Shown here: positions 1 to 64,000 of the stretch, in pieces | Layout: each line of letters starts with the position of its first letter | Numbering within the stretch: position 1 is the stretch's first letter | DNA from: Candidatus Micrarchaeaceae archaeon | GTDB lineage: Bacteria > Chloroflexota > Dormibacteria > Aeolococcales > Bog-877 | DNA: 64,000 nucleotides | Reading direction: 5' to 3' | Assembly (NCBI GenBank): GCA_035531715.1 | Contig: DATKSI010000031.1 | Span: 9,673-73,672, forward strand | The notes under the pieces: generated by a model | Told to the model about the DNA's origin: nothing | Databases searched by the model: none | The model's input: the letters and a program-made list of their open reading frames with translations, nothing else | Position numbers and translations under genes: made by a program

Positions 1-1070
1 TCCGGGTCGACCGGGTCGCCGATCTTGAGCCGTCCGGCCAGCTCCAGCACCCGGTCGAGCACCTGGTCGTAGACGGCATCGACCAGGACCGCTCTCGAGC
101 CCGCGGAGCACTTCTGTCCCTGGAAGCCGAAGGCCGAGGTGACGATCGCCTGGGCAGCCAGTTCCAGGTCGGCGGTCTCGTCGACCACCACCGCGTTTTT
201 GCCCCCCATCTCCAGCTGGACCCGCTTCAGCCAGAGCTGACCAGGGTGTACCCGCGAGGCCCGCTCGTAGATCCGCACCCCGATCTCCCTGGATCCGGTG
301 AAGGCCACGAAGCGGATCCGGGGATGGTCCACCAGCGCCTCGCCGATCACCGACCCCCGTCCGGTCAGCAGATTGATCACCCCGGGGGGGAGCCCCAGCT
401 CGGTGAAGATCTCCACCAGCCAGGCTGCGGTGGTGCTCGAGGTCTCGGCCGGCTTGAGGATCACGCAGTTCCCGGCAACCACCGCCGCCGTCATCATCCC
501 GGTGGCCAGGGCCAGCGGGAAGTTCCAGGGGGAGATCACCGCCCCCACTCCGAGGGGTAGGTAGCGGAACTGGGTCAGCTCGCCGGGCCAGGGCGCCATC
601 TTGTCCCGGCCACTCAGCTCCAGCGCCTGGCGGGCGTACCACTCCATCAGGTCCACGACCTCGGAGACCTCTCCGTCCGCCTCGTCCCAGGCCTTGCCGA
701 CCTCATAAACCATCAGCGCCGCCAGCTGGTCGCGGCGCCGACGGACCACCTCGGCGGCCCGCAGCAGGAGGAGAGCCCGCTCCTCAACCGGGGTCCTGGA
801 CCACTCGGGGAAGGCCCTCCAACCGGCGGCGACCGCCCGATCCACGTCCTCCACCCGGCCCGCCGCGTGGCGACCGATCACCTCCTCCGGGTGGGCCGGG
901 TTGCGGGACTGGATCAGCTCCCCGGTCTGCACCCGCTCACCACCGATGAGCAGCGAGTAATCCCGGCCCAGCCCGCCTCGCACCTCTTCGAGGGCCGCCG
1001 CGAACCGGCGCCGGTTGTCGGCCAGCGCGAAGTCCAGGGTCGGCTCATTTCGGAACGGAGCCAGCGGCAT
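1..1070 (-). CDS. pruA: 1-pyrroline-5-carboxylate dehydrogenase (aldehyde dehydrogenase family). The start codon is at 1068-1070; the C-terminus runs off the left window edge.
   Basis: Reverse-complement translation begins [23 protein letters not shown]... It contains the ALDH motifs [11 protein letters not shown] and [10 protein letters not shown] (catalytic Cys). A GAGGAGG RBS sits 8 nt upstream of the ATG. The gene is absent from the ORF track because it has no in-window stop. Confidence 0.85.
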
Positions 1071-1149
1071 GGGAGGTCCTCCTCGTCGGTTGCGATTGTC
1101 GTGACCCGGCTGCCTTGCCGGCATCAGCGCCGCGGTCGAAGTCGCCGGA

Positions 1150-2115
1150 CTATCGCCGCACCAGGTTGCGGGCCAGGAAGAGCACGTTGGCGGGGCGTTC
1201 AGCGAGCCGCCTCATGAAGAAGGGGTACCAGTGGGTGCCGTAGGAGGTGGCCACCAGTACGGTGTAGCCCTGCGCCAGCAGATCCCGCTGGAGTTGGGGC
1301 CGGATGCCGTAGAGCATCTGGAACTCGAAGGCCTCCGGGCGGATCCCCTCTTGCGCGGTGAAGTTGATCGCGTGCTGGACCATCCTTTCATCGTGCGTGG
1401 CAATGGCGGTGTAGCCGCCTCGGGTCAGGGCCAGCTCCATCATCCGGAGGTAGTTCTCGTCGACCTCGGCCTTCTTGGCGAAGGCTACCTCGGGGCTCTC
1501 GAGGTAGGCGCCCTTGACCAGCCGCAGGTTGGGAGAGAGGGGCAGGAGCGACTCCAGATCGGCCCAGGAGCGGCGCAGGCTGGACTGGAGCACCGCCCCA
1601 ACGTTGTCGAATCCCCGGGCGCGGAGCCTGCGGTAGGTCATGAGGGTGGCGTCGACATGGGTCGAGTCCTCCATGTCGATGCGCATGGTCATGCCCAGCT
1701 CGGTCGACAGCTGGAGCAGCCGGACCATGTTGTGCTCGGCCAGCTCAGCCGACAGGTCGAGCCCCATCAGGGTCAGCTTGATGGCCACATTGCAGTTGAG
1801 CTCCTCGGCGGCCAGCCGTCGGATGAGCCCCTGGTAGTCCTCCACCGCCAGGTCGGCGTCAGCGGCGCTGGTGACCGCCTCACCCAGCAGGGTGGCATTG
1901 CACTTGAAACCCTGCCGATTGAGGTTGCGCACCGCCTCGACGCACTGGTCGAGAGTCTCGCCGGTGACGAACCGGGAGGCCCCCAGCCGCATCCCGTACC
2001 TGGCCATGAAGGCCTTGGTGGCCCGGTTCTGCGCGGCGGCCAGGATCGTGCTTCGGGCCATCGCATTCAGCGAGGGCAAGCGGTCAGCCCGCCTGGATTC
2101 GGGCCGGTTGGGCAC
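1150..2115 (-). CDS. pruB: proline dehydrogenase (monofunctional PutA-like)
   Basis: 321-aa ORF with a proline dehydrogenase TIM-barrel signature (…[23 protein letters not shown]…, …IATHDERMV…). It lies immediately upstream of and co-directional with the P5C dehydrogenase. The true start may be the internal Met (MARSTIL…) near 2061. Confidence 0.8.
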
Positions 2116-2279
2116 GGGTGTCCCGGGCTAGAGGCATCGGCGGACGTCACCTCCAAAGTGGCTCAGCGCTCCATTCTCCGCGGTTCGGCGAGGGCGGCGT
2201 CCTCGGCCAGGCGGCGGCAGCTGGACCCGGGAATAGCTCGAGCGCCGGCGGCGTCCCGGTTGGGCTTAGATTGATCGAT

Positions 2280-3290
2280 ATGAGTCCAGCGGCATTCCCC
2301 ACCCGTCGGCTCGGCCAGGAGGGTCTGGTCGTCTCCGCTCTGGGCCTCGGTTGTATGGGCATGTCCCAGGCCTACGGACCCGCCGATGAGGCCGGGTCCT
2401 CGGCGACGATTGACCGGGCGCTCGAGCTCGGGATCTGCTTTCTGGACACGGCCAACGCCTACGGTGACGGCCACAACGAAAGGCTGGTGGGCCGGGCGAT
2501 CGCCGGACGACGAGATCAGGTCGTGCTGGCGACCAAGTTCGGGATTGTCCGGGACAGCGCGATGGCGAGCTCGATCAGTGGACGGCCCGAATACGTGCGG
2601 AGCTGCTGTGAGGAGTCGCTGCAGCGGCTGAACACCGACTACATCGACCTCTACTATCAGCACCGGGTTGATCCCGAAGTTCCGATCGAGGAAACGGTGG
2701 GAGCAATGGCCGAGCTGGTGGGGGCCGGCAAGGTGCGCTTTCTTGGCCTCTCGGAAGCCAGCGCCGACTCCCTGGAGCGGGCGGCGGCGATCCACCCGAT
2801 CAGCGCCCTCCAGAGCGAGTGGTCGCTCTGGACCAGGGACATCGAGGAGGAGGTTCTGGCGACCGCCCGCCGGCTGGGGATCGGACTGGTCCCCTTCAGT
2901 CCTCTGGGCCGGGGATTCCTGAGCGGGAAGATCAGGGATCCAAAAGATTTCGGAGCCGATGATTTCCGCCACGAGAATCCTCGCTTCCAGGGGGAGAACT
3001 TCGAGCGAAATCTGGAGCTGGTGCGGCTGGTGGAACAGCTGGCGACTGACCGAGGGATTACCCCCGCCCAGCTGGCCCTGGCCTGGTTGCTCGGACAAGG
3101 GGACGACGTGGTGCCGATCCCGGGCACCAAGCAGCGGCTCAAGCTGGAGGAGAACGCCCAAGCCGCATCGGTAACCCTCTCCGATGCCGAACTGGACCGG
3201 CTCAGCTCCCTGGTGCCGCCCGGCGCGTTTGCCGGGTCGCGCTACCCCGACAGCCGGTACAGCTACGGATCCAGTCCCGCCCGCGGCTGA
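2280..3290 (+). CDS. aldo/keto reductase family oxidoreductase
   Basis: Track ORF 2118..3290. The AKR N-terminus [29 protein letters not shown] starts at the ATG at 2280. It carries the [28 protein letters not shown] and [13 protein letters not shown] motifs. Confidence 0.85.
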
Positions 3291-3329
3291 GCAGTCAGCT
3301 GGGGTGGGTGGGTGGCCGGGCATCGCTGC

Positions 3330-3776
3330 TCACCTCTCGTACACCACGTAGGAGGTGCGGTGAGCGACCCGGTCGTAGAGCGAGCGGGCGGGGGCGTTGA
3401 ACTCCTGGGTCTCCCAGTAGGTGCTCGCGGCGCCGCGGCGGTCGGCCTCCTCGAAGGCAGACTCGAGCAGCTCCCGGGCAACCCCTTTCCCACGGGCCTG
3501 GGTGGCGACGAACAGGTCCTCCACGTAGCAGCGGTCGGAGCTGGACCAGGTTGTGGGGTGGAACACCAGATGGACGAACCCCAGCAAGCGATGGCTTTCG
3601 TCCTCAGCCACCAGTCCCACCACCGGACCGGTGCCGGCGGCGAGCCGGGAGAAGGTATCCCAGGTCACCCGGTCATCGATCTCCGCCCGATAGAAGTGCA
3701 GGTAGGCCTCCCAGAGCTGGGTCCAGGACCTTCGGTCGCTCTCGGAAAGTGGTCTCACCATGTCGGGAACCTCCAT
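3330..3776 (-). CDS. GNAT family N-acetyltransferase
   Basis: 148 aa with an acetyl-CoA binding motif …VATQARGKGVARELLE… An alternative start is at MVRPLSE (3761). Confidence 0.8.
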   Translation of the reverse strand: MEVPDMVRPLSESDRRSWTQLWEAYLHFYRAEIDDRVTWDTFSRLAAGTGPVVGLVAEDESHRLLGFVHLVFHPTTWSSSDRCYVEDLFVATQARGKGVARELLESAFEEADRRGAASTYWETQEFNAPARSLYDRVAHRTSYVVYER

Positions 3777-4209
3777 TGGCTCAGAAGTGCAGCAGTCGCC
3801 ACTTGTGGATCAGGGGCGCCTGGTCCGCCGGGAGAGTCGGCCCGCCGGAGTTGGGAAGGTAATGCCGCTCGGCTGGGGGAAGACGGGATGAAGGCCACCA
3901 TCAGTGTCGGGCGGGGACCATGCTGGGCCGCCCACCTTGCCACGGCTGGCGGGGTACCCGGATCTCGGTGAGTTCGAAGCTCCAAGGTTCAACGCCGGCC
4001 CGGTAACCGTCGACCCAACCATCGACGCCATGCGAGAAAGCTTTGGCGAAGAGGGAACATTTCGACCCGCCCAGCCGCTTGCCCCTGACCTCCCGTGAGG
4101 ATCGGAGCGGGATGAAGCGACCGCCTCGGTCGCCCCGCTCCACAAGCGTGGGCATTCCTCGCCAGAGGAGCGATCTCGCGGCTGGCCACTATTCATCACA
4201 ATTGGCTAC

Positions 4210-4431
4210 GTGGTATTGACCGGATTTGGGGCCGCCGCGGTGACCTTCATGGTGGTGATGTACGCCCTGGAGCGGCGCCACCCCGGATTCGTCCTGGCCT
4301 TCGCCGGCGGCTGCCTGCTGTCGAGCACTTACGGCTTCCTGGCTGGCGCCTGGCCGTTCGGCGTGGTCGAGATCGTCTGGGCCGGGATCGCGCTCCGGCG
4401 GTACTTCGGGGCGAGGGCGAGCGCTCGCTAG
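4210..4431 (+). CDS. small hypothetical membrane protein (two predicted TM helices)
   Basis: 73-aa hydrophobic ORF (AAAVTFMVVMYAL…FVLAFAGGCLLSSTYGFLAGAW) with codon usage like the neighbouring genes. No recognisable family. Confidence 0.4.
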   Translation: MVLTGFGAAAVTFMVVMYALERRHPGFVLAFAGGCLLSSTYGFLAGAWPFGVVEIVWAGIALRRYFGARASAR

Positions 4432-4492
4432 TCGCCCGGCGCCGATTCCGGGTGCGGAGCTCGCTTCAGCAAGGCTAGCCGTCCGCGACTCC

Positions 4493-5473
4493 TCATTCAG
4501 CCGCCCTAGTGGAGCGCGGCGGCGATGGAGCGGTCCCAGCTGCGGGTTCCGGGCTCAGGACGCGGGTCCGCTGCAGGCTGCGGTCGAGCAGGCTGGCCAG
4601 CGAGTAGAGGACCTCTAGGTGGGGGACCTGGATCTCCATGATCTGGGCCAGCTCCACCAAGGCTCCCACGGTGGCCCCCAGCTCAAGCGGCCGCCCCGAT
4701 TCGACGTCCTGGAGCATGGAGGTCTTGTGGCCGCCGACTCGCCCAGCGCCCTGAATGCGTTTCTCGATTCCGACCGGGAGCTCGAGCCCGAGCTCGCGCC
4801 CGATCAACTCCACCTCCTCCATCACCGCTCTGACCAAAGGCACCGCTCCGTCGGAGGAGGTGATCTCCTCCAGGGTGGCTCGAGACAGGGCCGAGATGGG
4901 GTTGAAGCTGGCGTTTCCCAGCAGCTTGAGCCAGAGCTCGGGCCGGATTCGCTGCGGCACGGGCGCCTTGAAGCCGGCGCGACGCAGCGCCGCCGAGACC
5001 TCCGCGGTCCGAGCCGAGGTTCCTCCGGTGGGCTCGCCCAGGCTGATGCGATTCCCTTCCAGGTGCTCGACCACCCCCCACTCCGAGATCCGGGCGGCCG
5101 GATAGACGATGCAGCCGACCACCCGACGGGCGTCGATGTTCTGGGAGATGACTCCGCCCGGGTCCACCGCCTGGAGCGTGGTCCCCTCCCAGGTTCCCCC
5201 GAACCCGGAGAAGAACCACCAGGGGATCCCGTTCTGGGCGCTGAACACGCTGGTCTGGGGGCCGAGCGCCGCTCCCAAACGTTCCGCCAAAGGAGGCAGG
5301 CTGTGCGCCTTCACCGTGAGGAACACCGCATCGGCGGAGCCGATCGGCGTCAGCTCTTCGGTGCACTCCGGGTGCACTGTGAAGTCGCCGGAGATCCCGG
5401 TCACCCGCAGCCCCTGGCTGCGCAGGGCCGCCAGCTGTGGGCCCCGGGCGATCAGGGTGACCTCCTCTCCCAC
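4493..5473 (-). CDS. panE: 2-dehydropantoate 2-reductase (ketopantoate reductase, ApbA/PanE family). The true N-terminus lies upstream of the first canonical start.
   Basis: KPR-like C-terminal domain. The Rossmann motif LKFVVLGAGATGGLLGAHLAR is encoded in-frame upstream of the first ATG/GTG/TTG (GTG at 5473), with no canonical start back to the in-frame stop at 5702. A CTG at 5534-5536 overlaps the TGA stop of the upstream ligase gene in a CTGA arrangement. Confidence 0.75.
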   Translation of the reverse strand: MGEEVTLIARGPQLAALRSQGLRVTGISGDFTVHPECTEELTPIGSADAVFLTVKAHSLPPLAERLGAALGPQTSVFSAQNGIPWWFFSGFGGTWEGTTLQAVDPGGVISQNIDARRVVGCIVYPAARISEWGVVEHLEGNRISLGEPTGGTSARTAEVSAALRRAGFKAPVPQRIRPELWLKLLGNASFNPISALSRATLEEITSSDGAVPLVRAVMEEVELIGRELGLELPVGIEKRIQGAGRVGGHKTSMLQDVESGRPLELGATVGALVELAQIMEIQVPHLEVLYSLASLLDRSLQRTRVLSPEPAAGTAPSPPRSTRAAE

Positions 5474-5543
5474 TCGGGCAAGGTGAGCCCCCAGCAGCCC
5501 CCCGGTGGCCCCGGCGCCGAGGACAACGAACTTCAGGTCAGCC

Positions 5544-7040
5544 TCACTTCGGCGTGCAGGCCTCGGCCACGATCCGCCGCTGGATCTTTCCGGTCGCCGT
5601 CCGAGGAATCGCCTCCACGATGAACAGGCGACTGGGAACCTTGAACTCGGCCAGATGCTCCCGACAGTAGGCGAGCAGCTCCTTCTCGTCGCTGGGAGAG
5701 CTCAGCACCACCGCCGCCGCAACCTCCTCCCCCCAGGTCGGGTGGGGCCGACCGAAGGAAACCGCCTCAGCGACCGCCGGGTGGGCCTCCAGGACGCCGT
5801 CGACCTCCAGGGGAGCGATCTTCTCGCCACCCCGGTTGATCATCTCCTTGAGCCTGCCCGAGAGGGTCAGATACCCCTGCGCATCCAACAGACCGAGGTC
5901 ACCGGTGCGGAACCAGCCGTCGGTGAAGGAATCGGCGTTGGCCTGGGGATTCGCCTCGTACCCATCGGTCACGTTGGCTCCTCGGATGACCACCTCCCCG
6001 GGGGAGCCGGCGGGAAGCAGCTGGCCACCCTCCGAGATGGTCGCGATCTCGACCCCGGTTCCCGGTCCCACCGAGCCCGGGCGGCGCTCCTTCGGCGGCA
6101 GCGGATTGGAGGCCATCTGGTGGCTGGCCTCGGTCATGCCGTAGGCCTCCAGCACCGGGACCCCGAAGCGCGCTTCCATCTCCGCCATCTGGTCGGGACT
6201 CAGTGCCGAGCTGCAGCTTCGGACGAAACGAAGTCCCTGGCTCCCGAGCGGCTGGTTCTCGGTGGTCCGCATCAGGATCATCTTGTGGGGGGTCGGGGAG
6301 GCGCTGAACCAGGTCGGCCGGTACTCCCTGGCCAGAGGCCAGAAGGCCAGCGGGTTGAACTTGCGGGGGGTGATCACCGAGCCACCCGCAGCCAGCGCAG
6401 AGAGCGCTGATGCCACCAGGCCGTGGACATGGAACAGGGGCATCGCGCAGAGCGAGACGTCGTCCTCGGTCAGCTGGTAGTGGGTGACAATGTGGCTCAC
6501 CGAGGCGGTCAGGTGTCGGTGCCGAAGTGGGACCCGCTTGGGCCGACTGGTCGTCCCGCTGGTGTGCAGCACGAGGGCGACATCATCTGGCGCAGCCGCG
6601 TTCGCGCTCCGACCGGCCACCGCTGGCCGGGCAGATTCGAGATGGAGATCGCCGTGGGCATCGATCTCGACCTCGACCACCACCCCTTCCGGCGGCAGGG
6701 CCCGCCTGGCCGCGATCCCCTCACCTCTCGGGACCAGCAGAATTCGGGCTCCCGTGTCCTCCAGGTAGAAGCGGAACTCCTCTTCCTTGTAGGCGGGGTT
6801 GAGCGGACAGGAGGTGGACCCCAGCGTCGCAGCCAGGAACATCACGATCGCCTCGGGCCCATTGGGGAGGGCCATCGCCACCCGGTCGCCGGCGCCGACC
6901 CCGAGTGCGGCCAGCCGATCGGCAGCCTCCTCGACCAACTGGCGCAGTCGAAGGTGGCTGAGGACCGGCCCCTCCGGCACCAATATGGCTGGATGGTCGT
7001 CGCCGCCGCGGATCAGCAGGTCGACCACGGTTTTACTCAT
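5544..7040 (-). CDS. AMP-dependent synthetase/ligase (acyl-CoA synthetase family, class I adenylate-forming enzyme)
   Basis: Track ORF extends to 7337, but GGAGG-N6-ATG (MSKTVVDLLIRGG…) at 7040 is the likely start. Motifs seen: LHTSGTTSRPK (A3), YGMTE (A5), GWFRTGDLG (A7), TATGKIQRR (A10). Confidence 0.85.
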   Translation of the reverse strand: MSKTVVDLLIRGGDDHPAILVPEGPVLSHLRLRQLVEEAADRLAALGVGAGDRVAMALPNGPEAIVMFLAATLGSTSCPLNPAYKEEEFRFYLEDTGARILLVPRGEGIAARRALPPEGVVVEVEIDAHGDLHLESARPAVAGRSANAAAPDDVALVLHTSGTTSRPKRVPLRHRHLTASVSHIVTHYQLTEDDVSLCAMPLFHVHGLVASALSALAAGGSVITPRKFNPLAFWPLAREYRPTWFSASPTPHKMILMRTTENQPLGSQGLRFVRSCSSALSPDQMAEMEARFGVPVLEAYGMTEASHQMASNPLPPKERRPGSVGPGTGVEIATISEGGQLLPAGSPGEVVIRGANVTDGYEANPQANADSFTDGWFRTGDLGLLDAQGYLTLSGRLKEMINRGGEKIAPLEVDGVLEAHPAVAEAVSFGRPHPTWGEEVAAAVVLSSPSDEKELLAYCREHLAEFKVPSRLFIVEAIPRTATGKIQRRIVAEACTPK

Positions 7041-7409
7041 CGCAAGCCTCCGGGATTCTGACGGGTGACGCCAGCCGGCTCGACAGGCTCTCGGGGTCAT
7101 GCGGGCCACATCGGCCGACCCCGGATGCCCGGCAGTGTAGCCCCAGGGCGGTCGGGGCTGGGAGGAGCAGCGACCTCGCCGGGAATGGCCGGCTCTGATA
7201 TCGCGCAATCGAGTGCATTTACCCCTTGACGTGATTCCGCCGGCGGTGTACGTTGCCATCTCATGTTCAGGGGAATCCCCCCGAACGTGGCGCGCCCGCA
7301 CTCCGCGACTCGGGTGCGGGCTCCGATGAGGAGTCACCCAGATCCGTTCGACGGGCGCTGACGATGACTCGGGAGAGACACGACAAGATCAAAGGAGGTT
7401 GACTGTCCA

Positions 7410-8315
7410 GTGAGGCTTGCGACGATCAGGACCGCAGAGGGGCCCCGGCTCCACGTCCGGGGTCAGGCGGGCTACGTCGACGCCGCGGCCGCTACCGGCA
7501 ATTCTCAGCTCACCACGATGAGTTCGGCACTTGCCGCCGCCCCAGAGGCCTGGGAGCAGCTCCGGGCCCTCCAGTCACAGCCGGGTCGCCCGACCGAGGA
7601 ATCCGAGTTCGCGGCGGCGGTTCCGGACGCGCCTCGCATTCTCTGCATCGGGGTCAACTACAGCGACCATGCCAAGGAGACCGGGCGGAGCGTGCCCAGC
7701 TGGCCCGAGAGCTTTTTCCGGGGCGCCTCCAGCCTGGCAGGTCCATACGACGATCTGATCTTGCCCGCTCTCAGCGAGCGCTTCGACTACGAGGGCGAGC
7801 TGGGCATTGTGATCGGCCGGGGCGGCCGCTACATTCCCGCCGATCGGGCCCTCGAGGCGATCGCCGGATTCGTGGTCTGCAATGACGCCTCCGCCCGTGA
7901 CTGGCAGCGGGCCGGCACCCAGTGGACCCCGGGCAAGAACTTCGACGGCACGATGCCGCTGGGACCGGAGCTGGTCACGGTCGATGAGGTCGATGTGGCC
8001 GATGTCCAGCTCACCACCAGCGTCAACGGCGAGGTCAGGCAGTCGGCCCGGACCTCCCAGATGCTGGTGAACGTGCCCCGGGCGGTGGAGTTTTTCTCGT
8101 CGTTCACGACGCTACGTCCCGGAGACGTGATCGCCACCGGCACCCCGGGGGGGGTGGGGATGGGACACCAGCCGCCGCTGTGGCTGGTGCCCGGCGACAT
8201 CGTCGAGGTCACGGTCGAGGGGGTCGGCACCATCCGTAACCGGGTGGTGGCCGAGAACCCGCAGCAGGTATCGCGTACGTGGGTTCCGGCCTCTGCATCC
8301 GGCCCGGGCCTGTAA
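7410..8315 (+). CDS. fumarylacetoacetate hydrolase (FAH) family protein
   Basis: 301 aa with a GTG start preceded by AAAGGAGG. FAH-fold motifs seen: …FDYEGELGIVIGRGG…, …LRPGDVIATGTPGGVG…. Confidence 0.85.
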   Translation: MRLATIRTAEGPRLHVRGQAGYVDAAAATGNSQLTTMSSALAAAPEAWEQLRALQSQPGRPTEESEFAAAVPDAPRILCIGVNYSDHAKETGRSVPSWPESFFRGASSLAGPYDDLILPALSERFDYEGELGIVIGRGGRYIPADRALEAIAGFVVCNDASARDWQRAGTQWTPGKNFDGTMPLGPELVTVDEVDVADVQLTTSVNGEVRQSARTSQMLVNVPRAVEFFSSFTTLRPGDVIATGTPGGVGMGHQPPLWLVPGDIVEVTVEGVGTIRNRVVAENPQQVSRTWVPASASGPGL

Positions 8316-8347
8316 ATTCGGCAGCTTGGTACTCAGGGAGGGACCCT

Positions 8348-9745
8348 ATGCGCTGGTTTCACCGTCGACCTGAAATCACCCCGATGCCCCCGTCGGACGA
8401 GGGCATCGATGGGAGCGACCGGCGAGTTGCGGCGCGAGGGCGCCGGCTAAGCGCGGCCGCCGTCGCCCTGGCTCTCGGGGTCGCGGCCGCCGCCACCAGC
8501 GGGGCCATCGCCTTCACCCCCGTGTCTGCGGCCAGCGGACCACTGGTGATCGGGGACCTCGCCCCATTCACCGGACCGGATTCCGCCCTGGGGGGTTATT
8601 ACATCGCCTCCTGCCTGGCGGCGACCACCGCCATCAACAAGGACGGCGGGGTGCTCGGTCACCAGCTGACCTGCCAGAGCTTCGACACCAGGGGTGATCC
8701 GGCCGACGCGGTGCCGGCCGCCAACCAGATGTTCGCCACCACGCCCAATCTGGCCATGGTGATCGGATGCACCTCGGACGAGGCGGCCTCGGTGGTTCCG
8801 ATCATGAACACCCACAAGATGGTGTCGTTCTGCATGACCGGGCAGTCCGAGTTCGACCACCACCACTACCCGTACTTCTTCCGCCTGGTTCCACCGGACC
8901 TGGCTGAGTCCTACGCGATGGTCGCCATCGCCAAGTACACCAAGCACTACAAGAAGATTGCCCTGGCGTTCGGCAACGACATCGGGTCGCAGACCTTCGT
9001 CAATCCCGCCCTCAGCTCGATCAAGAAGGCCGGACTGAAGCTCACCGCCAACGTGACCCTGGATCTCACCGCCAGCACCTTCCGCACCGAGGCCGAGACG
9101 GTCGTGCAGAGCCATCCCCAGGTGATCTTCACCGAGGCCCTGGGCTCCGCCGAAGCCACCTTCCTCTCCGAGGTGAAGCAGCTCAACGGGGGCAAGATGA
9201 TTCCGATCATCGGCACCTCGGCAACCATCGACCCGTCGTGGTACTCCTCGGTGGCCGCCGCGATCGGCAAGTCAACCTTGTCCAAGAACTACGTCGCCGA
9301 CAACTTGGTCACGGCCACCTCGGGACCCGCCTACACGCCGTTCTACGACGCCATGCACGCGGTGGCGTCGCAGGTCACCGCCGATGACTCGGGCAGCCTG
9401 GCAACGCTGCTCTCCGGGCCGGGTGCGGTCCACCTCTTCGACGGCATGAACCTGGCCGCGCTGGCCATGATCATGTCCAAGAGCACGGTGCCCAGCGTCT
9501 ACAAGGCTGACATCCTGAAGATCGGCGACGGGGTGAAGGGCGCGGTGGTGGTGCACAGCTTTGCTGCCGGTAAGGCTGCGCTCGCCAAGGGCAAGGCGAT
9601 CCGCTACATCGGACCCGGGGGTCCGACCAGCTTCGACAGCTATCACGATTCGCCGGGTATTTTCCAGATCGACGGCTACGGGCCCAACGGCGCGGTCACG
9701 GTGGTGGGAGGGATCACTACCGCCCACTACCGGGCGGTCCAGTAG
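8348..9745 (+). CDS. ABC transporter substrate-binding protein (type I periplasmic binding fold, branched-chain amino acid/amide type), secreted
   Basis: The track ORF starts at 8279. MRWFHRRPEI… at 8348 gives an Arg-rich N-region (RRVAARGRRLSAAAVALALGVAAAA, Tat-like signal). It is followed by the LivH/LivM/LivG/LivF genes. Confidence 0.8.
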   Translation: MRWFHRRPEITPMPPSDEGIDGSDRRVAARGRRLSAAAVALALGVAAAATSGAIAFTPVSAASGPLVIGDLAPFTGPDSALGGYYIASCLAATTAINKDGGVLGHQLTCQSFDTRGDPADAVPAANQMFATTPNLAMVIGCTSDEAASVVPIMNTHKMVSFCMTGQSEFDHHHYPYFFRLVPPDLAESYAMVAIAKYTKHYKKIALAFGNDIGSQTFVNPALSSIKKAGLKLTANVTLDLTASTFRTEAETVVQSHPQVIFTEALGSAEATFLSEVKQLNGGKMIPIIGTSATIDPSWYSSVAAAIGKSTLSKNYVADNLVTATSGPAYTPFYDAMHAVASQVTADDSGSLATLLSGPGAVHLFDGMNLAALAMIMSKSTVPSVYKADILKIGDGVKGAVVVHSFAAGKAALAKGKAIRYIGPGGPTSFDSYHDSPGIFQIDGYGPNGAVTVVGGITTAHYRAVQ

Positions 9746-9829
9746 CCAAGACCCACAGTTAATCCCAGACCGGGTGGGGCGAAGTTCGCCCCACCCGGTC
9801 CACTGCGCCCCAGGGAAACTCCTGTCCTC

Positions 9830-10702
9830 ATGAGCCTCTTCATCGCCTCCATCGGATTCGGCATCGTCACCGCCTCCGTGCTGGCCATTGCTTCCGTCGG
9901 TTTCACGGTGCAATTCGGCGTCACTGACGTGCTCAATCTGGCCTATGCATCGGTGATGATCGCCTGCGCCTACATCGCCTACCTGGTCAATCAAACCGGT
10001 CAGTCGGTTTGGTTGGCGATGGTGGTCGCAGCCATCGCCGGCGGCGTGATATCGCTGGTCATCAACAAATACATCTACGCGCCGTTCCAGCGCCGCGGCA
10101 CCTCGCCCACCGCCGTGGTCATCGTGTCGCTCGGAGTGCTGCTCATCATCGAGTTCACCATCCAGGCTATGGAGGGCGCGGCCAACGTCTCCTACACCAT
10201 GAGTCAGGGCGCCACCTACACCCTGGGCGGCCTCACCCTCACCGGGGTCCAGCTGGTGATCATCGGGCTCAGCCTGGCGTTCATGGTCGGGCTCCATCTG
10301 CTGCTGCGTTACACCCGTTTTGGGAAGGCCATGCGGGCCACCGCCGCCGATCGGACCCTCGCCCGCAACTGCGGCATTCGGACCGATCGGGTGATCACTC
10401 TCGCCTGTCTGATCACCGGCGCGCTGTGCGGCGTGGCCGGCACAGTTTTCGCCATCAATTCAGGCAGTTTTGGGGCCACCAGCGCGGACCTTTTTTTGGT
10501 CCTCATCCTCGCCGCCGTGTTCCTCGGCGGCCCCGGCCAACCCTATGGAGCAATGCTGGGAGCGCTGGTGATCGGGGTCGCCACCGAGGTCAGCGCGGTC
10601 TTCATCACCTCGGACTACAAATATGTCTCCGCCTTCGTCATCCTGCTGGTGATCTTGGCAGTCCGTCCGCGCGGGATCTTCAACGCCGGGACAATTGGCT
10701 GA
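9830..10702 (+). CDS. livH: branched-chain amino acid ABC transporter permease (LivH type)
   Basis: 290 aa, multi-TM. Typical LivH segments seen (…AYASVMIACAYIAY…, …GGPGQPYGAMLGALVIG…). Confidence 0.9.
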   Translation: MSLFIASIGFGIVTASVLAIASVGFTVQFGVTDVLNLAYASVMIACAYIAYLVNQTGQSVWLAMVVAAIAGGVISLVINKYIYAPFQRRGTSPTAVVIVSLGVLLIIEFTIQAMEGAANVSYTMSQGATYTLGGLTLTGVQLVIIGLSLAFMVGLHLLLRYTRFGKAMRATAADRTLARNCGIRTDRVITLACLITGALCGVAGTVFAINSGSFGATSADLFLVLILAAVFLGGPGQPYGAMLGALVIGVATEVSAVFITSDYKYVSAFVILLVILAVRPRGIFNAGTIG

Positions 10703-10777
10703 GCCCGTGATAGCGCCTCTCCCGGATCGAGGGCGGCCGGAGCGCGGGTCTGGCCAGGACCGGCTAGCGCCGCTGCC

Positions 10778-12592
10778 ATGAGCCAGAGCACCCTCTTCTA
10801 CCTGGCCAACCTGCTGGTCTACGGAGGCGTCGACGCGATCGCCTGCCTGGGCCTCTCGATGCAGTTCGGGATCTCGGGTGTCAGCAACTTCGGCTACATC
10901 ATCTTCCAGGCTGCCGGGGCCTACACCGCGGCCATTCTCGCCCTGCCCCCGGATACCGCCAACGGTGGGTTTCAGACCTATATCGGGGGACTGGGTCTAC
11001 CTTTTCCCATCCCCTGGATCGGCGCCGCGGTGGTGGGCGGGCTGGTCGCTCTGCCCTTCACCCTGCTGGTAGGGAGACGGTTGACCGGCCAGGTAGCGGC
11101 AATCGGACTGCTGGTCACCGCGGTCATGGCCAATCTCCTGATCAACAACTTCGTCCCCCTCTTCAACGGCGCGGCAGGTCTCTCGGTGGTCCCCCAACCA
11201 CTGCACAACGTGGTCAATCCGCAGAGCCAGACCTATCAGTGGGCCTACGGCCTGGTGGCCGCCGGGATCACGATCGCGATCTACTTCCTCTTCCGCCGCC
11301 TGACCGAATCGCCCTACGGCCGGAGCCTGCGGGCGATGCGCGATAACAGCCCGGTGGCCGATGCCCTGGGCAAGGATCTGCTCAGCCTGCGCACCTCGGT
11401 GCTGGTGCTGGGGGGCATGGCCGCCGGGCTATCCGGTGGGATTCTGGTGGGGTTCATCACCCTCTGGTCGCCGGGGGCTTGGGGGTACGCCGAGACGATC
11501 GTCCTGTTTGCCGCAGTGATCATCGGCGGCACCGGCAATCACAAAGGAGCGATCTTGGGGGCGGTCCTGGTGCCGCTCGGCTTCGAAGAGGCGACTCGCT
11601 TCATCCCGGCGATCGGTGCGCCCGGCCTTATCCCCGCCCTGCAGTGGGTGGCGATCGGGCTCTTGATCGTGACCTTCCTCTGGTTTCGCCCGCAGGGGAT
11701 CATCCCCGAGCCGCGCCGGCGCATCTTTGCCAAGGCTCTGGCTGCCCGCGGTGGTGGACCGGTTCTCCGGGCGACGGCGCCCTCCACCAGCTCCCCGCGG
11801 ATCTCCCCGTCGGCAGCCGAGCCGGCTAATCAGCCGGGCCCGATCCTCACCACCGAGGCGCTCGAGGTGAACTTCGGTGGGGTCCAGGCGGTGGATGGGG
11901 TCAGCATCCAGTTGGAGCGCTCCCGGCTCACCGGTTTGATCGGCCCCAACGGGGCGGGCAAATCAACCTTGCTCTCGGCGCTGGCCGGGACCGCTACGGC
12001 GGCCTCGGGGAAGATTCTCTACCAGGGTCAGGACGTCACCACGGAGCACACCTTCCTGCGGGCGCGGGCCGGACTGGTGCGCACCTTCCAGCTGGCCAGT
12101 GAGTTCAAGCGGCTCACCGTGGTGGAAAACCTGCTGGCCGCGGTCCCCGACCAGCGCGGGGACACCTTCCGGGGGGCCCTCCGGGGCCGTCGATTCTGGG
12201 GCAAGGAAGAGGGGACCGCCATCGAGCGGGCGGCGGAGTTGATGGAACAGTTCGGGTTGATCGACTATGCCGACACCTTCGCCGGCAACCTCTCGGGCGG
12301 CCAGCGTCGCTTGGTGGAGATCATGCGGGCGCTGATGGCCCAGCCCCAGCTGTTGCTTTTGGACGAACCGATGGCGGGGATCCACCCGACCCTGGCCCGC
12401 AAGATCGGCAAGAGTCTGCAGGCGCTCTGCGCCGAGGGCATGACCATCCTCCTGGTGGAGCACGAGCTGGCCTTCATGGACGAGTTCTGCGAGCCGGTGA
12501 TCGTGATGGCCGAGGGACGGGTCCTGGCCGAGGGCACGATGGCCGAGCTCAGGGGCCAGCCCGAGGTCGTGGAGGCCTACCTTGTCGGGTGA
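10778..12592 (+). CDS. fused branched-chain amino acid ABC transporter permease (LivM-like) and ATP-binding protein (LivG-like)
   Basis: 604-aa continuous ORF. N-terminal about 340 aa is a multi-TM permease. An Ala/Pro/Ser-rich linker follows (…AARGGGPVLRATAPSTSSPRISPSAAEPANQ…). C-terminal about 240 aa is an ABC ATPase: Walker A GPNGAGKST, signature LSGGQRRLVEI, Walker B LLLLDEP. No stop codon was found between the two domains. Confidence 0.85.
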   Translation: MSQSTLFYLANLLVYGGVDAIACLGLSMQFGISGVSNFGYIIFQAAGAYTAAILALPPDTANGGFQTYIGGLGLPFPIPWIGAAVVGGLVALPFTLLVGRRLTGQVAAIGLLVTAVMANLLINNFVPLFNGAAGLSVVPQPLHNVVNPQSQTYQWAYGLVAAGITIAIYFLFRRLTESPYGRSLRAMRDNSPVADALGKDLLSLRTSVLVLGGMAAGLSGGILVGFITLWSPGAWGYAETIVLFAAVIIGGTGNHKGAILGAVLVPLGFEEATRFIPAIGAPGLIPALQWVAIGLLIVTFLWFRPQGIIPEPRRRIFAKALAARGGGPVLRATAPSTSSPRISPSAAEPANQPGPILTTEALEVNFGGVQAVDGVSIQLERSRLTGLIGPNGAGKSTLLSALAGTATAASGKILYQGQDVTTEHTFLRARAGLVRTFQLASEFKRLTVVENLLAAVPDQRGDTFRGALRGRRFWGKEEGTAIERAAELMEQFGLIDYADTFAGNLSGGQRRLVEIMRALMAQPQLLLLDEPMAGIHPTLARKIGKSLQALCAEGMTILLVEHELAFMDEFCEPVIVMAEGRVLAEGTMAELRGQPEVVEAYLVG

Positions 12593-13355
12593 GCCCGGGG
12601 CCGCCCCAGCTCTCCGGGGCGCCGCTCTGGAGACGGAGCTCCTCTCCGCCGGCTATGCGGGAAGGCCGGTCGTTCAGGAGCTGTCGATTCGGGTCTCCCC
12701 CGGCGAGGTGGTCTCCGTGGTGGGGCCCAACGGATCGGGCAAGAGCACCCTGCTGAAATCGCTGGTCGGGGTGGTCCAGGTGCTCTCGGGCAAGGTGATC
12801 TGGGACGGCGCCGAGGTCACCAACTGGACCCCCGATGCCGCCGCCCGGGCGGGGGTTGGCTACGTGCCGCAGGTAGACGACGTCTTCGCCCCGCTGACGG
12901 TGCGGGAGAACCTGGAGATGGGCGGCTACCTCCTGCCCCGACGGGCCGTCCCGGAGCGGATCACCCACGTGTTGGAGGTCTTTCCCCAGCTGGGCCGGAT
13001 GCTCACCCGCAAGGCTGGTCGGCTGTCGGGTGGCGAGCGCAAGATGCTGGCGATGGGCCGGGTACTGATCCTGGAGCCACGGGCGTTCATCCTCGATGAG
13101 CCGACCGCCAACCTGGCACCGGCGCTGGCGCTATCGCTCCTCGATGAACACGTGCGGCAGTTGAGCGCCACCGGCGCCTCCGTCCTGATCGTGGAACAGC
13201 GGGCTCGCGCCGTACTGGCCATCTCCGACCGGACCTACGTGCTGACTGGGGGACGGTGCCAGATGGAGGGGACCCCAGCCGAGCTCACCGCCAGCCCAGA
13301 CTTCGTGGACACCTTCCTCGGCGGCCGGCGGCGGACGGGCGACCCCCAGGAGTAG
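12582..13355 (+). CDS. livF: branched-chain amino acid ABC transporter ATP-binding protein (LivF type)
   Basis: Walker A GPNGSGKST, signature LSGGERKMLAMG, Walker B FILDEP. The GTG start overlaps the upstream stop. Confidence 0.85.
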   Translation: MSGEPGAAPALRGAALETELLSAGYAGRPVVQELSIRVSPGEVVSVVGPNGSGKSTLLKSLVGVVQVLSGKVIWDGAEVTNWTPDAAARAGVGYVPQVDDVFAPLTVRENLEMGGYLLPRRAVPERITHVLEVFPQLGRMLTRKAGRLSGGERKMLAMGRVLILEPRAFILDEPTANLAPALALSLLDEHVRQLSATGASVLIVEQRARAVLAISDRTYVLTGGRCQMEGTPAELTASPDFVDTFLGGRRRTGDPQE

Positions 13356-13632
13356 CGATCGGGAGCCGCTCCGCGGCCGGTGGGCGAAGCGCTTTGGTCG
13401 GGGCCAGCGGCGACCTCTGACCGGAAAGGGCGCGGTCCCTGTGGACACGGTCCGAGTCCCTGCCTAAACCATCACCCCGGCGGGCGATGGCCTGGCTGGC
13501 GAGCATGTCCCAGGAAAGGGCGGCCTCGAGCGGAGCGAGGAGGCGGACCGGCGGATTCTGGCCGAGCCACGCCAGGCGAACTCACCTGGCGCTAGCGACG
13601 AGCCGCGCTGGGCGAGCTGGGCGGCCCGGTTC

Positions 13633-13887
13633 TCAGGTGGCTCCGGTGGATGCCAGCACCCTGCGGATCGCCTCCGCCAGGGCGAGGGCCGAATCGGCGT
13701 TCAGCTCTACCGCCACCCGGGCTCCCGGGCCCAGCTGGGGATTGAGGAAGTCCAGATTGAGAGTGTGCTCGGCAGAGGCATGGACCGGGTGGTCGAAGTA
13801 GACGCTGGCGTCGGTGACCGAGAACCACCCCTGGGTACCCTTGCCGCTGCCCCGAAGACTGACGGTTTCCGTCTGATAGGTGCACAC
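13633..13887 (-). CDS. small conserved hypothetical protein (84 aa), cotranscribed with the dienelactone hydrolase
   Basis: Sits 1 nt after the upstream gene. Coding-like composition. A truncated paralog-like ORF is at 46086-46202. Confidence 0.55.
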   Translation of the reverse strand: MCTYQTETVSLRGSGKGTQGWFSVTDASVYFDHPVHASAEHTLNLDFLNPQLGPGARVAVELNADSALALAEAIRRVLASTGAT

Positions 13888-13888
13888 C

Positions 13889-14641
13889 TCAGGACCCCTC
13901 GCCGGCCAGAAGTCGGCCGTAGAACTGCCAGATCTCCTCCCAGCCCGCCTTGGCCGCCTCGTGCCGGAAGCTCGGTCGGTTGGGATCGAAGAAGGCGTGC
14001 CCCGCCGCGGGATAGGTGTGGAACTCGAAGTCGGCTCCCTGGTCCCGCAGCGTCTGCTCCAGTGTCGCGATCTCCTCCGGCGAGGGGTGCTGGTCCTCGG
14101 CGCCGAACAGCCCCAAAACCGGACACGCTAGCTTGGGGGCGAGGCGTAGCAGGGAGCGTCCCTTGAGCGGGGAGTCCGCGGGCGGGTCCGCCGCGATGAA
14201 TGCTCCGTAGCAGACAACCGCCGCATCGAGAGGAAGGCTGCACGCCGAGAGAAAGGACTGACGACCCCCGGAGCAATAGCCGATGACTCCGACCTTGCCG
14301 TTGCTGGCGGACAGGGAGCGGAGGTAGGCGGCCGCGCCCCCCACGTCGCCGACCAGCCGCTCATCGGGCACGCCCCCTTTGGCCCTGACGGCGGCAGCCG
14401 CGTCGTCAGGGCTGGCTCCGGCGGCATCCCGGGAGTAGAGGTTTGGACAGATGGCCAGGTAGCCGCGCGCGGCGAAGGTCCGGGTGACCTCCTTACTCCA
14501 GGCGTCGTAACCCGGCATGTGATGGATCACCACCACCGCCCCGACTTGGTCGTCATCGAGGGGCTGCGCCTGATAAGCCTCGATCTGGTCACCCCCGTGG
14601 CCGGCGATTTCCACGGTCTCGGCTCTGATGTCTTCGCGCAT
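13889..14641 (-). CDS. dienelactone hydrolase family protein
   Basis: Track ORF runs to 14680. MREDIRAETVEIAG… has a GGGAGG RBS. Alpha/beta hydrolase with a GYCSGG nucleophile elbow and a C-terminal …AGHAF… His. Confidence 0.8.
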   Translation of the reverse strand: MREDIRAETVEIAGHGGDQIEAYQAQPLDDDQVGAVVVIHHMPGYDAWSKEVTRTFAARGYLAICPNLYSRDAAGASPDDAAAAVRAKGGVPDERLVGDVGGAAAYLRSLSASNGKVGVIGYCSGGRQSFLSACSLPLDAAVVCYGAFIAADPPADSPLKGRSLLRLAPKLACPVLGLFGAEDQHPSPEEIATLEQTLRDQGADFEFHTYPAAGHAFFDPNRPSFRHEAAKAGWEEIWQFYGRLLAGEGS

Positions 14642-14792
14642 ACGGGTGTTACCTCCCAGCAAGGTGTGATGTGGCAGCATGGGCGCCGACCGTGCTCTCC
14701 CGGCGGGCCTCCTTCCGATTGTGTCAGTTCGGCGGGTCCCGGGTCCGGCCCCAACAGAGATCGCCGCGAATATGGCACCCTAGCGCCTACTC

Positions 14793-15698
14793 ATGTACCA
14801 AGCCGATCAGGCGCAGCCCGAAGGGGCAGCGGACCTCACCTCCTGTACGTTGGGGGTGGTGGGCACCGGAGTCATGGCCGAGGCCATGATCGCGGGCCTG
14901 CTGCACCGAGGGCTGCTCAGCAGCTCCCAGGTGGTCTGCAGCCATCCGCGCAAAGAGCGGGCACGGGAATTGGAAGAACGGTTCGGGGTGACCGTCGTGG
15001 CCGACAACGCCGAGGTGGCCAGAGCGGCAGACATCCTGCTCCTGGCGGTCAAGCCCCAAGTCCTTCCCCGAGTGTTGCGCCAGCTGGCCGGTGCGGTGCG
15101 CCCGGAGACGCTGGTCATCAGCATCGTGGCCGGCGCCAGCTCCGCCGCCCTCAGCGCGCGACTGGGGCACCGAGCGATCGTCCGGACCATGCCGAACACC
15201 CCGGCCCAGATCGGCGCCGGGGTCAGTGTCTGGTTCGCCACCCCCGAGGTTTCATCCCCGGCCAAGTCCCAGGTGCGGACTCTGCTCTCTGCACTCGGTA
15301 CCGAGCTGGAGGTGGAGGATGAGCGCCAGGTGGCGATGGCGACGGCGGTCAGCGGCACCGGGCCGACCTACGCCTTTCTCTTCACCGAATCGCTGGTGGA
15401 AGCGGCCGTCCACCTCGGCTTCCCCCGGCATTTGGCCCGTCGTCTGGTCCTGGAAACCCTGAAGGGTTCGATCGAGTTCGCCATCGAAAGTGGCGAGCAT
15501 CCCGCCCAGTTGCGGGACATGGTGACCTCCCCCGGGGGAACTTCGGCCGAAGCTCTCGCCGCGCTCGAAAGGGGTCGCTTTCGAACGGTGATTGGCGATG
15601 CGGTGTGGGCCGCCTTCCGCCGCACCCTGCAGCTGGAGGCCTCCCTGGAGGAGGGATCTCCGTCTTCCCCCTCTCCGGCACCGCCCAGCCCCGGTTAG
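14793..15698 (+). CDS. proC: pyrroline-5-carboxylate reductase
   Basis: Rossmann GVVGTGVMAEAMIAGL and a ProC C-terminal dimerisation domain (…AVSGTGPTYAFLF…, …TSPGGTSAEAL…). The true start may be a downstream TTG/GTG. Confidence 0.85.
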   Translation: MYQADQAQPEGAADLTSCTLGVVGTGVMAEAMIAGLLHRGLLSSSQVVCSHPRKERARELEERFGVTVVADNAEVARAADILLLAVKPQVLPRVLRQLAGAVRPETLVISIVAGASSAALSARLGHRAIVRTMPNTPAQIGAGVSVWFATPEVSSPAKSQVRTLLSALGTELEVEDERQVAMATAVSGTGPTYAFLFTESLVEAAVHLGFPRHLARRLVLETLKGSIEFAIESGEHPAQLRDMVTSPGGTSAEALAALERGRFRTVIGDAVWAAFRRTLQLEASLEEGSPSSPSPAPPSPG

Positions 15699-15763
15699 AC
15701 CTCGCACCGGGGCGCCCCACGGCCCCGCCTCGACGGCGGACCGGGCGCCCTGCTGGTGCGGAT

Positions 15764-16012
15764 CTACGCCGTGCCGCTGGCTGCGCCGGAGCTGGCCATC
15801 GCGGGACATTTTTGGACGCTCAGTCCCGTCCCCGGCCCACTCGTCGAAGGGGTCGGGGCCGGCGTCGTGGCGGCGGCCAAGCGGGCCGCCGCCGGGCTGC
15901 CCGCGGTGCTGGCCGAAGCTGCGGTGGTCAGGGAGACGACCCCGATCCCGAGCCCGGTCAGCCCCAGGGCGGTGGCGCCGACCACAAGTAATCGTTGGGC
16001 CACTCTTTTCAT
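15764..16012 (-). CDS. possible small secreted Ala/Pro/Thr-rich protein
   Basis: 82 aa, N-terminal signal-like MKRVAQRLLVVGATALGLTGLGIGVV, a GGAGCAG RBS, low-complexity remainder. Could be spurious. Confidence 0.3.
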   Translation of the reverse strand: MKRVAQRLLVVGATALGLTGLGIGVVSLTTAASASTAGSPAAARLAAATTPAPTPSTSGPGTGLSVQKCPAMASSGAASGTA

Positions 16013-16199
16013 CTGACTGCTCCTCGTTGGCGGCAGGCCCTCGAACGGTGGTCGATCGGGTGGTCGGGCCGCAGACTCAGTGAACCGCCACTGGCTGGGC
16101 TGGTCCTGAAAGACGGCTCACAATCTGCCGAGAGCTGCGACGCCCAAGTAGGGGGCCGGGCGGCCGAACAAAATCTGGGGACTGCCCGCCGTCCGGAGG

Positions 16200-17054
16200 T
16201 CAGCTCAGGTGACGCTTCAGCTCGCCGGCGGCGGCGAGCAGCTCCGGGGTGCTGAGATTGGGGTTCCCGAAGGTGAATCCGCCGATTCCGGCATCCAGGT
16301 AGGGCTGAAGCAACTCGGCAGCCTGCTCGGGCCGGACCGGATCTCCCGTCATTGCCAGCCGTTCGGCCGGGATCCGCGCCTTCATCTCCCGAGCCTGCTC
16401 CTCGTCCAGTGCCAAGAGGCACGGTGACATCACGGTCTTCAGGATGGTGCCCGGGTCGCGTCCCAGCTGCTCGCAGTAACCCTCGAGAAGTCCGAGCTTG
16501 CGCTTGGTGTCCTCGAGGCCGGGGAACCAGTTGGAGATGTCCGCGTACTTGGCCACGATCCGCAAGGTGCGCTGTTCGCCAGCGCCGCCAATCAGGAGCC
16601 GCGGCCCCCCTGCCTGAATCGGGCGCGGTACATTGAGGGCTCGGTCGATCTGGAAGTACTTGCCGGTGAAGGTCGGGCGCTCCTCGGTGAACATGAGCTT
16701 GGCGATGTGGGCGGCTTCGTCCAGCCGGTCCATCCTCCGGCCGATGGGCGGGAATTCGAAACCGTATCCGGCGTGCTCATCCTCGTTCCAGGCGGCTCCC
16801 AATCCCAAGATCGCCCGCCCCTTGGACAAGATATCGAGCGTGGTCACCATCTTCGCCAGGAGCGCCGGATTGCGGTAGGTGACTCCGGTCACCAAAGCGC
16901 TGAGGCGAACGGTCTTGGTCCGCTGGGAAAGTGCTGCCAACGTGGTGTAGGACTCGAGCATCGGCTCGGTTTCTGCCCCGACCCCACGAATTTGATAGAA
17001 GTGATCCATCACCGTGACCATGTCGAAGCCCGCCGCTTCCGCCGCCCCGGCCAT
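16200..17054 (-). CDS. LLM-class (luciferase-like) flavin/F420-dependent oxidoreductase. The true N-terminus lies about 29 codons upstream.
   Basis: LLM motifs seen (…FDMVTVMDHFYQ…, …ILGLGAAWNEDEH…). The conserved N-terminal …AAPFFGYHLPNYSFPGTPDDELFDHVAE… is in-frame upstream of the first ATG. The only start-like codon there is ATC, with a perfect GGAGGG-N7 RBS. Confidence 0.8.
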   Translation of the reverse strand: MAGAAEAAGFDMVTVMDHFYQIRGVGAETEPMLESYTTLAALSQRTKTVRLSALVTGVTYRNPALLAKMVTTLDILSKGRAILGLGAAWNEDEHAGYGFEFPPIGRRMDRLDEAAHIAKLMFTEERPTFTGKYFQIDRALNVPRPIQAGGPRLLIGGAGEQRTLRIVAKYADISNWFPGLEDTKRKLGLLEGYCEQLGRDPGTILKTVMSPCLLALDEEQAREMKARIPAERLAMTGDPVRPEQAAELLQPYLDAGIGGFTFGNPNLSTPELLAAAGELKRHLS

Positions 17055-17957
17055 CTCCGCGACATGATCGAAGAGTTCATCGTCGGGCGTCCCGGGAAAG
17101 CTGTAGTTGGGCAGGTGGTAACCGAAGAACGGTGCTGCGATGGCTGCTCCCTCCTGGTGTCGGATGCCGGTGAACTATCGGCCCCAGGTGACTATAGACC
17201 GCCCCGATGCTCGGGCCCCGGTAACCCGAAGGACACTGCTGGTGCGGTGGCAGCCGAGGATACCGGTGCTAAGAACGTTCATGTGGGGGGCTTTCACCCG
17301 GCCGGTGCGTATTCGTTGCCCGATGGCCCAGCTGTTCCGTGTCGCCGGCGACGGCCGGGACCTCGCCAACGCGTCACCACAGCGCCTCGGCGGCCGCGCG
17401 GTGCGCACCCCTTGAGCCGGCCGCAGAGGCGGCTTGGCGGTGGTCCAGTGAACCGTCGACGGGCCGACACGAGGTCCCGCTAAGCGACAGTGGCCAGTTC
17501 AGCTTAGGGAGCGCCGCAGCGGCGGCACGCCAAGGGCAACGGCCGGGCCGACCCCGCGAGTGGGTATCGTGCAATTGGCCATATCAACGTGCGCTTTTCT
17601 TCCAGCGAGGGGACACGTCCGCACCGCGACACGCACCGGCCTGCCGACAACCGCCGTCAGAGGTTGGCGAGTGCACGGATCCGCAAATAGCTTGCGGAAG
17701 GCGCACTCGCCACGATCATCGACGGCAGGCTGAAGCGTCTGGCTGCTGCATTAGTTCCTCCTGAAGACCAACGGCCATCGCTCGCCGCCTGGAGTCGCAG
17801 CCGCACGCTGCCGCAGCGCCAGGAACTGTGCGGTCCGCGTGCCCACCGCCGAGATCGCCCGTCGTCCCAAAACCCCATTGCCCACACCGTACTGGGCGGC
17901 ATCGCTCCGGTGACTCGTGTCAACAAGCGATCTGGGAAGTACCGCTAGACTCCTTGC

Positions 17958-18827
17958 GTGGCGGTGGGATCAGAGCTTCCGCAGCTGGGTGGTTATCCAT
18001 TTGCGGTGCGCTACAGCGACGGGGCGCTGCTGCGGGCGCAGGCCACGGCCGATATCGTCCTGGACGCCTACGTGTACTTCGGTCGCCTGTTTGCCGCGGT
18101 TGAGCCGGACATCGCTGTCATCGTGGCCGACCAGGCGGACTGGTCCGGAAGCGGGCCGTACGGGCTGCCTTTTTTCAGAGATAACGCCGGCGAAATCCGT
18201 CCCGGCATCGTGGTGATGCCGGCCGGAAGTGGTGACTTCTGGATGCAGATTGCGCGGGACCTGCGCGAGGCGTCCTCCCGCGGGTATGCCAAGTTGCTCC
18301 AGGCATACCCGGATGGCAGTGGTGGCTTGGACCTGCAGCCTTTCTTCGATCTCATCACCATCCATGAGCTCGGCCACGCATTCGAGGTGCTCGGAGATCT
18401 GCGCCTGCCAACCTTTTGGCTCAGCGAGATCTTCGTCAACCTGGCCATGCACGCGTTCGTCTCCACCCAGCGGCCGGCTAGCCTCCCGACGCTCGAGGTT
18501 CTTTCCTCCGTGGGGGCGGGAAGTCGCAAGCTTGCCGCTCGAATGCGCGCCGAGGGGTACAGCACCCTCGACGAGCTGCAAGCTCACTACACGGGGTCTG
18601 AAGACCCGATGAGCCCATTGAACTACGTCTGGTTCCAGTACCGCTGGCTCCGGCTTGCGGCGAAGATGTTCGATGTCGACGGTGAGGGCGGACTGGTTCG
18701 CTTCTGGGAATGCTTTCACGCAACCGATCGCGTCAACGCCAGCGGGGCCACCGCGGCGTCACTGGCGCCTCTTCTCGCAACCGAAGTCAGCCCGACCCTC
18801 GGACGGGCGGTCCGAAATTGGCGTTAG
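17958..18827 (+). CDS. hypothetical protein with a HEXXH zinc-metallopeptidase-like motif
   Basis: 289 aa, GTG start, motif ITIHELGHAFEVLG. No other recognisable domain. Confidence 0.6.
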   Translation: MAVGSELPQLGGYPFAVRYSDGALLRAQATADIVLDAYVYFGRLFAAVEPDIAVIVADQADWSGSGPYGLPFFRDNAGEIRPGIVVMPAGSGDFWMQIARDLREASSRGYAKLLQAYPDGSGGLDLQPFFDLITIHELGHAFEVLGDLRLPTFWLSEIFVNLAMHAFVSTQRPASLPTLEVLSSVGAGSRKLAARMRAEGYSTLDELQAHYTGSEDPMSPLNYVWFQYRWLRLAAKMFDVDGEGGLVRFWECFHATDRVNASGATAASLAPLLATEVSPTLGRAVRNWR

Positions 18828-19127
18828 CGCCGCCAGTCGCGCCCACCGGACCCCTCCACACCTCACGGGACGACCAGACCGATCCTTGAGGGTGCTGCCC
18901 GGCCGCCTCGGCAGCGCTCGACGACCGCTGCGGCTCCGCCAGCGCGCCTCCAAGCGGGAGTGGGCGCATCCCGATCATTTGGCGCCAGCGGGTGGGCTCT
19001 CTCAAGGGCGCGTTCGCTGCCCAAAAGTTCCGAGGTGTTTTCCAGGCTTCGGTGCTGCCCCAGGGGAGATGTCCCGGTAAATCTGCGGATGGAGATAGCG
19101 CCTCAGGGCCGAGCCCGGCATTCCCGG

Positions 19128-19817
19128 TCAGCGGTTGCCGGGCAGGTACTCCTGGATCTCTGCGGCCAACTTGACGATGGTGAGCGACTGCAAAAGCACC
19201 GTTCCCGGTCCGCTCAGCCGAACCAAGAAGAGGCCATCACCGCCAAAAATCTTGTTGCCGATCCCGGGCACGGTAGTGATCTCGAAGGGCATGCTGGCGG
19301 GGAAGAGCCCGATGTGGCCGGGATGAACCAGGAGTTGTTCTCCCTGGGCCAGGTCCCTGCGTACCACCTCACCGGAAAGCTCGACGAAGAACTGGCCAGT
19401 GCCGGTCACCTTCTGCAACCGGAAGCCATCTCCGCCGAAAAGTCCCGCGCCTAGTCGGCGTTGGAATCCCAGGGAGAGCTCCACGCCATCGGTGGCGCAG
19501 AGGAACCCGTGCCGCTGGACCAGGAAGCCGTCCGGGATCACTGTGATCGGCAGGATGGTCCCGGGCAACTTGGTGGCAAAGGCAACCTGTCCCGCCGTGC
19601 CCTGGGCGGTGTACTCGGTGAGAAATATGGAAGACCCGCTGGCGGCACGTTTGATCGCTCCGAACACACCCGACTGGCCTAGCGCTCCCATGGTGGTGTG
19701 CATGTTGATGTTGGGCGTCATCCAGGACAGTTCACCGCCCTCCGCGACGAGCTTCTCACCCGCCTGCAGGGTGACTTCCAGGACCGGCAGGGTGGTCCCG
19801 TGAATCTTGGTTTCCAT
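19128..19817 (-). CDS. AIM24 family protein (TIGR00266/DUF124-like)
   Basis: 229 aa with the double-psi beta-barrel repeat pattern typical of AIM24 (…LQAGEKLVAEGGELSWM…, …VHPGHIGLFPASMPFE…). Confidence 0.75.
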   Translation of the reverse strand: METKIHGTTLPVLEVTLQAGEKLVAEGGELSWMTPNINMHTTMGALGQSGVFGAIKRAASGSSIFLTEYTAQGTAGQVAFATKLPGTILPITVIPDGFLVQRHGFLCATDGVELSLGFQRRLGAGLFGGDGFRLQKVTGTGQFFVELSGEVVRRDLAQGEQLLVHPGHIGLFPASMPFEITTVPGIGNKIFGGDGLFLVRLSGPGTVLLQSLTIVKLAAEIQEYLPGNR

Positions 19818-19953
19818 GCTTGCCTCCTTCGACTGGCCGACCGCTGGTGCGAAGGGTATGAGATTCGGAGGACCGGCGGGGTGAGTGGAGGGGGTCCCCT
19901 CTCGAGGGCCCCGACTCGTGCCTGGGAGAGGTCAAGATATTGTGCCCATTGCC

Positions 19954-19982
19954 TTGACAACCCACTACATGTAGGGGAAAAT
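19954..19982 (+). promoter_or_regulatory. candidate sigma70-type promoter (TTGACA-N17-GAAAAT) with an embedded 10-bp palindrome CTACATGTAG
   Basis: A perfect -35 hexamer and a 17-nt spacer. It lies 70 nt upstream of the permease start in a divergent intergenic region. Confidence 0.3.
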
Positions 19983-20055
19983 CACTCCAGCCGGAGCGGG
20001 TTCGCGACCGGTTGGCGGTGGGAATTCGTTGGGATCGGATGCGCGAGGAGGAAAC

Positions 20056-21717
20056 ATGACCGGAAGCATTGCCAGTGCCGGACACCTTTACAAGGACGAG
20101 GTCCTTGAAATCGAGCCCCAAGGGCTGGAGCACATCACCCAGGTTCAGCGCCATGGCAAGCCGTTCCAGATGTTCACCCTCTGGATGGCGGCCAACCTGG
20201 TGTTGGCGACCTGGGTCATCGGCAACCTCGCGGTGGGCACCTTCGGCGTCAGCATGGTGGGCGCCTTCGTGGCGCTGGCGATCGGCAACGTCCTGGGCGC
20301 TCTCCTGTTGGGCTTGCTGAGCACCTTCGGCCCTCGCCTGGGCGTACCGCAGATGATCCAGTCCCGGGCACCCTTCGGGCTGCTCGGGAACTTCGGACCG
20401 GCCGGCCTGAACTACCTCGCCGGGATCGGGTGGTTCGCGGTGAACACGGTTTACGGCACCTTCGCGCTGGCTGAGCTCGCCCACCTCAACTACTTCCTCG
20501 CGCTGGCCATCATGGTGGTCGGTCAGGTGGCCCTGGCGGTCTATGGCCACAACATGATCCACGCCTTCGAGAGATGGATGAGCGTAGCCCTGGTGATCGT
20601 CTTCGTGATCCTCGCCGTCTTCACGTTCAAGGCCGGCCACTACGGCCTCCCATTCAACCCCAAGGCGCCGGTGCCGTTCGGCGGCCCGACCGGTGGCTTC
20701 ATCATCACGGTCGGGTTGGCCCTGTCCTACGCGATGGGCTGGATGCCGTTCGCCTCCGACTATTCGCGGTACCTTCCCAAGACAGCCAAGCCCTCGAGCA
20801 TCATCTGGTGGACGGCGTTGGGCATGTTCATCCCCTGCCTGGTGCTGGAATGGATGGGGGCGCTGACGGTCTCCATCGCCATGCCGGCCGCGACCGCCGC
20901 CAACCCGGCCAATGCCATCGCCTTCCTGATGCCCGGTCCCCTGGCCCAGGTCGCGCTCCTGGCGATCGCCGTGGGCACCGCCTGCGCCAACGCCCTCAAC
21001 ATCTACAGTGGATCGATGTCGGCGCTGGTGGTCAAGGTGGAGAAGTCGCCGCTGGTCCGGGCAGGGATCGCGGCGGCGATATTTGGCGGGGCGACGGCTG
21101 GCGTGCTGATAGTCGCCAACTCGACCCTCACTTCCGAAAAGGCATCCCTGATCGCCACCCCGATCGTGGCTGGGGCCGCCATTCTCGTCGCTCTGGTGGT
21201 GGCGGGCGCGGTGCGCTTCCGGTTCCAGCGTTGGCAGGCAGCGGTCGTGGTTGGGGTCCTGGGCGGTCTGCTGGCGACGGGGGGCAGCAACGCCACCCAG
21301 GCGGCCAGCCAATACAGCAACTTCCTGCTGCTGCTCTCGTACTGGATCGGTCCCTGGGTCGCGGTGGTGCTGGTGGACTGGTTCTTCAAGCACCATGGCT
21401 CCTACGATCTCCGCGCTCTCTACGACCAGGGCTCCACGGTGCGGGTCGGGACCATCGCCTGGTTGATCGGACTGGCGGTGTCGGTGCCCTTCATGAATCA
21501 GAGTTGGTATGTCGGCCCCATCCCCGCCGCCCACCCGCAGCTCGGGGATGTCTCCTACCTGGTCAGCTTCGTGGTTGCCGGGACCATCTTCGCCATCTTT
21601 GGCCGGCCCCATGCCGGGGCGGTCGGGGAAGGTCAGGTGGAAGTGGTCGGTGAGGTGACAACACCCGCTGCACCCGCCCTGGCGGCCGAGCTGGGCTACG
21701 CCAGCCAGGAGGTCTGA
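20056..21717 (+). CDS. NCS1 family nucleobase:cation symporter (purine-cytosine/allantoin permease type)
   Basis: GAGGAGG-N5-ATG at 20056 (MTGSIASAGHLY…). 12-TM topology with the NCS1 signature region …QSRAPFGLLGNFGPAGLNYLAGIGWFAVN…. Confidence 0.85.
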   Translation: MTGSIASAGHLYKDEVLEIEPQGLEHITQVQRHGKPFQMFTLWMAANLVLATWVIGNLAVGTFGVSMVGAFVALAIGNVLGALLLGLLSTFGPRLGVPQMIQSRAPFGLLGNFGPAGLNYLAGIGWFAVNTVYGTFALAELAHLNYFLALAIMVVGQVALAVYGHNMIHAFERWMSVALVIVFVILAVFTFKAGHYGLPFNPKAPVPFGGPTGGFIITVGLALSYAMGWMPFASDYSRYLPKTAKPSSIIWWTALGMFIPCLVLEWMGALTVSIAMPAATAANPANAIAFLMPGPLAQVALLAIAVGTACANALNIYSGSMSALVVKVEKSPLVRAGIAAAIFGGATAGVLIVANSTLTSEKASLIATPIVAGAAILVALVVAGAVRFRFQRWQAAVVVGVLGGLLATGGSNATQAASQYSNFLLLLSYWIGPWVAVVLVDWFFKHHGSYDLRALYDQGSTVRVGTIAWLIGLAVSVPFMNQSWYVGPIPAAHPQLGDVSYLVSFVVAGTIFAIFGRPHAGAVGEGQVEVVGEVTTPAAPALAAELGYASQEV

Positions 21718-21724
21718 GTCTCCT

Positions 21725-21763
21725 CCCGGCAGGAACCACAGTGGCTCCTGCCGGGATTCTCCT
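21725..21763 (+). terminator. rho-independent terminator-like hairpin after the NCS1 permease gene
   Basis: CCCGGCAGGA-(11 nt loop)-TCCTGCCGGG 10-bp stem, followed by ATTCTCCT. It lies 8 nt after the stop. Confidence 0.5.
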
Positions 21764-21854
21764 CACCCAGACAGCTGGGCGCCCGCCTGGGTCCGGGGCG
21801 GGCGGCGCGCCGCCGTCTCGGACCTGCACCTGAGTCGGTTGCGGCTGGGCTCCC

Positions 21855-22313
21855 TCAGTTGACCGTGGGCTGGGTTGGGGGAGGAACCGCGACGTCATGG
21901 ACCCGGAAGTCCACCACCCGGGGCGGCTGATTCTCCAGGGCGGCGGTCACCCGGTATTCCCCCGCCTTGGGGAACACGACGTTCAAGGTCAGGGCCATGA
22001 CGGTGCGCAGGTCGGCACCGGTCGGCAGCCCGGGCGGACGGGCGGAGTTGAGCTGGGTCCCGACGCCGGCGATCTGAACGCCCACCGCGTCGTCGATGCT
22101 CAGCTGGAGCCGGTAGGGATTGCCGCTCGCGGTCCAGGGGACGATCACGGTGAGCGCAACTCCGATCTGGCTCAGCACCGGTTGGCCGTTGGGGGCGGTC
22201 GCCTGGCGCCAGTGGTCGGTCCATCCGCCGCCGGAGATGTAGAGCATCCCATTGACCGCCTCGACGTGATTGGCCAGCATTAGATTCTCGATCCGCGGCA
22301 ACTCCATGGCCAC
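21855..22313 (-). CDS. hypothetical protein
   Basis: 152-aa ORF (MAMELPRIENLMLANHVEAVNGMLYISGGGW…), coding-like composition. Convergent with the permease gene. Confidence 0.55.
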   Translation of the reverse strand: MAMELPRIENLMLANHVEAVNGMLYISGGGWTDHWRQATAPNGQPVLSQIGVALTVIVPWTASGNPYRLQLSIDDAVGVQIAGVGTQLNSARPPGLPTGADLRTVMALTLNVVFPKAGEYRVTAALENQPPRVVDFRVHDVAVPPPTQPTVN

Positions 22314-22367
22314 CTCCGTGTCCGTTTATCGACCACTGCCATGGTCGGGCGCCGAGCAGGCCACCGC

Positions 22368-24056
22368 TCAGTCGGCCGCCACGGCGTCCGGCCTGCGCTC
22401 ACTCATCTGTTCACGCAATTGCTGCAGTCCGAGACTGCCCAGGTTGAGCGCCTGACGGTGGAAATCCTTGAGGCTGAACCCCGGTCCCCAGGACCGCCTG
22501 GCCTCCTCGCGGACCTCCAGCCAGACCCGCTCCCCCAGCTTGTAGGAGATGGCCTGGGCGGGAACGCCGAGGTACCGGTCGACTTCGCCGGTGCAGAACT
22601 CTCGCGAGCGGCCGGAGCAGAGCGTCATGAACTCCACTGCCAGTTCACGAGACCACCTCTCACCGGGATGGAACCGTTGCTCCATGGGCAGCGCCAGCTC
22701 CAGGTGGAGGCCGATGTCCACCACCACGCGAGCCGCTCGAAAGGACTGATTGGCGAGCATGCCCAGGTAGTAGTCGGGGTTTTCCAGATAGCCGAGCTCA
22801 CCCATCAGCCGCTCGGCGTACAACGCCCAGCCCTCAGCGTGGCCGGAGATCAACCCCAGCAGCCCCTGGAAGGGATTCAGTCGGTCGCCCAGCCAGCAGA
22901 CCTGGCCCAGTTGCAGGTGATGTCCGGGAACCCCCTCGTGGTATGCGGTCGCGATCTCGGTCCATAGGGGAAAGTGGGTGCGGCCCAAGGTCGGATACCA
23001 GGTGCGCCCGGGCCGGCTGAAGTCCTCGGCGGGAGGGGTGTAGTACATCGCCGGCATCCCGCCCGGCGGCGCCAGCATGGCCTCCACCCGCTGGACCGGC
23101 TCGGGGATCTCGAAGTGGACACCGTTGAGCGCCGCCATGGTCTGGTCGAGGAAGTCCTGATTCCAGCTGCGGAAGTTCTCCTCGCCCTCGATGGCCCGCG
23201 CAGGGTCGGCCTCCAGCAGTTCGATCACCTGGGCAAGGCTTCCTCCGGGCAGGATTCGCTCCGCGGTGCGGGCCATCTCCTCCTGAATCCGGCCCAGCTC
23301 CTCCCAGCCCCATTGATAGGTCTGGGCGGTGTCGATTTCGATGCCGTTGTAGACCCGGCAGCTCAGTTGGTACAGCTCGGGACCGCATCCCTCTTGGTCT
23401 CTGGCCTTGGCCAGGTAGCTGTGTTCCAGATATTCGGCGAAGCCGAGGTAGGCCAGGTCGGCGCCCTCCGCTGCCGATCGGAGTCGGGAGCCGAGACTCG
23501 GGCTCGAACCCGGGTATCCGGCCACCAGCCGCCGGAAGAAGCCGGGGGTCGAGGTCGTCCCGGCCCAGGTACGCGCCCGCGCGGCGTCGATCTCCGCCTG
23601 GTGACGGGCGGAGACCAGATTCAGGCTGGCCCCGAGCTCGAGGGTTGCCTCGAAGCTTTTGAGGGCCCCGGGTACCTTGTCCATCCGCGCGGCGATGATC
23701 TCCCAGTCTTGGTCGTCGTCCTGGGCCATCAGGTCGAAGATCCGGCTGGTCACGGTCATCGGACCAAAAACTCCCAGCCCCCTCATCCAATCGCCGGACT
23801 CGTACACATCGACCTGGACCTGCAGCCGGTCGCGCATCACCGCGGCGGCCAGGCCGTCTCGCTCCGACTCCGGCGCCAACGCTTCCACCTGGCGCAGGGT
23901 GGTCCGCGCTAGCTCCGCTCTGGCCTCCTCTCCCTGCGGCGAGTAGTCGGTCAGCTCGGAGTCGTGACCGAGGGTGCCGCGACTGGTCGCGGCGTTGGGA
24001 TCCAGCTCGGAGTTCTTCACCAAGTATTCGTGCGCGATCCGGTCGACCTTGGACAT
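22368..24056 (-). CDS. DUF885 family protein (putative zinc metallopeptidase-like)
   Basis: 562 aa with the DUF885 hallmark …[13 protein letters not shown]…. Confidence 0.8.
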
Positions 24057-24121
24057 TCCCGTCCTCTCCTTAGAACCGTGCGGGCGAATCTTCTACAGGA
24101 CGCGACACGGCGAGATCCTAA

Positions 24122-25315
24122 TCAGCGGAGGTTCTCGACGACCACCGCAATTCCCTGCCCAACCCCGATGCACATGGTGGCCAGGCCGAACCGAAGTTTT
24201 CTCCGGTGCAGCTCGTGGATGAGCGTGACCAGGATCCTACTGCCCGAGCAGCCGAGTGGATGGCCCAGCGCGATGGCTCCGCCATTGGGGTTGACCCGCT
24301 CGTCTTGGGGGTCAAGCTCCAACTCCCGCAGGACGGCCAGGGCCTGGGCGGCGAACGCCTCATTCAGCTCAATCAGATCAATATCCCGCAGGGTCAGCTG
24401 AGCCCGCTCCAGCGCCTTCTTCACGGCCGGGATGGGGCCAATCCCCATCAATCGGGGCGGCACTCCGGCGACCGCCATGCTCCGGATTGAAGCCATCGGT
24501 TGCAGCCCCTGGCTCGAGGCGAACTGAGGCGAGGTGAGCAAGAGCGCCGCCGCCCCATCGTTGAGGGGACTGGAATTGCCGGCCGTGACCGTGCCATCGG
24601 CGGCGAACGCAGGCTTCAGTTGGGCGAGTCGCTCGAGCGTGGAGTCTGCCCTTGGGCATTCGTCGGCGGTGACCGTCCCCCTGGCCGTCTCTACCGGGAT
24701 CAGCTCATCGGCGAAGGCGCCCCGCTCCTGGGCGGCCAGAGCCCGCCGGTGGCTCAGCTCGGCGAATCGATCCTGATCCTCCCGGTCGATACCGAACTTT
24801 CGGGCCACGTTCTCCGCGGTCTGGCCCATCGAATCGATGCCATAGAGCGCTTCCATCCGGGGATTGACGAACCGCCAGCCCAGCGCCGAGTCATGGAGTA
24901 CCCGTTCCCCTCGGGCGTATCCTCGGTCCGGTTTGGCGGTCACCCAGGGGGCCCGGCTCATCGATTCCACTCCCCCCGCGATGATCGCCGAGCCGTCGCC
25001 GTGCGAGAGCGCCCGGGCGGCATCCAGCACCGCCTCCAGCCCGCTGCCGCAGAGCCGGTTGACGGTGCACCCCCCCACCTCGACGGGGAATCCGGCCAGC
25101 AGCGAGGCCATTCGGGCCACGTCCCGACTGTCCTCGCCAGCCTGGTTGGCGCACCCCAGGTAGACGTCCTCCAGCGCCTGGGGATCGAGACCAACCCGGT
25201 CGACCAGTGCCCGCAGCACCAGAGCCGCCAGGTCGTCCGGCCGTTCGGTGGCCAGGGCCCCGCCATACCGCCCTATCGGCGTCCGGACTCCGTCCACAAT
25301 CACCGCCTCAGCCAA
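24122..25315 (-). CDS. acetyl-CoA C-acyltransferase (thiolase)
   Basis: Thiolase active-site regions: [12 protein letters not shown] (Cys), …NEAFAAQ…, …[20 protein letters not shown]… (His/Cys). Confidence 0.9.
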
Positions 25316-25388
25316 TCCGCATCTCCTCCAGCCGCCCGGATTGAAATCTCACCGCTCAGATTTTCGCGCCCGCGCCGGCATCTCGCCG

Positions 25389-26549
25389 TCAGAACGAGAA
25401 ATCGTCGTAGATGGAGCTCCGGCGCCGATCTCCCGGCTGGACCATCTCCGTCACCCGGCGGGGATGGAGCCCGGCCGCCCGACCCTGCCACTCGCGCGGC
25501 GGCCGCCGAGGCCGAGCCGGAGGCCGAGCTCGTCGGGGGCGCGCGGGGCTCCTCTCCCGGCGCGGCCGGGTGCTCGACCCGGTGATCCTTCGCCAGATGG
25601 CGTCAAGCCCGGCCCCGGCGAGCCGCGCCATTGCCGAGGCCGCCAGCGCCAGGCTCGCCGCGGCGACCGGAGCCTGGCTGCGGATCCCGCGCCAGACCAG
25701 ACCCCGATAGAGCAACAGCACCAGAACTCCATCCAAGAGGAGAAGAATCGGTGCCCAGCCGGACATCTGGCGCAGCGCCGCCCGGTGCGCGGCGGCGACC
25801 TTCTGCGCCGCCACCAGCTTGGCCTCGGCCCGGCGATAGGCGATCAGCCTGGCATCGATCTTGGGGATTTGGGGCGCATAGGCGAGCATGCCCTTGGCCA
25901 GGCCGCTCGCCGCTGCCGCCCGGAAGCTGGGCTCCGCCAGCAGCTGGGAGTCGTGCTGATTGCTCATGAAGCCGACCTCGACCGTCACCGCCGGCATCGG
26001 TGCGTGGACCCAGAGCTGAGGCAGCATCTGGGTGCCGCGGTCACCCATTCCTGCCGGCGCAATGGCGGCCGCCAAGCTGGTGCTCAAGCTGTTGGCCAGT
26101 GGCGAGTCTTTGGAGTGGGGCAAGAAGACGGTGGCCCCCTCCAGGGTCCCATCCGTCCAGTCGTTTACCCAGAGGCTCAACAGAACCTGGGCGTGGCTGG
26201 CCTTGGCAATCTGTTCAGCCCGCGCGATCGTGATGTCGGTGTCGGTGGTTCTGGTCATGACCACCTTGACCCCGTACGCCTCCAGGTCCTGGCGCAGAGC
26301 CAGCCCCATCGAGAGGGTGACGTTCTTCTCCTTCAGTCCATTGAAAGGAGAGATGGCGCCCGGGTCGATGCCGCCGTGGCCGGGCATGATCGCGACCACG
26401 TATGGCAGAGGGGCCCTCAGATGCTGGGCAGCCGCCACCGGGGCGTGCGCTGACGCCAGGACAGTCCCGGTAACGAGACCTCCGCCCAATGCGGCGATCC
26501 CGAGGGCCAGGGCTGGGACGTGGAGAAAACGGGTTGGCCCCTTTCGCAT
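25389..26549 (-). CDS. N-acetylmuramoyl-L-alanine amidase (Amidase_3 type) with a C-terminal transmembrane anchor and an Arg/Pro-rich tail
   Basis: N-terminal signal sequence. Amidase_3 region (…VVAIMPGHGGIDPGA…, …TVEVGFMSNQHD…). Then a TM helix WAPILLLLDGVLVLLLY, followed by RPRRERSPARPRRARPPARPRRPP…. Confidence 0.8.
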   Translation of the reverse strand: MRKGPTRFLHVPALALGIAALGGGLVTGTVLASAHAPVAAAQHLRAPLPYVVAIMPGHGGIDPGAISPFNGLKEKNVTLSMGLALRQDLEAYGVKVVMTRTTDTDITIARAEQIAKASHAQVLLSLWVNDWTDGTLEGATVFLPHSKDSPLANSLSTSLAAAIAPAGMGDRGTQMLPQLWVHAPMPAVTVEVGFMSNQHDSQLLAEPSFRAAAASGLAKGMLAYAPQIPKIDARLIAYRRAEAKLVAAQKVAAAHRAALRQMSGWAPILLLLDGVLVLLLYRGLVWRGIRSQAPVAAASLALAASAMARLAGAGLDAIWRRITGSSTRPRRERSPARPRRARPPARPRRPPREWQGRAAGLHPRRVTEMVQPGDRRRSSIYDDFSF

Positions 26550-26655
26550 CGCGACCGGGCAAGTATAGGCGAGGAGTCACTTCTCGATCAATCGGCTCTC
26601 CCAGGGTCTGCCCCTGCAGCGCCCGGGGCGTCCGCCCGCCGCGCTGGTCTGTGCA

Positions 26656-27585
26656 TTGACAGCTGGACCGCCCTATCGCCAACCTGAGCTCCGGGCATTG
26701 ACCCTTGGGCGGGATTGGAGGAGCGTGATGCCGGACAGCTGGGAGCCGACTGCGTCGCAGTTCACCCCTCTGGAGCTGCTGTTCCAACGAGATGGACTGC
26801 CGGAATACCCGCTTCCGCGGGAGGTGGCAACCAACTACGACGGTCCATTTGGCCTGCCCACCCCGGTGCTCTACTCCAATTTCGTCAGCTCCCTGGACGG
26901 GATCGCGGAGGTGGGTCCGTCCTCCGGATCGAAGTTGAGCGGACACAGCCAGGCTGACCGCTTTGTGATGGGATTGCTGCGCGCCTGCGCCGAGGCGATC
27001 CTGATCGGGTCGGGGACCCTCAGCGGCAGCCCGGGACACGTCTGGACGGCTGAGCAGGTCTACCCTCCCCAGGCCGATGGCTTTCGGGAGCTCCGCCGCC
27101 GGCTGGGGCTGCCCGAGCGCCCGCTGCTGGCGATCGCCAGCGGCTCGGGCGAGCTCGATCTGCAGCACCCCGCCCTGGCCTGGCCGGCCCTCCTCCTGAC
27201 CTCGACAGCCGGGCGGGCCCGGCTCTCCCAGGCCGGCCCACATCGGGTGGTGGAGGTCGGTCCCAGTCCCCAGCTGGACCCTCGGGAGATGGTCGGGGCC
27301 GTGCGCCAGGCCGGCCACCGGGTGATCCTCACCGAGGGTGGGCCAAAGCTGTTGGGCCAATTGCTGGGAGCCGGGCAGGTCGATGAGCTGTTCCTGACCG
27401 TCTCGCCGCTCCTGGCCGGCAGGGCCAACGGGGAGCGGCGACCGGGCCTGGTGGATGGTGTCGATCTCTTGGGCGGTGAGCGCTCGCCGGGGCTCGAACT
27501 GCTGAGCGCCCGCCGCCACGCATCGCACCTCTTCCTGCGCTACCGGGTCGAGGGAGCTGATCGAAGGGCTCCCAGCGAGGCGTGA
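26656..27585 (+). CDS. RibD C-terminal domain / dihydrofolate reductase-like family protein
   Basis: …HRVILTEGGPKLLGQLLGAGQVDELFLTVSPLLAG… is typical of the RibD_C/DHFR-like fold. Alternative start MPDSW at 26728. Confidence 0.7.
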   Translation: MTAGPPYRQPELRALTLGRDWRSVMPDSWEPTASQFTPLELLFQRDGLPEYPLPREVATNYDGPFGLPTPVLYSNFVSSLDGIAEVGPSSGSKLSGHSQADRFVMGLLRACAEAILIGSGTLSGSPGHVWTAEQVYPPQADGFRELRRRLGLPERPLLAIASGSGELDLQHPALAWPALLLTSTAGRARLSQAGPHRVVEVGPSPQLDPREMVGAVRQAGHRVILTEGGPKLLGQLLGAGQVDELFLTVSPLLAGRANGERRPGLVDGVDLLGGERSPGLELLSARRHASHLFLRYRVEGADRRAPSEA

Positions 27586-27666
27586 GACGGTGCCCGATGA
27601 AAACCGAAGGCGGCTTCTGCCAACCCGAGCTATGATCGCCCGGGAGAGCTTGCTGGAGAACCTTAG

Positions 27667-28083
27667 ATGAGCGATACCGCCGAAGAGACCAAGACCCTCA
27701 GCGACGCCGAGTGGCGCTCCCGGCTGACCGCTGAGCAGTATCACGTGTTGCGGGAGAAGGGCACCGATCCACCCTTCCAAGGTGAGTACACCCACCCGGG
27801 ACCCGAGGGTCTCTACCGGTGTGCTGGCTGCGGATTCGAACTCTTCATCTCCGACACCCAGTTCGATTCCGGCTCCGGATGGCCCAGCTTCACGGCGCCG
27901 CTGGAGTCCAGCCACGTCGCAACTGACGAGGACTGCAGCCTGGGACGCCGCCGCACCGAGGTGATGTGCAGTCGCTGCGGGGGCCACCTGGGCCACGTCT
28001 TCGATGATGGACCGGGACCGACGGGCCAACGCTGGTGCATCAACTCGACCAGCATCAAGCTGGAACCGAAGGACCCTAGCTGA
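27667..28083 (+). CDS. msrB: peptide-methionine (R)-S-oxide reductase
   Basis: Two CxxC zinc motifs (CAGCGFELF, CSRCGGHLGHVF) and the catalytic RWCINS motif. Confidence 0.9.
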   Translation: MSDTAEETKTLSDAEWRSRLTAEQYHVLREKGTDPPFQGEYTHPGPEGLYRCAGCGFELFISDTQFDSGSGWPSFTAPLESSHVATDEDCSLGRRRTEVMCSRCGGHLGHVFDDGPGPTGQRWCINSTSIKLEPKDPS

Positions 28084-28125
28084 CCTAGCCCCGAAGAGCC
28101 CGACCTGGGCATCGTGGACGGGGGC

Positions 28126-30972
28126 TCACCACTCGACCAGAGCCCAGATCGCGGGTCGGATCGGACCGCCCTGGTCGACCTCGGCGAAGAGGCGGGCTGA
28201 CTCCTTCAGGTGCTCCACCGCCGCCTCGTGTTGCCCGCTGGCCTGGAGCAGGTCCGCCAGATTGGTGTGCAGGGCTGCCACCCGATGCCGGTCACCATGC
28301 TCCTGACCCAAAGCGAGCGCTTGCTCGGCTTCGGCCATTGCCTCCTCAAGGTGCCCCATGTCGGCGAGGAGCCGCGCCAGGTTGTTCAGGGCGGCCACCG
28401 CCGGACCCGGCTCGAGAAGGCCCTGAGCGTGCTCCAAACTCTCCCGCAACAGAGGTTCGGCGGCCTCGGCGTCGCCTTGTCGGGCGGCCAACATCCCGAG
28501 CACGTTGGTCGCTTGAGCTAGCGCCAGGCGGTCCTCCGTCTGGCAGGCCCGCGCAAGGGCGGCCGTGCCCAGGGAGGCGGCCCTGGTGAATTCACCCTGG
28601 CGATAGGCCACCAGGGCCATTTCCCCTTCCAGCCTGGCCCGGCGGGAAGTCTCCCCGGGCGGCAGCAGATCACGGGCTGTTTGCAGATGGCTGGCCGCCA
28701 GTGGCCACTCGCCGAGGCGGTGATGAACGTCGGCGAGCCGATGCTCAATCTCGGCCATGGCCAGATCGTCGGCATCGAGCCGGGCGGCGGCCGCTTCGAA
28801 CGCCTGCAGCGCCTCGCCATATCGTCCCAGGGCGATGAGCACGTCTCCCGTGGCCAGCAGCGCGGGCAACTCGGGATATCCAAGCGCCCGGGCCTGGGAG
28901 ATGTGGACCAGCGCCTCAGTGTGGGCATACAGGCTCCGGGAGCGCTCGCCGGCGGCCCACCACCACTGCCTTGCCTCCTGTTCCCGGCCACTCTCCTGGA
29001 GGTGGTGGGCCACCGTCGCCGCCCCCACGCTGGCGGGGTCGCGCTCGTAGCGGCGGAGCAGCACATCGGCGGCCCGTCCGTGGATCAGCCGACGGCGGGC
29101 CAGGCTGGTCGCCTGGTAGGCGACCCGCCGTAACGCCTCGTAGGGGAAGTCGTAGGTAGGGGGCCGGGACGCCTCCCCGGGAGGCGCTTCCACCAGCAGG
29201 GAGTGGGCCAGAGCGATCTCCAGGCCGTCCACCACCTCGGTCTCCGCTCGCCCGCTGACCAGGCGGAGCAGTTCCATGTCGAATTCCCGTCCCAGCACCG
29301 CGGCCGCGGAGATCAGTTGGGTGGTCGGCTGGCTGACCTGGGAGAGCCGCCTCGTCAGCACCTCTCGAACGGACGGCGGCGGCCCGGCGTCGGCTTCGCC
29401 TCGGACCAAGGCATCCCCATAGGCTCGGACCAGCAGCGGCAGCCCTCTGGTCTCCTCCAGCAGCCTCACGAAGTCCGTGGCCGGGGCTCCGATCCCAGCT
29501 AGCAGCGCGCGGACCTCCGCCTCGCCGAACGGTTTCAGAGCCAGCGTTCGGCCCCCCCCGGCATCGGCAGCGCTGGCGAGGGCGCTGGTCAGTCCGCGGA
29601 GCCGCTCGTGGTTCTCCCCCGACCAGCAGACGACCAGCAGCAGGGGGAGTTCCGGCAGCCGCCGCACCAAGTAGCCCAGCACATCGAGCGAGCCCTGGTC
29701 CATCTGCTGCACGTCATCCAGCACCACCACGCCAGGTTCCACGGCGAAGGTTGCGCGCAACGTGGCGGCGATCGCGGAATAGAGCCGGGCCAGCCCTGCC
29801 GGCCCGGCCACCGGCGGCGGGGCTGGCATCATCGCGGGAGCTAGGTCGGGGGCCAGCCGACTGACCTCCCAGGCAACCGACGGGGGCAGCTGGGCCGCCA
29901 GCTCGGGATGGATCGCCGCGGCCGCGCGCAGGAGGTCGGCGATCGCGACGTAGGGCAGCCCCGATTCGCCTTCGTGGCCCCGAGAAACCACCACGGTCGC
30001 CGCCTCGCCCTCGATCGAGCGGCGGAATTCCGAGATCAGGGAACTCTTGCCTGAACCGGGCTCGCCCACCAGCGCCACGACCTGACCCTGGGTGGCCGCG
30101 GCAGCCCAGGCTTCGCGCAGCTGGGCCAGCTCACGGGCACGGTCCACGAACTGTTCACCGGCCCGAATCTCGGCGGCCGGAGCGGGCTCGGATCTAGGGG
30201 GGGTGGTGGCAGCACCAGCGTGGGTGCGCTCCCTCCGGATCGCCGCACCCGGTGGGATCGAACCGGCCAGCACCGCCTCATAAAGCTGGGTGGTGGCGGG
30301 CAGCGGCGGGACGCCCAGCTCCCGATCCAGCACGCCGACACAGGCGCGGTACTGCCGGAGCGCGGCGGAGCGTTGACCGGTTCCGGCGTAAAGCCGAATC
30401 AGCTCCTGATGGGCGGGTTCGTGGAGAGGGTCCAGCGCCAGCCAGCGAAGCGCATAGTCAAGGGCGCCGGAGAGGCTGCCGGCGGAGCTCTGGAACCCCA
30501 CCAACTGTTCAAGGGCCATGCCCAGCCGCTGGCGCCGCCGCTCGCTGGTCTGGGTTATCCAGTCGTCAAATTCCGGGCTGTCCCGAAGACCGAAGCCGGC
30601 CATGAAGTCGTCCCGGTACAGCTGGACCGCGCGCTCCAACGACGCGGGATCGCCTGCCTCCAGGAGCCGCTCGAAATCGTGCAGGTCGACCTCCAGGGCG
30701 TGGGGAACGAGTCGGACCGCGTGCCGGGTGACCAGGAGAGAGTCCCCCATGACGCCCAGCGCCACCGAAATGGTGCGGCGCAGGGCGGCGCGGGCTTTGA
30801 AGTCGTCGGAGTCGGGCCAAAGGGTCGCCGCCAGCCGGGTGCGGCTTTGCTCCTGGCGACTGACGGCGAGGATCGCCAGCAGGGCCAGTGCCTTGCGGGT
30901 GTCGAATGACACCGGCCTTCCGTCCCTCTCCACCGCGGGCGTCCCGAGCAGGGCCAGGCGAAGATGAGTCAA
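28126..30972 (-). CDS. AfsR/SARP family transcriptional regulator: winged-helix DNA-binding domain, BTAD, NB-ARC/AAA ATPase (STAND) and C-terminal TPR repeats
   Basis: 948 aa. N-terminus LRLALLGTPAVERDGRPVSFDTRKALALLAILA (SARP wHTH), BTAD region, P-loop VGEPGSGKSS, TPR-like C-terminus. Confidence 0.85.
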   Translation of the reverse strand: MTHLRLALLGTPAVERDGRPVSFDTRKALALLAILAVSRQEQSRTRLAATLWPDSDDFKARAALRRTISVALGVMGDSLLVTRHAVRLVPHALEVDLHDFERLLEAGDPASLERAVQLYRDDFMAGFGLRDSPEFDDWITQTSERRRQRLGMALEQLVGFQSSAGSLSGALDYALRWLALDPLHEPAHQELIRLYAGTGQRSAALRQYRACVGVLDRELGVPPLPATTQLYEAVLAGSIPPGAAIRRERTHAGAATTPPRSEPAPAAEIRAGEQFVDRARELAQLREAWAAAATQGQVVALVGEPGSGKSSLISEFRRSIEGEAATVVVSRGHEGESGLPYVAIADLLRAAAAIHPELAAQLPPSVAWEVSRLAPDLAPAMMPAPPPVAGPAGLARLYSAIAATLRATFAVEPGVVVLDDVQQMDQGSLDVLGYLVRRLPELPLLLVVCWSGENHERLRGLTSALASAADAGGGRTLALKPFGEAEVRALLAGIGAPATDFVRLLEETRGLPLLVRAYGDALVRGEADAGPPPSVREVLTRRLSQVSQPTTQLISAAAVLGREFDMELLRLVSGRAETEVVDGLEIALAHSLLVEAPPGEASRPPTYDFPYEALRRVAYQATSLARRRLIHGRAADVLLRRYERDPASVGAATVAHHLQESGREQEARQWWWAAGERSRSLYAHTEALVHISQARALGYPELPALLATGDVLIALGRYGEALQAFEAAAARLDADDLAMAEIEHRLADVHHRLGEWPLAASHLQTARDLLPPGETSRRARLEGEMALVAYRQGEFTRAASLGTAALARACQTEDRLALAQATNVLGMLAARQGDAEAAEPLLRESLEHAQGLLEPGPAVAALNNLARLLADMGHLEEAMAEAEQALALGQEHGDRHRVAALHTNLADLLQASGQHEAAVEHLKESARLFAEVDQGGPIRPAIWALVEW

Positions 30973-31101
30973 GCTTCCTCCCGGATTCCCAGACCCCTAG
31001 AGTAGGGCATGGTGTGAAAGTCGGGCCGCTCCCGGCGCCCGCCGTAACGATTTCCGGACAGTGGGCTCGCAGACTGGCACCGTGGAGAACACCCAACCGG
31101 G

Positions 31102-32412
31102 ATGGCAGAGAAGCGAGACCAGCCAGCTCGCGGCGACCGGCCCCGGCCGTCGGACTCCGAAGTGAGCCGCCTGGCCGACCCCGTGGCAGAGCCCGAGGAC
31201 GGCCCCCGGGAGGAGGCGGAGGGACGGTCCGATCTGCTCCCGCGCAAGGCCAACGGACTCGTCTTCGGCCGGGGCTCCTGGCGTCGGCGCAAGCCATCCT
31301 CGGAGATCGCCGCGGCGTCAAGCTCACCGGCGGCCGCGGTGGCTCCGGCGCAGTACGAGCTGGCGCCCGACGACCCGATCGTCGGCTACCTGCAGAACTC
31401 CAGCGGTGCCGTCGACATCACCACCTTGAACTTCGACTCGCCAGCTCTGACCGCGATGCGGCAGGAGGGGGTGGTGATGGTGGTGCCGCTGGTCTCCTCG
31501 GGCGAGCTGATCGGGCTGCTCAGCCTGGGACCACGCCTCTCCGAGGGCGGATATTCGACCGATGACCGTCATCTCCTGGCCACGTTGGCGGGCTATGCGG
31601 CACCAGCCATGCGGGTCGGGCAGCTGGTCAATCAGCAGGCCGCCGAGGCCCGCGACCGGGAGCGGATCGAACAAGAGCTCAAGGTCGCCCAGCTGATCCA
31701 GCAGCAGTTCCTGCCCAAGGAGGTCCCCAACCTGCCCGGCTGGCACGTGGCGGCTTTTTACCAGCCAGCCCGGACGATTGGGGGCGACTTCTACGACTTC
31801 ATCGCACTGCCTGATCAACGGATCATGCTGGTGGTGGGCGACGTGACGGACAAAGGGGTGCCGGCCGCCTTGGTGATGGCCAGCACCCACGCTCTGCTGC
31901 GCTCCTCCGCGCCTCGACTGATCTCCCCCGGCCAGGTGCTGGCGCGGATCAACGACCTGCTCTGCGCGGATATCCCGGCCCACATGTTCGTGACCTGTTT
32001 GGCGCTGGTGCTGGACCCCGCCACCGGGCAGATCGAATACGCGAACGCCGGCCATGATCTGCCCTACCTGCGCACCGCCGAAGGGGTGGTGGAGCTCCGG
32101 GCCACCGGAATGCCCCTGGGGCTGATGCCGGGGATGGAGTACGAGATGAAGGCGCGCCAGCTGAGTCCCGGCGACTGCATCCTCTTGCACAGCGACGGGC
32201 TGGCCGAAGCCCACAACCCCAACCGGGAGATGTTCGGCTTCCCCCGGGTCTCCGAGCTGGCCGGGCGGGGGCCATCTGGCGAGGAGTTGATCGAACTCTG
32301 TCTCCGGGAGCTGGCCAGCTTCACCGGGCCGGCACACGAGCAGGAGGATGACATCACCCTGGTATCGCTGCAGAGGCTGCCCCTGCAAGATCAAGTGGGA
32401 GGCGGATCATGA
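31102..32412 (+). CDS. PP2C-family serine phosphatase (RsbU/SpoIIE type) with an N-terminal disordered region and a GAF-like sensor segment
   Basis: PP2C motifs GGDFYDF, VVGDVTDKGVPAALVMA, HSDGLAEAHN. About 190 aa of low-complexity / GAF-like sequence upstream. Confidence 0.85.
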   Translation: MAEKRDQPARGDRPRPSDSEVSRLADPVAEPEDGPREEAEGRSDLLPRKANGLVFGRGSWRRRKPSSEIAAASSSPAAAVAPAQYELAPDDPIVGYLQNSSGAVDITTLNFDSPALTAMRQEGVVMVVPLVSSGELIGLLSLGPRLSEGGYSTDDRHLLATLAGYAAPAMRVGQLVNQQAAEARDRERIEQELKVAQLIQQQFLPKEVPNLPGWHVAAFYQPARTIGGDFYDFIALPDQRIMLVVGDVTDKGVPAALVMASTHALLRSSAPRLISPGQVLARINDLLCADIPAHMFVTCLALVLDPATGQIEYANAGHDLPYLRTAEGVVELRATGMPLGLMPGMEYEMKARQLSPGDCILLHSDGLAEAHNPNREMFGFPRVSELAGRGPSGEELIELCLRELASFTGPAHEQEDDITLVSLQRLPLQDQVGGGS

Positions 32413-32876
32413 GGGAGCAGGCGACCAGGGAGCTGGCGGCCTTCTCGGTTCCCAGCGAGCCCGGCAACGAGCGCCAGGCACTGGTGCTGCTGGCCGAGGC
32501 GGTCTCCGCCTCCGGACTCTCAGCGACCCAATTGGAGCGGCTGAAGACGGCCGTCGCCGAGGCCACCATGAACGCCATCGAGCACGGAAACCACCAGCGA
32601 TCTGACCTCCCGGTGGAGCTGCGGGTCATGGAGGAGGAAGGCGCGGTGGTGGTGTCCATCAGCGACTGGGGCGGGGCGACCAGCAGCGATCAGGCTCCCG
32701 AGGAGCCGGATCTCGACCGGAAACTGGCCGGGCTGCAGACGCCGCGCGGCTGGGGGCTCTTTCTGATCCGGAATATGGTGGACGCGGCAGATGAGGTGAG
32801 CGAAGGAGAGCGGCACACCGTGCGTCTCACCATGCGAGTGGTCGGGTCTTCGGAGAGTTCGAGGAGCCAGGGATGA
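32409..32876 (+). CDS. anti-sigma regulatory factor (RsbW/SpoIIAB-like serine kinase, HATPase_c)
   Basis: N-box EATMNAIEHG and G-box ISDWGGA. The start overlaps the phosphatase stop. Confidence 0.75.
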   Translation: MREQATRELAAFSVPSEPGNERQALVLLAEAVSASGLSATQLERLKTAVAEATMNAIEHGNHQRSDLPVELRVMEEEGAVVVSISDWGGATSSDQAPEEPDLDRKLAGLQTPRGWGLFLIRNMVDAADEVSEGERHTVRLTMRVVGSSESSRSQG

Positions 32877-33235
32877 ACACCACATTCGGGGTCCAGTTTC
32901 GGGCCATCGAGGGAGGGGTGGTGCTGGAGCTGTCCGGCGACATCGATGGGACCGCCAGCAAGGTACTGACCGAGGCCTACGGGGGGGCCGTGGCGGAGAA
33001 CAATCCGAAGCGCGTGCTGTTGGACTTCACCCACGTCGAATACATCAACTCCAGCGGCATCGCCCTGATCGTCAGCGTGCTGGCCCTGGCCCGGCTGGAA
33101 CACCGCCAGGTGCTGGCCAGCGGGCTCTCCGATCACTACCGAGAGATCTTCGAGATCACCCGCCTCTCCGAGTTCATCGAACTGCACGGTGATCTCGCCG
33201 GGGCGATCAGCCAGATAGCGGAAGCGGCGCGTTGA
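32873..33235 (+). CDS. STAS-domain anti-sigma factor antagonist (RsbV/SpoIIAA-like)
   Basis: 120 aa. Conserved phosphorylatable Ser context YINSSGIALIV. Overlaps the upstream kinase stop. Confidence 0.85.
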   Translation: MNTTFGVQFRAIEGGVVLELSGDIDGTASKVLTEAYGGAVAENNPKRVLLDFTHVEYINSSGIALIVSVLALARLEHRQVLASGLSDHYREIFEITRLSEFIELHGDLAGAISQIAEAAR

Positions 33236-33266
33236 GCGCGCCGGCGCAGCCGAGGGAGGTGAGCTT

Positions 33267-33623
33267 GTGAACGCACCCGTGGTGACGATGGACGTTCGCC
33301 GGGGGCCGAATGGAACCGCAATCGTCGACATCAAAGGGGAGGTGACCTCCGCCTGCGAGTCGGTCTTGATGACGGCGTACGAGAGCGCGGGTGGTGCCGA
33401 CGCCAAGCGGGTCGTGTTGAACTTCACCGCGCTCGACTACATGAACAGCGGCGGCATCGGAATGCTGGTCACCCTCTTGGTGCGGGCCAATCGGCAACAC
33501 CAGCGGCTGGCAGCCTTCGGGCTCAGCGACCACTACCGCCAGATCTTTGAGCTCACCCGCTTGGACGAGGCGATCGCGATCTATCCGGACGAGCAAGCTG
33601 CGCTCGCGGGCGCGGCAGGCTGA
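33267..33623 (+). CDS. STAS-domain anti-sigma factor antagonist, tandem paralog
   Basis: 118 aa, clearly paralogous to the upstream gene (…LNFTALDYMNSGGIGMLV…GLSDHYRQIFELTRL…). GGGAGG RBS. Confidence 0.85.
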   Translation: MNAPVVTMDVRRGPNGTAIVDIKGEVTSACESVLMTAYESAGGADAKRVVLNFTALDYMNSGGIGMLVTLLVRANRQHQRLAAFGLSDHYRQIFELTRLDEAIAIYPDEQAALAGAAG

Positions 33624-33633
33624 GGAGTCAGAC

Positions 33634-34413
33634 ATGGCAGATGCAGACCGTTCCCAGGAGACCAACGGAGTCGGCGCGGTGGAGGCGAAGCCGGATGCGG
33701 GCCCGGCTCTGCCGCGGAACGCGTCCAGCTGGGCGACCAAGGTGGATCGCCTCCAGGTGGAGCAGCGGGAGGGGGTGCGCGGCACCAACGTCTCGGGCCG
33801 CAGGCTGACCAGCCCGATCCAGGGCTTCGGCAGGATGTGGCAGAAAACCTACACCACCAACCTGGGCGAGGCCGCGACTCCCAAAGAGGTGATCGCCACC
33901 TGGAAGGCTCACTTCCCCGAGTTCTGGCCCAAGGGCAACCGATTCGCTGGGGCGCTGGCCGGGATCAGTCCAGGCGACGTGGCGCTGCTCGACCTCTCCA
34001 TGGGGGGGGTGAAGCTGTCCACCGGGGTGTTCGTCCTCTACGCCGACGAGGAATCCTTCACCCTGATGACCCCGGAAGGGCACATGTTCGCCGGGTGGAT
34101 CTCATTTTCGGCGGAGAGCGGAGCGGCCGGGACAATCGCCCAGGCCCAGGTGTTGATGCGGGCAAATGACCCCCTGTACGAAATCGGCCTGACCTTCGGA
34201 GGGCACCGCAAGGAGGACCTTTTCTGGTCTCAGACGCTGACCGCCTTGGCCCAGCGGTTCGGCGTGAGCAGCCCCCTGATCGAGACCAAGAGCGTCTGCG
34301 TCGACCGCCGGCGGCAGTGGAGCAAGGCCGGGAACACTTGGCACAACGCGATGATTCGGAGCCTGCTCCAGACCGCGACCAGACCCTTCCGAGGTGGACG
34401 CCGGCGGAGCTGA
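33634..34413 (+). CDS. conserved hypothetical protein (unassigned DUF), last-but-one gene of the partner-switching operon
   Basis: Track ORF from 33547. The ATG at 33634 has a GAGGAG RBS (MADADRSQETNG…). No recognised catalytic motif. Confidence 0.6.
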   Translation: MADADRSQETNGVGAVEAKPDAGPALPRNASSWATKVDRLQVEQREGVRGTNVSGRRLTSPIQGFGRMWQKTYTTNLGEAATPKEVIATWKAHFPEFWPKGNRFAGALAGISPGDVALLDLSMGGVKLSTGVFVLYADEESFTLMTPEGHMFAGWISFSAESGAAGTIAQAQVLMRANDPLYEIGLTFGGHRKEDLFWSQTLTALAQRFGVSSPLIETKSVCVDRRRQWSKAGNTWHNAMIRSLLQTATRPFRGGRRRS

Positions 34414-34432
34414 GGGCGGAACATCTCACCGC

Positions 34433-35920
34433 ATGAGTGATGCCGTGGACGCCATCGTCGTGGGCAGCGGGCCCAACGGGTTGGCCGCGGCAGTCACCCT
34501 GGCGGCGGCCGGGCTTCAGGTCCTGGTCATCGAAGGTGCCGCGACGGCCGGGGGGGGTTGCCGGACCGAGGAGCTGACCCTGCCCGGGTACCGCCATGAT
34601 CTGTGCTCGACAGCCCACCCGCTGGCGGCGGCTTCCTCGTTCTTCCAGCGGTTCGACCTTCCCTCCCGAGGGGTGCGCCTGGTTCACCCAGAGGTGGTCT
34701 TCGCCCATCCCTTGGACGGAGGTCGGGCTGCCCTCGTCACCCGCTCGGTGGCTGAGACTGCGGCCGGCTTGGGGCGGGATCGACGTGCCTACCGCCGGCT
34801 GATGCGACCTCTGGTCAGGCATTCCCGACCGATTGCCGACTGGGTCTTTTCCGCCGAACGGCGTCCTCCCGGCCATCCTCTGGCGCTGGCCAGCTACGGC
34901 TTGCTCGGCATGCGCTCGGCCAGCGTGGTGGCACAGCGGTTCCGATCCCCGGAGGCGAGAGGTCTCTTCGCCGGGGTGGCAGCCCACGCCATGAGACCGC
35001 TCACCTCCTCCCCGACCGCCGGGGTGGGACTGCTCCTGACCCTCCTCGGCCACGCCGTCGGCTGGCCGTTCGTCGAGGGGGGGAGCAGTCGACTCACCGA
35101 TGCCATGGTGGCGGCGATCGAGTCGGGAGGAGGTCGGCTGCAGACCGGCTGGTGGGTCCGCTCGCTCGAGGAGTTGCCTCCCGCCCGGGCCGTGCTTTTG
35201 GACGTCACTCCCCGGAGATTTCTGGAGCTGGCCGGAGAGAGGGTGTCGGGACACTATCGGCGGTCGCTGGAGGGATTCCGCTACGGCTCGGGGATTTGCA
35301 AGGTTGACTTCGCCCTCTCCGGACCGGTTCCCTGGACCAATCCCGGCTGTCGGCTGGCGGGCACGGTCCACCTCGGTGGCACCTACGAAGAGGTCGCCCA
35401 CGCCGAGGCCGAGGTCGCCGCTGGTGTCCATCCCGTCTTCCCCTACGTACTGGTGGTGCAGGCGGGTACCGCCGATCCGACTCGGGCTCCCAAAGGGGGG
35501 CAGACCCTCTGGGCCTACTGCCATGTCCCCCCCGGATCTGACGTCGATATGACCCCGCAGATCGAGGGCCAGATCGAGCGGTTCGCGCCCGGGTTCCGTG
35601 ACCTGGTGCTGGCCAAGGTCCATCGCACGGCCCAGGAACAGGAGGCCCATAACCCCAACTGCATCGGCGGCGACATCGCCTCCGGAAGCCAGAATCTGCG
35701 GCAGACGTTTTTCCGACCGGCAGCCCGCTGGGACCCCTACCGGACGCCGCTGGCCGATACCTATCTCTGCTCTTCTTCAACCACCCCGGGGCCGGGAGTT
35801 CACGGCCGCTGCGGCGAGCTCGCCGCCCTGTCCGCGCTGCGTCACACCTTCAAGATCTCGCCGGATCCCGATTTCCGCCGACTCGCGCCCCCTCCGACGG
35901 CGCCTCCCGCCATCCGCTGA
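34433..35920 (+). CDS. NAD(P)/FAD-dependent oxidoreductase (phytoene desaturase/CrtI-like amine-oxidase fold)
   Basis: ATG at 34433. N-terminal dinucleotide motif DAIVVGSGPNGLAAAVTLAAAGLQVLVIE. Confidence 0.8.
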   Translation: MSDAVDAIVVGSGPNGLAAAVTLAAAGLQVLVIEGAATAGGGCRTEELTLPGYRHDLCSTAHPLAAASSFFQRFDLPSRGVRLVHPEVVFAHPLDGGRAALVTRSVAETAAGLGRDRRAYRRLMRPLVRHSRPIADWVFSAERRPPGHPLALASYGLLGMRSASVVAQRFRSPEARGLFAGVAAHAMRPLTSSPTAGVGLLLTLLGHAVGWPFVEGGSSRLTDAMVAAIESGGGRLQTGWWVRSLEELPPARAVLLDVTPRRFLELAGERVSGHYRRSLEGFRYGSGICKVDFALSGPVPWTNPGCRLAGTVHLGGTYEEVAHAEAEVAAGVHPVFPYVLVVQAGTADPTRAPKGGQTLWAYCHVPPGSDVDMTPQIEGQIERFAPGFRDLVLAKVHRTAQEQEAHNPNCIGGDIASGSQNLRQTFFRPAARWDPYRTPLADTYLCSSSTTPGPGVHGRCGELAALSALRHTFKISPDPDFRRLAPPPTAPPAIR

Positions 35921-36051
35921 AGCGGACCGAGCCTCTTCCGGTGGGTGCCCGCGTCGGCCAGCTGGTTCGCTTCGCGACCAGGCGCCTAACTTCGACCCAA
36001 GAGCCGCGGGTCGAGGCGAGCTCAGACGGGGGCCGGGCTCACCTCGGTCAG

Positions 36052-36732
36052 CTACCCCCGGGCCCCGACCGGCGCGGACTGGCCCCCAAGCGGTGCCCGC
36101 GCGGCGGCGAGTCCTCGCCGCGGCACCAGAACCTCGTCGATCAGTCCGTATTCCAGCGCTTCGTTGGCGGTCAGGTAATAGTCCCGATCGATGTCCCGCT
36201 CCACCTGTTCCAGAGGCCGTCCGGAGTGGTGGGCCAGGATCTCCGCCATCCGCTGGGTGTTGGCCAGCACCTCGCGGAGCTGGATCTCCATGTCGCGGGG
36301 AGCACCCCTGGTGCCTGCCGATCCCTGGTGGATCATGATTTTGGAGCTGGGCAGCGCCAGCCGCTTGCCAGCGGCCCCACCACAGAGGATCATCGCGGCC
36401 GCCGACATCGCCATCCCGATGCAGAAGGTCGAGACCTCACAGGTGACGTGCTGCATGACGTCGTAGATGGCCATCCCTGAGTAGGCCAGTCCGCCGGGAG
36501 AGTTGATGTAGAGGTGGATGTCCCGTTCCGGATCCTGACCCTCCAGGTACAGGATCTCGGCGACCAGGAGATTGGCAATCTGGTCGTCCACCTCCTGGCC
36601 CAAGAACACGATCCGCTCCTTGAGCAGCAGCGAGTAGATGTCGTAGGCCCGCTCGCCGCGCATCGACTGGTCCAGAACTGTGGGGATGACCGATCCCAAA
36701 TGGGGTACGGCGCCGCTCTGATTTCGGTACAT
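36052..36732 (-). CDS. clpP: ATP-dependent Clp protease proteolytic subunit
   Basis: The catalytic triad context is intact: GMAMSAAA (Ser), IMIHQ (His), DIDRDYYL (Asp). The N-terminus IPTVLDQSMRGERAYDIYSLLLKERIVFLG is canonical. It has a C-terminal about 25-aa Ala/Gly/Arg extension. No clpX is adjacent. Confidence 0.9.
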   Translation of the reverse strand: MYRNQSGAVPHLGSVIPTVLDQSMRGERAYDIYSLLLKERIVFLGQEVDDQIANLLVAEILYLEGQDPERDIHLYINSPGGLAYSGMAIYDVMQHVTCEVSTFCIGMAMSAAAMILCGGAAGKRLALPSSKIMIHQGSAGTRGAPRDMEIQLREVLANTQRMAEILAHHSGRPLEQVERDIDRDYYLTANEALEYGLIDEVLVPRRGLAAARAPLGGQSAPVGARG

Positions 36733-36836
36733 TTGCCCGTACTTCCTCGCCTTGGCATCTCACTGACGGTATCTCTCATATAAGATATCAGATGAAAGAT
36801 GGCGGATCGGAGCCAGTCGCAGCTACGGGAGGTTAG

Positions 36837-37112
36837 ATGGCCGGACGCACCCACGACCCGGTTTTTCCGGGCTTCGCTCAGATGGCGGCCCGACGCCGGA
36901 GCCTGGCCTCCGAGCTGACCACCCGTCGCATGAATCTGCGACTCTCGCAGACTGAGGTCGCCGCCCGTATGGGCACCTCCCAGTCCGCGGTCGCTCGCCT
37001 GGAATCGGGCCTAGCTGACGTTCGGCTCTCCACTTTGGAGAGATATGCGGCGGCCCTGGAACAGAGACTCGACTGGCGGCTCGAGGCCCGGCAAGATGCC
37101 CTGGAAGACTGA
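36837..37112 (+). CDS. XRE family helix-turn-helix transcriptional regulator
   Basis: HTH_XRE segment LRLSQTEVAARMGTSQSAVARLESG. 91 aa. Divergent from clpP. Confidence 0.75.
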   Translation: MAGRTHDPVFPGFAQMAARRRSLASELTTRRMNLRLSQTEVAARMGTSQSAVARLESGLADVRLSTLERYAAALEQRLDWRLEARQDALED

Positions 37113-37722
37113 CGCGGTCAAAGGAGGCCGGCCGGCCGCCGACTCTCCCCCCTCCCCCGGAGACTTCAGGCAGTCACCGTTGGGCGAATATCTGGATACG
37201 CGGATGTTCGAGCAGCGGGTGATCTGGATTCGTGGGCCACTCGACGATCAGGCGGCGACTGTCGCCGCCACTCAGCTGATGACCCTCGATGGCTCCGGCG
37301 ACGACAAGATCCAGCTCCACCTCAACAGCGGCGAGGGCACCCTCTCTGCCGCCTTGACTTTGATGGAAACTATTTTGGCTCTCGGCGTTCCGGTTGAAGG
37401 AATTTGCTCGGGACGCGCCGAAGGTGCCGCTCTAGGCGTGCTCGCGCTGGCGCCCTATCGATGGGCCAGCCTCCACTCCCGTCTTCGCCTCCACGACGAT
37501 GAGCTTGTGGTCGCGGGGAGTGCCGCCGCGATGCTCCAGGAGTTGAACCAGCATCAACGCCAGCTGGAGCGCTTCGTGGAGCTGGTGGCAAAAGCCACGG
37601 GACAGCCAGCGGAGCGAGTGGAAATCGACCTCGCTGACGGTCGTTATTTTGACCTCGAGGAGGCGATCGATTACCACCTCATCGACGGGATCTGGCAGGG
37701 GGGAACGCCCTCCCGCGGTTGA
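37096..37722 (+). CDS. ClpP-like protein lacking the catalytic serine (ClpR-like inactive paralog)
   Basis: It aligns to the ClpP fold (…RVIWIRGPLDDQAATVAATQLMTLDGSGDDKIQLHLNSGEGTL…). The catalytic GxAASMG is replaced by GRAEGAALG (Ser to Gly), while His (RLHDDE) and Asp (DLADGRYF) positions are retained. The start is uncertain: ATG at 37096 overlaps the XRE gene end, alternative at 37204. Confidence 0.7.
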   Translation: MPWKTDAVKGGRPAADSPPSPGDFRQSPLGEYLDTRMFEQRVIWIRGPLDDQAATVAATQLMTLDGSGDDKIQLHLNSGEGTLSAALTLMETILALGVPVEGICSGRAEGAALGVLALAPYRWASLHSRLRLHDDELVVAGSAAAMLQELNQHQRQLERFVELVAKATGQPAERVEIDLADGRYFDLEEAIDYHLIDGIWQGGTPSRG

Positions 37723-38629
37723 GTCCGCACCCTCCCTGTCCGAGGCGTCTGTGTCGGCACGAGGAGCGCGGGCGTCGGTGAGCTCTGGCACCGCTGCAGC
37801 GGACCAGCCCCAATTCCACCGAGCGGGGTTGGATGTCATTTGGTTGCCGCGGTGCGATTAGAAAACCGGGGTAGAGATCGCCACGAGCCACGGTCCCCAG
37901 CGGATCTTGCCCCACCGGCTCGCTGACGTCGGGGGCCGCCCTGGAGTGCAGCGCCCTGCTCCCATCTGACCGTGGTTGGTTCCGTAGCCCCCAGCAGTGC
38001 TCGGCGCCAGCCGGGCGCAGCTATCGGTTTCAGCTCATGCTCCGACGCTCGCTCAGGACAAATTCGCAGACGCCAGTGGCCCACTGCCAGGCCCCTCTCC
38101 GGTGAGGCTCATCAAGACGGCTCCGCGATCCCGGCGCCCGAATGGGTCCCGGCCGACGGTGGCCAGTTCGATCGCCTGCCGCCGCAGATCGCGGGGCTGG
38201 GCACCGCGTCGGCCACCGCCACCAGCAGCGACAGGTCGGCAGATTGATCCAGCAGCGAGAAGCGGTTCCGGTCCGAGTCCGGCAGTCGCTTGATCAACCC
38301 CGCCGAGCCGCCCCTTTCCAGAGCTGTATTCGAGGCCGCGCCCCGGTGATCCGGCACCTAAGTCTGCGGTCGCGCAGGAGCTCCGTTTCGCCCGGTAAAG
38401 CGACCGCCGCGACCTCCCAAAGGACGAGCGGATCTTTCTCCAAGGGATCCATCGCCGAGCCGGGTGGGTAGAGATCTCAGCCGGCGGGATTCTCAGGTGG
38501 ATAGTGGTGAAGGTCGGTCCCGGACGGAGATCGGGCCATGGTAGCCTGCCTGCGAACAGGTTGGGTGGCCGGCCGAGGCGGAGCGTTCGGCAGCGCCCAT
38601 GATCGCCACCAATTCCCAGAGGCTGCCGG

Positions 38630-39655
38630 TTGCGAGCGATAGTTTTCGAGCGATTCGGAGACCCGGAGGTACTCCACCTGGTCGACCGGCCCGAACCCGA
38701 CCCGGGTCCGGGCGAGGTCTTGGTTCGGGTCGCCTTCTCGGGAGTCAATCCGACCGACTGGAAAACTCGCCGGGGGCCGGGCCCGGGGCAACCCTCCGAG
38801 GATCCCCCCTTCCCGAAGATGGTCCCCAATCAGGACGGGGCCGGAACCATCGTCGAGGTCGGGGAGGGGGTGCCCGCGCAGCGCGTCGGCGAGCGGGTCT
38901 GGCTATGGGAGGCGGCCTGGCAGCGGGCCGACGGGACGGCCCAGGAACTGGTGACGCTGCCGGCGAGGCAAGCCGTGCCCCTGCCCGAAGGCGCCAGCCT
39001 GGAGCTGGGGGCCTGCCTCGGAATCCCCGCTCTCACCGCGCATCGGTGCCTCACCGTGACCGAGGACGGACCTCGTCACCTGGGTCCGGACACCCTGGCC
39101 GGCCGCGCGGTGCTGGTGGCGGGAGGAGCTGGGGCGGTGGGCCACGCCGCGATCGAGCTCGCCCGGTGGTCGGGCGCCCAGGTGGTGACCACGGTCAGTT
39201 CTCCCGAGAAGGCGGAGCTGGCCCGCGCCGCCGGGGCTCACCATGTGGTCAACTATCGATCAGAGGACGCCGCTCTGGCGGTACGGCGCCTCTTCCCCAA
39301 CGGTGTCGACATCATCGTGGAGGTTGCCCCCGGGGCCAACGCCGAGCTCGATCAGGCCGTGCTGGACCACCGGGGCACGATTGTGGCCTACGCCAGTGAC
39401 CGCGACTCCGTCGCCCTGAGAATCCGGCCCTTCATGGTGACCAACGCTCGGTATCAGTTCGTCTTGGTGTACACCGAGCCTGCGAGTGCCAAGAGCCGAG
39501 CCTTGGAGGACGTCCAGATGGCGGTTGCCGCCGGATCCCTCAAGGCGGGCAGAGAAGCTGGACTTCCGCTCCACCGCTTCCCGCTGGAGCGCGCCGCAGA
39601 GGCCCACCGCGCCGTCGAGGAAAACATCGTGGGCAAGGTCATTCTCGAGATTTAA
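38630..39655 (+). CDS. NADPH:quinone oxidoreductase / zinc-binding alcohol dehydrogenase family (MDR)
   Basis: TTG start. MRAIVFERFGDPEVL…, GGAGAVGHAAIELAR Rossmann motif. Confidence 0.85.
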   Translation: MRAIVFERFGDPEVLHLVDRPEPDPGPGEVLVRVAFSGVNPTDWKTRRGPGPGQPSEDPPFPKMVPNQDGAGTIVEVGEGVPAQRVGERVWLWEAAWQRADGTAQELVTLPARQAVPLPEGASLELGACLGIPALTAHRCLTVTEDGPRHLGPDTLAGRAVLVAGGAGAVGHAAIELARWSGAQVVTTVSSPEKAELARAAGAHHVVNYRSEDAALAVRRLFPNGVDIIVEVAPGANAELDQAVLDHRGTIVAYASDRDSVALRIRPFMVTNARYQFVLVYTEPASAKSRALEDVQMAVAAGSLKAGREAGLPLHRFPLERAAEAHRAVEENIVGKVILEI

Positions 39656-39819
39656 ACGAGGAGCGTCCTCGGTGCTTCGAGCGGGATCTTTTCCGGCTCC
39701 GCCACACTGGCCTGACGCTCCCGGCCTGCCCGCGTACCGACGACACTCGACTACGCTGGGATGGTGCGCACTTCCTTGGGGCTGAGATTGGAGGGCCGGT
39801 CCTGGACAATCCCGCCCAC

Positions 39820-40833
39820 ATGAACGTCGACCGGACGGCAGTCCGGCTGGCCAGAATTCGCACCGCTCTCCCTTACCTGGTTGGTCTAGGTGTCGTCATC
39901 GCACTGGTGGTGGCGGTGAATCCGGTGCGCTTTGGAGAAGCCGCGAGCCGGTTCAATCCCGTCTACGCCCCGATCGTGGCAGCCTTCTCGTTCGGTTACT
40001 ACCTGCTGCAGGGAGTGCGCTGGCAACCGCTCCTGTTGGCCGTGGGCGTTCGTCTTCGACTGCGAGACACCGTCACCCTCAACTTTGCTGGTCAGGCCGC
40101 GGGCCTGCTGCCCGGGGGGGAGCTGACTCGCGCGGTCCTGGTGAGTGAGGTCGCCCATGTCGAATTGGGGGCGACTATCGCCACCATCACCGTCCAGGAG
40201 CTGATCTACACCGTCCTGCTGATCGCCGCCGCGATTCCAGGAGCGCTGCACCACACCGTCGCCGCGGTCGGGGTTTCGATCGCCTTGGCCGGCGTGCTAG
40301 CGATCACGGGCATCCTCACCCTGCAGCCGGTTTTTGAAATAGTGGTCGGCCTGATTCGCCGGGCACCGATCTTGAATCGCTTCGTCCCGGACATCGTGGA
40401 ACTCCAGCGCGACACGGTCAGCCTGCTCCGGCGCTGGGACACGCTCTCCTGGTCGGTAGTGAGTGCGGTCCAGGCGGTGGGGACCATCACCATGTTCTGG
40501 CTGGTCATCCAGGCCATCGACCCGGGCCAAGTCAGCTGGCCGAACGCTGCCTTCGCGTATACCGTGGCCTCGATCGGAGGTGCACTGTCGCTGGGTCCCG
40601 GCGGCCTCGGAGGCTTCGAGGCAGCCGGAGTAGGCATGCTGCTGGTGGTCGGCGTTCCCTTTCAGATCGCAGTCGCCGCCACGGTGCTCCAGCGCGCGGC
40701 CGACAAGGGCCTCGGGACCGTGTACGGGTCGGTCGCCTACCTATACGCTCGCCAGCACTTCGGCCTCAAGCGGGCCCGAGTCATCCGGCATGGCCAGCGG
40801 CGCGGACGTCAGGGCAACCCCGAGCGGAAGTAA
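39820..40833 (+). CDS. flippase-like / lysylphosphatidylglycerol synthase TM-region family membrane protein (UPF0104)
   Basis: 337 aa, about 8 TM helices, with the conserved …LLQGVRWQPLL… and …GPGGLGGFEAAG… segments. Confidence 0.75.
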   Translation: MNVDRTAVRLARIRTALPYLVGLGVVIALVVAVNPVRFGEAASRFNPVYAPIVAAFSFGYYLLQGVRWQPLLLAVGVRLRLRDTVTLNFAGQAAGLLPGGELTRAVLVSEVAHVELGATIATITVQELIYTVLLIAAAIPGALHHTVAAVGVSIALAGVLAITGILTLQPVFEIVVGLIRRAPILNRFVPDIVELQRDTVSLLRRWDTLSWSVVSAVQAVGTITMFWLVIQAIDPGQVSWPNAAFAYTVASIGGALSLGPGGLGGFEAAGVGMLLVVGVPFQIAVAATVLQRAADKGLGTVYGSVAYLYARQHFGLKRARVIRHGQRRGRQGNPERK

Positions 40834-41778
40834 TGGCACCGGCGCGAGCGCCGCTCATGGTGAAGCAACCACCTACCCGATTCGCCGGTGACGGGCCCCG
40901 AGTTCCCGATGGCACGCTTGCTCCCGACGACCGTCACCTTGCGCGACCGCGCGCGCCTGGTGAATCGCGGCTCGCATCAAGTTTTGGCCCAATATTCCTG
41001 ATAATCCCGGGACCCCTGACGCGCTGACCTACGCCCCGAGCGCGGGGGTACGGTTCTCCTGACAATTGTTCGGTGGGCATCCCCCAGGTCATATTTGCGG
41101 AGGCTCGACTAAGTGCAGCCATCCGGCCAGCTCCCAGCAGTCCACGAGGAGGCTCGCAATAAAGTCGCTGGTCGCTGGTCGCCGTCCGCCATTTCCGAAT
41201 CATTGGGGTCTGCCACCGGTCCGTGCCGGTTTGCGCCCTAGGCCAGGCTGCCTCATTTCGCCATGGTCCAGGCCAGATGCTCACGAGTCGGCATATAAGC
41301 GTCGCTTATGTGTTTCGCATGCACGGTGTTGATGCTGCGGCTAATGCCGCTACCGCTAGTTTCCGCACCGTGGGGTTTTGCTGGGATCGTGGTCAACATC
41401 AATTGCCCCGTAAATCGCTGGACAAAATTGGTGCCGCCGTTGTGTACGCCACCGGACCGACCGTGACAGATGGACCAGTTATTGTCGGCGTTGCGGGAGT
41501 CCTCTCCCCTCCCGCGCCGCCCACTCCGGTCAGGCTCCAGTGTCGACTCCACATGACCTGTCAAGGAGACAGCGGCTCCGACGAGTTCACAGCGATGGCC
41601 ACCCCCCCTTCCTACGACCAGCGGGCCGTTGCTGTGGACTCACCTTGTCTTGGGAAGGGTCCCTCGCCACCCGGCGAGTAGTCAGGTGGTCGCACGGGGA
41701 TGATCCCCGCCCGAGTTGGCTGGAGTCGGCGGAAAGCCTAGGGGATCACTGGCCAACCCAGCTCCCGGGTCGAGGGGA

Positions 41779-42522
41779 CTAGGCTCGGGCAGTCGCGTAG
41801 GCGGGGAACAGGGTCACCTTATCGAGCTCCGTCTTAATGACCCGGTAGCACTCGCAGGAGGCGCTCTCCAGTCCGGGCCGGTCAACGATCTCAACATGAC
41901 CGCGGTGGTACTGGATCAGCCCCGCCTTCTGGAGCACCCCCGCGGACAGCGTCACCGTGGCCCGACGGGACCCCAGCATCTGGGCAAGGAACTCCTGAGT
42001 TATCAGGAACTTGTCGGCGCCGATTCGATCGTGGCTCATCAGCAGCCACCGGCTAAGGCGCTCCTCATTGGTGTGAAGGCGATTGCAGGCGGCCGCTTGG
42101 GAGATTTGCCCGAATAGCGCCAGAACATAGGCCTGGACCAGCTGGGAGATCGCCCGACTGGAACCCATGGCCTCCAGGAACGCTTCGGCGGAAGTCGTCA
42201 GGCAGCGGCCGGCGACCTGGGAGATCGCGCGAACCGCGAGGGTGCCACCGAAGATGAGGGGCACGCCCACCACCCCTTCGTTGCCGACGGTCGCCACCTC
42301 GACAATGGCGCCGTCCTCGAGAGGAGTGACCAGGGAAATCACCCCGTCCAGAGGAAAGTAGACGGCGTCCACTACCTGGCCCGGTTCAAAGAGGACCGTC
42401 TTGACCCTTAGAAATACCGGCGACAGCCTGGCCATGAGACGGCCTCGGTCCTCCGGCGGCAAGCAAGCCAAGAGTCGATTCTCGTGGATCGCGTCCGTCT
42501 GCCCGTTTTCCCACTCGTTCAA
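41779..42522 (-). CDS. Crp/Fnr family transcriptional regulator (cNMP-binding domain plus C-terminal HTH)
   Basis: cNMP-binding beta-roll (…LFEPGQVVDAVYFPLDGVISL…) and HTH (…ITQEFLAQMLGSRRATVTLSAGVLQKAGLI…). Confidence 0.85.
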   Translation of the reverse strand: MNEWENGQTDAIHENRLLACLPPEDRGRLMARLSPVFLRVKTVLFEPGQVVDAVYFPLDGVISLVTPLEDGAIVEVATVGNEGVVGVPLIFGGTLAVRAISQVAGRCLTTSAEAFLEAMGSSRAISQLVQAYVLALFGQISQAAACNRLHTNEERLSRWLLMSHDRIGADKFLITQEFLAQMLGSRRATVTLSAGVLQKAGLIQYHRGHVEIVDRPGLESASCECYRVIKTELDKVTLFPAYATARA

Positions 42523-43090
42523 GGACCAAACTCCCGTCTAACCGGGCCCGGGGTTCGCCAGCGGACCGACTCCGAGCCTCGCTCCCGGTAGTGTATCTCA
42601 ATCCGGTGGACTGGTTCTGGTCTTCTGACAAACAGCTGTTCCCCTCCAGGCACAGCCACAGAGGAGCGATCTTTGCTCCGTTCCGACGACCGCAAGGCGC
42701 GGGACGCGCCCTGACCATCGCCTGAGCAGCTCAGGCGGGCGACCAACCGCGCTCGGAGTTGAACTGCGCCGCCGAAAGAATGGGTGACCTCCCGGCGGAC
42801 GCGCGCGATCTTCTGCTTGATGACCTCCTCGGCCGGTGGCACCTTGTCCTCACCCGGGAGGAAACCGCGCTCGAAGAGTCAACCGATGCGACGGACGGAT
42901 GGATGAGCATGGACCAGATCAACGCCCAGAATTACCAGCCGGCGGAGAGCATGCCTCTGGGGAGCTATGTCCAGCGGATGGGTATAGGCGACCAGGTCGC
43001 CGGCGCGGCTGACGAGTCGGTGGAGGTGGTGCTGGCCGATGTGGCAGCCCGGGCCCTGGTTTGCTTTCGCCAAACCATGCCGGTAGGTAA

Positions 43091-43403
43091 TTCGTTCCGA
43101 AGCAGCTCGAGTGGCTCGGGAGGCGGCCGCAGCGTTTGGCACAGCTGGGTGCGGGGCCCCGTCGTCGAGCAGCGATTCTGTCAGCCTATCTGCGGGCGGA
43201 GCAGGGGCTCGGTCGCGTCCGGAGCGACACGGATTCGGACGCCGCCGCCGCGCTACTCCTGGGCGCCTGATTTCACGCTGCATTCCTAAAGGCCTTTCTC
43301 GACGACATGCCACAGGCTGATTCCCGCTTTGCCCGCGCGATCGCTCACCTGTTGATGGTTGGAGTCCAACAAACGGAGCAGAGCCCGCTGACTCGGACCG
43401 AGG
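43091..43403 (+). pseudogene. remnant of a TetR/AcrR-like regulator C-terminal region, interrupted by an in-frame TGA
   Basis: A single frame reads …AAILSAYLRAEQGLGRVRSDTDSDAAAALLLGA*FHAAFLKAFLDDMPQADSRFARAIAHLLMVGV…, with TGA at 43268-43270. No intact N-terminal HTH was found upstream. Confidence 0.3.
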
Positions 43404-43912
43404 GCAGCCGTTCCAGCGACTAGCCCGCCGCGATACCTCAGCTTGATTACCCGGGAGCGATTCGCTTCGTTCCCTCTCGGCGCCGCCCGCCTACCATGCC
43501 CGCCATTCCTTTCGGCAACCGGAGCGCGGCCGGACTACCGGTGGTGCCGCCACACCGCGGTAAGACAACCCGGGCGCTGAAGTAGTGGCAACACGGGTTT
43601 TCGCCCGACAAACTCCGCGGTGCAGGCCCATCATGGTCACTTGGAAGGGCCATCGCCTACTCAGAGGGGGCCATGCCCTTGGGGGTGGTTGGAGTCGAAG
43701 TCACCTGTTCTACCGCTATTCGACGCAGCTCGAGGCGTTCCCGGGGAGGCTGCCCTGAAGTTCCGGCGCCGGACAAGCTCTCGGATCGGTGCCCGAGCGT
43801 GCCCTGGCGGGGACGGCACCCCCTTTGACCAGCAGGCTGCAGGTGTCCCGCGAGACTACCGTCGCCCGCTGTATCGTCGACCGAGTATTCGACTACGCGT
43901 GGGGACAGGATT

Positions 43913-44947
43913 ATGAAGTTGGGAATCCTGACCGGCGGCGGCGATGCGCCGGGACTGAACGCGGCTATTCGGGCCGTGGCGCTCTGCGCTTTCGCCGACC
44001 GATCCCAGGTGGTCGGGATCCGCAACGGCTGGGCGGGTTTGACTGGGGACACCGATGTGTGGGCGCTCCGCCCGGAGGACGTGACCGGAATTCTGAGTCG
44101 AGGCGGCACCATCCTTGGCACATCCCGGATCAACCCCCTAGCAGACACGGGAGTGATGGAGGCGGTCGCCGCCAACATCTCTCGACTGGGGATCGACGCG
44201 TTGGCGGTGATGGGAGGGGACGATACGCTCTCCGTGGCTGCCGCTCTAGCGGAGCGCGGTGGACCCGTGGTGGGTGTTCCCAAGACCGTGGATAACGATC
44301 TCCAGCAGACTGAGTACTGCATCGGTTTCGACAGCGCGGTCGCGATCGTCACCGAGGCCGTGGATCGCCTGCACATAACCGCCGCATCGCATCACCGGGT
44401 CATGGTGGTGGAAGCCATGGGCCGCGAGGCCGGTTGGGTGACGCTCATGGGCGGTCTAGCCGGCGGAGCCGACCTGATCATCATCCCCGAATTCGCGGCT
44501 GACCTCGGGGGCGTAGTCGAGCATCTCCACTCGCGACGCGGCCGGGGGAAGTCCTACAGCATCATCGCGATCTCCGAAGGCGCGAGGGTCGCCGGCTTGC
44601 CCGAGCCGTCCATCGAAAACGAGTCTCTGGATGCCTTCGGCCATCTCCGGCTCAGCCGCCGGGGGATCGGCGAGCGTCTCGGCGGTCAGTTGGAAGCCCA
44701 CACGGGATTTGAGACCAGGGTCACCGTCTTGGGTCATACCCAGCGCGGTGGTACTCCTACGGCCTACGACCGGATCTGGGCGACTCGCGTGGGCGCGGCC
44801 GCGTATGAATTAGCCAAGGCAGGCGAATTCGGGAAAATTCCGGTCAAGCACGGTGACACCACCGCGGTGAGTCGGATAGCGGAAGTGGTCGCTGGGCCCC
44901 GACTCGTGCCCGAGCATCTCTATCGCTTAGCGCAAATCCTTTACTGA
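43913..44947 (+). CDS. pfk: 6-phosphofructokinase (ATP- or PPi-dependent)
   Basis: MKLGILTGGGDAPGLNAAIRAV…, GGDDTL, PKTVDNDL, MGREAGW motifs. Confidence 0.9.
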   Translation: MKLGILTGGGDAPGLNAAIRAVALCAFADRSQVVGIRNGWAGLTGDTDVWALRPEDVTGILSRGGTILGTSRINPLADTGVMEAVAANISRLGIDALAVMGGDDTLSVAAALAERGGPVVGVPKTVDNDLQQTEYCIGFDSAVAIVTEAVDRLHITAASHHRVMVVEAMGREAGWVTLMGGLAGGADLIIIPEFAADLGGVVEHLHSRRGRGKSYSIIAISEGARVAGLPEPSIENESLDAFGHLRLSRRGIGERLGGQLEAHTGFETRVTVLGHTQRGGTPTAYDRIWATRVGAAAYELAKAGEFGKIPVKHGDTTAVSRIAEVVAGPRLVPEHLYRLAQILY

Positions 44948-45341
44948 GCACCCGGCGCGGATGGGCAGTTGGACTGCGCCGACCGCGGACGACTCAGTTG
45001 ATAGCATTTTGGCTCAACCGCTCCTTCCTCGGAATTGGGCGCGGTCCACTGGCTGAGGAGAGGCTCCAGGGCTGCTCCGCCATCATCCGGCCGACCGTCC
45101 CACTCCGTGAGACCGGCCGGCCTCCGGTGATAAGACACGCCTGGACAAGGAAGACGCCGGCGCGGGACACTCCCCGACCGGCGCCTCCCACCGCCGCCAT
45201 CCTATCCAGGCGGAATGGAGCTCCCTCGCTCTTGCGGAACCCGCCCGAGAGGTCAGCTTCCGGTGCCCTCTCCAGCCTGAGGCGGCGGACCTTTACCACC
45301 CTCCGGCCACCTCGGAGTCCTCTATCGGAAACTAAACGAGG

Positions 45342-45364
45342 GTGAGGCCGGCGCGGCCTCACCT
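45342..45364 (-). terminator. terminator-like hairpin downstream of the membrane protein gene
   Basis: GGTGAGGCCG-GCG-CGGCCTCACC 10-bp GC stem, followed on the minus strand by UCGUUUAGUUUCC. Confidence 0.45.
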
Positions 45365-45379
45365 TCGTATCCGCTGAGT

Positions 45380-45982
45380 TCAGCGAGCTGGCTGTACCCC
45401 ACCGACCCGTGCTGCGAACACTTCTTCGGTCGGAGCTACCCGGCGCATGTGCCAGAAGCCGACGAAGGAGAGAAGAATCAGCAGTCCAGCGAGTACAAAC
45501 GACACGATCGAAGCGACCAAGGCGATCGTCCCAAACACTGAGAATCCATAGGCCTCGAGAAGCATGCTTCGGAGCGTCGTACCTTGGAACGAGGTCTGGA
45601 CCTCCGCTGCCAAGGCGGCGTTGGTGGGGTTCGCCCTGGATGCGGCACTGACCTTGGAGTACACGCCGCTATAGGGCATCTCTGAGAGGTGGACCGCGAT
45701 GAAGTGGTCCGCATAAGCCTGAGCTTGGGCACCGGTAACCAAGTTTTGGCCGGCATACTGGAGGAGGTAGGGCTTCATTCCCGGGGTGATCTCAGTCCCG
45801 GCTTTCGCGTGCGCGAAGGCAGCCGCTGCCGGGAAAACGATGTCTTGCTTGGCCAACTGGCTGTGCACCTCGTTGGTGGTGAACACGGCCGCCCACATCA
45901 GCAGCGCTCCGGCCAAGATCAAAGTTAACGTCAGCCCTAGGCCAATGCCCGAAGAGATCAAATCGAATGTCTTGCGTCGCAT
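45380..45982 (-). CDS. hypothetical membrane protein (N- and C-terminal TM helices)
   Basis: 200 aa. Local GC is lower than the surroundings. A terminator-like hairpin lies 17 nt downstream. Confidence 0.6.
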   Translation of the reverse strand: MRRKTFDLISSGIGLGLTLTLILAGALLMWAAVFTTNEVHSQLAKQDIVFPAAAAFAHAKAGTEITPGMKPYLLQYAGQNLVTGAQAQAYADHFIAVHLSEMPYSGVYSKVSAASRANPTNAALAAEVQTSFQGTTLRSMLLEAYGFSVFGTIALVASIVSFVLAGLLILLSFVGFWHMRRVAPTEEVFAARVGGVQPAR

Positions 45983-46085
45983 TTCTCAACTCCTTGATTC
46001 GTAACTGCTGATCGACTTCCCTTACTTACTCTTCAGTTTTTCAATAAAGGCGACGGGTCGAAAGCGGGCTTTCATCGCTCGGCGC

Positions 46086-46202
46086 TTAGGGGTTTTCACC
46101 CGAGGCTCGTCGGCATTGCCGGTCGGCTACGGCGAAGTGGGCCATTTCACCGTCGTGGGGCGAGCCATTCAGGCGGACACGGACCGAGGTGAACGTCACA
46201 TC
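46086..46202 (-). pseudogene. truncated paralog-like copy (38 codons) of the small protein encoded at 13633-13887
   Basis: Reading from a GTG gives MTFTSVRVRLNGSPHDGEMAHFAVADRQ… This aligns to MCTYQTETVSLRGSGKGTQGWFSVTDAS… (T-[FY]-x-[TS]-x-x-V-x-L-x-G-S … [WH]-F-x-V-x-D). It sits in an ORF-poor stretch. Confidence 0.25.
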
Positions 46203-47047
46203 CCCAGCTCGGGGGCGAGCTCCCGCACTCGAGCAGGACCTCCGGGGGTTCTGCCCTTGCGCACCAGATGCGACCATGGTCAAGCGGCAGATCTTTCCAA
46301 CTGGCCACGACCACCAAGGCCGCCGCGGCTTGGCTTGAACCAAACGCTGACCACTTCCGCTCTCTATTCGGAATCGACACCGATACCGCTGACTCCGTGT
46401 CGGCTGCGGGCCCAAATCGCAGGGAAGCCATGGAACCGTCTCCGCCTTCTGCTTGAAAACCCAAGTGTCCGATTGGTGCTTCGCCTGAGCCCCCGTCGCA
46501 TCGACCGCGCGCCGTTAGCCGCCTTCGTGGATCGAGCCCCCTCAATCAGGCGCCGGGGGATCGGGACGCCAGCGGGCAAGCGGCAGCGGCAAATCCGGTC
46601 GCATCTACTCGGGGCCCATCCTCGGTCGCTTCCATGTCCACCTCGGAGGAGCAGCTGCGAATTGGGGTTGACGATGACTTCTCGGTCCATGTGGTCACGA
46701 CTCATGGCGGACGGCCGGCGGAGGCCGTGGGCGCTCGTGCATCCACCGAGTTGGGCATGGTCAACCCTCGCCCGGTCGCGGAGCCGCAATTCCCGAGCCG
46801 GCGAACTTGATGGGCTCGGCCGACAGCGGATCCCCAGTACCGGGAGTGCCTGAGCTAATGCCGACCTACCGACCGGCGTCTGGCTTTGACTCAAGGGGTC
46901 GACTACAGAGTGCCCATCGGTGGCGATGGGGCCGACCAGCACGGTCTGCGGCGCCGGACCGGCAGGCCCGATGACTTAAGATTGAGGGCTGCGGGAAATG
47001 CGGAATTGCGGCAGGCGAACCTGGTCAGTTGGCTTCCGAGCGGGCGC

Positions 47048-47593
47048 TCACGCGGGAGTCCAATCTACCCGACTGTTGAAGCGGAACCCCAAGGGACGGT
47101 GCTGCTCGACGCGAGCCCGCGGCCCGACTACCACGACCGGGCAGTGCGCTTCGCTGACGCAGCGTTGGGAAACGGAACCCAGCAGTAGGCCAATCAGTGC
47201 GGATCGACCCCGAGAGCCGACTACGAGTTCGGCGGCGTGCTTGCTCACCTCGATGAGGACTTCGGCCGCCGTCCCTTCCACCGCCTTGGCCTCAATCCGA
47301 ACCTGGGGATACTGTCGGGAGACCGCTCCGACAGCCTCAAGCAGGCTGGCTCGGTAGTCATCGTCGACCTCGGCGGGGGTCGGGAGCAGCGCTTCGGGAT
47401 AGGGACCGGCCACCAGGGTCGAACGGCTCAGGAATGTGGTGATCGCGAGGATTTTCATGCCCCGGCTCTCCGCCTCGGCGGCTGCCCATTCCAGGGCGTG
47501 TCGGCTAGCGACTGTTTGGTCCACACCGACCACAATCGGGTCAGCCGGAGCCGGAGGTTGGTAATTGGTAACGGGGACACCGACTGCACTCAT
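47048..47593 (-). CDS. universal stress protein (UspA family)
   Basis: USP fold with an ATP-binding type C-terminus (…LVVGSRGRSALIGLLLGSVSQRCVSEAHCPVVVV…). Confidence 0.8.
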   Translation of the reverse strand: MSAVGVPVTNYQPPAPADPIVVGVDQTVASRHALEWAAAEAESRGMKILAITTFLSRSTLVAGPYPEALLPTPAEVDDDYRASLLEAVGAVSRQYPQVRIEAKAVEGTAAEVLIEVSKHAAELVVGSRGRSALIGLLLGSVSQRCVSEAHCPVVVVGPRARVEQHRPLGFRFNSRVDWTPA

Positions 47594-48011
47594 TTTGGTC
47601 TCCCGCAGAGCTTCAGATTAATGGTTCATGGGAGCTAGTTCGACTACTCCATGGTCTGCTACCCACCGGCTTCAGTCTCGGAGAGGAACCTTCGAAATCG
47701 AGCGGGTGTATTCCCTCGCCAGCTGGCCGCCGGAAGTGCCTGAGCCTTCCGCCGTCGCCGTGAGCAGTGTGAAGGGCGAGGACAGCCATGGGTGGGTTCT
47801 GCGCGGCGGTCAGCTGCTCCGGTCCGACTGGTCTCACCCCGCCATCTGCCGGGACGGTGGTCAGCCGTTCACTCAGACTCCCGAGCCGGGCTGGCGCCCC
47901 GCGGCCCGGGAAGTAGCTATTCATTTGGGCTAGGTACCCCCGGGTCGGCCCCCCGGCACAACCTGGGTTCCTAGGCCCGGAGCAGCGCCGGGTAATATCC
48001 CGAGCCAGGAG

Positions 48012-49724
48012 ATGACCGTGAGGGACGAACGATCGGACCACGGCCAGGAGATCCCGCGGGGGGACCCCCGGGTTGCTCTGATCGAAGCCGGAGTCCTGCT
48101 GGCATCAGAGCTCTCACTGCCGGTGATCCTGCGGCGGCTGGTGGAAATCGCAGTTAGCATCACCGGCGCCCGCTATGGAGCGCTCGGAGTCACCGGCCCC
48201 AACGGCGGAGTCGCCCAGTTCATCACGGTCGGACTGGGCAGCGAGGAGCGCGCCGCGATCGGAGCCCTTCCGCAGGGCCGCGGAATCCTGGGCGCCCTGA
48301 TCCGTGACCCTCGCCCACTGCGCTTGGCCCGACTGCAGGATGACCCGCGTTCCGTGGGCTTCCCAGCGCACCATCCCAAGATGACCTCCTTCCTGGGCGC
48401 CCCGGTCAGGGCGAGGGGCAAAGTGTTCGGCAATCTCTACCTGACGAACAAGGTGGGCGGAGAGCCGTTCGATGCCGACGACGAGGGGGCGGCGGTGACG
48501 CTGGCGACCCAGGCTGGGGTGGCCATCGCCAACGCCCAGACGTTTGGGGAGTTGATCCAACGTGAACGCTGGCTGGGGGCCTTGCACGCAGTTACGGCTG
48601 CTCTGGTGGCTGGCCAGCCCCAGCACGGCTTGCTGACCACGATTGTCCGCAGTGCCAAAGAACTGGCCGGGGCAGACCTGGCCGCGATCGCCCTCCCGGT
48701 CGATGAAGGCTCGCCCGCGCTCAAGGTCTTTGCGGCCGAGGGCGTCGGTTCAGAGCAGCTGCTGCGCGCCCCTCCCAAATCGGCGGGCACCGCCTCACAC
48801 CTGGTGCTGCGCACCGGCCGATCCCAGACCCTGCGCTCAAGATCTGGCGAACTGGGCGGCACTCTGTTGGCCGGTGCTGGGGTTCCGCTCGGGGTTCTGA
48901 TGGTCGTGCCGCTGGGAATTGGGGGACGGGTCGACGGGACGATCAGCCTGGCGCTGTTGGAGCCGGAGGCGGAGTTCCGCCCAGACGCGGAGGCTCAGCT
49001 GGAGAGCTTTGCCGCCCAGGCCTCAATCGCTTTGGACTACGCGAGAGTCCAGGCCCAGTTACTCCACCTGGCGGTTGTCGATGAGCGCCACCGAATCGCG
49101 CGCGACCTGCACGATGAGCCGGTCCAGGCGCTGATCTATCTGGCTCGGCGACTCGAGTTCATGGCGAGCGAGTCTAGTGCGGAAGGAACCTCTTCGACCA
49201 AACTGGAGGAAACCAGAGAGGTGGCGGTGGCGGTGGCAGACGGTCTGCGGCAGCTAACCGAAGGTCTGCGATCCGACATCCTCGACCACGCAGGTCTGCC
49301 CGCCGCCCTGCTGGACCTGGTCCAGCGGTTCAGCTCGAGAGCCGAAGTGGCGGCGGACTTCTCGACTCGGGGAGCCCTGGGGCGATGGAACCAGGAGCTG
49401 GAGCGCGACCTCTTCCGCGTCGCCCAGGAGGCGCTGAGTAACGTCGAGCGTCACGCCCAGGCGAGCGAGGTCAGGGTTGACCTGATCGCCCGACCAGGCA
49501 GCCTCACGCTGCGGGTGGGGGACAACGGGATCGGATTCATCAGCGCCGGGAACGAAGCCGTTTCCCGTGGCTTGGGGACTCTCGGGATGCGAGAGCGAGT
49601 GGCGGGGCACGGAGGCCGGCTGATGATCAGATCCCGCTCCGGTCGGGGAACGATAGTGGCGGCGGTGGTGCCGAGCAGTCCAATTCCGGGCAACGGTGGC
49701 GACCCGCGAGCCCAGCACCCGTGA
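48012..49724 (+). CDS. sensor histidine kinase with tandem GAF domains (DevS/DosS/DosT-like; HisKA_3 plus HATPase_c)
   Basis: Two GAF-like regions. H-box ERHRIARDLHDEPVQAL, N-box QEALSNVERHA, G-box DNGIGF. Confidence 0.85.
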   Translation: MTVRDERSDHGQEIPRGDPRVALIEAGVLLASELSLPVILRRLVEIAVSITGARYGALGVTGPNGGVAQFITVGLGSEERAAIGALPQGRGILGALIRDPRPLRLARLQDDPRSVGFPAHHPKMTSFLGAPVRARGKVFGNLYLTNKVGGEPFDADDEGAAVTLATQAGVAIANAQTFGELIQRERWLGALHAVTAALVAGQPQHGLLTTIVRSAKELAGADLAAIALPVDEGSPALKVFAAEGVGSEQLLRAPPKSAGTASHLVLRTGRSQTLRSRSGELGGTLLAGAGVPLGVLMVVPLGIGGRVDGTISLALLEPEAEFRPDAEAQLESFAAQASIALDYARVQAQLLHLAVVDERHRIARDLHDEPVQALIYLARRLEFMASESSAEGTSSTKLEETREVAVAVADGLRQLTEGLRSDILDHAGLPAALLDLVQRFSSRAEVAADFSTRGALGRWNQELERDLFRVAQEALSNVERHAQASEVRVDLIARPGSLTLRVGDNGIGFISAGNEAVSRGLGTLGMRERVAGHGGRLMIRSRSGRGTIVAAVVPSSPIPGNGGDPRAQHP

Positions 49725-49770
49725 AATCACCTGGCCGCGGGCCGCACCGCGGCGCTACGCTCAGTCCGAA

Positions 49771-50430
49771 ATGAGTCTCTCGAAGATCTCTATCGTGGTG
49801 GTCGAGGATCACGCGTTGGTGCGTGAGGGGACCCGCCAAATCCTCGCGGGCGAAAGCGACTTCGATGTGATCGGAGAAGCCTCCAGGGGCGATGAGGCAG
49901 TTCAGGTTGTCCTCGCGACGCGCCCGGATGTGGTCCTGATGGATATGCGCATGCCGGGGATCAATGGGATCGAGGCCATCCGACAGATTCTGGTCGAAGC
50001 GCCGGAGACCAAGGTTGTCATCGTCAGCGCCCATGAGGACGAGGATTACGTCCGCGAGGCGCTGGCCGCGGGAGCGGTGGGGTACATCCTCAAGACCGCG
50101 CCGGCCCGGGAGTTGGTCGAGGGAGTCCGGGCGGTGGCCCATGGGTCACTGGTGCTCAGCCCCAGCCTGTCGCGACGGCTCACGCAGGCGAGATCGGACC
50201 CGACCCGGGCAACTGATCGCCTGAGCGCCCGGGAGCTGGCCGTGTTGCGCCAAATTGCCCAGGGTCGAGCCAATAAGGAGATCGCCCAAGAGCTGGGCAT
50301 CAGTCAGCGCACGGTCGAGGGACACCTGCACAACATTTTCGAGAAATTGCGCGTCAGCTCTCGGACCGAGGCGGTCATCTACGCCGCTAATCACGGGATC
50401 GTCTCGATCGAGCCCACCGAAGACCGGTGA
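49771..50430 (+). CDS. NarL/LuxR family response regulator (DevR/DosR-like)
   Basis: ATG at 49771 (MSLSKISIVVVEDH…). Receiver Asp context VLMDMRMPGINGIEA. C-terminal LuxR HTH (…LSARELAVLRQIAQGRANKEIAQELGISQRTVEGHL…). Confidence 0.9.
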   Translation: MSLSKISIVVVEDHALVREGTRQILAGESDFDVIGEASRGDEAVQVVLATRPDVVLMDMRMPGINGIEAIRQILVEAPETKVVIVSAHEDEDYVREALAAGAVGYILKTAPARELVEGVRAVAHGSLVLSPSLSRRLTQARSDPTRATDRLSARELAVLRQIAQGRANKEIAQELGISQRTVEGHLHNIFEKLRVSSRTEAVIYAANHGIVSIEPTEDR

Positions 50431-51191
50431 GCCGAGCCAGCCAGCGCACCCGGCTTGCGACCGATCGGGCGGGAGTCTCCCGGGCCGAGGACGTTCGGCG
50501 AGCGGATCTGATAATCGGCGAGATCGAAGCCGAGCGCCGGGAGCTGGCCGACCGAATCAACGACGATCCGGTGCAGACTCTGGCCCATGTCTCGCGGATG
50601 CTTCAGAACCTGGCGGAACTTCCGGAAACCCCAGCCCAGGCGGTCCGGGCGGCGCGCGAGTCAGGGGTCCTGACCGCCAAGGTCTGCGAGCAACTCCGGG
50701 GCATGGCCCGCGAGCTCCGGCCGCCGCTGCTCGACGACGTCGGACTTGGGGCCGCACTCAATCAACTCGCGGACGACTTCCGGGCGGCAACCGGCATTTC
50801 CGCCTTCACCGAGTTGGGGGGGGCTGGCAAAGTCCAGGTGCCCGGCACCGACCTGGTGCTTTTCCGGGTGGCCCAGGCGGCTCTCCACCGGGCTGAGGAG
50901 CGCTCGGGGCCGACGCGAGTGGAGATCAGCCTGCGTCAGGATGATGCCCAAGTCACCTTGGCCGTGCGCGACGACGGCAGCGGACTTCCAGATGGTCCAC
51001 CCGCCGAGGCTGGGTCCACTGGATTCGAGGAAATGGCCTACCGGGTGCAAGCGGTCGGCGGCCGGTTGGTGGTGCAATCCCGTCCAGGAGAGGGGACGGT
51101 GGTGACCGCCTCGGTGCCACATCGCTCGGCCCCCCCTCCATCAGGCAGCGCACCTCACGAGCACCTGCCGGGGCTGCGGGAGTGCTCTTGA
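50427..51191 (+). CDS. degenerate histidine-kinase-like protein: HisKA_3/HATPase_c core only, no sensor domain; phospho-acceptor His and N-box Asn both substituted
   Basis: Its GTG start overlaps the devR-like stop (GTGA). The H-box aligns as ERRELADRINDDPVQTL against ERHRIARDLHDEPVQAL in the upstream kinase (His to Asn). The N-box reads QAALHRAEE, with the Asn lost. The G1-like DDGSGL is retained. Confidence 0.75.
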   Translation: MSRASQRTRLATDRAGVSRAEDVRRADLIIGEIEAERRELADRINDDPVQTLAHVSRMLQNLAELPETPAQAVRAARESGVLTAKVCEQLRGMARELRPPLLDDVGLGAALNQLADDFRAATGISAFTELGGAGKVQVPGTDLVLFRVAQAALHRAEERSGPTRVEISLRQDDAQVTLAVRDDGSGLPDGPPAEAGSTGFEEMAYRVQAVGGRLVVQSRPGEGTVVTASVPHRSAPPPSGSAPHEHLPGLRECS

Positions 51192-51638
51192 GCCGGTCCG
51201 ACCCAGGCACCGGAGGGGACGGCGGGTAGCTCGACTCGCCACTCGCTCGCAAGCGGACCATCAGGCCCGCGGCCGCGCTTCAATCTCAGTTGGATCTCGA
51301 CGACTCGGAGCGGGTCGACAGCTCCCGGCCCTGCTCCGGAGTGCCGTTCGGCGCACCTCGGGCCGGCACGACCATCGGCGCCTGCAACTAGGGGTGCGCC
51401 ATGCCAGCCTGGCCCCTCGAATTCCGAGCCACCACTCGAAGCGCAGAGCCGGCGCGCATCGGCGTTGCGCGTGCCGAGATCGAGCAGTAGGGGAATCCAC
51501 CCGCTCCCGATCCCGGGATACCCCGCTTACGGTTTTTGGCGGCGCCCAGCAAGCTGAGCTCAGAAGTTGTCGAGGCCGCACAGAGGCAGGTCGGGGTAAC
51601 TATCACTCCCCACGCGCAGCACCGCCCGGAGGGCACCG

Positions 51639-52301
51639 TTGATGAACGAAGACCACACCGTCCCCAGCCACCGAGAAAGTAGTGTCGGTGCGGTAATTTG
51701 GGCAGCCTGCGGCACCCTGGTTATTGCCGCCTTGGTGATGGCCGGACTCTTCCTGGGTCGGGCTCCCGGGTTTTCCGATCTCCAGGTGGCGAGCCCGGTC
51801 TCCGCGAGCTCCCTCGCCACGGAGCAGCTCCATTTGACCATCGTCACCAACGCTGGGCCCCAGCACGACTGGCCGGCCTACGAACCGGCGAGCTTCTCCC
51901 TTCCCGCGAATCAGGACGTGACCATCACGGTGACGAATCTCGACGGAGCCACGCCACTACCCTCTTCGCTTCGCTCATTCACGAAAGTGAAAGGGGTGGC
52001 CAGCGCCGGCATGACGGTGGTGCCCATCAACGTCAGTCACCCCACGATCGCCAAGGGCGCTGCCCGGGTACTCCACGCCTTGAATGCCAGCGTCGTCTCG
52101 CACACCTTCAGCCTGCCTGAGCTCGGGATCAACGTGCCGATTGCGGCGGGCTCCCGAACCAGCTTCACCGTACGGTTCACCCGCCCAGGCACGTACCAGT
52201 GGGAGTGCTTCGATCCCTGTGGAGGAGGTGACAGTGGCACTCTGGCGCCGATGGGGCGCATCGGATACATGGCGGGCACGGTCACGGTGACCGCCTCCTG
52301 A
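51639..52301 (+). CDS. membrane-anchored cupredoxin-like (CoxII/blue-copper fold) protein
   Basis: N-terminal TM helix AVIWAACGTLVIAALVMAGLFLG. C-terminal …TYQWECFDPCGGG…MGRIGYM… resembles a Cu-binding Cys/Met cluster. Confidence 0.6.
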   Translation: MMNEDHTVPSHRESSVGAVIWAACGTLVIAALVMAGLFLGRAPGFSDLQVASPVSASSLATEQLHLTIVTNAGPQHDWPAYEPASFSLPANQDVTITVTNLDGATPLPSSLRSFTKVKGVASAGMTVVPINVSHPTIAKGAARVLHALNASVVSHTFSLPELGINVPIAAGSRTSFTVRFTRPGTYQWECFDPCGGGDSGTLAPMGRIGYMAGTVTVTAS

Positions 52302-52486
52302 TCGGCATCCCCTACCGCCAGCCGATCGGGGGTGACCGGGTTTCGGTCGCGGGTCCTCCCCAACGCAGCCGATCGTCGGAGTGACCTCGGTCAGGAGGCC
52401 GACCGGCGTCTCCTGACTCCGTTAGGGGCCAACTTGACCCGCCGCTGGCCGCGCGGCCGTCCGGGGACAGACTCGAGGCGAACCGG

Positions 52487-52957
52487 TCAGGGCACCTGGC
52501 AGCTGGAGCAAAGGCCGAGTTGATCGAAACGATGTTCGGTGACTTGGTATCCCTGCCGGTCGATCACCGCGCGGGCGGCCGCCTCCAACGCTCGCTCCAG
52601 CTGAGCCGAGGCGGGCAAATCGTCAACCCGTCCACAGCGGGTGCAGACCAGATGGTGATGGTGACCGCACAGCTCCTCGGCCAGCTCGTAGCGGCCGTGG
52701 TCCTCGGTCCCCGGCAGGCGATAGGCCACCCCGACCTCGGCCAGGATCGTCAGGTTGCGGTAGATCGTGCTCTGCGGCAGGCGCGGAGTCGCGGTGACGA
52801 TCTCGGGAATGGTCAAGGGGCGAGCGGCCGCCGCGAGGGTCTCCACCAGAAGCCGGCGGCGCGCCGTGTAGTGCTGATCCACCTGGGCCAGTCGCGCCCG
52901 AACCGCCTCGTGGATCGAAGTCGAAAGTGCGGCCCGCGCCTCGCCAACATTGCTCAT
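52487..52957 (-). CDS. Fur family transcriptional regulator (Zur/Fur-like), last gene of the metal-uptake operon
   Basis: ATG at 52957 (MSNVGEARAA…). Winged helix, HHHxxC…CxxC metal sites (CGHHHHLVCTRCGRV…CSSCQ). Confidence 0.85.
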   Translation of the reverse strand: MSNVGEARAALSTSIHEAVRARLAQVDQHYTARRRLLVETLAAAARPLTIPEIVTATPRLPQSTIYRNLTILAEVGVAYRLPGTEDHGRYELAEELCGHHHHLVCTRCGRVDDLPASAQLERALEAAARAVIDRQGYQVTEHRFDQLGLCSSCQVP

Positions 52958-53093
52958 TTGATCCGGCACCGTAGCGCCGACCCATGGACCTGCCCGCTTC
53001 CTGACTGTCGGAATCGTGGGGACCACGGGGCCAACCTAGCAGTTGCCACCGGAGCGGGGTCCGGGACAAGTCGGCCAACCGGCCGGGCCAACT

Positions 53094-53921
53094 TCATCCG
53101 ACCGGACCTTCCGCCAGCTGGCGGCGGTTGGGCCCCCGTAGGTGGTAGTAGTCCCAGCCCCGAGCCAGCCCGTAGGAACCGGCGCCGAGGGCCCCGACAA
53201 AAAATCCGATCGGCCAAGCGCAGACATAGGCGAGTGCGATGGCCAGCCAGATGATGATGAGCGCGATACCGACGGCGAGCCCCATGGCGATCCCGGGGCG
53301 GGCGGTGAGTGAGCGGGCGGCCGCGGCCGGCGCGACCATCAGGCTGAACATCAGGAACGCCCCCACGATGGGGACGGTCATGGTGGTAGCCAGCGCCACC
53401 AGGAGAACGAAGCTGAGCTCCATGCGGCTGGCGCGAACCCCCCGGGCCTCACCCGCCTCGGGCATCACTGCGCTCAGGGTGAGGGGCCGGAAGAGCAGGA
53501 GGGTGGCGATCACACAGACCAATCCCAAGCCCAAAATGGGCGGAAGCTCGGCGCGGTTCACCCCCACCACATCGCCGAAGAGAAGAGAGAAAATCTCGGC
53601 GGCGTATTCCCGGCTCAGGCTGAGAAAGAGGGAGCCCAGGCCGAGCATCACCACCAGCGCCAAGGCGGTGACCACGTCTTGCCGTCCGCGCCGGCTGAGC
53701 CAGCTGATCCCGAGTGCGCCCCCGACCGCGAAGGTCCCCAGGCCGAGCAGGGTGCTCAGGCCGAGCAGACTGGCGGCGGCGGCGCCCGCGAAGGCGCCGT
53801 TCGGAACCGCATGAGCGATGAAGGCTGCGCCCCGCAGCACGATGAAAAAACCCAGTACGCCGGCGACCACCGCTACCACGGTGGCGGCCAGCCAGGTGTT
53901 GAGCATGAACCCGGTGAACAC
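53094..53921 (-). CDS. metal ABC transporter permease (ZnuB/MntB family), second permease
   Basis: Multi-TM. A GTG at 53921 lies 6 nt after the upstream permease stop. The track ORF extends to 53987. Confidence 0.8.
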   Translation of the reverse strand: MFTGFMLNTWLAATVVAVVAGVLGFFIVLRGAAFIAHAVPNGAFAGAAAASLLGLSTLLGLGTFAVGGALGISWLSRRGRQDVVTALALVVMLGLGSLFLSLSREYAAEIFSLLFGDVVGVNRAELPPILGLGLVCVIATLLLFRPLTLSAVMPEAGEARGVRASRMELSFVLLVALATTMTVPIVGAFLMFSLMVAPAAAARSLTARPGIAMGLAVGIALIIIWLAIALAYVCAWPIGFFVGALGAGSYGLARGWDYYHLRGPNRRQLAEGPVG

Positions 53922-53926
53922 TTCGG

Positions 53927-54829
53927 CTAGGGTCCCGCGGGCCGCGCGTCGATGATCGCGCTCCGGGACGCCCACTTCGATGCCCACCTGCGCGCGGGAA
54001 GCTGAAGCAGGAGGTACAGGGTGAAGATCAGGGCCACTACAAAAAAGCTCACCGGCCAGCCACGGCCGCCCGGCGGCCAGTAGAAGCTGTCGTAGGCGAG
54101 CACGATGCTCACCCAGGTCACGGCCACGCCGATCAGGGCCGCCAGCAGGAGCGCCAGCCCGGGGTGCTTGGTCAGCCGCAGCGCACAGGCCGCCGGACCG
54201 ATCAACAAGGCGGTGCTGAGCACCGCCCCAATGGTCATCGCCGAGAGGGACACCGCGAGCGCCAACGAGACCAGATAGCCGATTCCCACCAAACGCACCG
54301 GAACGGCTCGCGCCACGGCCATATCCGAGCTCAACGAGCTGAAGAGGAGCATCCGGTACAAGATCAACACGGTGCCCAGAGAGACGACGCCGAGGCCCAA
54401 AATGATCGGCACCAGCCCCCCGTCGATGGTGAAGATCGAGCCGAAGAGGATGGTCATGGACGCCCCGGAGGTGTTGCTCGAGGTGGTGTCCAGATAGAGA
54501 AAGAGCGCCGCCAGTCCAAGCCCCGCCCCGAGCACTATGCCGGTCGCCAAATCTCGGCTCCGCGCCCGCCCGGGTCCGATCAGGTCGATCGTGCCGGCGG
54601 CCACCGCTGCGATCACCACGAATCCCCAGAGCTGGCTCACCCCGAGTAGAAATGCGCCCGACCCGCCGGCAGTGCCCAGGTCGGCCAGCGCGTGGCCGGA
54701 AAACGACTGACCCCGAACCACGGTGAACACCCCGACCACACCGGACACCACCGCCACGACCGTCCCCACGATCAGCGCCACCTGGACCGGGGAGCTCTGA
54801 AAAAGGCCGGGGCCGAAGATCGAACCCAT
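53927..54829 (-). CDS. metal ABC transporter permease (ZnuB/MntB family)
   Basis: Multi-TM. The start at MGSIFGPG (54829) is preferred over the track start at 54877. Confidence 0.8.
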   Translation of the reverse strand: MGSIFGPGLFQSSPVQVALIVGTVVAVVSGVVGVFTVVRGQSFSGHALADLGTAGGSGAFLLGVSQLWGFVVIAAVAAGTIDLIGPGRARSRDLATGIVLGAGLGLAALFLYLDTTSSNTSGASMTILFGSIFTIDGGLVPIILGLGVVSLGTVLILYRMLLFSSLSSDMAVARAVPVRLVGIGYLVSLALAVSLSAMTIGAVLSTALLIGPAACALRLTKHPGLALLLAALIGVAVTWVSIVLAYDSFYWPPGGRGWPVSFFVVALIFTLYLLLQLPARRWASKWASRSAIIDARPAGP

Positions 54830-54842
54830 CAGGTCTCCGACC

Positions 54843-55691
54843 TCAGACCAGGCCTGGATCGGCGGTCGCATGAGCATGCTCGTGATCCGCGGCAGAGGTG
54901 TCGTCGGAACCGGAGATCACCAGTACCCGGTCGCGCAATCGGATCACGTCGACCTGGCGGCCGTAGAGCCGACTCAATACCTCTGGCTGGACCACCTCTT
55001 CCGTGGTCCCACTGGCCGCCCGGCCCGCCGCCACGTAGACGATTCGGTCCATGACCGGGAGTAAAGGGTTCATGTCATGGGCCGAGATCAACACTGCGAT
55101 GCGCTGCTCCCGGGCGATCCGGGAGAGCAGCTCCACGACTTCGTGCTCGCTGCGAATGTCCAGGTTGATCAGGGGCTCGTCGAGGAGCAACAGCTGGGGT
55201 CGGCTGATCAAGGCGTGGGCGATGAGAATCCGCCGCTGCTCGCCACCGGACAGCCGACCGACCCGCTTGTCGGCGAAGCTGGAGGCATCGACCGCCTCGA
55301 TCATCTCGTCAATCAGGCGGCGCCGCTGGCGCGAGGGGAAGGGGATCCCGATGCGGTGTCCGTCCAGCCCCAGGCCAACGACGTCTCGCGCTCGCAGCGG
55401 CATGTCCGGATCCAGCACCACGGTCTGCGGGACATATCCGATCGCCGGATCCGGCCCCGACCGGGCGCCGGGCCGGATCCAGATGCGGCCGGCGCTCGCT
55501 CGCTGGAGACCCAGGATCACCCGGAAGATGGTGGTTTTGCCGGCTCCATTGGACCCGATCAGCCCCGTCATCTCGCCCTCCCGGATGGCGAAGCTCACAT
55601 CACGCAGCACCTGGCGACCGCCTAGCCAGACGGAGACCCCCTCCAGCTTGAGGACCTGGTCAGCGTCGACTCGAGCGAGCTCCTCTTCCAC
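54843..55691 (-). CDS. metal ABC transporter ATP-binding protein (ZnuC type)
   Basis: Walker A GSNGAGKTT, signature LSGGEQRRILIA, Walker B LLLDEP. Confidence 0.85.
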   Translation of the reverse strand: MEEELARVDADQVLKLEGVSVWLGGRQVLRDVSFAIREGEMTGLIGSNGAGKTTIFRVILGLQRASAGRIWIRPGARSGPDPAIGYVPQTVVLDPDMPLRARDVVGLGLDGHRIGIPFPSRQRRRLIDEMIEAVDASSFADKRVGRLSGGEQRRILIAHALISRPQLLLLDEPLINLDIRSEHEVVELLSRIAREQRIAVLISAHDMNPLLPVMDRIVYVAAGRAASGTTEEVVQPEVLSRLYGRQVDVIRLRDRVLVISGSDDTSAADHEHAHATADPGLV

Positions 55692-56671
55692 TACAGCCGG
55701 GTGGTCGACTCTCGGTCAGCCAGAGCTCGGTAGAGCGCCCGAGCCTCGGCCGTCATCCAGGTCTGATAGTCGTAACCCGGTGTGGGCATGGTCTCGTACA
55801 GGGCCACAACCGGGATACCCGCTCGTCGGGCGAGCGTGAGGAAGGAGTTGGTCAGCGTGTCGGTGACCTGCTGGTTGTAGAGAAAAACCCGGACCCGATG
55901 CTGACTGAGCAGCCCGTCCTGGAGGCTCACCTCCTGAGGCGCCGGGTCGACTCCGTTCATGATGTCGGCCTGCAGCGTCCAGGGGGTGCGATTGTTGGCA
56001 CCTGCCGCCTGGAGCAGATAATCCCCCACCGGCTCGGAGGTGGCGACCGCCGCCCCGGGGAATTTGGACTTGATTTGGGCGATCGCCTGATACCAGGGAG
56101 TCAGGGACGCGTCGAATCTCCGAGCCCGGGTCAAGAAGTAGCCGAGATGGGTTGGCGCCCGCTTCCCCAAGTCCTGGGCCACCGCCTTGGCGACGGCCAC
56201 CATCGCCGACGGCCGGTACCACAGGTGAGGGTTGGCCGTCTTCGAGGGCAGTTTGAGCAGCCGCTGGACATCGATCACCAGACGGAGGTGATTCGGTGAG
56301 GCAGCCTCGATCTTGTTCATGAAGGTGTCGTAGCCGAGCCCATTCTGAACTACCAGATCAGCTGAACTGATCGTCGCGGCCGCGGCGGGGCTGGCCTCGA
56401 AGGTATGCGGATCGGTGTTGGGGTTGCTGATCATGGCGGAGACCTGGACATACTGGCCTCCGATCTGACCGATCACGTTGGCGTACTGATTCTCGGCGCC
56501 CACCGCGACGATCTTTTTCGCCCCCACGGCAGCCGATACTCCCATCGCTCCACTCACCAAGACGGTAATCGCGGCCGTAACCAGCAGGCCGGCGTGCGCC
56601 CGCCGCGTCCGCCTCCGCCACCCCTCGTCGGCACCCGTCAGCGGCTCCTTCCGATCGGTCTTCCGCTTCAC
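55691..56671 (-). CDS. metal ABC transporter substrate-binding protein (ZnuA/TroA-like cluster A-I)
   Basis: SBP fold with an N-terminal signal/TM region and metal-ligand His/Asp segments (…NPNTDPHTFEASP…). First gene of the operon. A Fur-type box lies just upstream. Confidence 0.8.
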   Translation of the reverse strand: MKRKTDRKEPLTGADEGWRRRTRRAHAGLLVTAAITVLVSGAMGVSAAVGAKKIVAVGAENQYANVIGQIGGQYVQVSAMISNPNTDPHTFEASPAAAATISSADLVVQNGLGYDTFMNKIEAASPNHLRLVIDVQRLLKLPSKTANPHLWYRPSAMVAVAKAVAQDLGKRAPTHLGYFLTRARRFDASLTPWYQAIAQIKSKFPGAAVATSEPVGDYLLQAAGANNRTPWTLQADIMNGVDPAPQEVSLQDGLLSQHRVRVFLYNQQVTDTLTNSFLTLARRAGIPVVALYETMPTPGYDYQTWMTAEARALYRALADRESTTRL

Positions 56672-56690
56672 CTCACGCGCCCATCATTAC

Positions 56691-56716
56691 GCTAATGATA
56701 ATCAGTCTTATTGAAT
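56691..56716. promoter_or_regulatory. Fur/Zur-family box upstream of the metal ABC transporter operon
   Basis: GCTAATGATAATCAGTCTTATTGAAT contains AATGATAATCA, an exact match to the core of the GATAATGATAATCATTATC Fur box. It is AT-rich in a 70% GC background. It sits 20-45 nt upstream of the annotated GTG of the SBP gene, so the true start is probably a little further downstream. Confidence 0.45.
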
Positions 56717-56885
56717 CGGTCAAGACGGCTCCATCTCGGTCCTGCGCGATCACCAGAATCACCTTCCCTCGGGACGGCGGCCGCTCCGCTGGCCGTCGCC
56801 GCCCCAGGAGGAGTCTTCCCGAGGGGCAAACCCCCCTCGACCGGGTCGTCCGCCGGTGGCTAGCCCCCGACCCGGGTCATCGGTC

Positions 56886-57578
56886 TCATCGGGGCGGGAT
56901 CAGCCAGCGAAAGTACTCCCGGTCACCCAGGAGTTCGAGGCGGCGCCAGAGGACTGGATTGCCGTTCGCCTGGCTGGCGTGGCAGGCGCTGGCGCGGCGC
57001 TGGGCGAGTCGGCCGACCTGCGCCACCAGGTCGAGCTGGTGCTCATCCCGACCGACGAAGCTGGCGCCGTATTCGCGGTTGAGGGTAAGCGCGACCGTCC
57101 GGGGGATCGCCCAGGCGAGGACCGCAATCCCAGCCCGCTCAGCGTGGGCGACGGCTGCCTCCGTCGCCCGCTGGTGGTCGGGGTGCCCCGTGATCCCTCC
57201 TTCATCGAAGGTGAGCAGAAGATCGGCGCCGACCAGCGTCGCGAATTCCCCGACCTGAGCCGTGAGCTGCTCCAGCGGCCGGTCAGCGAGGGCGCCGTCA
57301 GGATGGTCAAGGAGCTTGAGGTGACTGACGCGCAGTTCCTTGGCGGCGGCGTTGAGTTCGGCCCGGCGCACCGATCGCAGATCTAGCGCGGACCCAAGTT
57401 GGGACGCCTCGCCATGGGTGAAGACCAGCACAGAGGTCGACGATCCTCGGTCGACGAAAGTGTCCAGGGCAGCGCCGAGTCCGAAGCTCTCGTCATCAGG
57501 GTGGGCGCAGACAGCAAGGACCGTGGCCGTGCTCGGAAGTGGGCCAAGTCGCGATTCCGCTCCGGTCCGGTCTTTCAC
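56886..57578 (-). CDS. PIG-L family deacetylase (LmbE-like; MshB/Mca-type)
   Basis: N-terminal AHPDDE motif (VLAVCAHPDDESFG) and HPDH motif (GITGHPDHQRA). Confidence 0.8.
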   Translation of the reverse strand: MKDRTGAESRLGPLPSTATVLAVCAHPDDESFGLGAALDTFVDRGSSTSVLVFTHGEASQLGSALDLRSVRRAELNAAAKELRVSHLKLLDHPDGALADRPLEQLTAQVGEFATLVGADLLLTFDEGGITGHPDHQRATEAAVAHAERAGIAVLAWAIPRTVALTLNREYGASFVGRDEHQLDLVAQVGRLAQRRASACHASQANGNPVLWRRLELLGDREYFRWLIPPR

Positions 57579-57764
57579 CTCAGCCGCGTGGGTCTGCCGG
57601 GAGGCGACGCGAAAATGGCCACAGGCACCTCACTTTTATAGTCTGACCCGGCACCGGCGCAGATTCGCTGCGGGGGTGATCGGTCGCCTCACGAGAGGTG
57701 GCACCCATGTCACGAGACCGCGGACCCGGGTTGGTCGGCTGGTCCCTACCCGTCCCCGGTCGAG

Positions 57765-57995
57765 GTGATGCACGAGCTGGCCCCCGGCCGGGCGCTGGGC
57801 CTCGCCGGTGGGGTGGGACACAATGCCGGGCGGTTGGACGAGCGGGGCTGGGACCCGGTGCACGTGGACCTTTCACCGGTCGGCCAGGCCAGGGAACGAC
57901 TCCCGGCGAAAAGGCTGGGGATCGAAGTGAGTTGGGTGGCGCCGCAAGTCGACACTGCCGCGGGTATGTGGTCGCCCCGGATGCCCTGGGCCTAG
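57765..57995 (+). pseudogene. fragment of a class I SAM-dependent methyltransferase (degenerate motif I region)
   Basis: Reads …ALGLAGGVGHNAGRLDERGWDPVHVDLSPVGQARERLPAKRLGIEVSWVAPQVD…, resembling the xLDLGCGxGRNAxxLAxxGxxVxAVDxS… motif I to post-I region. No intact surrounding ORF. Confidence 0.35.
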
Positions 57996-58009
57996 CGGAC
58001 CGACCCCAC

Positions 58010-58435
58010 TTACTGCTTCCCCTCACCCCGGGAGACCACGGCATCCCGCACCCGCACGAGCCGCTCGGCAGCGGTAGCGGCCAACTCAGCCAGCATCGAT
58101 CCAGTCATGAGCGCCCGGGGATCCGCGATCGATAGCTGGGTGCGGTCGCCGTCGGCCTCGAGCACCACATTGCAGGGAAGGACCAGACTTGCCGACGGAT
58201 CGATCTCCAGAGCTTGGTGGGCGAGATCGGCATTGCAGGCGCCCAGGATCTTGAGCGGTGCTCGATCGACTCCGAGCTTGGCCCTGAAGATGGCGGCCAC
58301 GTCAATCTCCGTCAGGACGGCAAAGCCTTGTTCCGCCAGCGCCGCGCGCACGGCAGCCTCGGCCGCTTCCATCGGGATTCCGATCGTTGCTTCGATTCCA
58401 TCCACGTCCTGCACCTCCTCGGGCAGATAGCCCAC
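58010..58435 (-). CDS. DUF302 domain-containing protein
   Basis: 141 aa (…FAVLTEIDVAAIFRAKLGVD…ILGACNADLAHQALEIDPSASLVLPCNVVL…). Immediately downstream of the CsoR-like gene. Confidence 0.8.
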   Translation of the reverse strand: MGYLPEEVQDVDGIEATIGIPMEAAEAAVRAALAEQGFAVLTEIDVAAIFRAKLGVDRAPLKILGACNADLAHQALEIDPSASLVLPCNVVLEADGDRTQLSIADPRALMTGSMLAELAATAAERLVRVRDAVVSRGEGKQ

Positions 58436-58707
58436 TTAGGCGAGCTTCATCAGCATCCGCTGCACCCCGTCGATCGCATATCCCTCGGCCTCCGCCTGCT
58501 CGGGATGCTCGACGCAGTAGGTGAGTCCGGCGGCGACCAGTCGCAGCCCGGCCTGTTCTAGCGCTCTGGTGGCGGCCGAGAGTTGGTTCACCACGTCGCG
58601 GCACTCGCGGCCATCATCGAGCATCCGCTCGACCGCCTGAACCTGACCCGAAGCGCGGTGCAGTCGCTTCCGGACATCCTCGATCACCTGCTCGGGTAGT
58701 TGCATGG
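58436..58707 (-). CDS. CsoR/RcnR/CstR family metal- or persulfide-sensing transcriptional repressor
   Basis: ATG at 58707 with a GGAGGG RBS (MQLPEQVIEDVRKRLHRASGQVQAVERMLDDGRECRDVVNQLSAATRALEQAGLRLVAAGLTYCVEHPE…). Conserved C…C-x-x-H sensing residues. The track ORF is spuriously extended to 59242. Confidence 0.8.
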
Positions 58708-58816
58708 TCGCACCCTCCGTCTGATTGGCTCGCTCGGCGGCCGATCCCGGGCGAGGTCGTCGAAACTTTCGTCGAGTCGCTTTCGATGCCCCGGCGGACT
58801 CGGCCTCGGCAACAGG

Positions 58817-58830
58817 TACCCCATAGGGTA
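58817..58830. promoter_or_regulatory. CsoR-type operator palindrome, copy 1 (TACCCCATAGGGTA)
   Basis: Lies in the divergent intergenic region between the csoR-like gene and the rhodanese gene. Matches the GC-rich TACCCC…GGGGTA CsoR operator class. Confidence 0.55.
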
Positions 58831-58849
58831 TATTCTCTCGGACGAATAA

Positions 58850-58863
58850 TACCTTATGGGGTA
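58850..58863. promoter_or_regulatory. CsoR-type operator palindrome, copy 2 (TACCTTATGGGGTA, an inverted copy of copy 1)
   Basis: Lies 20 nt from copy 1. Its reverse complement TACCCCATAAGGTA differs from copy 1 at one position. Confidence 0.55.
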
Positions 58864-58900
58864 TCCGGACGCGGGAGCGGAAACACACTAGGAGGATGAC

Positions 58901-59260
58901 ATGAGCTGGTTGCAGAAGGCCCTGGGAGGCGGCCGCGGAGTCGGCCCACAGGAGGCACACGATCTGGTGCAGGCGGGGGCCGTCTTGCTGGATGTTCGGG
59001 AGGATTCCGAGTGGCGGGCCGGTCATGCTCCGGGCGCTCGCCACATCCGTCTGGGAGATCTCGACCGCGGGCTCGCTGCCCTGCCCCGCGACCGGGAAGT
59101 GGTTGTTGTATGTCGATCGGGCGGCCGCTCCGCCAGAGCGACCGCGATCCTCACCCGGGCCGGAGTCGAGGCGGTGAACTTGAACGGAGGCATGCGCGCC
59201 TGGGCGGCTGCCGGCCTGGCCGTGACCAGCGGAAATGCCCAACCGGGGCGGGTTGTCTGA
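58901..59260 (+). CDS. rhodanese-like domain protein (sulfurtransferase)
   Basis: Active-site loop VVVCRSGGRSARA. AGGAGG RBS. Confidence 0.85.
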   Translation: MSWLQKALGGGRGVGPQEAHDLVQAGAVLLDVREDSEWRAGHAPGARHIRLGDLDRGLAALPRDREVVVVCRSGGRSARATAILTRAGVEAVNLNGGMRAWAAAGLAVTSGNAQPGRVV

Positions 59261-59309
59261 GGCGTCCCGGGCGCTTCTCGGCTTGCGGGTGCAAAACGAT
59301 ACCCCCTAG

Positions 59310-59323
59310 GGTATACTTGGTGG
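59310..59323. promoter_or_regulatory. CsoR-type operator palindrome, copy 3 (TACCCCCTAGGGTA), upstream of thioredoxin
   Basis: Same 14-mer family, 40 nt upstream of the trx start codon. Confidence 0.55.
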
Positions 59324-59363
59324 GGGTCGGCAGTCCGGGTAAGCAGACAGGAGAATTCTGAAC

Positions 59364-59726
59364 ATGGCTACGGTCAACCTGACGAAGGCGAACTTCGAAG
59401 ATGTGGTCAGCGGCGGCACGGTGCTGGTGGACTTTTGGGCGTCATGGTGTGGGCCGTGCCGAATGTTCGCACCGGTCTTTGAGGCGTCTTCCGAGGAGCA
59501 CGCCGATCTGGTCTTCGCCAAGGTCGATACCGAGGCCGAGACGGAGCTGGCCAGAGAGTTCGGGATCATGTCTATCCCCACGTTGATGGTCTTTCGGGAC
59601 CAGGTGCTGATCTACTCCCAGCCCGGGGCACTGCCCCGAGAGTCACTCGAGGAGCTAATCGGAAAGGTTCAGGCCCTGGACATGGCTGAGGTGCAGCGGC
59701 AGATCGTCGCCCAGGAGGCGCGCTAA
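59364..59726 (+). CDS. trxA: thioredoxin
   Basis: WCGPC active site (DFWASWCGPCRMFAP). 120 aa. Confidence 0.9.
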   Translation: MATVNLTKANFEDVVSGGTVLVDFWASWCGPCRMFAPVFEASSEEHADLVFAKVDTEAETELAREFGIMSIPTLMVFRDQVLIYSQPGALPRESLEELIGKVQALDMAEVQRQIVAQEAR

Positions 59727-59772
59727 CGCGAAGAGTCCTGGCCAACCTCTGATGGTCAGGGTGGGCCAGGCG

Positions 59773-60444
59773 TCAACCTGGCCAGCGAGCGACGCCCCTG
59801 GTAAACCACGACCATGGGCGGGGCCCCTTGGCATATCGATGCTCGATTTGCTCGATCCGGAATCCCGCCTCTTCGATGAGCTTCGGCATGTCCCGGGTCA
59901 GGTGGCACCCGTCGGCAAGTCTGCCCTGGATTGGATCGAGGCGGCGCTGCCAGGCAGCCACTCTCGGGTCCGGTGCCAGGCCATGTTCGAGGAAGTGAAA
60001 GTGACCACCCGGACGAAGTACCCGCCCCAATTCCGCCAGGACTCGATGGGCGTCGGGCACGGTGCACAGGGTGAACGTGGACAGGGCAGAGTCGCAGCTA
60101 CCGGCGTCGAGGTCAAGCGCCTGGGCGTCGGCCCCGATGTACTTGACCGCCAAGCGTGAGGCGGTGATCCGGCGGCCGGCCAGGTGGCGCGCCACCCGGG
60201 AGGGGTCCACGGCAAGGACGACATCAACCGTGGCTGGGTAATGCTCGAGGTTGAGCCCGGAGCCGAAGCCAATCTCAACCACTCGGCCGTGCAGCCCGGC
60301 GGTTACCCCGGGCCGCCAGCTATCTATCGAGCGGATGCCGCAGGCTCGCTCCACGAGCCTGGGGACAACCTGCTCCCGATAGAACCCCACCCCGGTACCG
60401 TAGCGCCAGTTAGGGCTGGGTGTTCGGCCGCCCGCCGCGCGCAA
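59773..60444 (-). CDS. class I SAM-dependent methyltransferase
   Basis: Motif I VVEIGFGSGLNLEHY, post-I VLAVDPS. Confidence 0.75.
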   Translation of the reverse strand: MRAAGGRTPSPNWRYGTGVGFYREQVVPRLVERACGIRSIDSWRPGVTAGLHGRVVEIGFGSGLNLEHYPATVDVVLAVDPSRVARHLAGRRITASRLAVKYIGADAQALDLDAGSCDSALSTFTLCTVPDAHRVLAELGRVLRPGGHFHFLEHGLAPDPRVAAWQRRLDPIQGRLADGCHLTRDMPKLIEEAGFRIEQIEHRYAKGPRPWSWFTRGVARWPG

Positions 60445-61106
60445 TTGAGCCCGGCATGGCGATCGGCGTCCAGGATCTCGCCTGGCAGGAGCCTACCTCA
60501 GGCGGAGCCCGGGGCTGCCGCGGTGGGGCGCCGCGGCTCGCCCTGCACGACCGCGCATCCCTTTGAGGGTCTGGTAGTGGAGATCTCGCAGAGCGCCAGC
60601 CGGCGGCCGAGCCCCCTGCTGGTGATCCCGCCCTGGATCAGCCCCCGGTTGTCGCGATCCCGGCGCCACTTGCCGGCGCACGGGCCCCTAAGCGCCGCCG
60701 TGGCGCGGAGAGACGGTCACGGGCCACGGTTGCGCCGTCGGCCGGAGGATCGGGTAGTGCAGAGGTGGTCCTACCCGTTCGACTCCTTGGCGTTCAGAGG
60801 TCACGCCTCCCGGTTCGCTTGCAGCCCGGGGCCCAACCCCACCAACATGGAACGATCGCAGGAGGAACCCAGCTTGGCCAAGAACGATGCGATGGTGGCC
60901 GCCGATTCGCCAGAGCCTCGCTCCGCTCCGAAACCTAGACCCTGACTGGGGTGGAAGGTGACCGGACGACTCCGTCCGACGATCAACCGGCTGCTCGTCG
61001 ACACCCCTGGGCCGGCCGATTGCGACGCGCCGAGCGAAGGGCCAGTGAGCGACTCCGCGTGCCTCAGCCCCTGATCAAGTCGCGAATCCCCTCAGGTCGA
61101 GGTGCG

Positions 61107-62402
61107 ATGGAGCAGCCGAACGCAACTGGCGACGGAGAGGCGCCACTCACTCCGGTGTTCTGGGCGATGGTGGCGCTGACGGGAGTGGCTACCGGCCTAT
61201 TCGGCGACCTCCTGATGGTGATCCTCTTCAGCGTGCAGCACTTCGCCTTCGGCTACCACAGCGGTAGCTTGCAGGCCGCCGCGGAACGAGACTCCGGACT
61301 GCACCGGGTGATCGTGCTCTGCGCGGCCGGCGTCATTGGCGGAGTCGCCTGGTACCTGCTGCGCCGCTTCACCCCCGGAGAGCGCGCGGAGGTCGACGAC
61401 GCAGTCTGGCGGGGGGACCCGCTGTCGACCCGCCGGAGTCTCGCTTCCTCAGTAATCTCCGAAGTGGTTATCGGCATGGGTGCCTCGATCGGACGCGAGG
61501 CGGCACCGAAACTGATGGGGGGGGTTTCGGGAAGCGTGCTCGCGAGCTGGGCCAGGCTGTCCCCGGGCCAGCGCCGACTGCTCATCGCCTGCGGCGGAGG
61601 CGCCGGGCTCGCCGCGGTTTACAACGTGCCGCTGGGAGGCGCACTTTTCACGGCGGAGGTCCTCTGCGGCAGCCTGGCCCTTCCGGTGGTACTCCCTGCC
61701 CTATTCTGTTCGGCGGTCGCGACTGGCACCGCCTGGCTGTACCTGCCCGAACACGCCACCTATATCGACATTCCCGCGTATCGCTTCACGGTCCCGCTCC
61801 TGGTTTGGGCTATCCTCGCCGGGCCGGTACTCGGTCTGCTCTCCTCAGGCTATATCCGGGTCATCGCCTGGGCATCGCATCACACGGTGCGGGGCCAGCG
61901 GGCCCTCTTCGCCCCCTTGATCGCCTTCGGCGCTCTGGGCCTGATCGGCATCGCCTACCCCCAGCTGTTTGGCAACGGCAAGGACATGGCCCACATGGTC
62001 TTTATCGGCAGCGGGAGCATCGCCCTGTTGAGTGCGCTGTTCGTGCTCAAACCGGTGGTGACCGCTCTGTGCCTTGGCAGCGGGGCATCGGGCGGGCTGT
62101 TCACCCCGACCCTCAGCACCGGTGCCGTCCTGGGTGGACTGCTCGGACTAGCTTGGTCGATTGCGTGGCCCGGCTCCCCGATGGGCGCCTATGCGATGGT
62201 CGGCGCAGCCGCAGTGCTGGGGGCCTCGATGCAGGCGCCTCTCGCCGCGCTGGTCTTGGTCATCGAACTCACCCACAGCGGTTTTGGGATCATGGTCCCC
62301 CTCCTGGTGGCCACCGTGATTGCGACCGCCCTGGCCCGGCATATCGACGGCTACTCGATCTACTCCGGCCGACTGGAGGCGTCCGGTGAGCTGACGACCT
62401 GA
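61107..62402 (+). CDS. ClC family voltage-gated chloride channel / H+:Cl- (or F-) antiporter
   Basis: ATG at 61107 (MEQPNATGD…). ClC selectivity-filter-like motifs GASIGREAAP and GLFTP, with many TM helices. Confidence 0.85.
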   Translation: MEQPNATGDGEAPLTPVFWAMVALTGVATGLFGDLLMVILFSVQHFAFGYHSGSLQAAAERDSGLHRVIVLCAAGVIGGVAWYLLRRFTPGERAEVDDAVWRGDPLSTRRSLASSVISEVVIGMGASIGREAAPKLMGGVSGSVLASWARLSPGQRRLLIACGGGAGLAAVYNVPLGGALFTAEVLCGSLALPVVLPALFCSAVATGTAWLYLPEHATYIDIPAYRFTVPLLVWAILAGPVLGLLSSGYIRVIAWASHHTVRGQRALFAPLIAFGALGLIGIAYPQLFGNGKDMAHMVFIGSGSIALLSALFVLKPVVTALCLGSGASGGLFTPTLSTGAVLGGLLGLAWSIAWPGSPMGAYAMVGAAAVLGASMQAPLAALVLVIELTHSGFGIMVPLLVATVIATALARHIDGYSIYSGRLEASGELTT

Positions 62403-62717
62403 GATCGGGAGCACTCGACTCGGTCGGGTGGGGCCGAGCGGGAGCCGGCAGCCGGGGCCACCGGTACTCGAAGTGGAAGGCGCGGCCGGCAGGGGAAACT
62501 CGTAACCCGACCTGCATCCGGGCCGTTCGGAAATTCCGTGGCCCTGAAACCGACGCGGACCGAGGCTGTGGACAACCGGACCAAGCCCGGACCGAGCGAA
62601 AGCAGAGCCTAATCGTTGGCCGAGAACCGAATTCCTCGGCTTCGTCTGGTTCAGGGCGCCCTCTTCACCAGGGGTTCACTCAGGTCGCGGCCTGGAGGCG
62701 CCCCTCAAGGACCGAGG

Positions 62718-64000
62718 ATGGCGCCGCGGCCGACGCCCGGAGGGTGGACCCGGCGGGGCTGGGTACGGCGGGGGGCCGTCGCGGGACTGGTCGGGGTGCT
62801 CGCCGCCTGCGCCGGTATTGGCTCGGGAATGATCGTGCTGGCGGCGTTCCAGACCGGACTTCCCAGCGTGACCGCCTTGCCCCAACTCAGGCCGCCTCGC
62901 AACAGCGAGCTACTCGCCCGAGACGGGACGCTGCTCGCGGTCTTGCATGAGCCGGGAGCCCAGCATATCCACCTGGCATTGAGCCAGGTGAGCCCACTCC
63001 TGGTCGAGGCCACCATCGCCGTCGAGGACCGACATTTTTATCAGGACATCGCTGCCGCGGACCTGCCCCGGATCGTTGAAGCGGCGATCGTGGATCTGGA
63101 GCACCACGCCAGCGTCCAGGGCGCCAGCACCATCCCCGAGCAGTTGGCCAAGATCTCATTCCTCACCTCCCAGAAGACGATCACCCGGAAGATTCGAGAG
63201 TTCCTGCTGGGATACGAAATAGCCAAGGTCTTCAAACCCAATACCATCCTTCAGCTGTACCTCAACCGGATCAACTATGGGAACCAGGCGATCGGGATCG
63301 GCAGCGCTGCCGAACTGTATTTCCACATCCCGGCCAGCCACCTGGATTTGGCCCAGGCCAGCATGTTGGCGGGGATACCGGACGCCCCCACCGCTTATGA
63401 CCCCGTCCTTTACCAGGGACAAACCGGTCCCGCCAACCTCGCCAAGGACCGCCAGCAGGTGGTGCTCGAGGCGATGGTACGGAGCGGTGACATTTCGCCG
63501 GCGGAGGCGAACGTCGCCTTCAAGCAACCGCTGGTCGCGTATTCCTGGCAGGCCAGCTCGACAGTCCAAGACCCCAACTTCGTCCAGTTCGCCGAGGGCC
63601 AGCTCCAGGCTCGGTTCGGCGACGCCTACCTGAACCCTGGAGGTTGGAAGATCTTCACCTCACTCGACCCCACCGATCAGGCGCTCGCCACCAGCGACAT
63701 TCAGAACCCGACTGTTGACGCGCGACTTCTTCGCGAATTCAACATTGGTGATGCATCGCTGCTTTCCCTGAACCCCCGAAACGGCGAAGTCCTAGCCATG
63801 GTGGGTACGACGAACTACCAGGGAAAATGGGGTGACATCAACATGACGACAACTCCCAGACGCCCGGGCTCGTCATTCAAGATCTACACGTATTCCGCGG
63901 CAATAGCCTCAGGCAAGTTCACCATGACCACGCCCATCTTGAACGAGCCAATCGACATCGGCGGCTACTCTCCGGTCAACTACTCCAGAACGTACACTGG
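62718..64000 (+). CDS. class A penicillin-binding protein (PBP1A-type transglycosylase/transpeptidase), 3-prime partial
   Basis: ATG at 62718. N-terminal TM helix, GT51 motifs EDRHFYQ and RKIREF, then the transpeptidase SSFK motif. Runs off the right window edge, so it is not in the ORF track. Confidence 0.85.
   Translation, partial: MAPRPTPGGWTRRGWVRRGAVAGLVGVLAACAGIGSGMIVLAAFQTGLPSVTALPQLRPPRNSELLARDGTLLAVLHEPGAQHIHLALSQVSPLLVEATIAVEDRHFYQDIAAADLPRIVEAAIVDLEHHASVQGASTIPEQLAKISFLTSQKTITRKIREFLLGYEIAKVFKPNTILQLYLNRINYGNQAIGIGSAAELYFHIPASHLDLAQASMLAGIPDAPTAYDPVLYQGQTGPANLAKDRQQVVLEAMVRSGDISPAEANVAFKQPLVAYSWQASSTVQDPNFVQFAEGQLQARFGDAYLNPGGWKIFTSLDPTDQALATSDIQNPTVDARLLREFNIGDASLLSLNPRNGEVLAMVGTTNYQGKWGDINMTTTPRRPGSSFKIYTYSAAIASGKFTMTTPILNEPIDIGGYSPVNYSRTYT

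Follow-up and report, generated by a model that had tools for sequence, protein, structure and literature searches.

A short gene downstream of a DevS-like sensor kinase and a NarL-type response regulator encodes a bacterial pseudo-histidine kinase, a protein with a histidine-kinase core fold that has lost its phospho-acceptor and is maintained by selection. This third gene occupies positions 50427..51191 (plus strand) of the window, by which we mean the whole 64,000-nucleotide stretch of DNA that was analyzed, and its His-less, sensor-less product is 254 amino acids long. Members of its family are labeled "sensor histidine kinase" or "ATP-binding protein" in public records, and that annotation is corrected here. 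The protein most likely switches the regulator off.

The locus and its His-less third gene

The upstream gene (48012..49724, plus strand, 570 amino acids) has a GAF-GAF-HisKA_3-HATPase_c architecture according to Pfam, with GAF-A at residues 34-173, GAF-B at 207-342, HisKA_3 at 358-422 and HATPase_c at 464-555; the acceptor, His367, is encoded at 49110-49112. GAF-A matches the heme domains of Mycobacterium tuberculosis DosT (2vzw, E = 3.5e-43) and DevS (2w3d, E = 1.2e-36), and carries both the proximal-His motif HHPxM and the distal-Tyr motif GNLYLT. The proximal segment reads GFPAHHPKM against GFPLHHPPM in the match, with no difference in GNLYLT. All catalytic boxes are intact (H-box HDEPVQ, N-box QEALSNVERHA, G1 DNGIG and G2 GLGTLGMRER). 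The gene, which the earlier note had described as DevS-like, is a DevS/DosT-type sensor kinase predicted to bind heme, and it places a mycobacterial-type heme-GAF sensor in an uncultured soil phylum, Dormibacterota.

The response regulator (49771..50430, plus strand) has Response_reg (E = 9.6e-31) and GerE (E = 7.1e-22) domains, and the acidic, Asp, Ser/Thr and Lys positions of its receiver are canonical. Its earliest possible start is a GTG at 49696; starting from the ATG at 49771 it is 219 amino acids long, and its homologs have 218 to 220 amino acids at 73-87% identity. The best structural match is VraR (E = 1.5e-46, 162 bits), and NarL, DesR and ChrA also outscore DevR (3c3w, 109 bits), so we rejected a specifically DevR-like assignment. 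The earlier note had expected a DosR-type regulon, and this is only weakly borne out: the regulator resembles VraR and NarL more closely than DevR, and DosR-box-like palindromes (GGGACnnnnGTCCC, at most two mismatches) show no enrichment, with 61 matches against 94.6 expected. The sole such match in the intergenic region of the operon, at 47851-47864, has two mismatches, and motif searches did not demonstrate that the regulator controls its own operon.

The Usp gene and long leader described previously upstream of the kinase are both present, the former (47048..47593, Pfam Usp, E = 3.9e-23) on the minus strand and divergent from the kinase, the latter being the 418-bp intergenic region between them (47594..48011). 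In this region we found no Rfam match and no sigma-70-like or terminator-like sites. It contains a single CGAGCCGGGCTGG near-palindrome at 47882-47894, whose position is not kept across other loci. Six other loci (L001, L005, L008, L009, L041 and L042) likewise have Usp genes flanking the module. On the 3' side is a cupredoxin-like gene (51639..52301, plus strand; Cupredoxin_1, E = 4.7e-9), which also lies 3' of the module in L002, L003 and L004, often together with DoxX, and by this association it is possibly a member of the regulon.

The only above-threshold Pfam match in the third gene is HATPase_c (32.5 bits; cut-off 26.4). HisKA_3 (PF07730) scores 17.0 bits at residues 36-101, below the curated cut-off of 24, yet the match covers positions 1-67 of the 68 in the profile; judged by this coverage, the domain is present but divergent. 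Nothing else was detected, in agreement with the proposed architecture of DHp-like and CA domains only. A little-conserved N-terminal tail, predicted to be disordered (residues 1-31, 50427..50519), is followed by the DHp domain (residues 32-118, 50520..50780) and by a CA domain with a degenerate ATP site (residues 119-232, 50781..51122). The GTG at 50427 is the sole possible start codon 5' of the conserved DHp.

BLASTP aligns the third-gene protein to the kinase at 32% identity (E = 1e-22), gapless across the DHp, and pairs DRINDDPVQ with RDLHDEPVQ. This alignment sets Asn45 (AAC, 50559-50561) opposite His367, confirming the His-to-Asn replacement that had been read from the DNA. The N-box substitution and the kept G1 box were likewise correctly identified: QAALHRAEER aligns with QEALSNVERH, with Glu, Asn and His replaced by Ala151, Arg155 (codon 50889-50891) and Arg159, and G1 is DDGSG (Asp182-Gly186, 50970-50984). 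G2 is degraded (STGFEE versus GLGTLG in the kinase). Asp46 and Gln50 (CAG, 50574-50576) form a DxxxQ phosphatase motif, and alpha-1 of the DHp and its counterpart in the cognate kinase have the same residues at +1, +3 to +5, +7, +11, +12 and +14 from the acceptor position. Because the acceptor His is absent, the analysis of the sequence shows a protein predicted to be incapable of His-dependent kinase or phosphotransfer reactions; the Mg-ATP-binding Asn is additionally missing in the window's copy.

An AlphaFold2 model (pLDDT 79, pTM 0.66) consists of a helical hairpin (residues 19-64 and 70-97) followed by an alpha/beta CA domain, so modeled that the protein has a histidine-kinase core fold. 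Confidence is low in the N-terminal tail (pLDDT 46-48 for residues 1-20, with values below 50 at 1-7 and 10-17, and 71 for residues 21-30) and in the CA lid segment 191-196 (below 50). Foldseek matches of the model are histidine-kinase cores only, including HK853, DesK and DivL (4q20), each with E near 1e-9, as well as the CA domain of VraS with a TM score of 0.88. Annotation as a functional HisKA_3 histidine kinase was rejected, given the absent acceptor His, the sub-threshold HisKA_3 match and the loss of the N-box and G2.

Conservation and origin of the third gene

The GTGA at 50427..50430, in which the regulator stop overlaps the third-gene start, is present as described earlier. Such overlaps (ATGA/GTGA or TGATG) occur in 14/14 intact core-family loci and also in L040, L041 and L042. 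The overlap is kept in L001 and L009, where the kinase is set apart by an intervening DUF308 gene, and in L008, where the kinase is inverted and about 3 kb away. By this arrangement the third gene is coupled to the regulator and not to the kinase, and its product is predicted to be translated together with the NarL-type regulator. Genomic context by itself would place the protein in the two-component pathway.

The third-gene family comprises about 30 sequence clusters of 221 to 293 amino acids, nearly all from Candidatus Dormibacterota, and the identical protein occurs on three independent contigs in public data; because of these homologs and identical copies, the gene is not a chance ORF. Asn occupies the acceptor site in 22 of 23 relatives in one alignment (A1), and further Asn representatives are P0121-P0124. 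V49, Q50, H54, R57 and an LRPPLLDD motif are invariant in this alignment. Among 32 His-less members, all have Gln at +5, and 28 have an acidic residue (Asp or Glu) at +1; the remaining four have Gln, Asn, Thr or Ala there. The ATP boxes decay within the family, while the alpha-1 docking positions mirror the cognate kinase.

The third gene is under purifying selection, with omega of about 0.2, like the true kinase core. In unsaturated pairs, dN/dS is 0.19-0.24 for the whole gene, 0.11-0.20 for the DHp and 0.47-1.0 for the N-terminal tail. The CA domain has values of 0.11-0.18 in close pairs and of 0.5-1.1, which are saturated, in the deepest lineages. For comparison, the true kinase core has 0.16-0.17 and the regulator 0.06-0.09.

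The earlier note had called the third gene a relic, perhaps a decayed DosT-like paralog. A decaying remnant left over from a kinase duplication, or an assembly artefact that breaks a longer kinase gene by a frameshift, would account for the lost catalytic residues, for frameshifted copies in three related loci (L017, L021 and L022), and for the looser CA constraint in the deepest lineages, where the values are saturated. This explanation is very improbable, however, in view of the purifying selection, the Asn in 22 of 23 relatives, the roughly 30 intact clusters, whose length and architecture stay constant, and the identical protein on independent contigs. In addition, the layout is the same in all 14 intact core-family loci, and none has upstream space for a sensor domain, since the regulator gene adjoins in a different frame. 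Loss of the N-box Asn is confined to the window's copy and a small number of further members, and 16 of the 23 relatives keep this residue.

Comparison of orthologous loci also speaks against descent from a DosT-like paralog. In the tree, the third-gene protein and the neighboring kinases group together with 3% bootstrap support, versus 100% for the kinases alone, and we conclude from this phylogeny that the third gene is not a copy of the neighboring kinase. Its nearest His-bearing relative, P0143, is motif-complete and is itself a short, sensor-less third gene. P0143 belongs to a sister clade (91% bootstrap) together with Thr/Gln variants; Thr, Ser and Gln variants occur in the clade, and its members share the kinase/regulator/short-gene/Usp layout. 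The His was probably lost at least twice within one orthologous module, and the selected function would therefore never have needed it.

Candidate functions

We tentatively propose, at somewhat less than even confidence, that the third-gene protein, which has no sensor, works through its DHp face as a constitutive phosphatase, or at the least a binding partner, of the phosphorylated regulator. The DHp would keep the regulator-docking alpha-1 face of HisKA_3 domains, including Gln50, which lies one turn past the acceptor position and could place a hydrolytic water as in HisKA_3 kinases. The protein would bind the phosphorylated regulator and speed its dephosphorylation without any signal, thereby setting a constant "off" rate that opposes the heme-GAF DevS-like kinase. 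Such activity could suppress activation by cross-talk or acetyl phosphate and quicken the reset. The CA domain may be retained as a structural or regulator-contacting element, and perhaps binds nucleotide in most relatives. The earlier note's suggestion of a protein incapable of autophosphorylation that could still dock with the regulator and serve as phosphatase, scaffold or decoy agrees with all of these findings, and the invariant +5 Gln strengthens it.

In the phosphatase state of DesK-DesR, the His is buried and lies more than 18 Å from the reactive site, and the water is positioned by Gln193 (PMC5231405). NarX phosphatase activity depends on DxxxQ, with both residues required (PMC3510030), and keeping DevR off aerobically requires the phosphatase activity of DevS (PMC12757749). 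His-less domains amount to 56 of 16,025 (0.3%) for HisKA_3 versus 0.9% for HisKA (PMC12632262), and the same study, arguing from these frequencies, weighs and doubts phosphatase activity as a general role of pseudo-kinases.

Several observations run counter to a phosphatase. The +1 residue varies in 4 of the 32 members, though NarX needs both residues. The cognate kinase retains HDEPVQ and can be presumed bifunctional, which makes it less than obvious why a second phosphatase should be needed. Conservation of the DHp would fit non-catalytic regulator binding or heterodimerization with the kinase equally well. The phosphatase proposal draws on one invariant residue and on context.

A binder of the regulator without catalysis would use the same conserved docking face, whether its target is phosphorylated or not, and could be a decoy or anti-activator, a protector of the phosphoryl group, or a reporter of state like DivL. 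Translational coupling to the regulator suggests the matched production that such a protein might call for, the variable +1 residue speaks for it, and DivL, a pseudo-kinase that binds the phosphorylated regulator DivK~P (PMC4211667), is among the top structural matches. We consider it unlikely, at perhaps one chance in a few, since binding alone leaves Gln50 in 32/32 members unexplained and a DivL-like reverse signal would lack an output or sensor domain to leave by. Less likely again is a modulator directed at the kinase, in which the short protein forms a heterodimer with the DHp of the upstream DevS-like kinase, or binds it otherwise, so as to poison or tune autophosphorylation by that kinase. 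The two DHp domains are of the same length and align without gaps, their core hydrophobic positions are conserved, and ChrS/HrrS heterodimers (PMC9491836) and RetS/GacS (PMC12757749) provide precedents. However, after rearrangement the gene stays with the regulator rather than with the kinase (L001, L008 and L009), alpha-2 and the DHp base are systematically unlike those of the kinase (LRPPLLDDVGLG versus LRSEILEQEGL), and the two protein lines form separate clades.

The invariance of His54 (+9) in the core family raises the question of whether the protein is a phospho-relay component with another acceptor, charged in trans by the CA domain of the kinase. This is highly improbable. Bona fide kinases have Tyr or His at this position and the Thr/Ser/Gln sister variants have Gln, a variation that marks His54 as an ordinary family residue; moreover, +9 is on the helical face opposite the acceptor site, and the window's copy is without the Mg-ATP Asn.

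Returning to the phosphatase, a broader proposal, which we hold slightly more tentatively, is that Dormibacterota possess an obligate three-component DevS-type oxygen/NO module. Its third gene would have begun as a sensor-less kinase, a state that P0143 preserves, lost its His independently at least twice and been selected throughout for dephosphorylating the NarL-type regulator, in the manner of CheZ. If so, the module would be a clean natural test of pseudo-histidine kinases as dedicated phosphatases. A constitutive phosphatase would also mean that the "off" reaction of a two-component system has been handed to a separate gene whose dose tracks that of the regulator, and would be a useful part for synthetic circuits. 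The general role of pseudo-histidine kinases is debated, and this family is unusually clean test material: the protein is tiny (DHp and CA only) and soluble, its unambiguous partner regulator and kinase adjoin it, and the catalytic Gln is invariant. Members of the family also grade naturally from His-bearing to His-less, and from forms with intact ATP boxes to forms that have lost them.

Comparison with known systems

In their phosphatase state, the HisKA_3 kinases DesK (including DesKC-H188V) and NarX have in common with the third-gene protein the signatures ERxxLAxxL-x-D-x-P-V-Q and LRPxxLDDxGL, the DHp+CA fold, the Gln one turn past the acceptor and the acidic +1 residue. Unlike these, the third-gene protein occurs naturally on its own, lacking any sensor, transmembrane part or His, and as a separate gene product it would be fixed in a kinase-off condition instead of switching between states. 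Caulobacter DivL, with Tyr for His, is also a conserved histidine-kinase core lacking the acceptor, and functions through contact with a regulator (PMC4211667). However, DivL is a membrane-anchored, multi-PAS protein of the HisKA type that signals "backwards" to CckA, whereas the third-gene protein is of the HisKA_3 type, is about 250 amino acids long, has Asn where DivL has Tyr, and is coupled to its regulator within an operon. Classification as a DivL-type pseudokinase was rejected in light of the Asn, the HisKA_3-type DHp and the presence of only DHp and CA domains.

ChrS_CA-fs of Corynebacterium glutamicum (PMC9491836) is a NarL-family (ChrS/ChrA-type) kinase that was made inactive and still shapes signaling in a system where one regulator answers to two kinase-like proteins. 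That protein is a laboratory-evolved CA frameshift in a full-length membrane kinase that keeps its His and raises output through a paralogous kinase, whereas the third-gene state is ancient, conserved, His-less and sensor-less. RetS of Pseudomonas and PsmA of Streptomyces are likewise kinase-like proteins that function without autophosphorylation of their own, but they are large multi-domain hybrids, of which RetS acts on another kinase and PsmA on the polarisome; PsmA has no phosphatase motif, and the third-gene family keeps one.

The DosT/DevS-DevR system of M. tuberculosis shares with this locus an upstream kinase with a heme-type GAF-A, tandem GAF domains and HisKA_3, a second kinase-like protein, and Usp neighbors. 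Yet DosT, a full-length kinase that senses, has GAF domains and a His, neither of which the third gene has, and in the present locus the third gene is not derived from the neighboring kinase, the regulator is not specifically DevR-like and the search turned up no DosR box. For the proposed role, the analogs are CheZ, CheX and CheC, which are separate proteins in which an amide (Gln or Asn) and an acidic residue position the water (PMC3510030). Their folds are unrelated and their target is the chemotaxis protein CheY, whereas the third-gene protein is derived from a histidine kinase and its proposed target is a DNA-binding, NarL-type regulator.

A sensor-less, His-less kinase-like gene coupled to a response regulator gene

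Three genes on the forward strand of the window (48012-49724, 49696-50430 and 50427-51191 in the ORF listing) encode a DevS/DosT-type kinase, a NarL/VraR-type regulator and a short protein. The kinase, of 570 amino acids, combines a pair of GAF domains with HisKA_3 (34 bits) and HATPase_c, and none of its kinase boxes is degraded. Its GAF-A domain matches the M. tuberculosis heme domains of DosT (2vzw, E = 3.5e-43) and DevS (2w3d, E = 1.2e-36), and conserves both the proximal-His motif (GFPAHHPKM versus GFPLHHPPM) and the distal-Tyr motif GNLYLT. The earlier note's description of a DevS-like kinase is therefore well founded. The regulator carries Response_reg and GerE domains, and its longest ORF begins at GTG 49696, within the 3' end of the kinase gene. 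Regulator homologues are 218 to 220 amino acids long and are alignable from ATG 49771 (MSLSKISIVVVEDH), which is likely the true start; the gene would then occupy 49771-50430 and encode 219 amino acids. Given this alignment, a gap of 46 bp probably separates the kinase and regulator genes, rather than an overlap.

The DNA at 50424-50433 is ccgGTGAgcc, so the GTG of the third gene overlaps the TGA of the regulator, as had been noticed before, and there is no other in-frame ATG, GTG or TTG upstream of the conserved region of this gene. Its 254-amino-acid product corresponds to DHp-like and CA domains only, also in agreement with the first description: Pfam detects HATPase_c at 32.5 bits, over its cut-off of 26.4, as well as a HisKA_3 match that is below threshold (17 bits; cut-off 24) yet full-length, with residues 36-101 covering profile positions 1-67/68.

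The short protein aligns to the kinase by BLASTP with 32% identity (E = 1e-22), and the DHp alignment is free of gaps. In the H-box, DRINDDPVQ pairs with RDLHDEPVQ, and Asn45 (codon AAC, 50559-50561) occupies the site of kinase His367. In the ATP-binding domain, where QAALHRAEER pairs with QEALSNVERH, Glu is replaced by Ala151, the N-box Asn by Arg155 and His by Arg159. G1 is retained (DDGSG versus DNGIG), and G2 is degenerate (STGFEEM versus GLGTLGM). A separate alignment to the VraS CA-domain structure 4gt8 gives the same CA substitutions. Together, these alignments fully confirm the reported His-to-Asn and N-box changes, with G1 kept.

An AlphaFold2 model built from a 23-sequence family alignment (pLDDT 79, pTM 0.66) consists of a helical hairpin (19-64 and 70-97), an alpha/beta CA domain and a disordered lid (191-196). 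Foldseek matches in the PDB are exclusively histidine-kinase cores, among them HK853, DesK, the DivL pseudokinase and the VraS CA domain (TM 0.88, rmsd 1.9 A).

A conserved family and its origin

The third gene belongs to a conserved family and is not a relic. Among 5.8 billion proteins, the identical protein is found on three contigs, together with a tight group of homologues (P0002-P0023; 224-284 amino acids, 36-63% identity), many of which are labelled Candidatus Dormibacteria or Dormibacterota. Scores fall sharply, from 126 to 92 bits, between this family and ordinary full-length HisKA_3 kinases. Asn45 is present in 22 of the 23 aligned sequences and is Asp in the remaining one, and no variation occurs at Val49, Gln50, His54 or Arg57, or in the motif LRPPLLDD. 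The N-box Asn is retained in 16 of the 23 (ALRNAEEHS), which makes its replacement in the window protein a lineage-specific loss. About 17 members keep G1, the Glu of QEAL is replaced by Ala in nearly all, and G2 reads TGxxEM throughout.

We calculated dN/dS by the Nei-Gojobori method from codon alignments of ten loci, and quote unsaturated pairs separately. For such pairs, omega over the whole short protein is 0.19-0.24 (0.19 for L009/L001, 0.22 for L008/L001, and 0.24 for both L008/L009 and L002/L016), with 0.11-0.20 for DHp and 0.11-0.18 for CA. The corresponding values in the same genomes are 0.16-0.17 for the catalytic core of the true kinase and 0.06-0.09 for the regulator. Within the short protein, constraint is strongest on DHp. 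Residues 1-31 evolve almost neutrally (0.47-1.0), and the CA domain appears relaxed in the deepest lineages (L004 and L005; 0.5-1.1, with dS saturated).

The short gene is coupled to the regulator gene. Scanning GTDB species genomes, in addition to eight look-ups, provided 14 intact core-family loci, including the window, and the regulator stop overlaps the short-gene start in every one, as ATGA/GTGA or TGATG. A tandem-GAF HisKA_3 kinase is usually encoded directly upstream of this pair. An opposite-strand DUF308 gene intervenes between kinase and regulator in L001 and L009, and the kinase gene of L008 is inverted and ~3 kb away, but the regulator-short gene overlap is unbroken despite these rearrangements, so the invariant unit is the regulator plus the short protein. 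The abutting regulator in a different frame in all 14 loci, and the single available start, are incompatible with a frameshifted fragment of a longer kinase gene, which the earlier note had offered as a reason to abandon its reading.

All family loci come from Dormibacterota MAGs, with one exception. L016 (DATLTJ010000082.1, 4258-5666) is a complete module encoding a short protein 60% identical to that of the window, and its bin carries the label Candidatus Acidiferrales (Acidobacteriota); being alone outside Dormibacterota, it points to mis-binning or to horizontal transfer. One MAG (MFD03399.bin.2.21) has the module twice, as L015 and L017.

When 1.84 billion cluster representatives were searched with a profile, the family gained the Asn-type proteins P0121-P0124, and P0127, which has Asp at the acceptor position and overlaps a REC-GerE gene (L040). 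A sister group with the signature EWERKWLAEQ has Thr (P0165), Ser (P0180), Gln (P0192) or His (P0143) at this position. The loci of P0192 (L041) and P0143 (L042) repeat the three-gene layout exactly: GAF-GAF-kinase, regulator, a short gene overlapping it by 4 bp, then Usp. P0143, a sensor-less third-gene product (2751-3470 in L042), has intact N (QEALRNVEEHA), G1 (DDGSG) and G2 (GFGLATMRQR) boxes, and may be a mini-kinase, either bifunctional or constitutively active, that stands for the ancestral state.

In a neighbour-joining tree with 100 bootstraps, the Asn/Asp family (75%) and the sister group (91%) form clades whose union is weak (37%), and the His-bearing P0143 falls outside a Thr/Gln pair (92%). 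The neighbouring kinases form one clade (100%), with a matching deep split between L041 plus L042 and the rest, so the three-gene module is probably ancestral. His was probably lost at least twice, judging from these sequences. All 32 His-less members with a complete H-box have Gln at +5, and 28 of them are acidic at +1. Neither a recent duplicate of the neighbouring kinase nor a decayed DosT-like paralog, as had been suggested, fits these data: a joint clade of kinases and short proteins receives 3% support, alpha-2 differs, and the 32-38% identity to the neighbouring kinase does not exceed that to unrelated HisKA_3 kinases.

Flanking sequences and the proposed DosR-type regulon

The earlier note also placed the module in a DosR-type hypoxia/NO regulon. 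This is plausible by analogy, given Usp neighbours in six loci; in the window, a Usp gene (47048-47593, reverse strand) is divergent from the kinase gene across 418 bp. However, the regulator, whose receiver is canonical, is nearer to VraR, NarL, DesR and ChrA than to DevR, and DosR-box-like palindromes are unenriched (61 found versus 95 expected).

We were unable to define a conserved operator. Footprinting by k-mers in the regions upstream of 10 kinases yielded the near-palindrome CCAGCCNGGCTGG, of which 31 copies with at most two mismatches occur window-wide versus 12.9 expected (0 of 100 shuffles reach 31), the nearest being at 47882-47894, 130 nt upstream of the kinase start. It was rejected because it has no consistent position upstream of kinases in other loci, and its excess could be a codon or GC effect. 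The leader contains only two weak 9-nt pairs of inverted repeats, no Rfam family was detected in 44000-53000, and the operon scan gave no promoter-like or terminator-like sites.

A cupredoxin-like gene follows the module in the window (51639-52301, forward strand) and in L002, L003 and L004, the last three with a DoxX/DoxD-like gene next (7184-8829 in L002 and L003, 5618-7201 in L004); only DoxX is found after the module in L006 (2701-3252) and L007 (6939-7553). These genes may belong to the same regulon and have redox-related functions. On the reverse strand, a FUR-family regulator gene (52487-53026) lies beside a pair of ABC-3 family permease genes that overlap each other (53094-53987 and 53927-54877), and 52487-54877 looks like a metal (Zn/Mn-type) uptake cluster. 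A 200-amino-acid membrane ORF without a Pfam match (45380-45982, reverse strand) is also present, and a 200-amino-acid gene without a Pfam match likewise occurs near Usp in L008 (3619-4221). The ~1 kb between the window's membrane ORF and Usp (46000-47047) contains only low-complexity ORFs, without Pfam or Rfam matches.

Possible functions of the short protein

Without an acceptor His, the short protein is capable neither of canonical-site autophosphorylation nor of phosphotransfer. In the window copy, the Mg-ATP Asn is missing as well. Judged by its motifs, the window protein is neither a functional kinase nor a DivL-type protein, and it carries the sequence features of a putative HisKA_3 phosphatase. 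When DesK and DesR form their phosphatase complex, His188 lies buried far from the reactive site, Gln193 positions water, Asp189 touches the regulator and the CA domain adds to the interface (PMC5231405). The phosphatase mechanism is documented in PMC5231405, PMC3510030, PMC7005713 and PMC12632262. The DxxxQ motif is required for the NarX phosphatase (PMC3510030), and the His is "not essential" to phosphatase activity (PMC12632262). Moreover, DevS phosphatase activity holds DevR off in air, also against acetyl-phosphate-driven activation (PMC12757749). We tentatively propose a constitutive phosphatase role for the sensor-less short protein. It would act on the phosphorylated regulator without sensing any signal, would be made in step with it, and would set both the threshold of the DevS-like switch and its off-rate.

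Counting against a phosphatase are the variable +1 residue, the HDEPVQ retained by the neighbouring kinase itself, and the argument from frequency that phosphatase activity is not a general role of pseudo-kinases (PMC12632262). As a test of specificity, inspection of the aligned H-box/alpha-1 strings for docking residues in common with the cognate kinase does not discriminate, since unrelated HisKA_3 kinases match at as many positions. A less probable role is that of a non-catalytic binder of the regulator, a decoy for it or a reader of its state, and a modulator that heterodimerises with the kinase is more doubtful still. Use of another acceptor residue is very improbable: the candidate, His54, is Tyr or His at the equivalent position of real kinases and Gln in sister variants. 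Equally hard to credit is the relic that the earlier note had envisaged, which is contradicted by an omega of about 0.2, the near-invariant Asn45 and the overlap with the regulator gene in all 14 intact core-family loci. Frameshifted copies in three related loci (L017, 4779-5684; L021, 4956-5641; L022, 4979-5631) are one point for a relic; they could be either genuine pseudogenes or long-read/MAG assembly errors.

His-less HisKA_3 domains are rare (0.3%; PMC12632262), and in the literature searched we found no description of a minimal, His-less DHp+CA protein encoded by a regulator-coupled third gene in a DevS-type module. Recognised pseudo-histidine kinases include DivL (PMC4211667), RocA and PsmA, and ChrS_CA-fs is a lab-evolved example (PMC9491836). 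For a heterodimerising modulator of the kinase, RetS and ChrS/HrrS provide precedents.

Follow-up and report, generated by a model that had tools for sequence, protein, structure and literature searches.

Does the CsoR/RcnR-family regulator encoded in this 64-kb stretch of DNA (hereafter, the window) sense copper or reactive sulfur, and which genes does it control? A sequence-only reading had favoured a CstR-like over a copper response and had placed a regulator, a DUF302 protein, a rhodanese and a thioredoxin under three shared operators. All four gene calls hold in profile searches, but the regulator has 89 aa rather than the 90 aa given at first. The cstR-like regulator gene lies at positions 58436 to 58705 on the minus strand, with a GGAGGG Shine-Dalgarno sequence 8 nt 5′ of its ATG. 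Its product matches PF02583 (DUF156) over residues 9-84 with 70.3 bits (cutoff 22.8; E = 1.8e-19), which places it in the CsoR/RcnR superfamily; its PDB matches were CsoR, CstR, FrmR and InrS, and the exact protein is present in public MAG contigs. In an operon with the regulator gene is the DUF302 gene (58010 to 58435, minus strand; PF03625, E = 2.7e-19). Its 141-aa open reading frame begins directly after the csoR stop codon, and the likelier start is a GTG at 58405 that is preceded by GAGGAGG and gives 131 aa, the length called in public contigs; homologs have mostly about 127 aa. The DUF302 protein is of the PF03625/TT1751 type, being ~45% identical to Thermus thermophilus TT1751 (1J3M), and its Cys67 and Cys88 are invariant among homologs. 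Divergent from the regulator gene is a gene for a single-domain rhodanese of 119 aa with the active-site loop CRSGGRS (58901 to 59260, plus strand; PF00581, E = 1.9e-20), whose nearest solved structures are the rhodanese domains of PDO-rhodanese fusions (3TP9, 5VE3/5VE4), 6MXV and a CoA-persulfide reductase, so that its closest relatives are domains of sulfide-detoxification enzymes. It is followed by a gene for a 120-aa thioredoxin with a WCGPC motif (59364 to 59726, plus strand; PF00085, E = 3.6e-26), which scored 104.5 bits against TIGR01068 (cutoff 96.8). On the other side of the DUF302 gene, tblastn revealed a truncated relic of a TPMT/TehB-like methyltransferase gene (57693 to 57995, plus strand), a family under operator control in 9 related loci. 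The match has 32% identity across 118 aa (E = 1e-11); its SAM motif is degraded, and a stop codon falls in frame at 57996.

The residues that bind copper in this family were compared by aligning the regulator to 4M1P and 4ADZ. The regulator has Cys35 and Cys64 but carries Gly60 in place of the ligand histidine of copper-sensing CsoRs, so that it shows the pattern x-C-x-C, and the x-C-H-C Cu(I) triad, with its histidine four residues before the second cysteine, is absent. C35, G60 and C64 were invariant in all 84 regulator copies from 80 related genomes, which bears out the earlier preference for CstR over copper sensing. A spacing of 29 residues between the two cysteines with no His at the Y position is characteristic of the CstR/ScCsoR type, and the cysteine pair is also 29 apart in ScCsoR (C37/C66; PMC7533328) and in TTHA1953 (C39/C68; PMC10318464). 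The absence of the Y-position His deprives CstR of a copper response and accounts for its insensitivity to Cu (PMC8643695). The window regulator scored 56-71 bits against actinomycete regulators linked to persulfide dioxygenase (PDO) or rhodanese genes, with 66-71 bits for those of the PDO/rhodanese circuits of S. chartreusis and P. autotrophica, in contrast to 19.7-46.8 bits against copper CsoRs, of which the top one, from Geobacillus, is the best-scoring solved structure. The score against streptococcal SpCstR (7MQ1) was 37 bits, i.e., the regulator is no closer to it than to the Geobacillus protein (47 bits). The best NCBIfam match was RicR, with 45 bits far under its cutoff of 175. Together with its relatives, the regulator forms a distinct Acidimicrobiia group with a GLTYC-x-x-P...GY motif and 65-81% identity within the group. 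Two other sensor types were considered and rejected. For the Ni/Co sensors RcnR and InrS, the N-terminus is MQLP with Leu at position 3, and neither residue 60 nor residue 64 is His; for the formaldehyde sensor FrmR, position 2 is Gln or Glu in the family and Pro2 is absent. The FrmR and RcnR NCBIfam scores were about 28 bits (cutoffs 133-138).

Since operator sequences had been proposed as the mark of this regulon, we searched the window for the pattern TACCCCNTAGGGTA with up to 2 mismatches. Four matches were found, corresponding to three distinct sites, while 0.35 were expected, and none of 100 dinucleotide shuffles yielded four or more. The core TACC-N6-GGTA occurs at only three places in the 64-kb window, all of them in the promoter regions of the cluster. 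Site 1 (58817 to 58830, TACCCCATAGGGTA) and site 2 (58850 to 58863, TACCTTATGGGGTA) are located in the 195 bp that separate the starts of the regulator gene (58705, minus strand) and the rhodanese gene (58901), at a distance of 33 bp from each other (~3 helical turns). Site 3 (59300 to 59313, TACCCCCTAGGGTA) is 50 nt 5′ of the trx start at 59364; no strand is assigned to any of the three. The placement of two sites in the divergent region and one upstream of trx was thus confirmed, but the third had been put at 59310, which is 10 nt off, and the description as 14-bp palindromes applies to the arms only: each site is a pseudo-palindrome, with 5+5 or 4+4 arms in inverted orientation (TACCC/GGGTA) and a non-palindromic center of 4-6 nt. 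A scan of the window for the 8-base core with one mismatch gave ten matches outside the cluster region, none of them with the extended consensus, and these were treated as chance matches; one of the ten, at 58685, falls inside the regulator gene. The window scan found no operator 5′ of the methyltransferase gene at 59773-60444 or of the neighboring PIG-L gene. Among the related loci, PIG-L orthologs have an upstream operator in four.

The sites overlap predicted promoter elements. These are weak consensus matches, and only one predicted promoter passed the promoter scan. In the scan, the putative rhodanese promoter has a -35 element TCGGCA at 58806, a 17-nt spacer and the -10 element TATATT (58829-58834), and site 1 overlaps this -10-like element while lying at about +9 to +22 relative to the inferred divergent regulator promoter. 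Site 2 overlaps the minus-strand -10-like TATTAT (58851-58846) of the predicted regulator-operon promoter and lies at about +10 to +23 relative to the predicted rhodanese promoter. In the divergent region, each operator would therefore overlap the -10 element of one promoter and follow closely on the start of the opposite one. This placement of the pair on both promoters suggests joint shut-off of the regulator-DUF302 operon and the rhodanese gene, with autoregulation of the regulator. Site 3 overlaps a -10-like TATACT (59312-59317) and abuts a -35-like TTGGTG, so that it would cover the trx promoter. In relatives, a conserved GGTTGA is often present just 3′ of the trx operator, which suggests an alternative promoter geometry for trx.

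The same operator was then sought in related genomes, which were scanned with a 10-sequence alignment; the comparison set comprised 80 species-level Acidimicrobiales loci with the 84 regulator copies, and bog, palsa and SPRUCE MAGs contributed many of the matches. The operator ATACCC-N4-GGGTAT occurs at 157 sites in these loci compared to 6.0 expected (~26-fold), with a maximum of 12 in 100 shuffles, and 76 of the 80 loci have at least one. The consensus in relatives is ATACCC(c)nn(g)GGGTAT, and the flanks that lie outside the search pattern are also conserved across operators (A 85%, C 90%, T 85%). Paired operators cluster at spacings of 21-26 and 31-35 bp, the latter being the commonest. An operator is found within 250 bp upstream of the regulator gene in 40 of 76 cases, and as in the window, ATACC-N6-GGTAT operators occur at the promoters of both the regulator and its presumed targets, as is typical of the CstR/ScCsoR type.

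Genes at the sites were called by a motif-anchored search for open reading frames in which spurious antisense frames (C6, C7, C14 and many singletons) were ignored. The genes linked to operators most often encode a rhodanese or a rhodanese-MBL (persulfide-dioxygenase-like) fusion (43 genes in 39 loci), followed by the regulator (37), thioredoxin (20), MMPL (20), a TPMT/TehB-like methyltransferase (9) and TauE (7); the subfamily regulon also includes OsmC and a carboxymuconolactone-decarboxylase-like protein. SQR was seen neither among the operator-linked genes of the subfamily nor in the window. The rhodanese is the only sulfide/sulfane-sulfur detoxification gene of the window regulon, and rhodanese-MBL fusions and TauE are operator-linked across the subfamily. 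An operator was assigned to trx 23 times (20 trx genes in 20 related loci and the window's own), and the trx orthologs of these 20 loci are at 57-73% identity. The gene types of the module recur in shuffled order: rhod | trx-csoR-DUF302 in L046, trx-csoR-DUF302 in L019, L024, L036 and L071, and trx-DUF302 operons behind an operator in L030, L045, L048, L057 and L060. In agreement with the earlier remark that no Cu ATPase is present, searches of the window and of ±5 kb in the 80 related loci gave no copA/copZ, no HMA motif and no CPC-type ATPase; P-type ATPases occur in 3 of the 80, all without the CPC motif. The operator motif marks rhodanese/dioxygenase, thioredoxin, TauE, MMPL and regulator genes in these loci and was never seen at copA/copZ.

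Taken together, these results point to a thiol-based, non-copper CsoR-family repressor circuit that responds to sulfane sulfur, like those of CstR in Firmicutes and ScCsoR in Streptomyces, to which we give a probability of about 0.72. In such a circuit, tetramers of the reduced regulator would bind the three ATACCC-N4-GGGTAT-type operators. A rise in sulfane sulfur (persulfides or polysulfides) would lead to a di-, tri- or tetrasulfide bridge between Cys35 of one subunit and Cys64′ of its neighbor, and the bridged repressor would leave the DNA so that the target genes are expressed. Because the locus has no persulfide dioxygenase and no sulfite exporter, the likely output is reductive disposal: the active-site Cys of the rhodanese would take up sulfane sulfur and thioredoxin would reduce the resulting persulfide with release of H2S, so that this minimal copy, with rhodanese, thioredoxin and DUF302, suggests a reductive rhodanese-thioredoxin route. 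The small single-domain rhodanese GlpE of E. coli, which uses thioredoxin as sulfur acceptor, is a precedent for the reduction of a rhodanese persulfide by thioredoxin; the window rhodanese matches GlpE weakly (45 bits against a cutoff of 102, and 32 bits to 1GMX), and the regulation is unrelated. Thioredoxin may also reduce protein persulfides, and the DUF302 protein, with its two invariant cysteines, may be an accessory in the same pathway. A bolder version, which we regard as tentative and on the doubtful side, is that the three proteins form a self-contained, dioxygenase-independent reductive pathway for sulfane sulfur in which DUF302 would carry or bind persulfide, polysulfide or elemental sulfur by means of its two Cys and an SRPBCC-like pocket.

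The strongest competitor, which we nevertheless consider unlikely, is that the regulator is a general sensor of thiol oxidation or electrophiles (disulfide stress, peroxide, quinones, nitroxyl, tellurite or selenite), in which a disulfide or adduct at the cysteines derepresses a repair set centered on thioredoxin. Neither a dioxygenase nor an exporter is among the local targets, which comprise a thioredoxin, DUF302 and a small rhodanese, and the methyltransferase, OsmC and carboxymuconolactone-decarboxylase-like members of the family regulon would suit such a role. Since the window has no persulfide dioxygenase, SQR or TauE, its output points to reactive sulfur less clearly than that of Streptomyces or Staphylococcus does, and a thioredoxin among the targets would be just as expected under general disulfide or electrophile stress. 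Moreover, TTHA1953 loses DNA binding upon oxidation by H2O2 or Cu(II) (PMC10318464), and CstRs react with tetrathionate in vitro; in cells, however, CstRs are specific for reactive sulfur (PMC8643695), the nearest characterized relative responds to polysulfide (PMC7533328), and the commonest operator-linked genes, rhodanese-MBL fusions and TauE, are a hallmark of sulfide/sulfane-sulfur detoxification. It is considerably less probable that the operators serve a paralogous CsoR-family regulator elsewhere, or several paralogs, and that the local regulator is not the main controller of the rhodanese and trx genes. Several related MAGs have at least two paralogs (L006 and L007 belong to one MAG, as do L011 and L027), and two copies lie within 10 kb of each other in L011, L019, L041 and L077 with indistinguishable operators, but no second copy was found within the 64-kb window and the sites lie in the regulator's own divergent promoter. 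In relatives, a site is directly upstream of 40 of 76 regulator genes, and such an arrangement is commonly seen with an autoregulated repressor that acts locally. Finally, a copper-sensing CsoR that Cu(I) would release from genes protecting thiols against copper stress is scarcely credible and largely refuted: the operator class (a G/C-tract pseudo-palindrome with TA flanks) is common to the Cu-CsoRs of Streptomyces and Geobacillus (PMC7533328, PMC3902906), and the best-scoring solved structure and the best, sub-threshold NCBIfam match are of copper type, but the missing His, the lack of copA/copZ and a regulon in relatives of dioxygenase, rhodanese and TauE genes stand against it.

The thiol-based, sulfur-responsive reading extends the CstR/ScCsoR-type branch of CsoR into uncultured soil and peat Acidimicrobiales and gives this branch an operator model that is well supported by 157 sites and helical-phase pairing. 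The Acidimicrobiales regulon would be a mosaic, with thioredoxin, DUF302, MMPL and a TPMT/TehB-like methyltransferase beside the expected dioxygenase, rhodanese and TauE. DUF302 has solved structures but no assigned function, and it also occurs in sox clusters and in cyanobacterial sqr operons; the tight operon linkage to a putative sulfane-sulfur sensor seen here, the pair of invariant cysteines and the separate association with sox and sqr make a role in reactive sulfur directly testable. If the sulfur-carrier reading is true, it would be the first function for a widespread domain.

Among known systems, the closest is that of ScCsoR (SCO0620) of S. coelicolor, which binds ATACCn6GGTAT, is released by HSnH and requires Cys37 and Cys66 (Lu et al. 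2020, PMC7533328); it was assigned to SSN cluster 3, which holds candidate persulfide sensors of actinomycetes (Fakhoury et al. 2021, PMC8643695). Both circuits have a PF02583 repressor with two cysteines 29 apart and no ligand His, a 16-bp ATACC-N6-GGTAT operator that is paired at some promoters, and a regulator gene divergent from a rhodanese gene with the operator in between. Unlike the ScCsoR circuit, the window locus lacks a persulfide dioxygenase and TauE and has thioredoxin and DUF302 as partners, and its regulator shares no more than about 40% identity with the ortholog of that circuit. This ortholog is from S. chartreusis (40% identity, 66 bits), where the order rhod | csoR with tauE, rhod and pdo, and two operator sites at pdo, reproduces the SCO0618-0621 layout. 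Other cultured actinomycetes have comparable arrangements with the operator present: DUF302 | csoR-MBL-rhod-TauE-rhod in P. autotrophica and, in Streptomyces sp. NA03103, a trxA-csoR pair that follows a rhod-MBL-rhod cluster at a distance of ~1 kb in the same orientation. The sequence-only reading had called the arrangement in the window not a textbook one, which was overstated, since the divergent csoR/rhodanese pair with ATACC-N6-GGTAT is the S. coelicolor layout (PMC7533328), CsoR with rhodaneses and DUF302 has been published for Arthrobacter plasmids (PMC6305408), and a thioredoxin under a dithiol CsoR-family regulator is known in Thermus (PMC10318464).

The CstRs of Staphylococcus aureus, Enterococcus faecalis and Streptococcus mitis/pneumoniae (PMC8643695) share with the window regulator the x-C-x-C pattern with loss of the Cu-ligand His, a nearly identical operator core (ATACCCTTATGGGGTAT in S. 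mitis and ATACCTTATGGGGTAT at window site 2) and single-domain rhodaneses as targets. They differ in their low sequence similarity to it, in phylum and in their partners, which are CstA/CstB/SQR or CoA-persulfide reductase rather than thioredoxin and DUF302; presumably, the low-molecular-weight thiol of CstR hosts differs as well. TTHA1953 of Thermus thermophilus (PMC10318464) is likewise a dithiol CsoR-family repressor that recognizes a TACC/GGTA-type inverted repeat and controls sulfur metabolism, with a thioredoxin (SoxW) and a methyltransferase among its targets; however, its operator has the spacing ATACC-TTGG-TAT..., the Sox system under its control lies at a distance and not next to it, and no link to DUF302 was reported. 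The ‘SUL module’ of Arthrobacter plasmids (Romaniuk et al. 2018, PMC6305408) combines a CsoR-family regulator with rhodaneses and DUF302. Plasmid loci of Pseudonocardia, Tsukamurella and Streptomyces resemble it, and trxA-csoR and DUF302-csoR operons occur in cultured actinomycetes, where such pairings are carried on plasmids. Unlike the window locus, the SUL module and the similar plasmid loci add a sulfur dioxygenase, TauE and an MFS transporter, and their descriptions, which are based only on annotation, give neither an operator nor a mechanism. For Rv1766, which belongs with ScCsoR to SSN cluster 3, and Rv1767, the literature gave only co-expression data. In comparison with these systems, the kind of circuit, the operator, the cysteine spacing and the divergent layout are already known, and what is new is a pared-down copy with thioredoxin and DUF302 as partners.

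The cluster consists of four genes arranged around a divergent promoter region. A CsoR-family regulator of 89 aa (PF02583; 58436-58705, minus strand) is directly followed on the same strand by a DUF302 gene (PF03625; 58010-58435), and a rhodanese gene (119 aa, PF00581; 58901-59260, plus strand) is transcribed divergently, with a thioredoxin gene (120 aa, PF00085; 59364-59726, plus strand) 103 bp beyond it. These Pfam assignments hold for all four genes, and the region reading and the ORF listing show good Shine-Dalgarno sequences for each. For DUF302, the GTG at 58405 appears to be the likelier start, since GAGGAGG lies ahead of it and the product is 131 aa, in line with homologs of ~127 aa.

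When the regulator is aligned to Geobacillus CsoR (4M1P), S. lividans CsoR (4ADZ) and S. pneumoniae CstR (7MQ1), Cys35 and Cys64 occupy the pair of conserved sensing positions, and Gly60 stands where copper sensors have a ligand His. A diverse alignment whose representatives reach down to 35% identity keeps the second Cys throughout and the first almost throughout; C35, G60 and C64 are invariant in all 84 copies from 80 related genomes. The replacement of the copper-ligand His by Gly60, in the 4M1P and 4ADZ alignments as in the 84 copies, speaks strongly against a copper sensor and supports the sequence-only reading, which had considered the regulator CstR-like. RcnR/InrS and FrmR were also rejected: the N-terminus, MQLP, lacks His3 and Pro2, respectively, and the RcnR and FrmR NCBIfam scores are far under the cutoff, as is that for RicR. 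With a common database size, phmmer gave 56-71 bits between the window regulator and five actinomycete regulators from a plasmid search. Scores against solved proteins are lower: 46.8 bits for Geobacillus Cu-CsoR, 39.1 for S. lividans Cu-CsoR, 37.4 for SpCstR and 19.7 for Mtb CsoR. No HMA/CopZ motif was found in the window or in the 80 related loci; a P-type ATPase lies within 5 kb in 3 of the 80, none of the three with the copper-pump CPC motif.

When the window was searched with the previously proposed 14-mer at up to two mismatches, three distinct sites were found, at 58817, 58850 and 59300 (sites 1 to 3), where 0.35 were expected and 0 of 100 shuffles reached the observed count. The core TACC-N6-GGTA is absent from the rest of the 64-kb window. 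These results confirm the three sites and their placement, two in the csoR/rhodanese divergent region and one upstream of trx, with the third corrected by ten bases from 59310. The 195-bp divergent region contains sites 1 and 2 at a spacing of 33 bp, and site 3 precedes the trx start codon by 50 nt. Site 1 shares its 3' end with a promoter-like element (-35 TCGGCA, 17-nt spacer, -10 TATATT at 58829-58834); on reading the sequence, site 2 adjoins TATTAT in mirror image on the minus strand, and site 3 extends into TATACT. Judging from the positions of these weak consensus matches, each operator would overlap a -10 box, and those in the divergent region may also fall roughly between +10 and +22 relative to the opposing promoter. 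The trx genes of related loci (numbered L; here L008, L016, L019, L024, L030, L045, L046, L048, L057 and L060) have a conserved GGTTGA(A/C) 4-6 nt downstream of the operator and a conserved GGAA before it; the window has CTTGGTG in place of the former. GGTTGA(A/C) looks like a -35 box, which would put the operator just upstream of the promoter and not over the -10.

A scan with one genome per species yielded 80 loci whose regulators are 65-81% identical. TACC-N6-GGTA occurs 157 times in the 696 kb of these loci (shuffles: mean 6.0, maximum 12), with at least one site in 76 of the 80. Since conservation extends to bases that the pattern did not specify (A before TACC, 85%; C at position 5, 90%; T after GGTA, 85%), giving the consensus ATACCC(c)nn(g)GGGTAT, the motif is real and not a pattern-matching artefact. 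A site lies within 250 bp upstream of 40 of 76 regulator genes, mostly 19-90 bp off. Neighbouring sites form two spacing classes, 21-26 bp (9 pairs) and 31-35 bp (15 pairs), which equal two and three helical turns, and the 33-bp pair of the window falls in the larger class. Many Acidimicrobiales genomes have at least two regulator paralogs (such as L006/L007 and L011/L027, or two copies in one locus in L011, L019, L041 and L077), 62-81% identical to the window protein and with indistinguishable operators. Because many relatives have several copies sharing the operator, it is possible that a paralog controls the sites, and this raises the question of whether cross-talk is avoided or used.

The nearest downstream ORF was assigned to each site, and the products were clustered and cluster representatives annotated with Pfam. 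The recurrent operator-linked genes encode rhodaneses or rhodanese-metallo-beta-lactamase fusions (43 genes in 39 loci), the fusions having the architecture of persulfide dioxygenase-rhodanese proteins, as well as the regulator itself (37), thioredoxin (20), MMPL transporters (20), TPMT/TehB-like SAM methyltransferases (9), the TauE sulfite exporter (7), PIG-L (4) and OsmC (2). DUF302 directly follows the regulator in 13 loci, and thioredoxin directly precedes it in 8; trx-DUF302 operons stand behind a site in L030, L045, L048, L057 and L060, and L046 has the order rhod / trx-csoR-DUF302, where two sites separate the divergent genes. The four gene types thus occur in varied orders with the operator kept, which speaks for a functional link and against mere chance proximity. 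Thioredoxin and DUF302, earlier considered unusual partners, are recurrent regulon members, with precedents in cultured actinomycetes that are partly in print. MMPL transporters, among the commonest operator-linked genes, often stand behind two or three phased sites (L012, L022, L031, L035, L037, L039, L041, L043, L044, L050, L055, L056, L061-L063, L068, L069, L071, L072 and L082), and no mention of one under a CstR-like regulator was met in the literature compared here. Operator neighbours met in one locus each are a protein that by eye resembles the multicopper-oxidase/nitrite-reductase type, divergent from the regulator in L056 (3291-4739, minus strand), and one with CxxC that by eye resembles an AhpD-like carboxymuconolactone decarboxylase, in L033 (8109-8465, minus strand); these single occurrences may be chance or lineage-specific recruits.

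The neighbours of the cluster (a PIG-L deacetylase, a znuA/ABC/zur cluster, a class I methyltransferase, a ClC channel and a penicillin-binding protein) are unrelated housekeeping genes. The PIG-L/LmbE-family deacetylase (56886-57578, minus strand) is 59% identical to the PIG-L genes of L012, L016, L017 and L020, which have an operator directly upstream; no operator lies ahead of the window gene. A tie to a low-molecular-weight thiol is possible, since the family takes in mycothiol-pathway enzymes. Directly past PIG-L, the zinc-uptake cluster (~52400-56671, minus strand; Fur-family regulator, two ABC-3 permeases, ABC ATPase and ZnuA) keeps its synteny in public contigs with an identical regulator and appears unrelated to the circuit. 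Between DUF302 and PIG-L lies a truncated TPMT/TehB-like SAM methyltransferase relic (57693-57995, plus strand), which across 118 aa has 32% identity to the methyltransferase cluster under operator control in related loci, with an in-frame stop at 57996 and a degraded SAM-binding motif (GLAGGVGHN for DLACGEGRN), which suggests that the locus formerly had a larger regulon, since pared down. The window most likely comes from an uncultured Acidimicrobiales member, because nearly all of the 80 related loci are labelled Acidimicrobiales, Acidimicrobiia or unclassified Actinomycetota MAGs. NCBI labels the MAG with identical regulator and DUF302 proteins 'Candidatus Micrarchaeaceae archaeon', probably a binning, labelling or taxonomy error, since every close relative falls in Acidimicrobiales and genes for bacterial peptidoglycan synthases lie on the contig. 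The labels of L063 ('Methanoregulaceae archaeon') and L046 ('Acidobacteriota') appear to be wrong in a similar way.

The rhodanese has the active-site loop CRSGGRS, and its nearest solved relatives are the rhodanese domains in fusions with persulfide dioxygenase (3TP9, BpPRF 5VE3/5VE4), the tandem rhodanese 6MXV and CoA-persulfide or CoA-disulfide reductases. The thioredoxin (WCGPC) scores above the NCBIfam equivalog cutoff and shares a C-terminal extension of ~15 residues with operator-linked orthologs. Acidithiobacillia and Sulfitobacter have DUF302 genes in their sox clusters (PMC5037610, PMC11034169), and Synechocystis has one in its sqr operon (PMC5061849), so the association with sulfur oxidation is broad. 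We propose, as the likeliest mechanism, that the reduced repressor would occupy all three operators and block the rhodanese, trx and csoR-DUF302 promoters, and that sulfane sulfur, the presumed inducer, would cross-link Cys35 and Cys64' and take the repressor off the DNA. The rhodanese would then accept sulfane sulfur and thioredoxin would reduce the rhodanese or a protein persulfide, yielding H2S, with DUF302 as a putative accessory. As the locus has neither dioxygenase nor sulfite exporter, a reductive local output is plausible. That the regulator is instead a general thiol-oxidant or chalcogen-oxyanion sensor is a less probable but serious alternative. Beyond the circuit itself, the analysis gives a strong comparative operator model and points to DUF302, perhaps with MMPL and the TPMT-like methyltransferase, as a testable new candidate in reactive-sulfur handling.

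In S. coelicolor, ScCsoR (SCO0620) recognises ATACCn6GGTAT, which is present twice in the promoter of the persulfide dioxygenase and once between the divergent csoR and rhodanese genes; hydrogen polysulfide releases the protein, and it requires Cys37 and Cys66 (Lu et al., PMC7533328). ScCsoR and Mtb Rv1766 were assigned to a cluster of 3,175 candidate persulfide sensors from actinomycetes that have x-C-x-C (two sensing Cys), and loss of the His explains the blindness of CstR to copper (Fakhoury et al., PMC8643695). The S. mitis cst operator, ATACCCTTATGGGGTAT (PMC8643695), is almost identical to site 2. Thermus TTHA1953 is a dithiol CsoR-family repressor that targets thioredoxin, methyltransferase and the Sox system (PMC10318464), and the 'SUL module' of an Arthrobacter plasmid combines a CsoR regulator with two rhodaneses, a sulfur dioxygenase, TauE, an MFS transporter and DUF302 (Romaniuk et al., PMC6305408). 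A protein search of PLSDB plasmids returned ~40% identical relatives of the regulator from cultured actinomycetes, with annotated surroundings that correspond. Pseudonocardia autotrophica has DUF302 / regulator-MBL-rhodanese-TauE-rhodanese, Tsukamurella (L085) a DUF302-regulator operon, Streptomyces sp. NA03103 a trxA-regulator pair on the same strand as a rhodanese-MBL-rhodanese cluster and ~1 kb downstream of it, and a Mycobacterium lentiflavum plasmid (L087) DsbA and an FAD oxidoreductase divergent from regulator-MmpS-RND; an S. chartreusis locus has the layout of SCO0618-0621, down to the two sites at the dioxygenase. All five regulators have x-C-x-C and four of the five loci have the operator, with no strict site in the Tsukamurella locus. 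The circuit is best read as a minimal new example, in an uncultured lineage, of the known actinomycete ScCsoR/CstR type.
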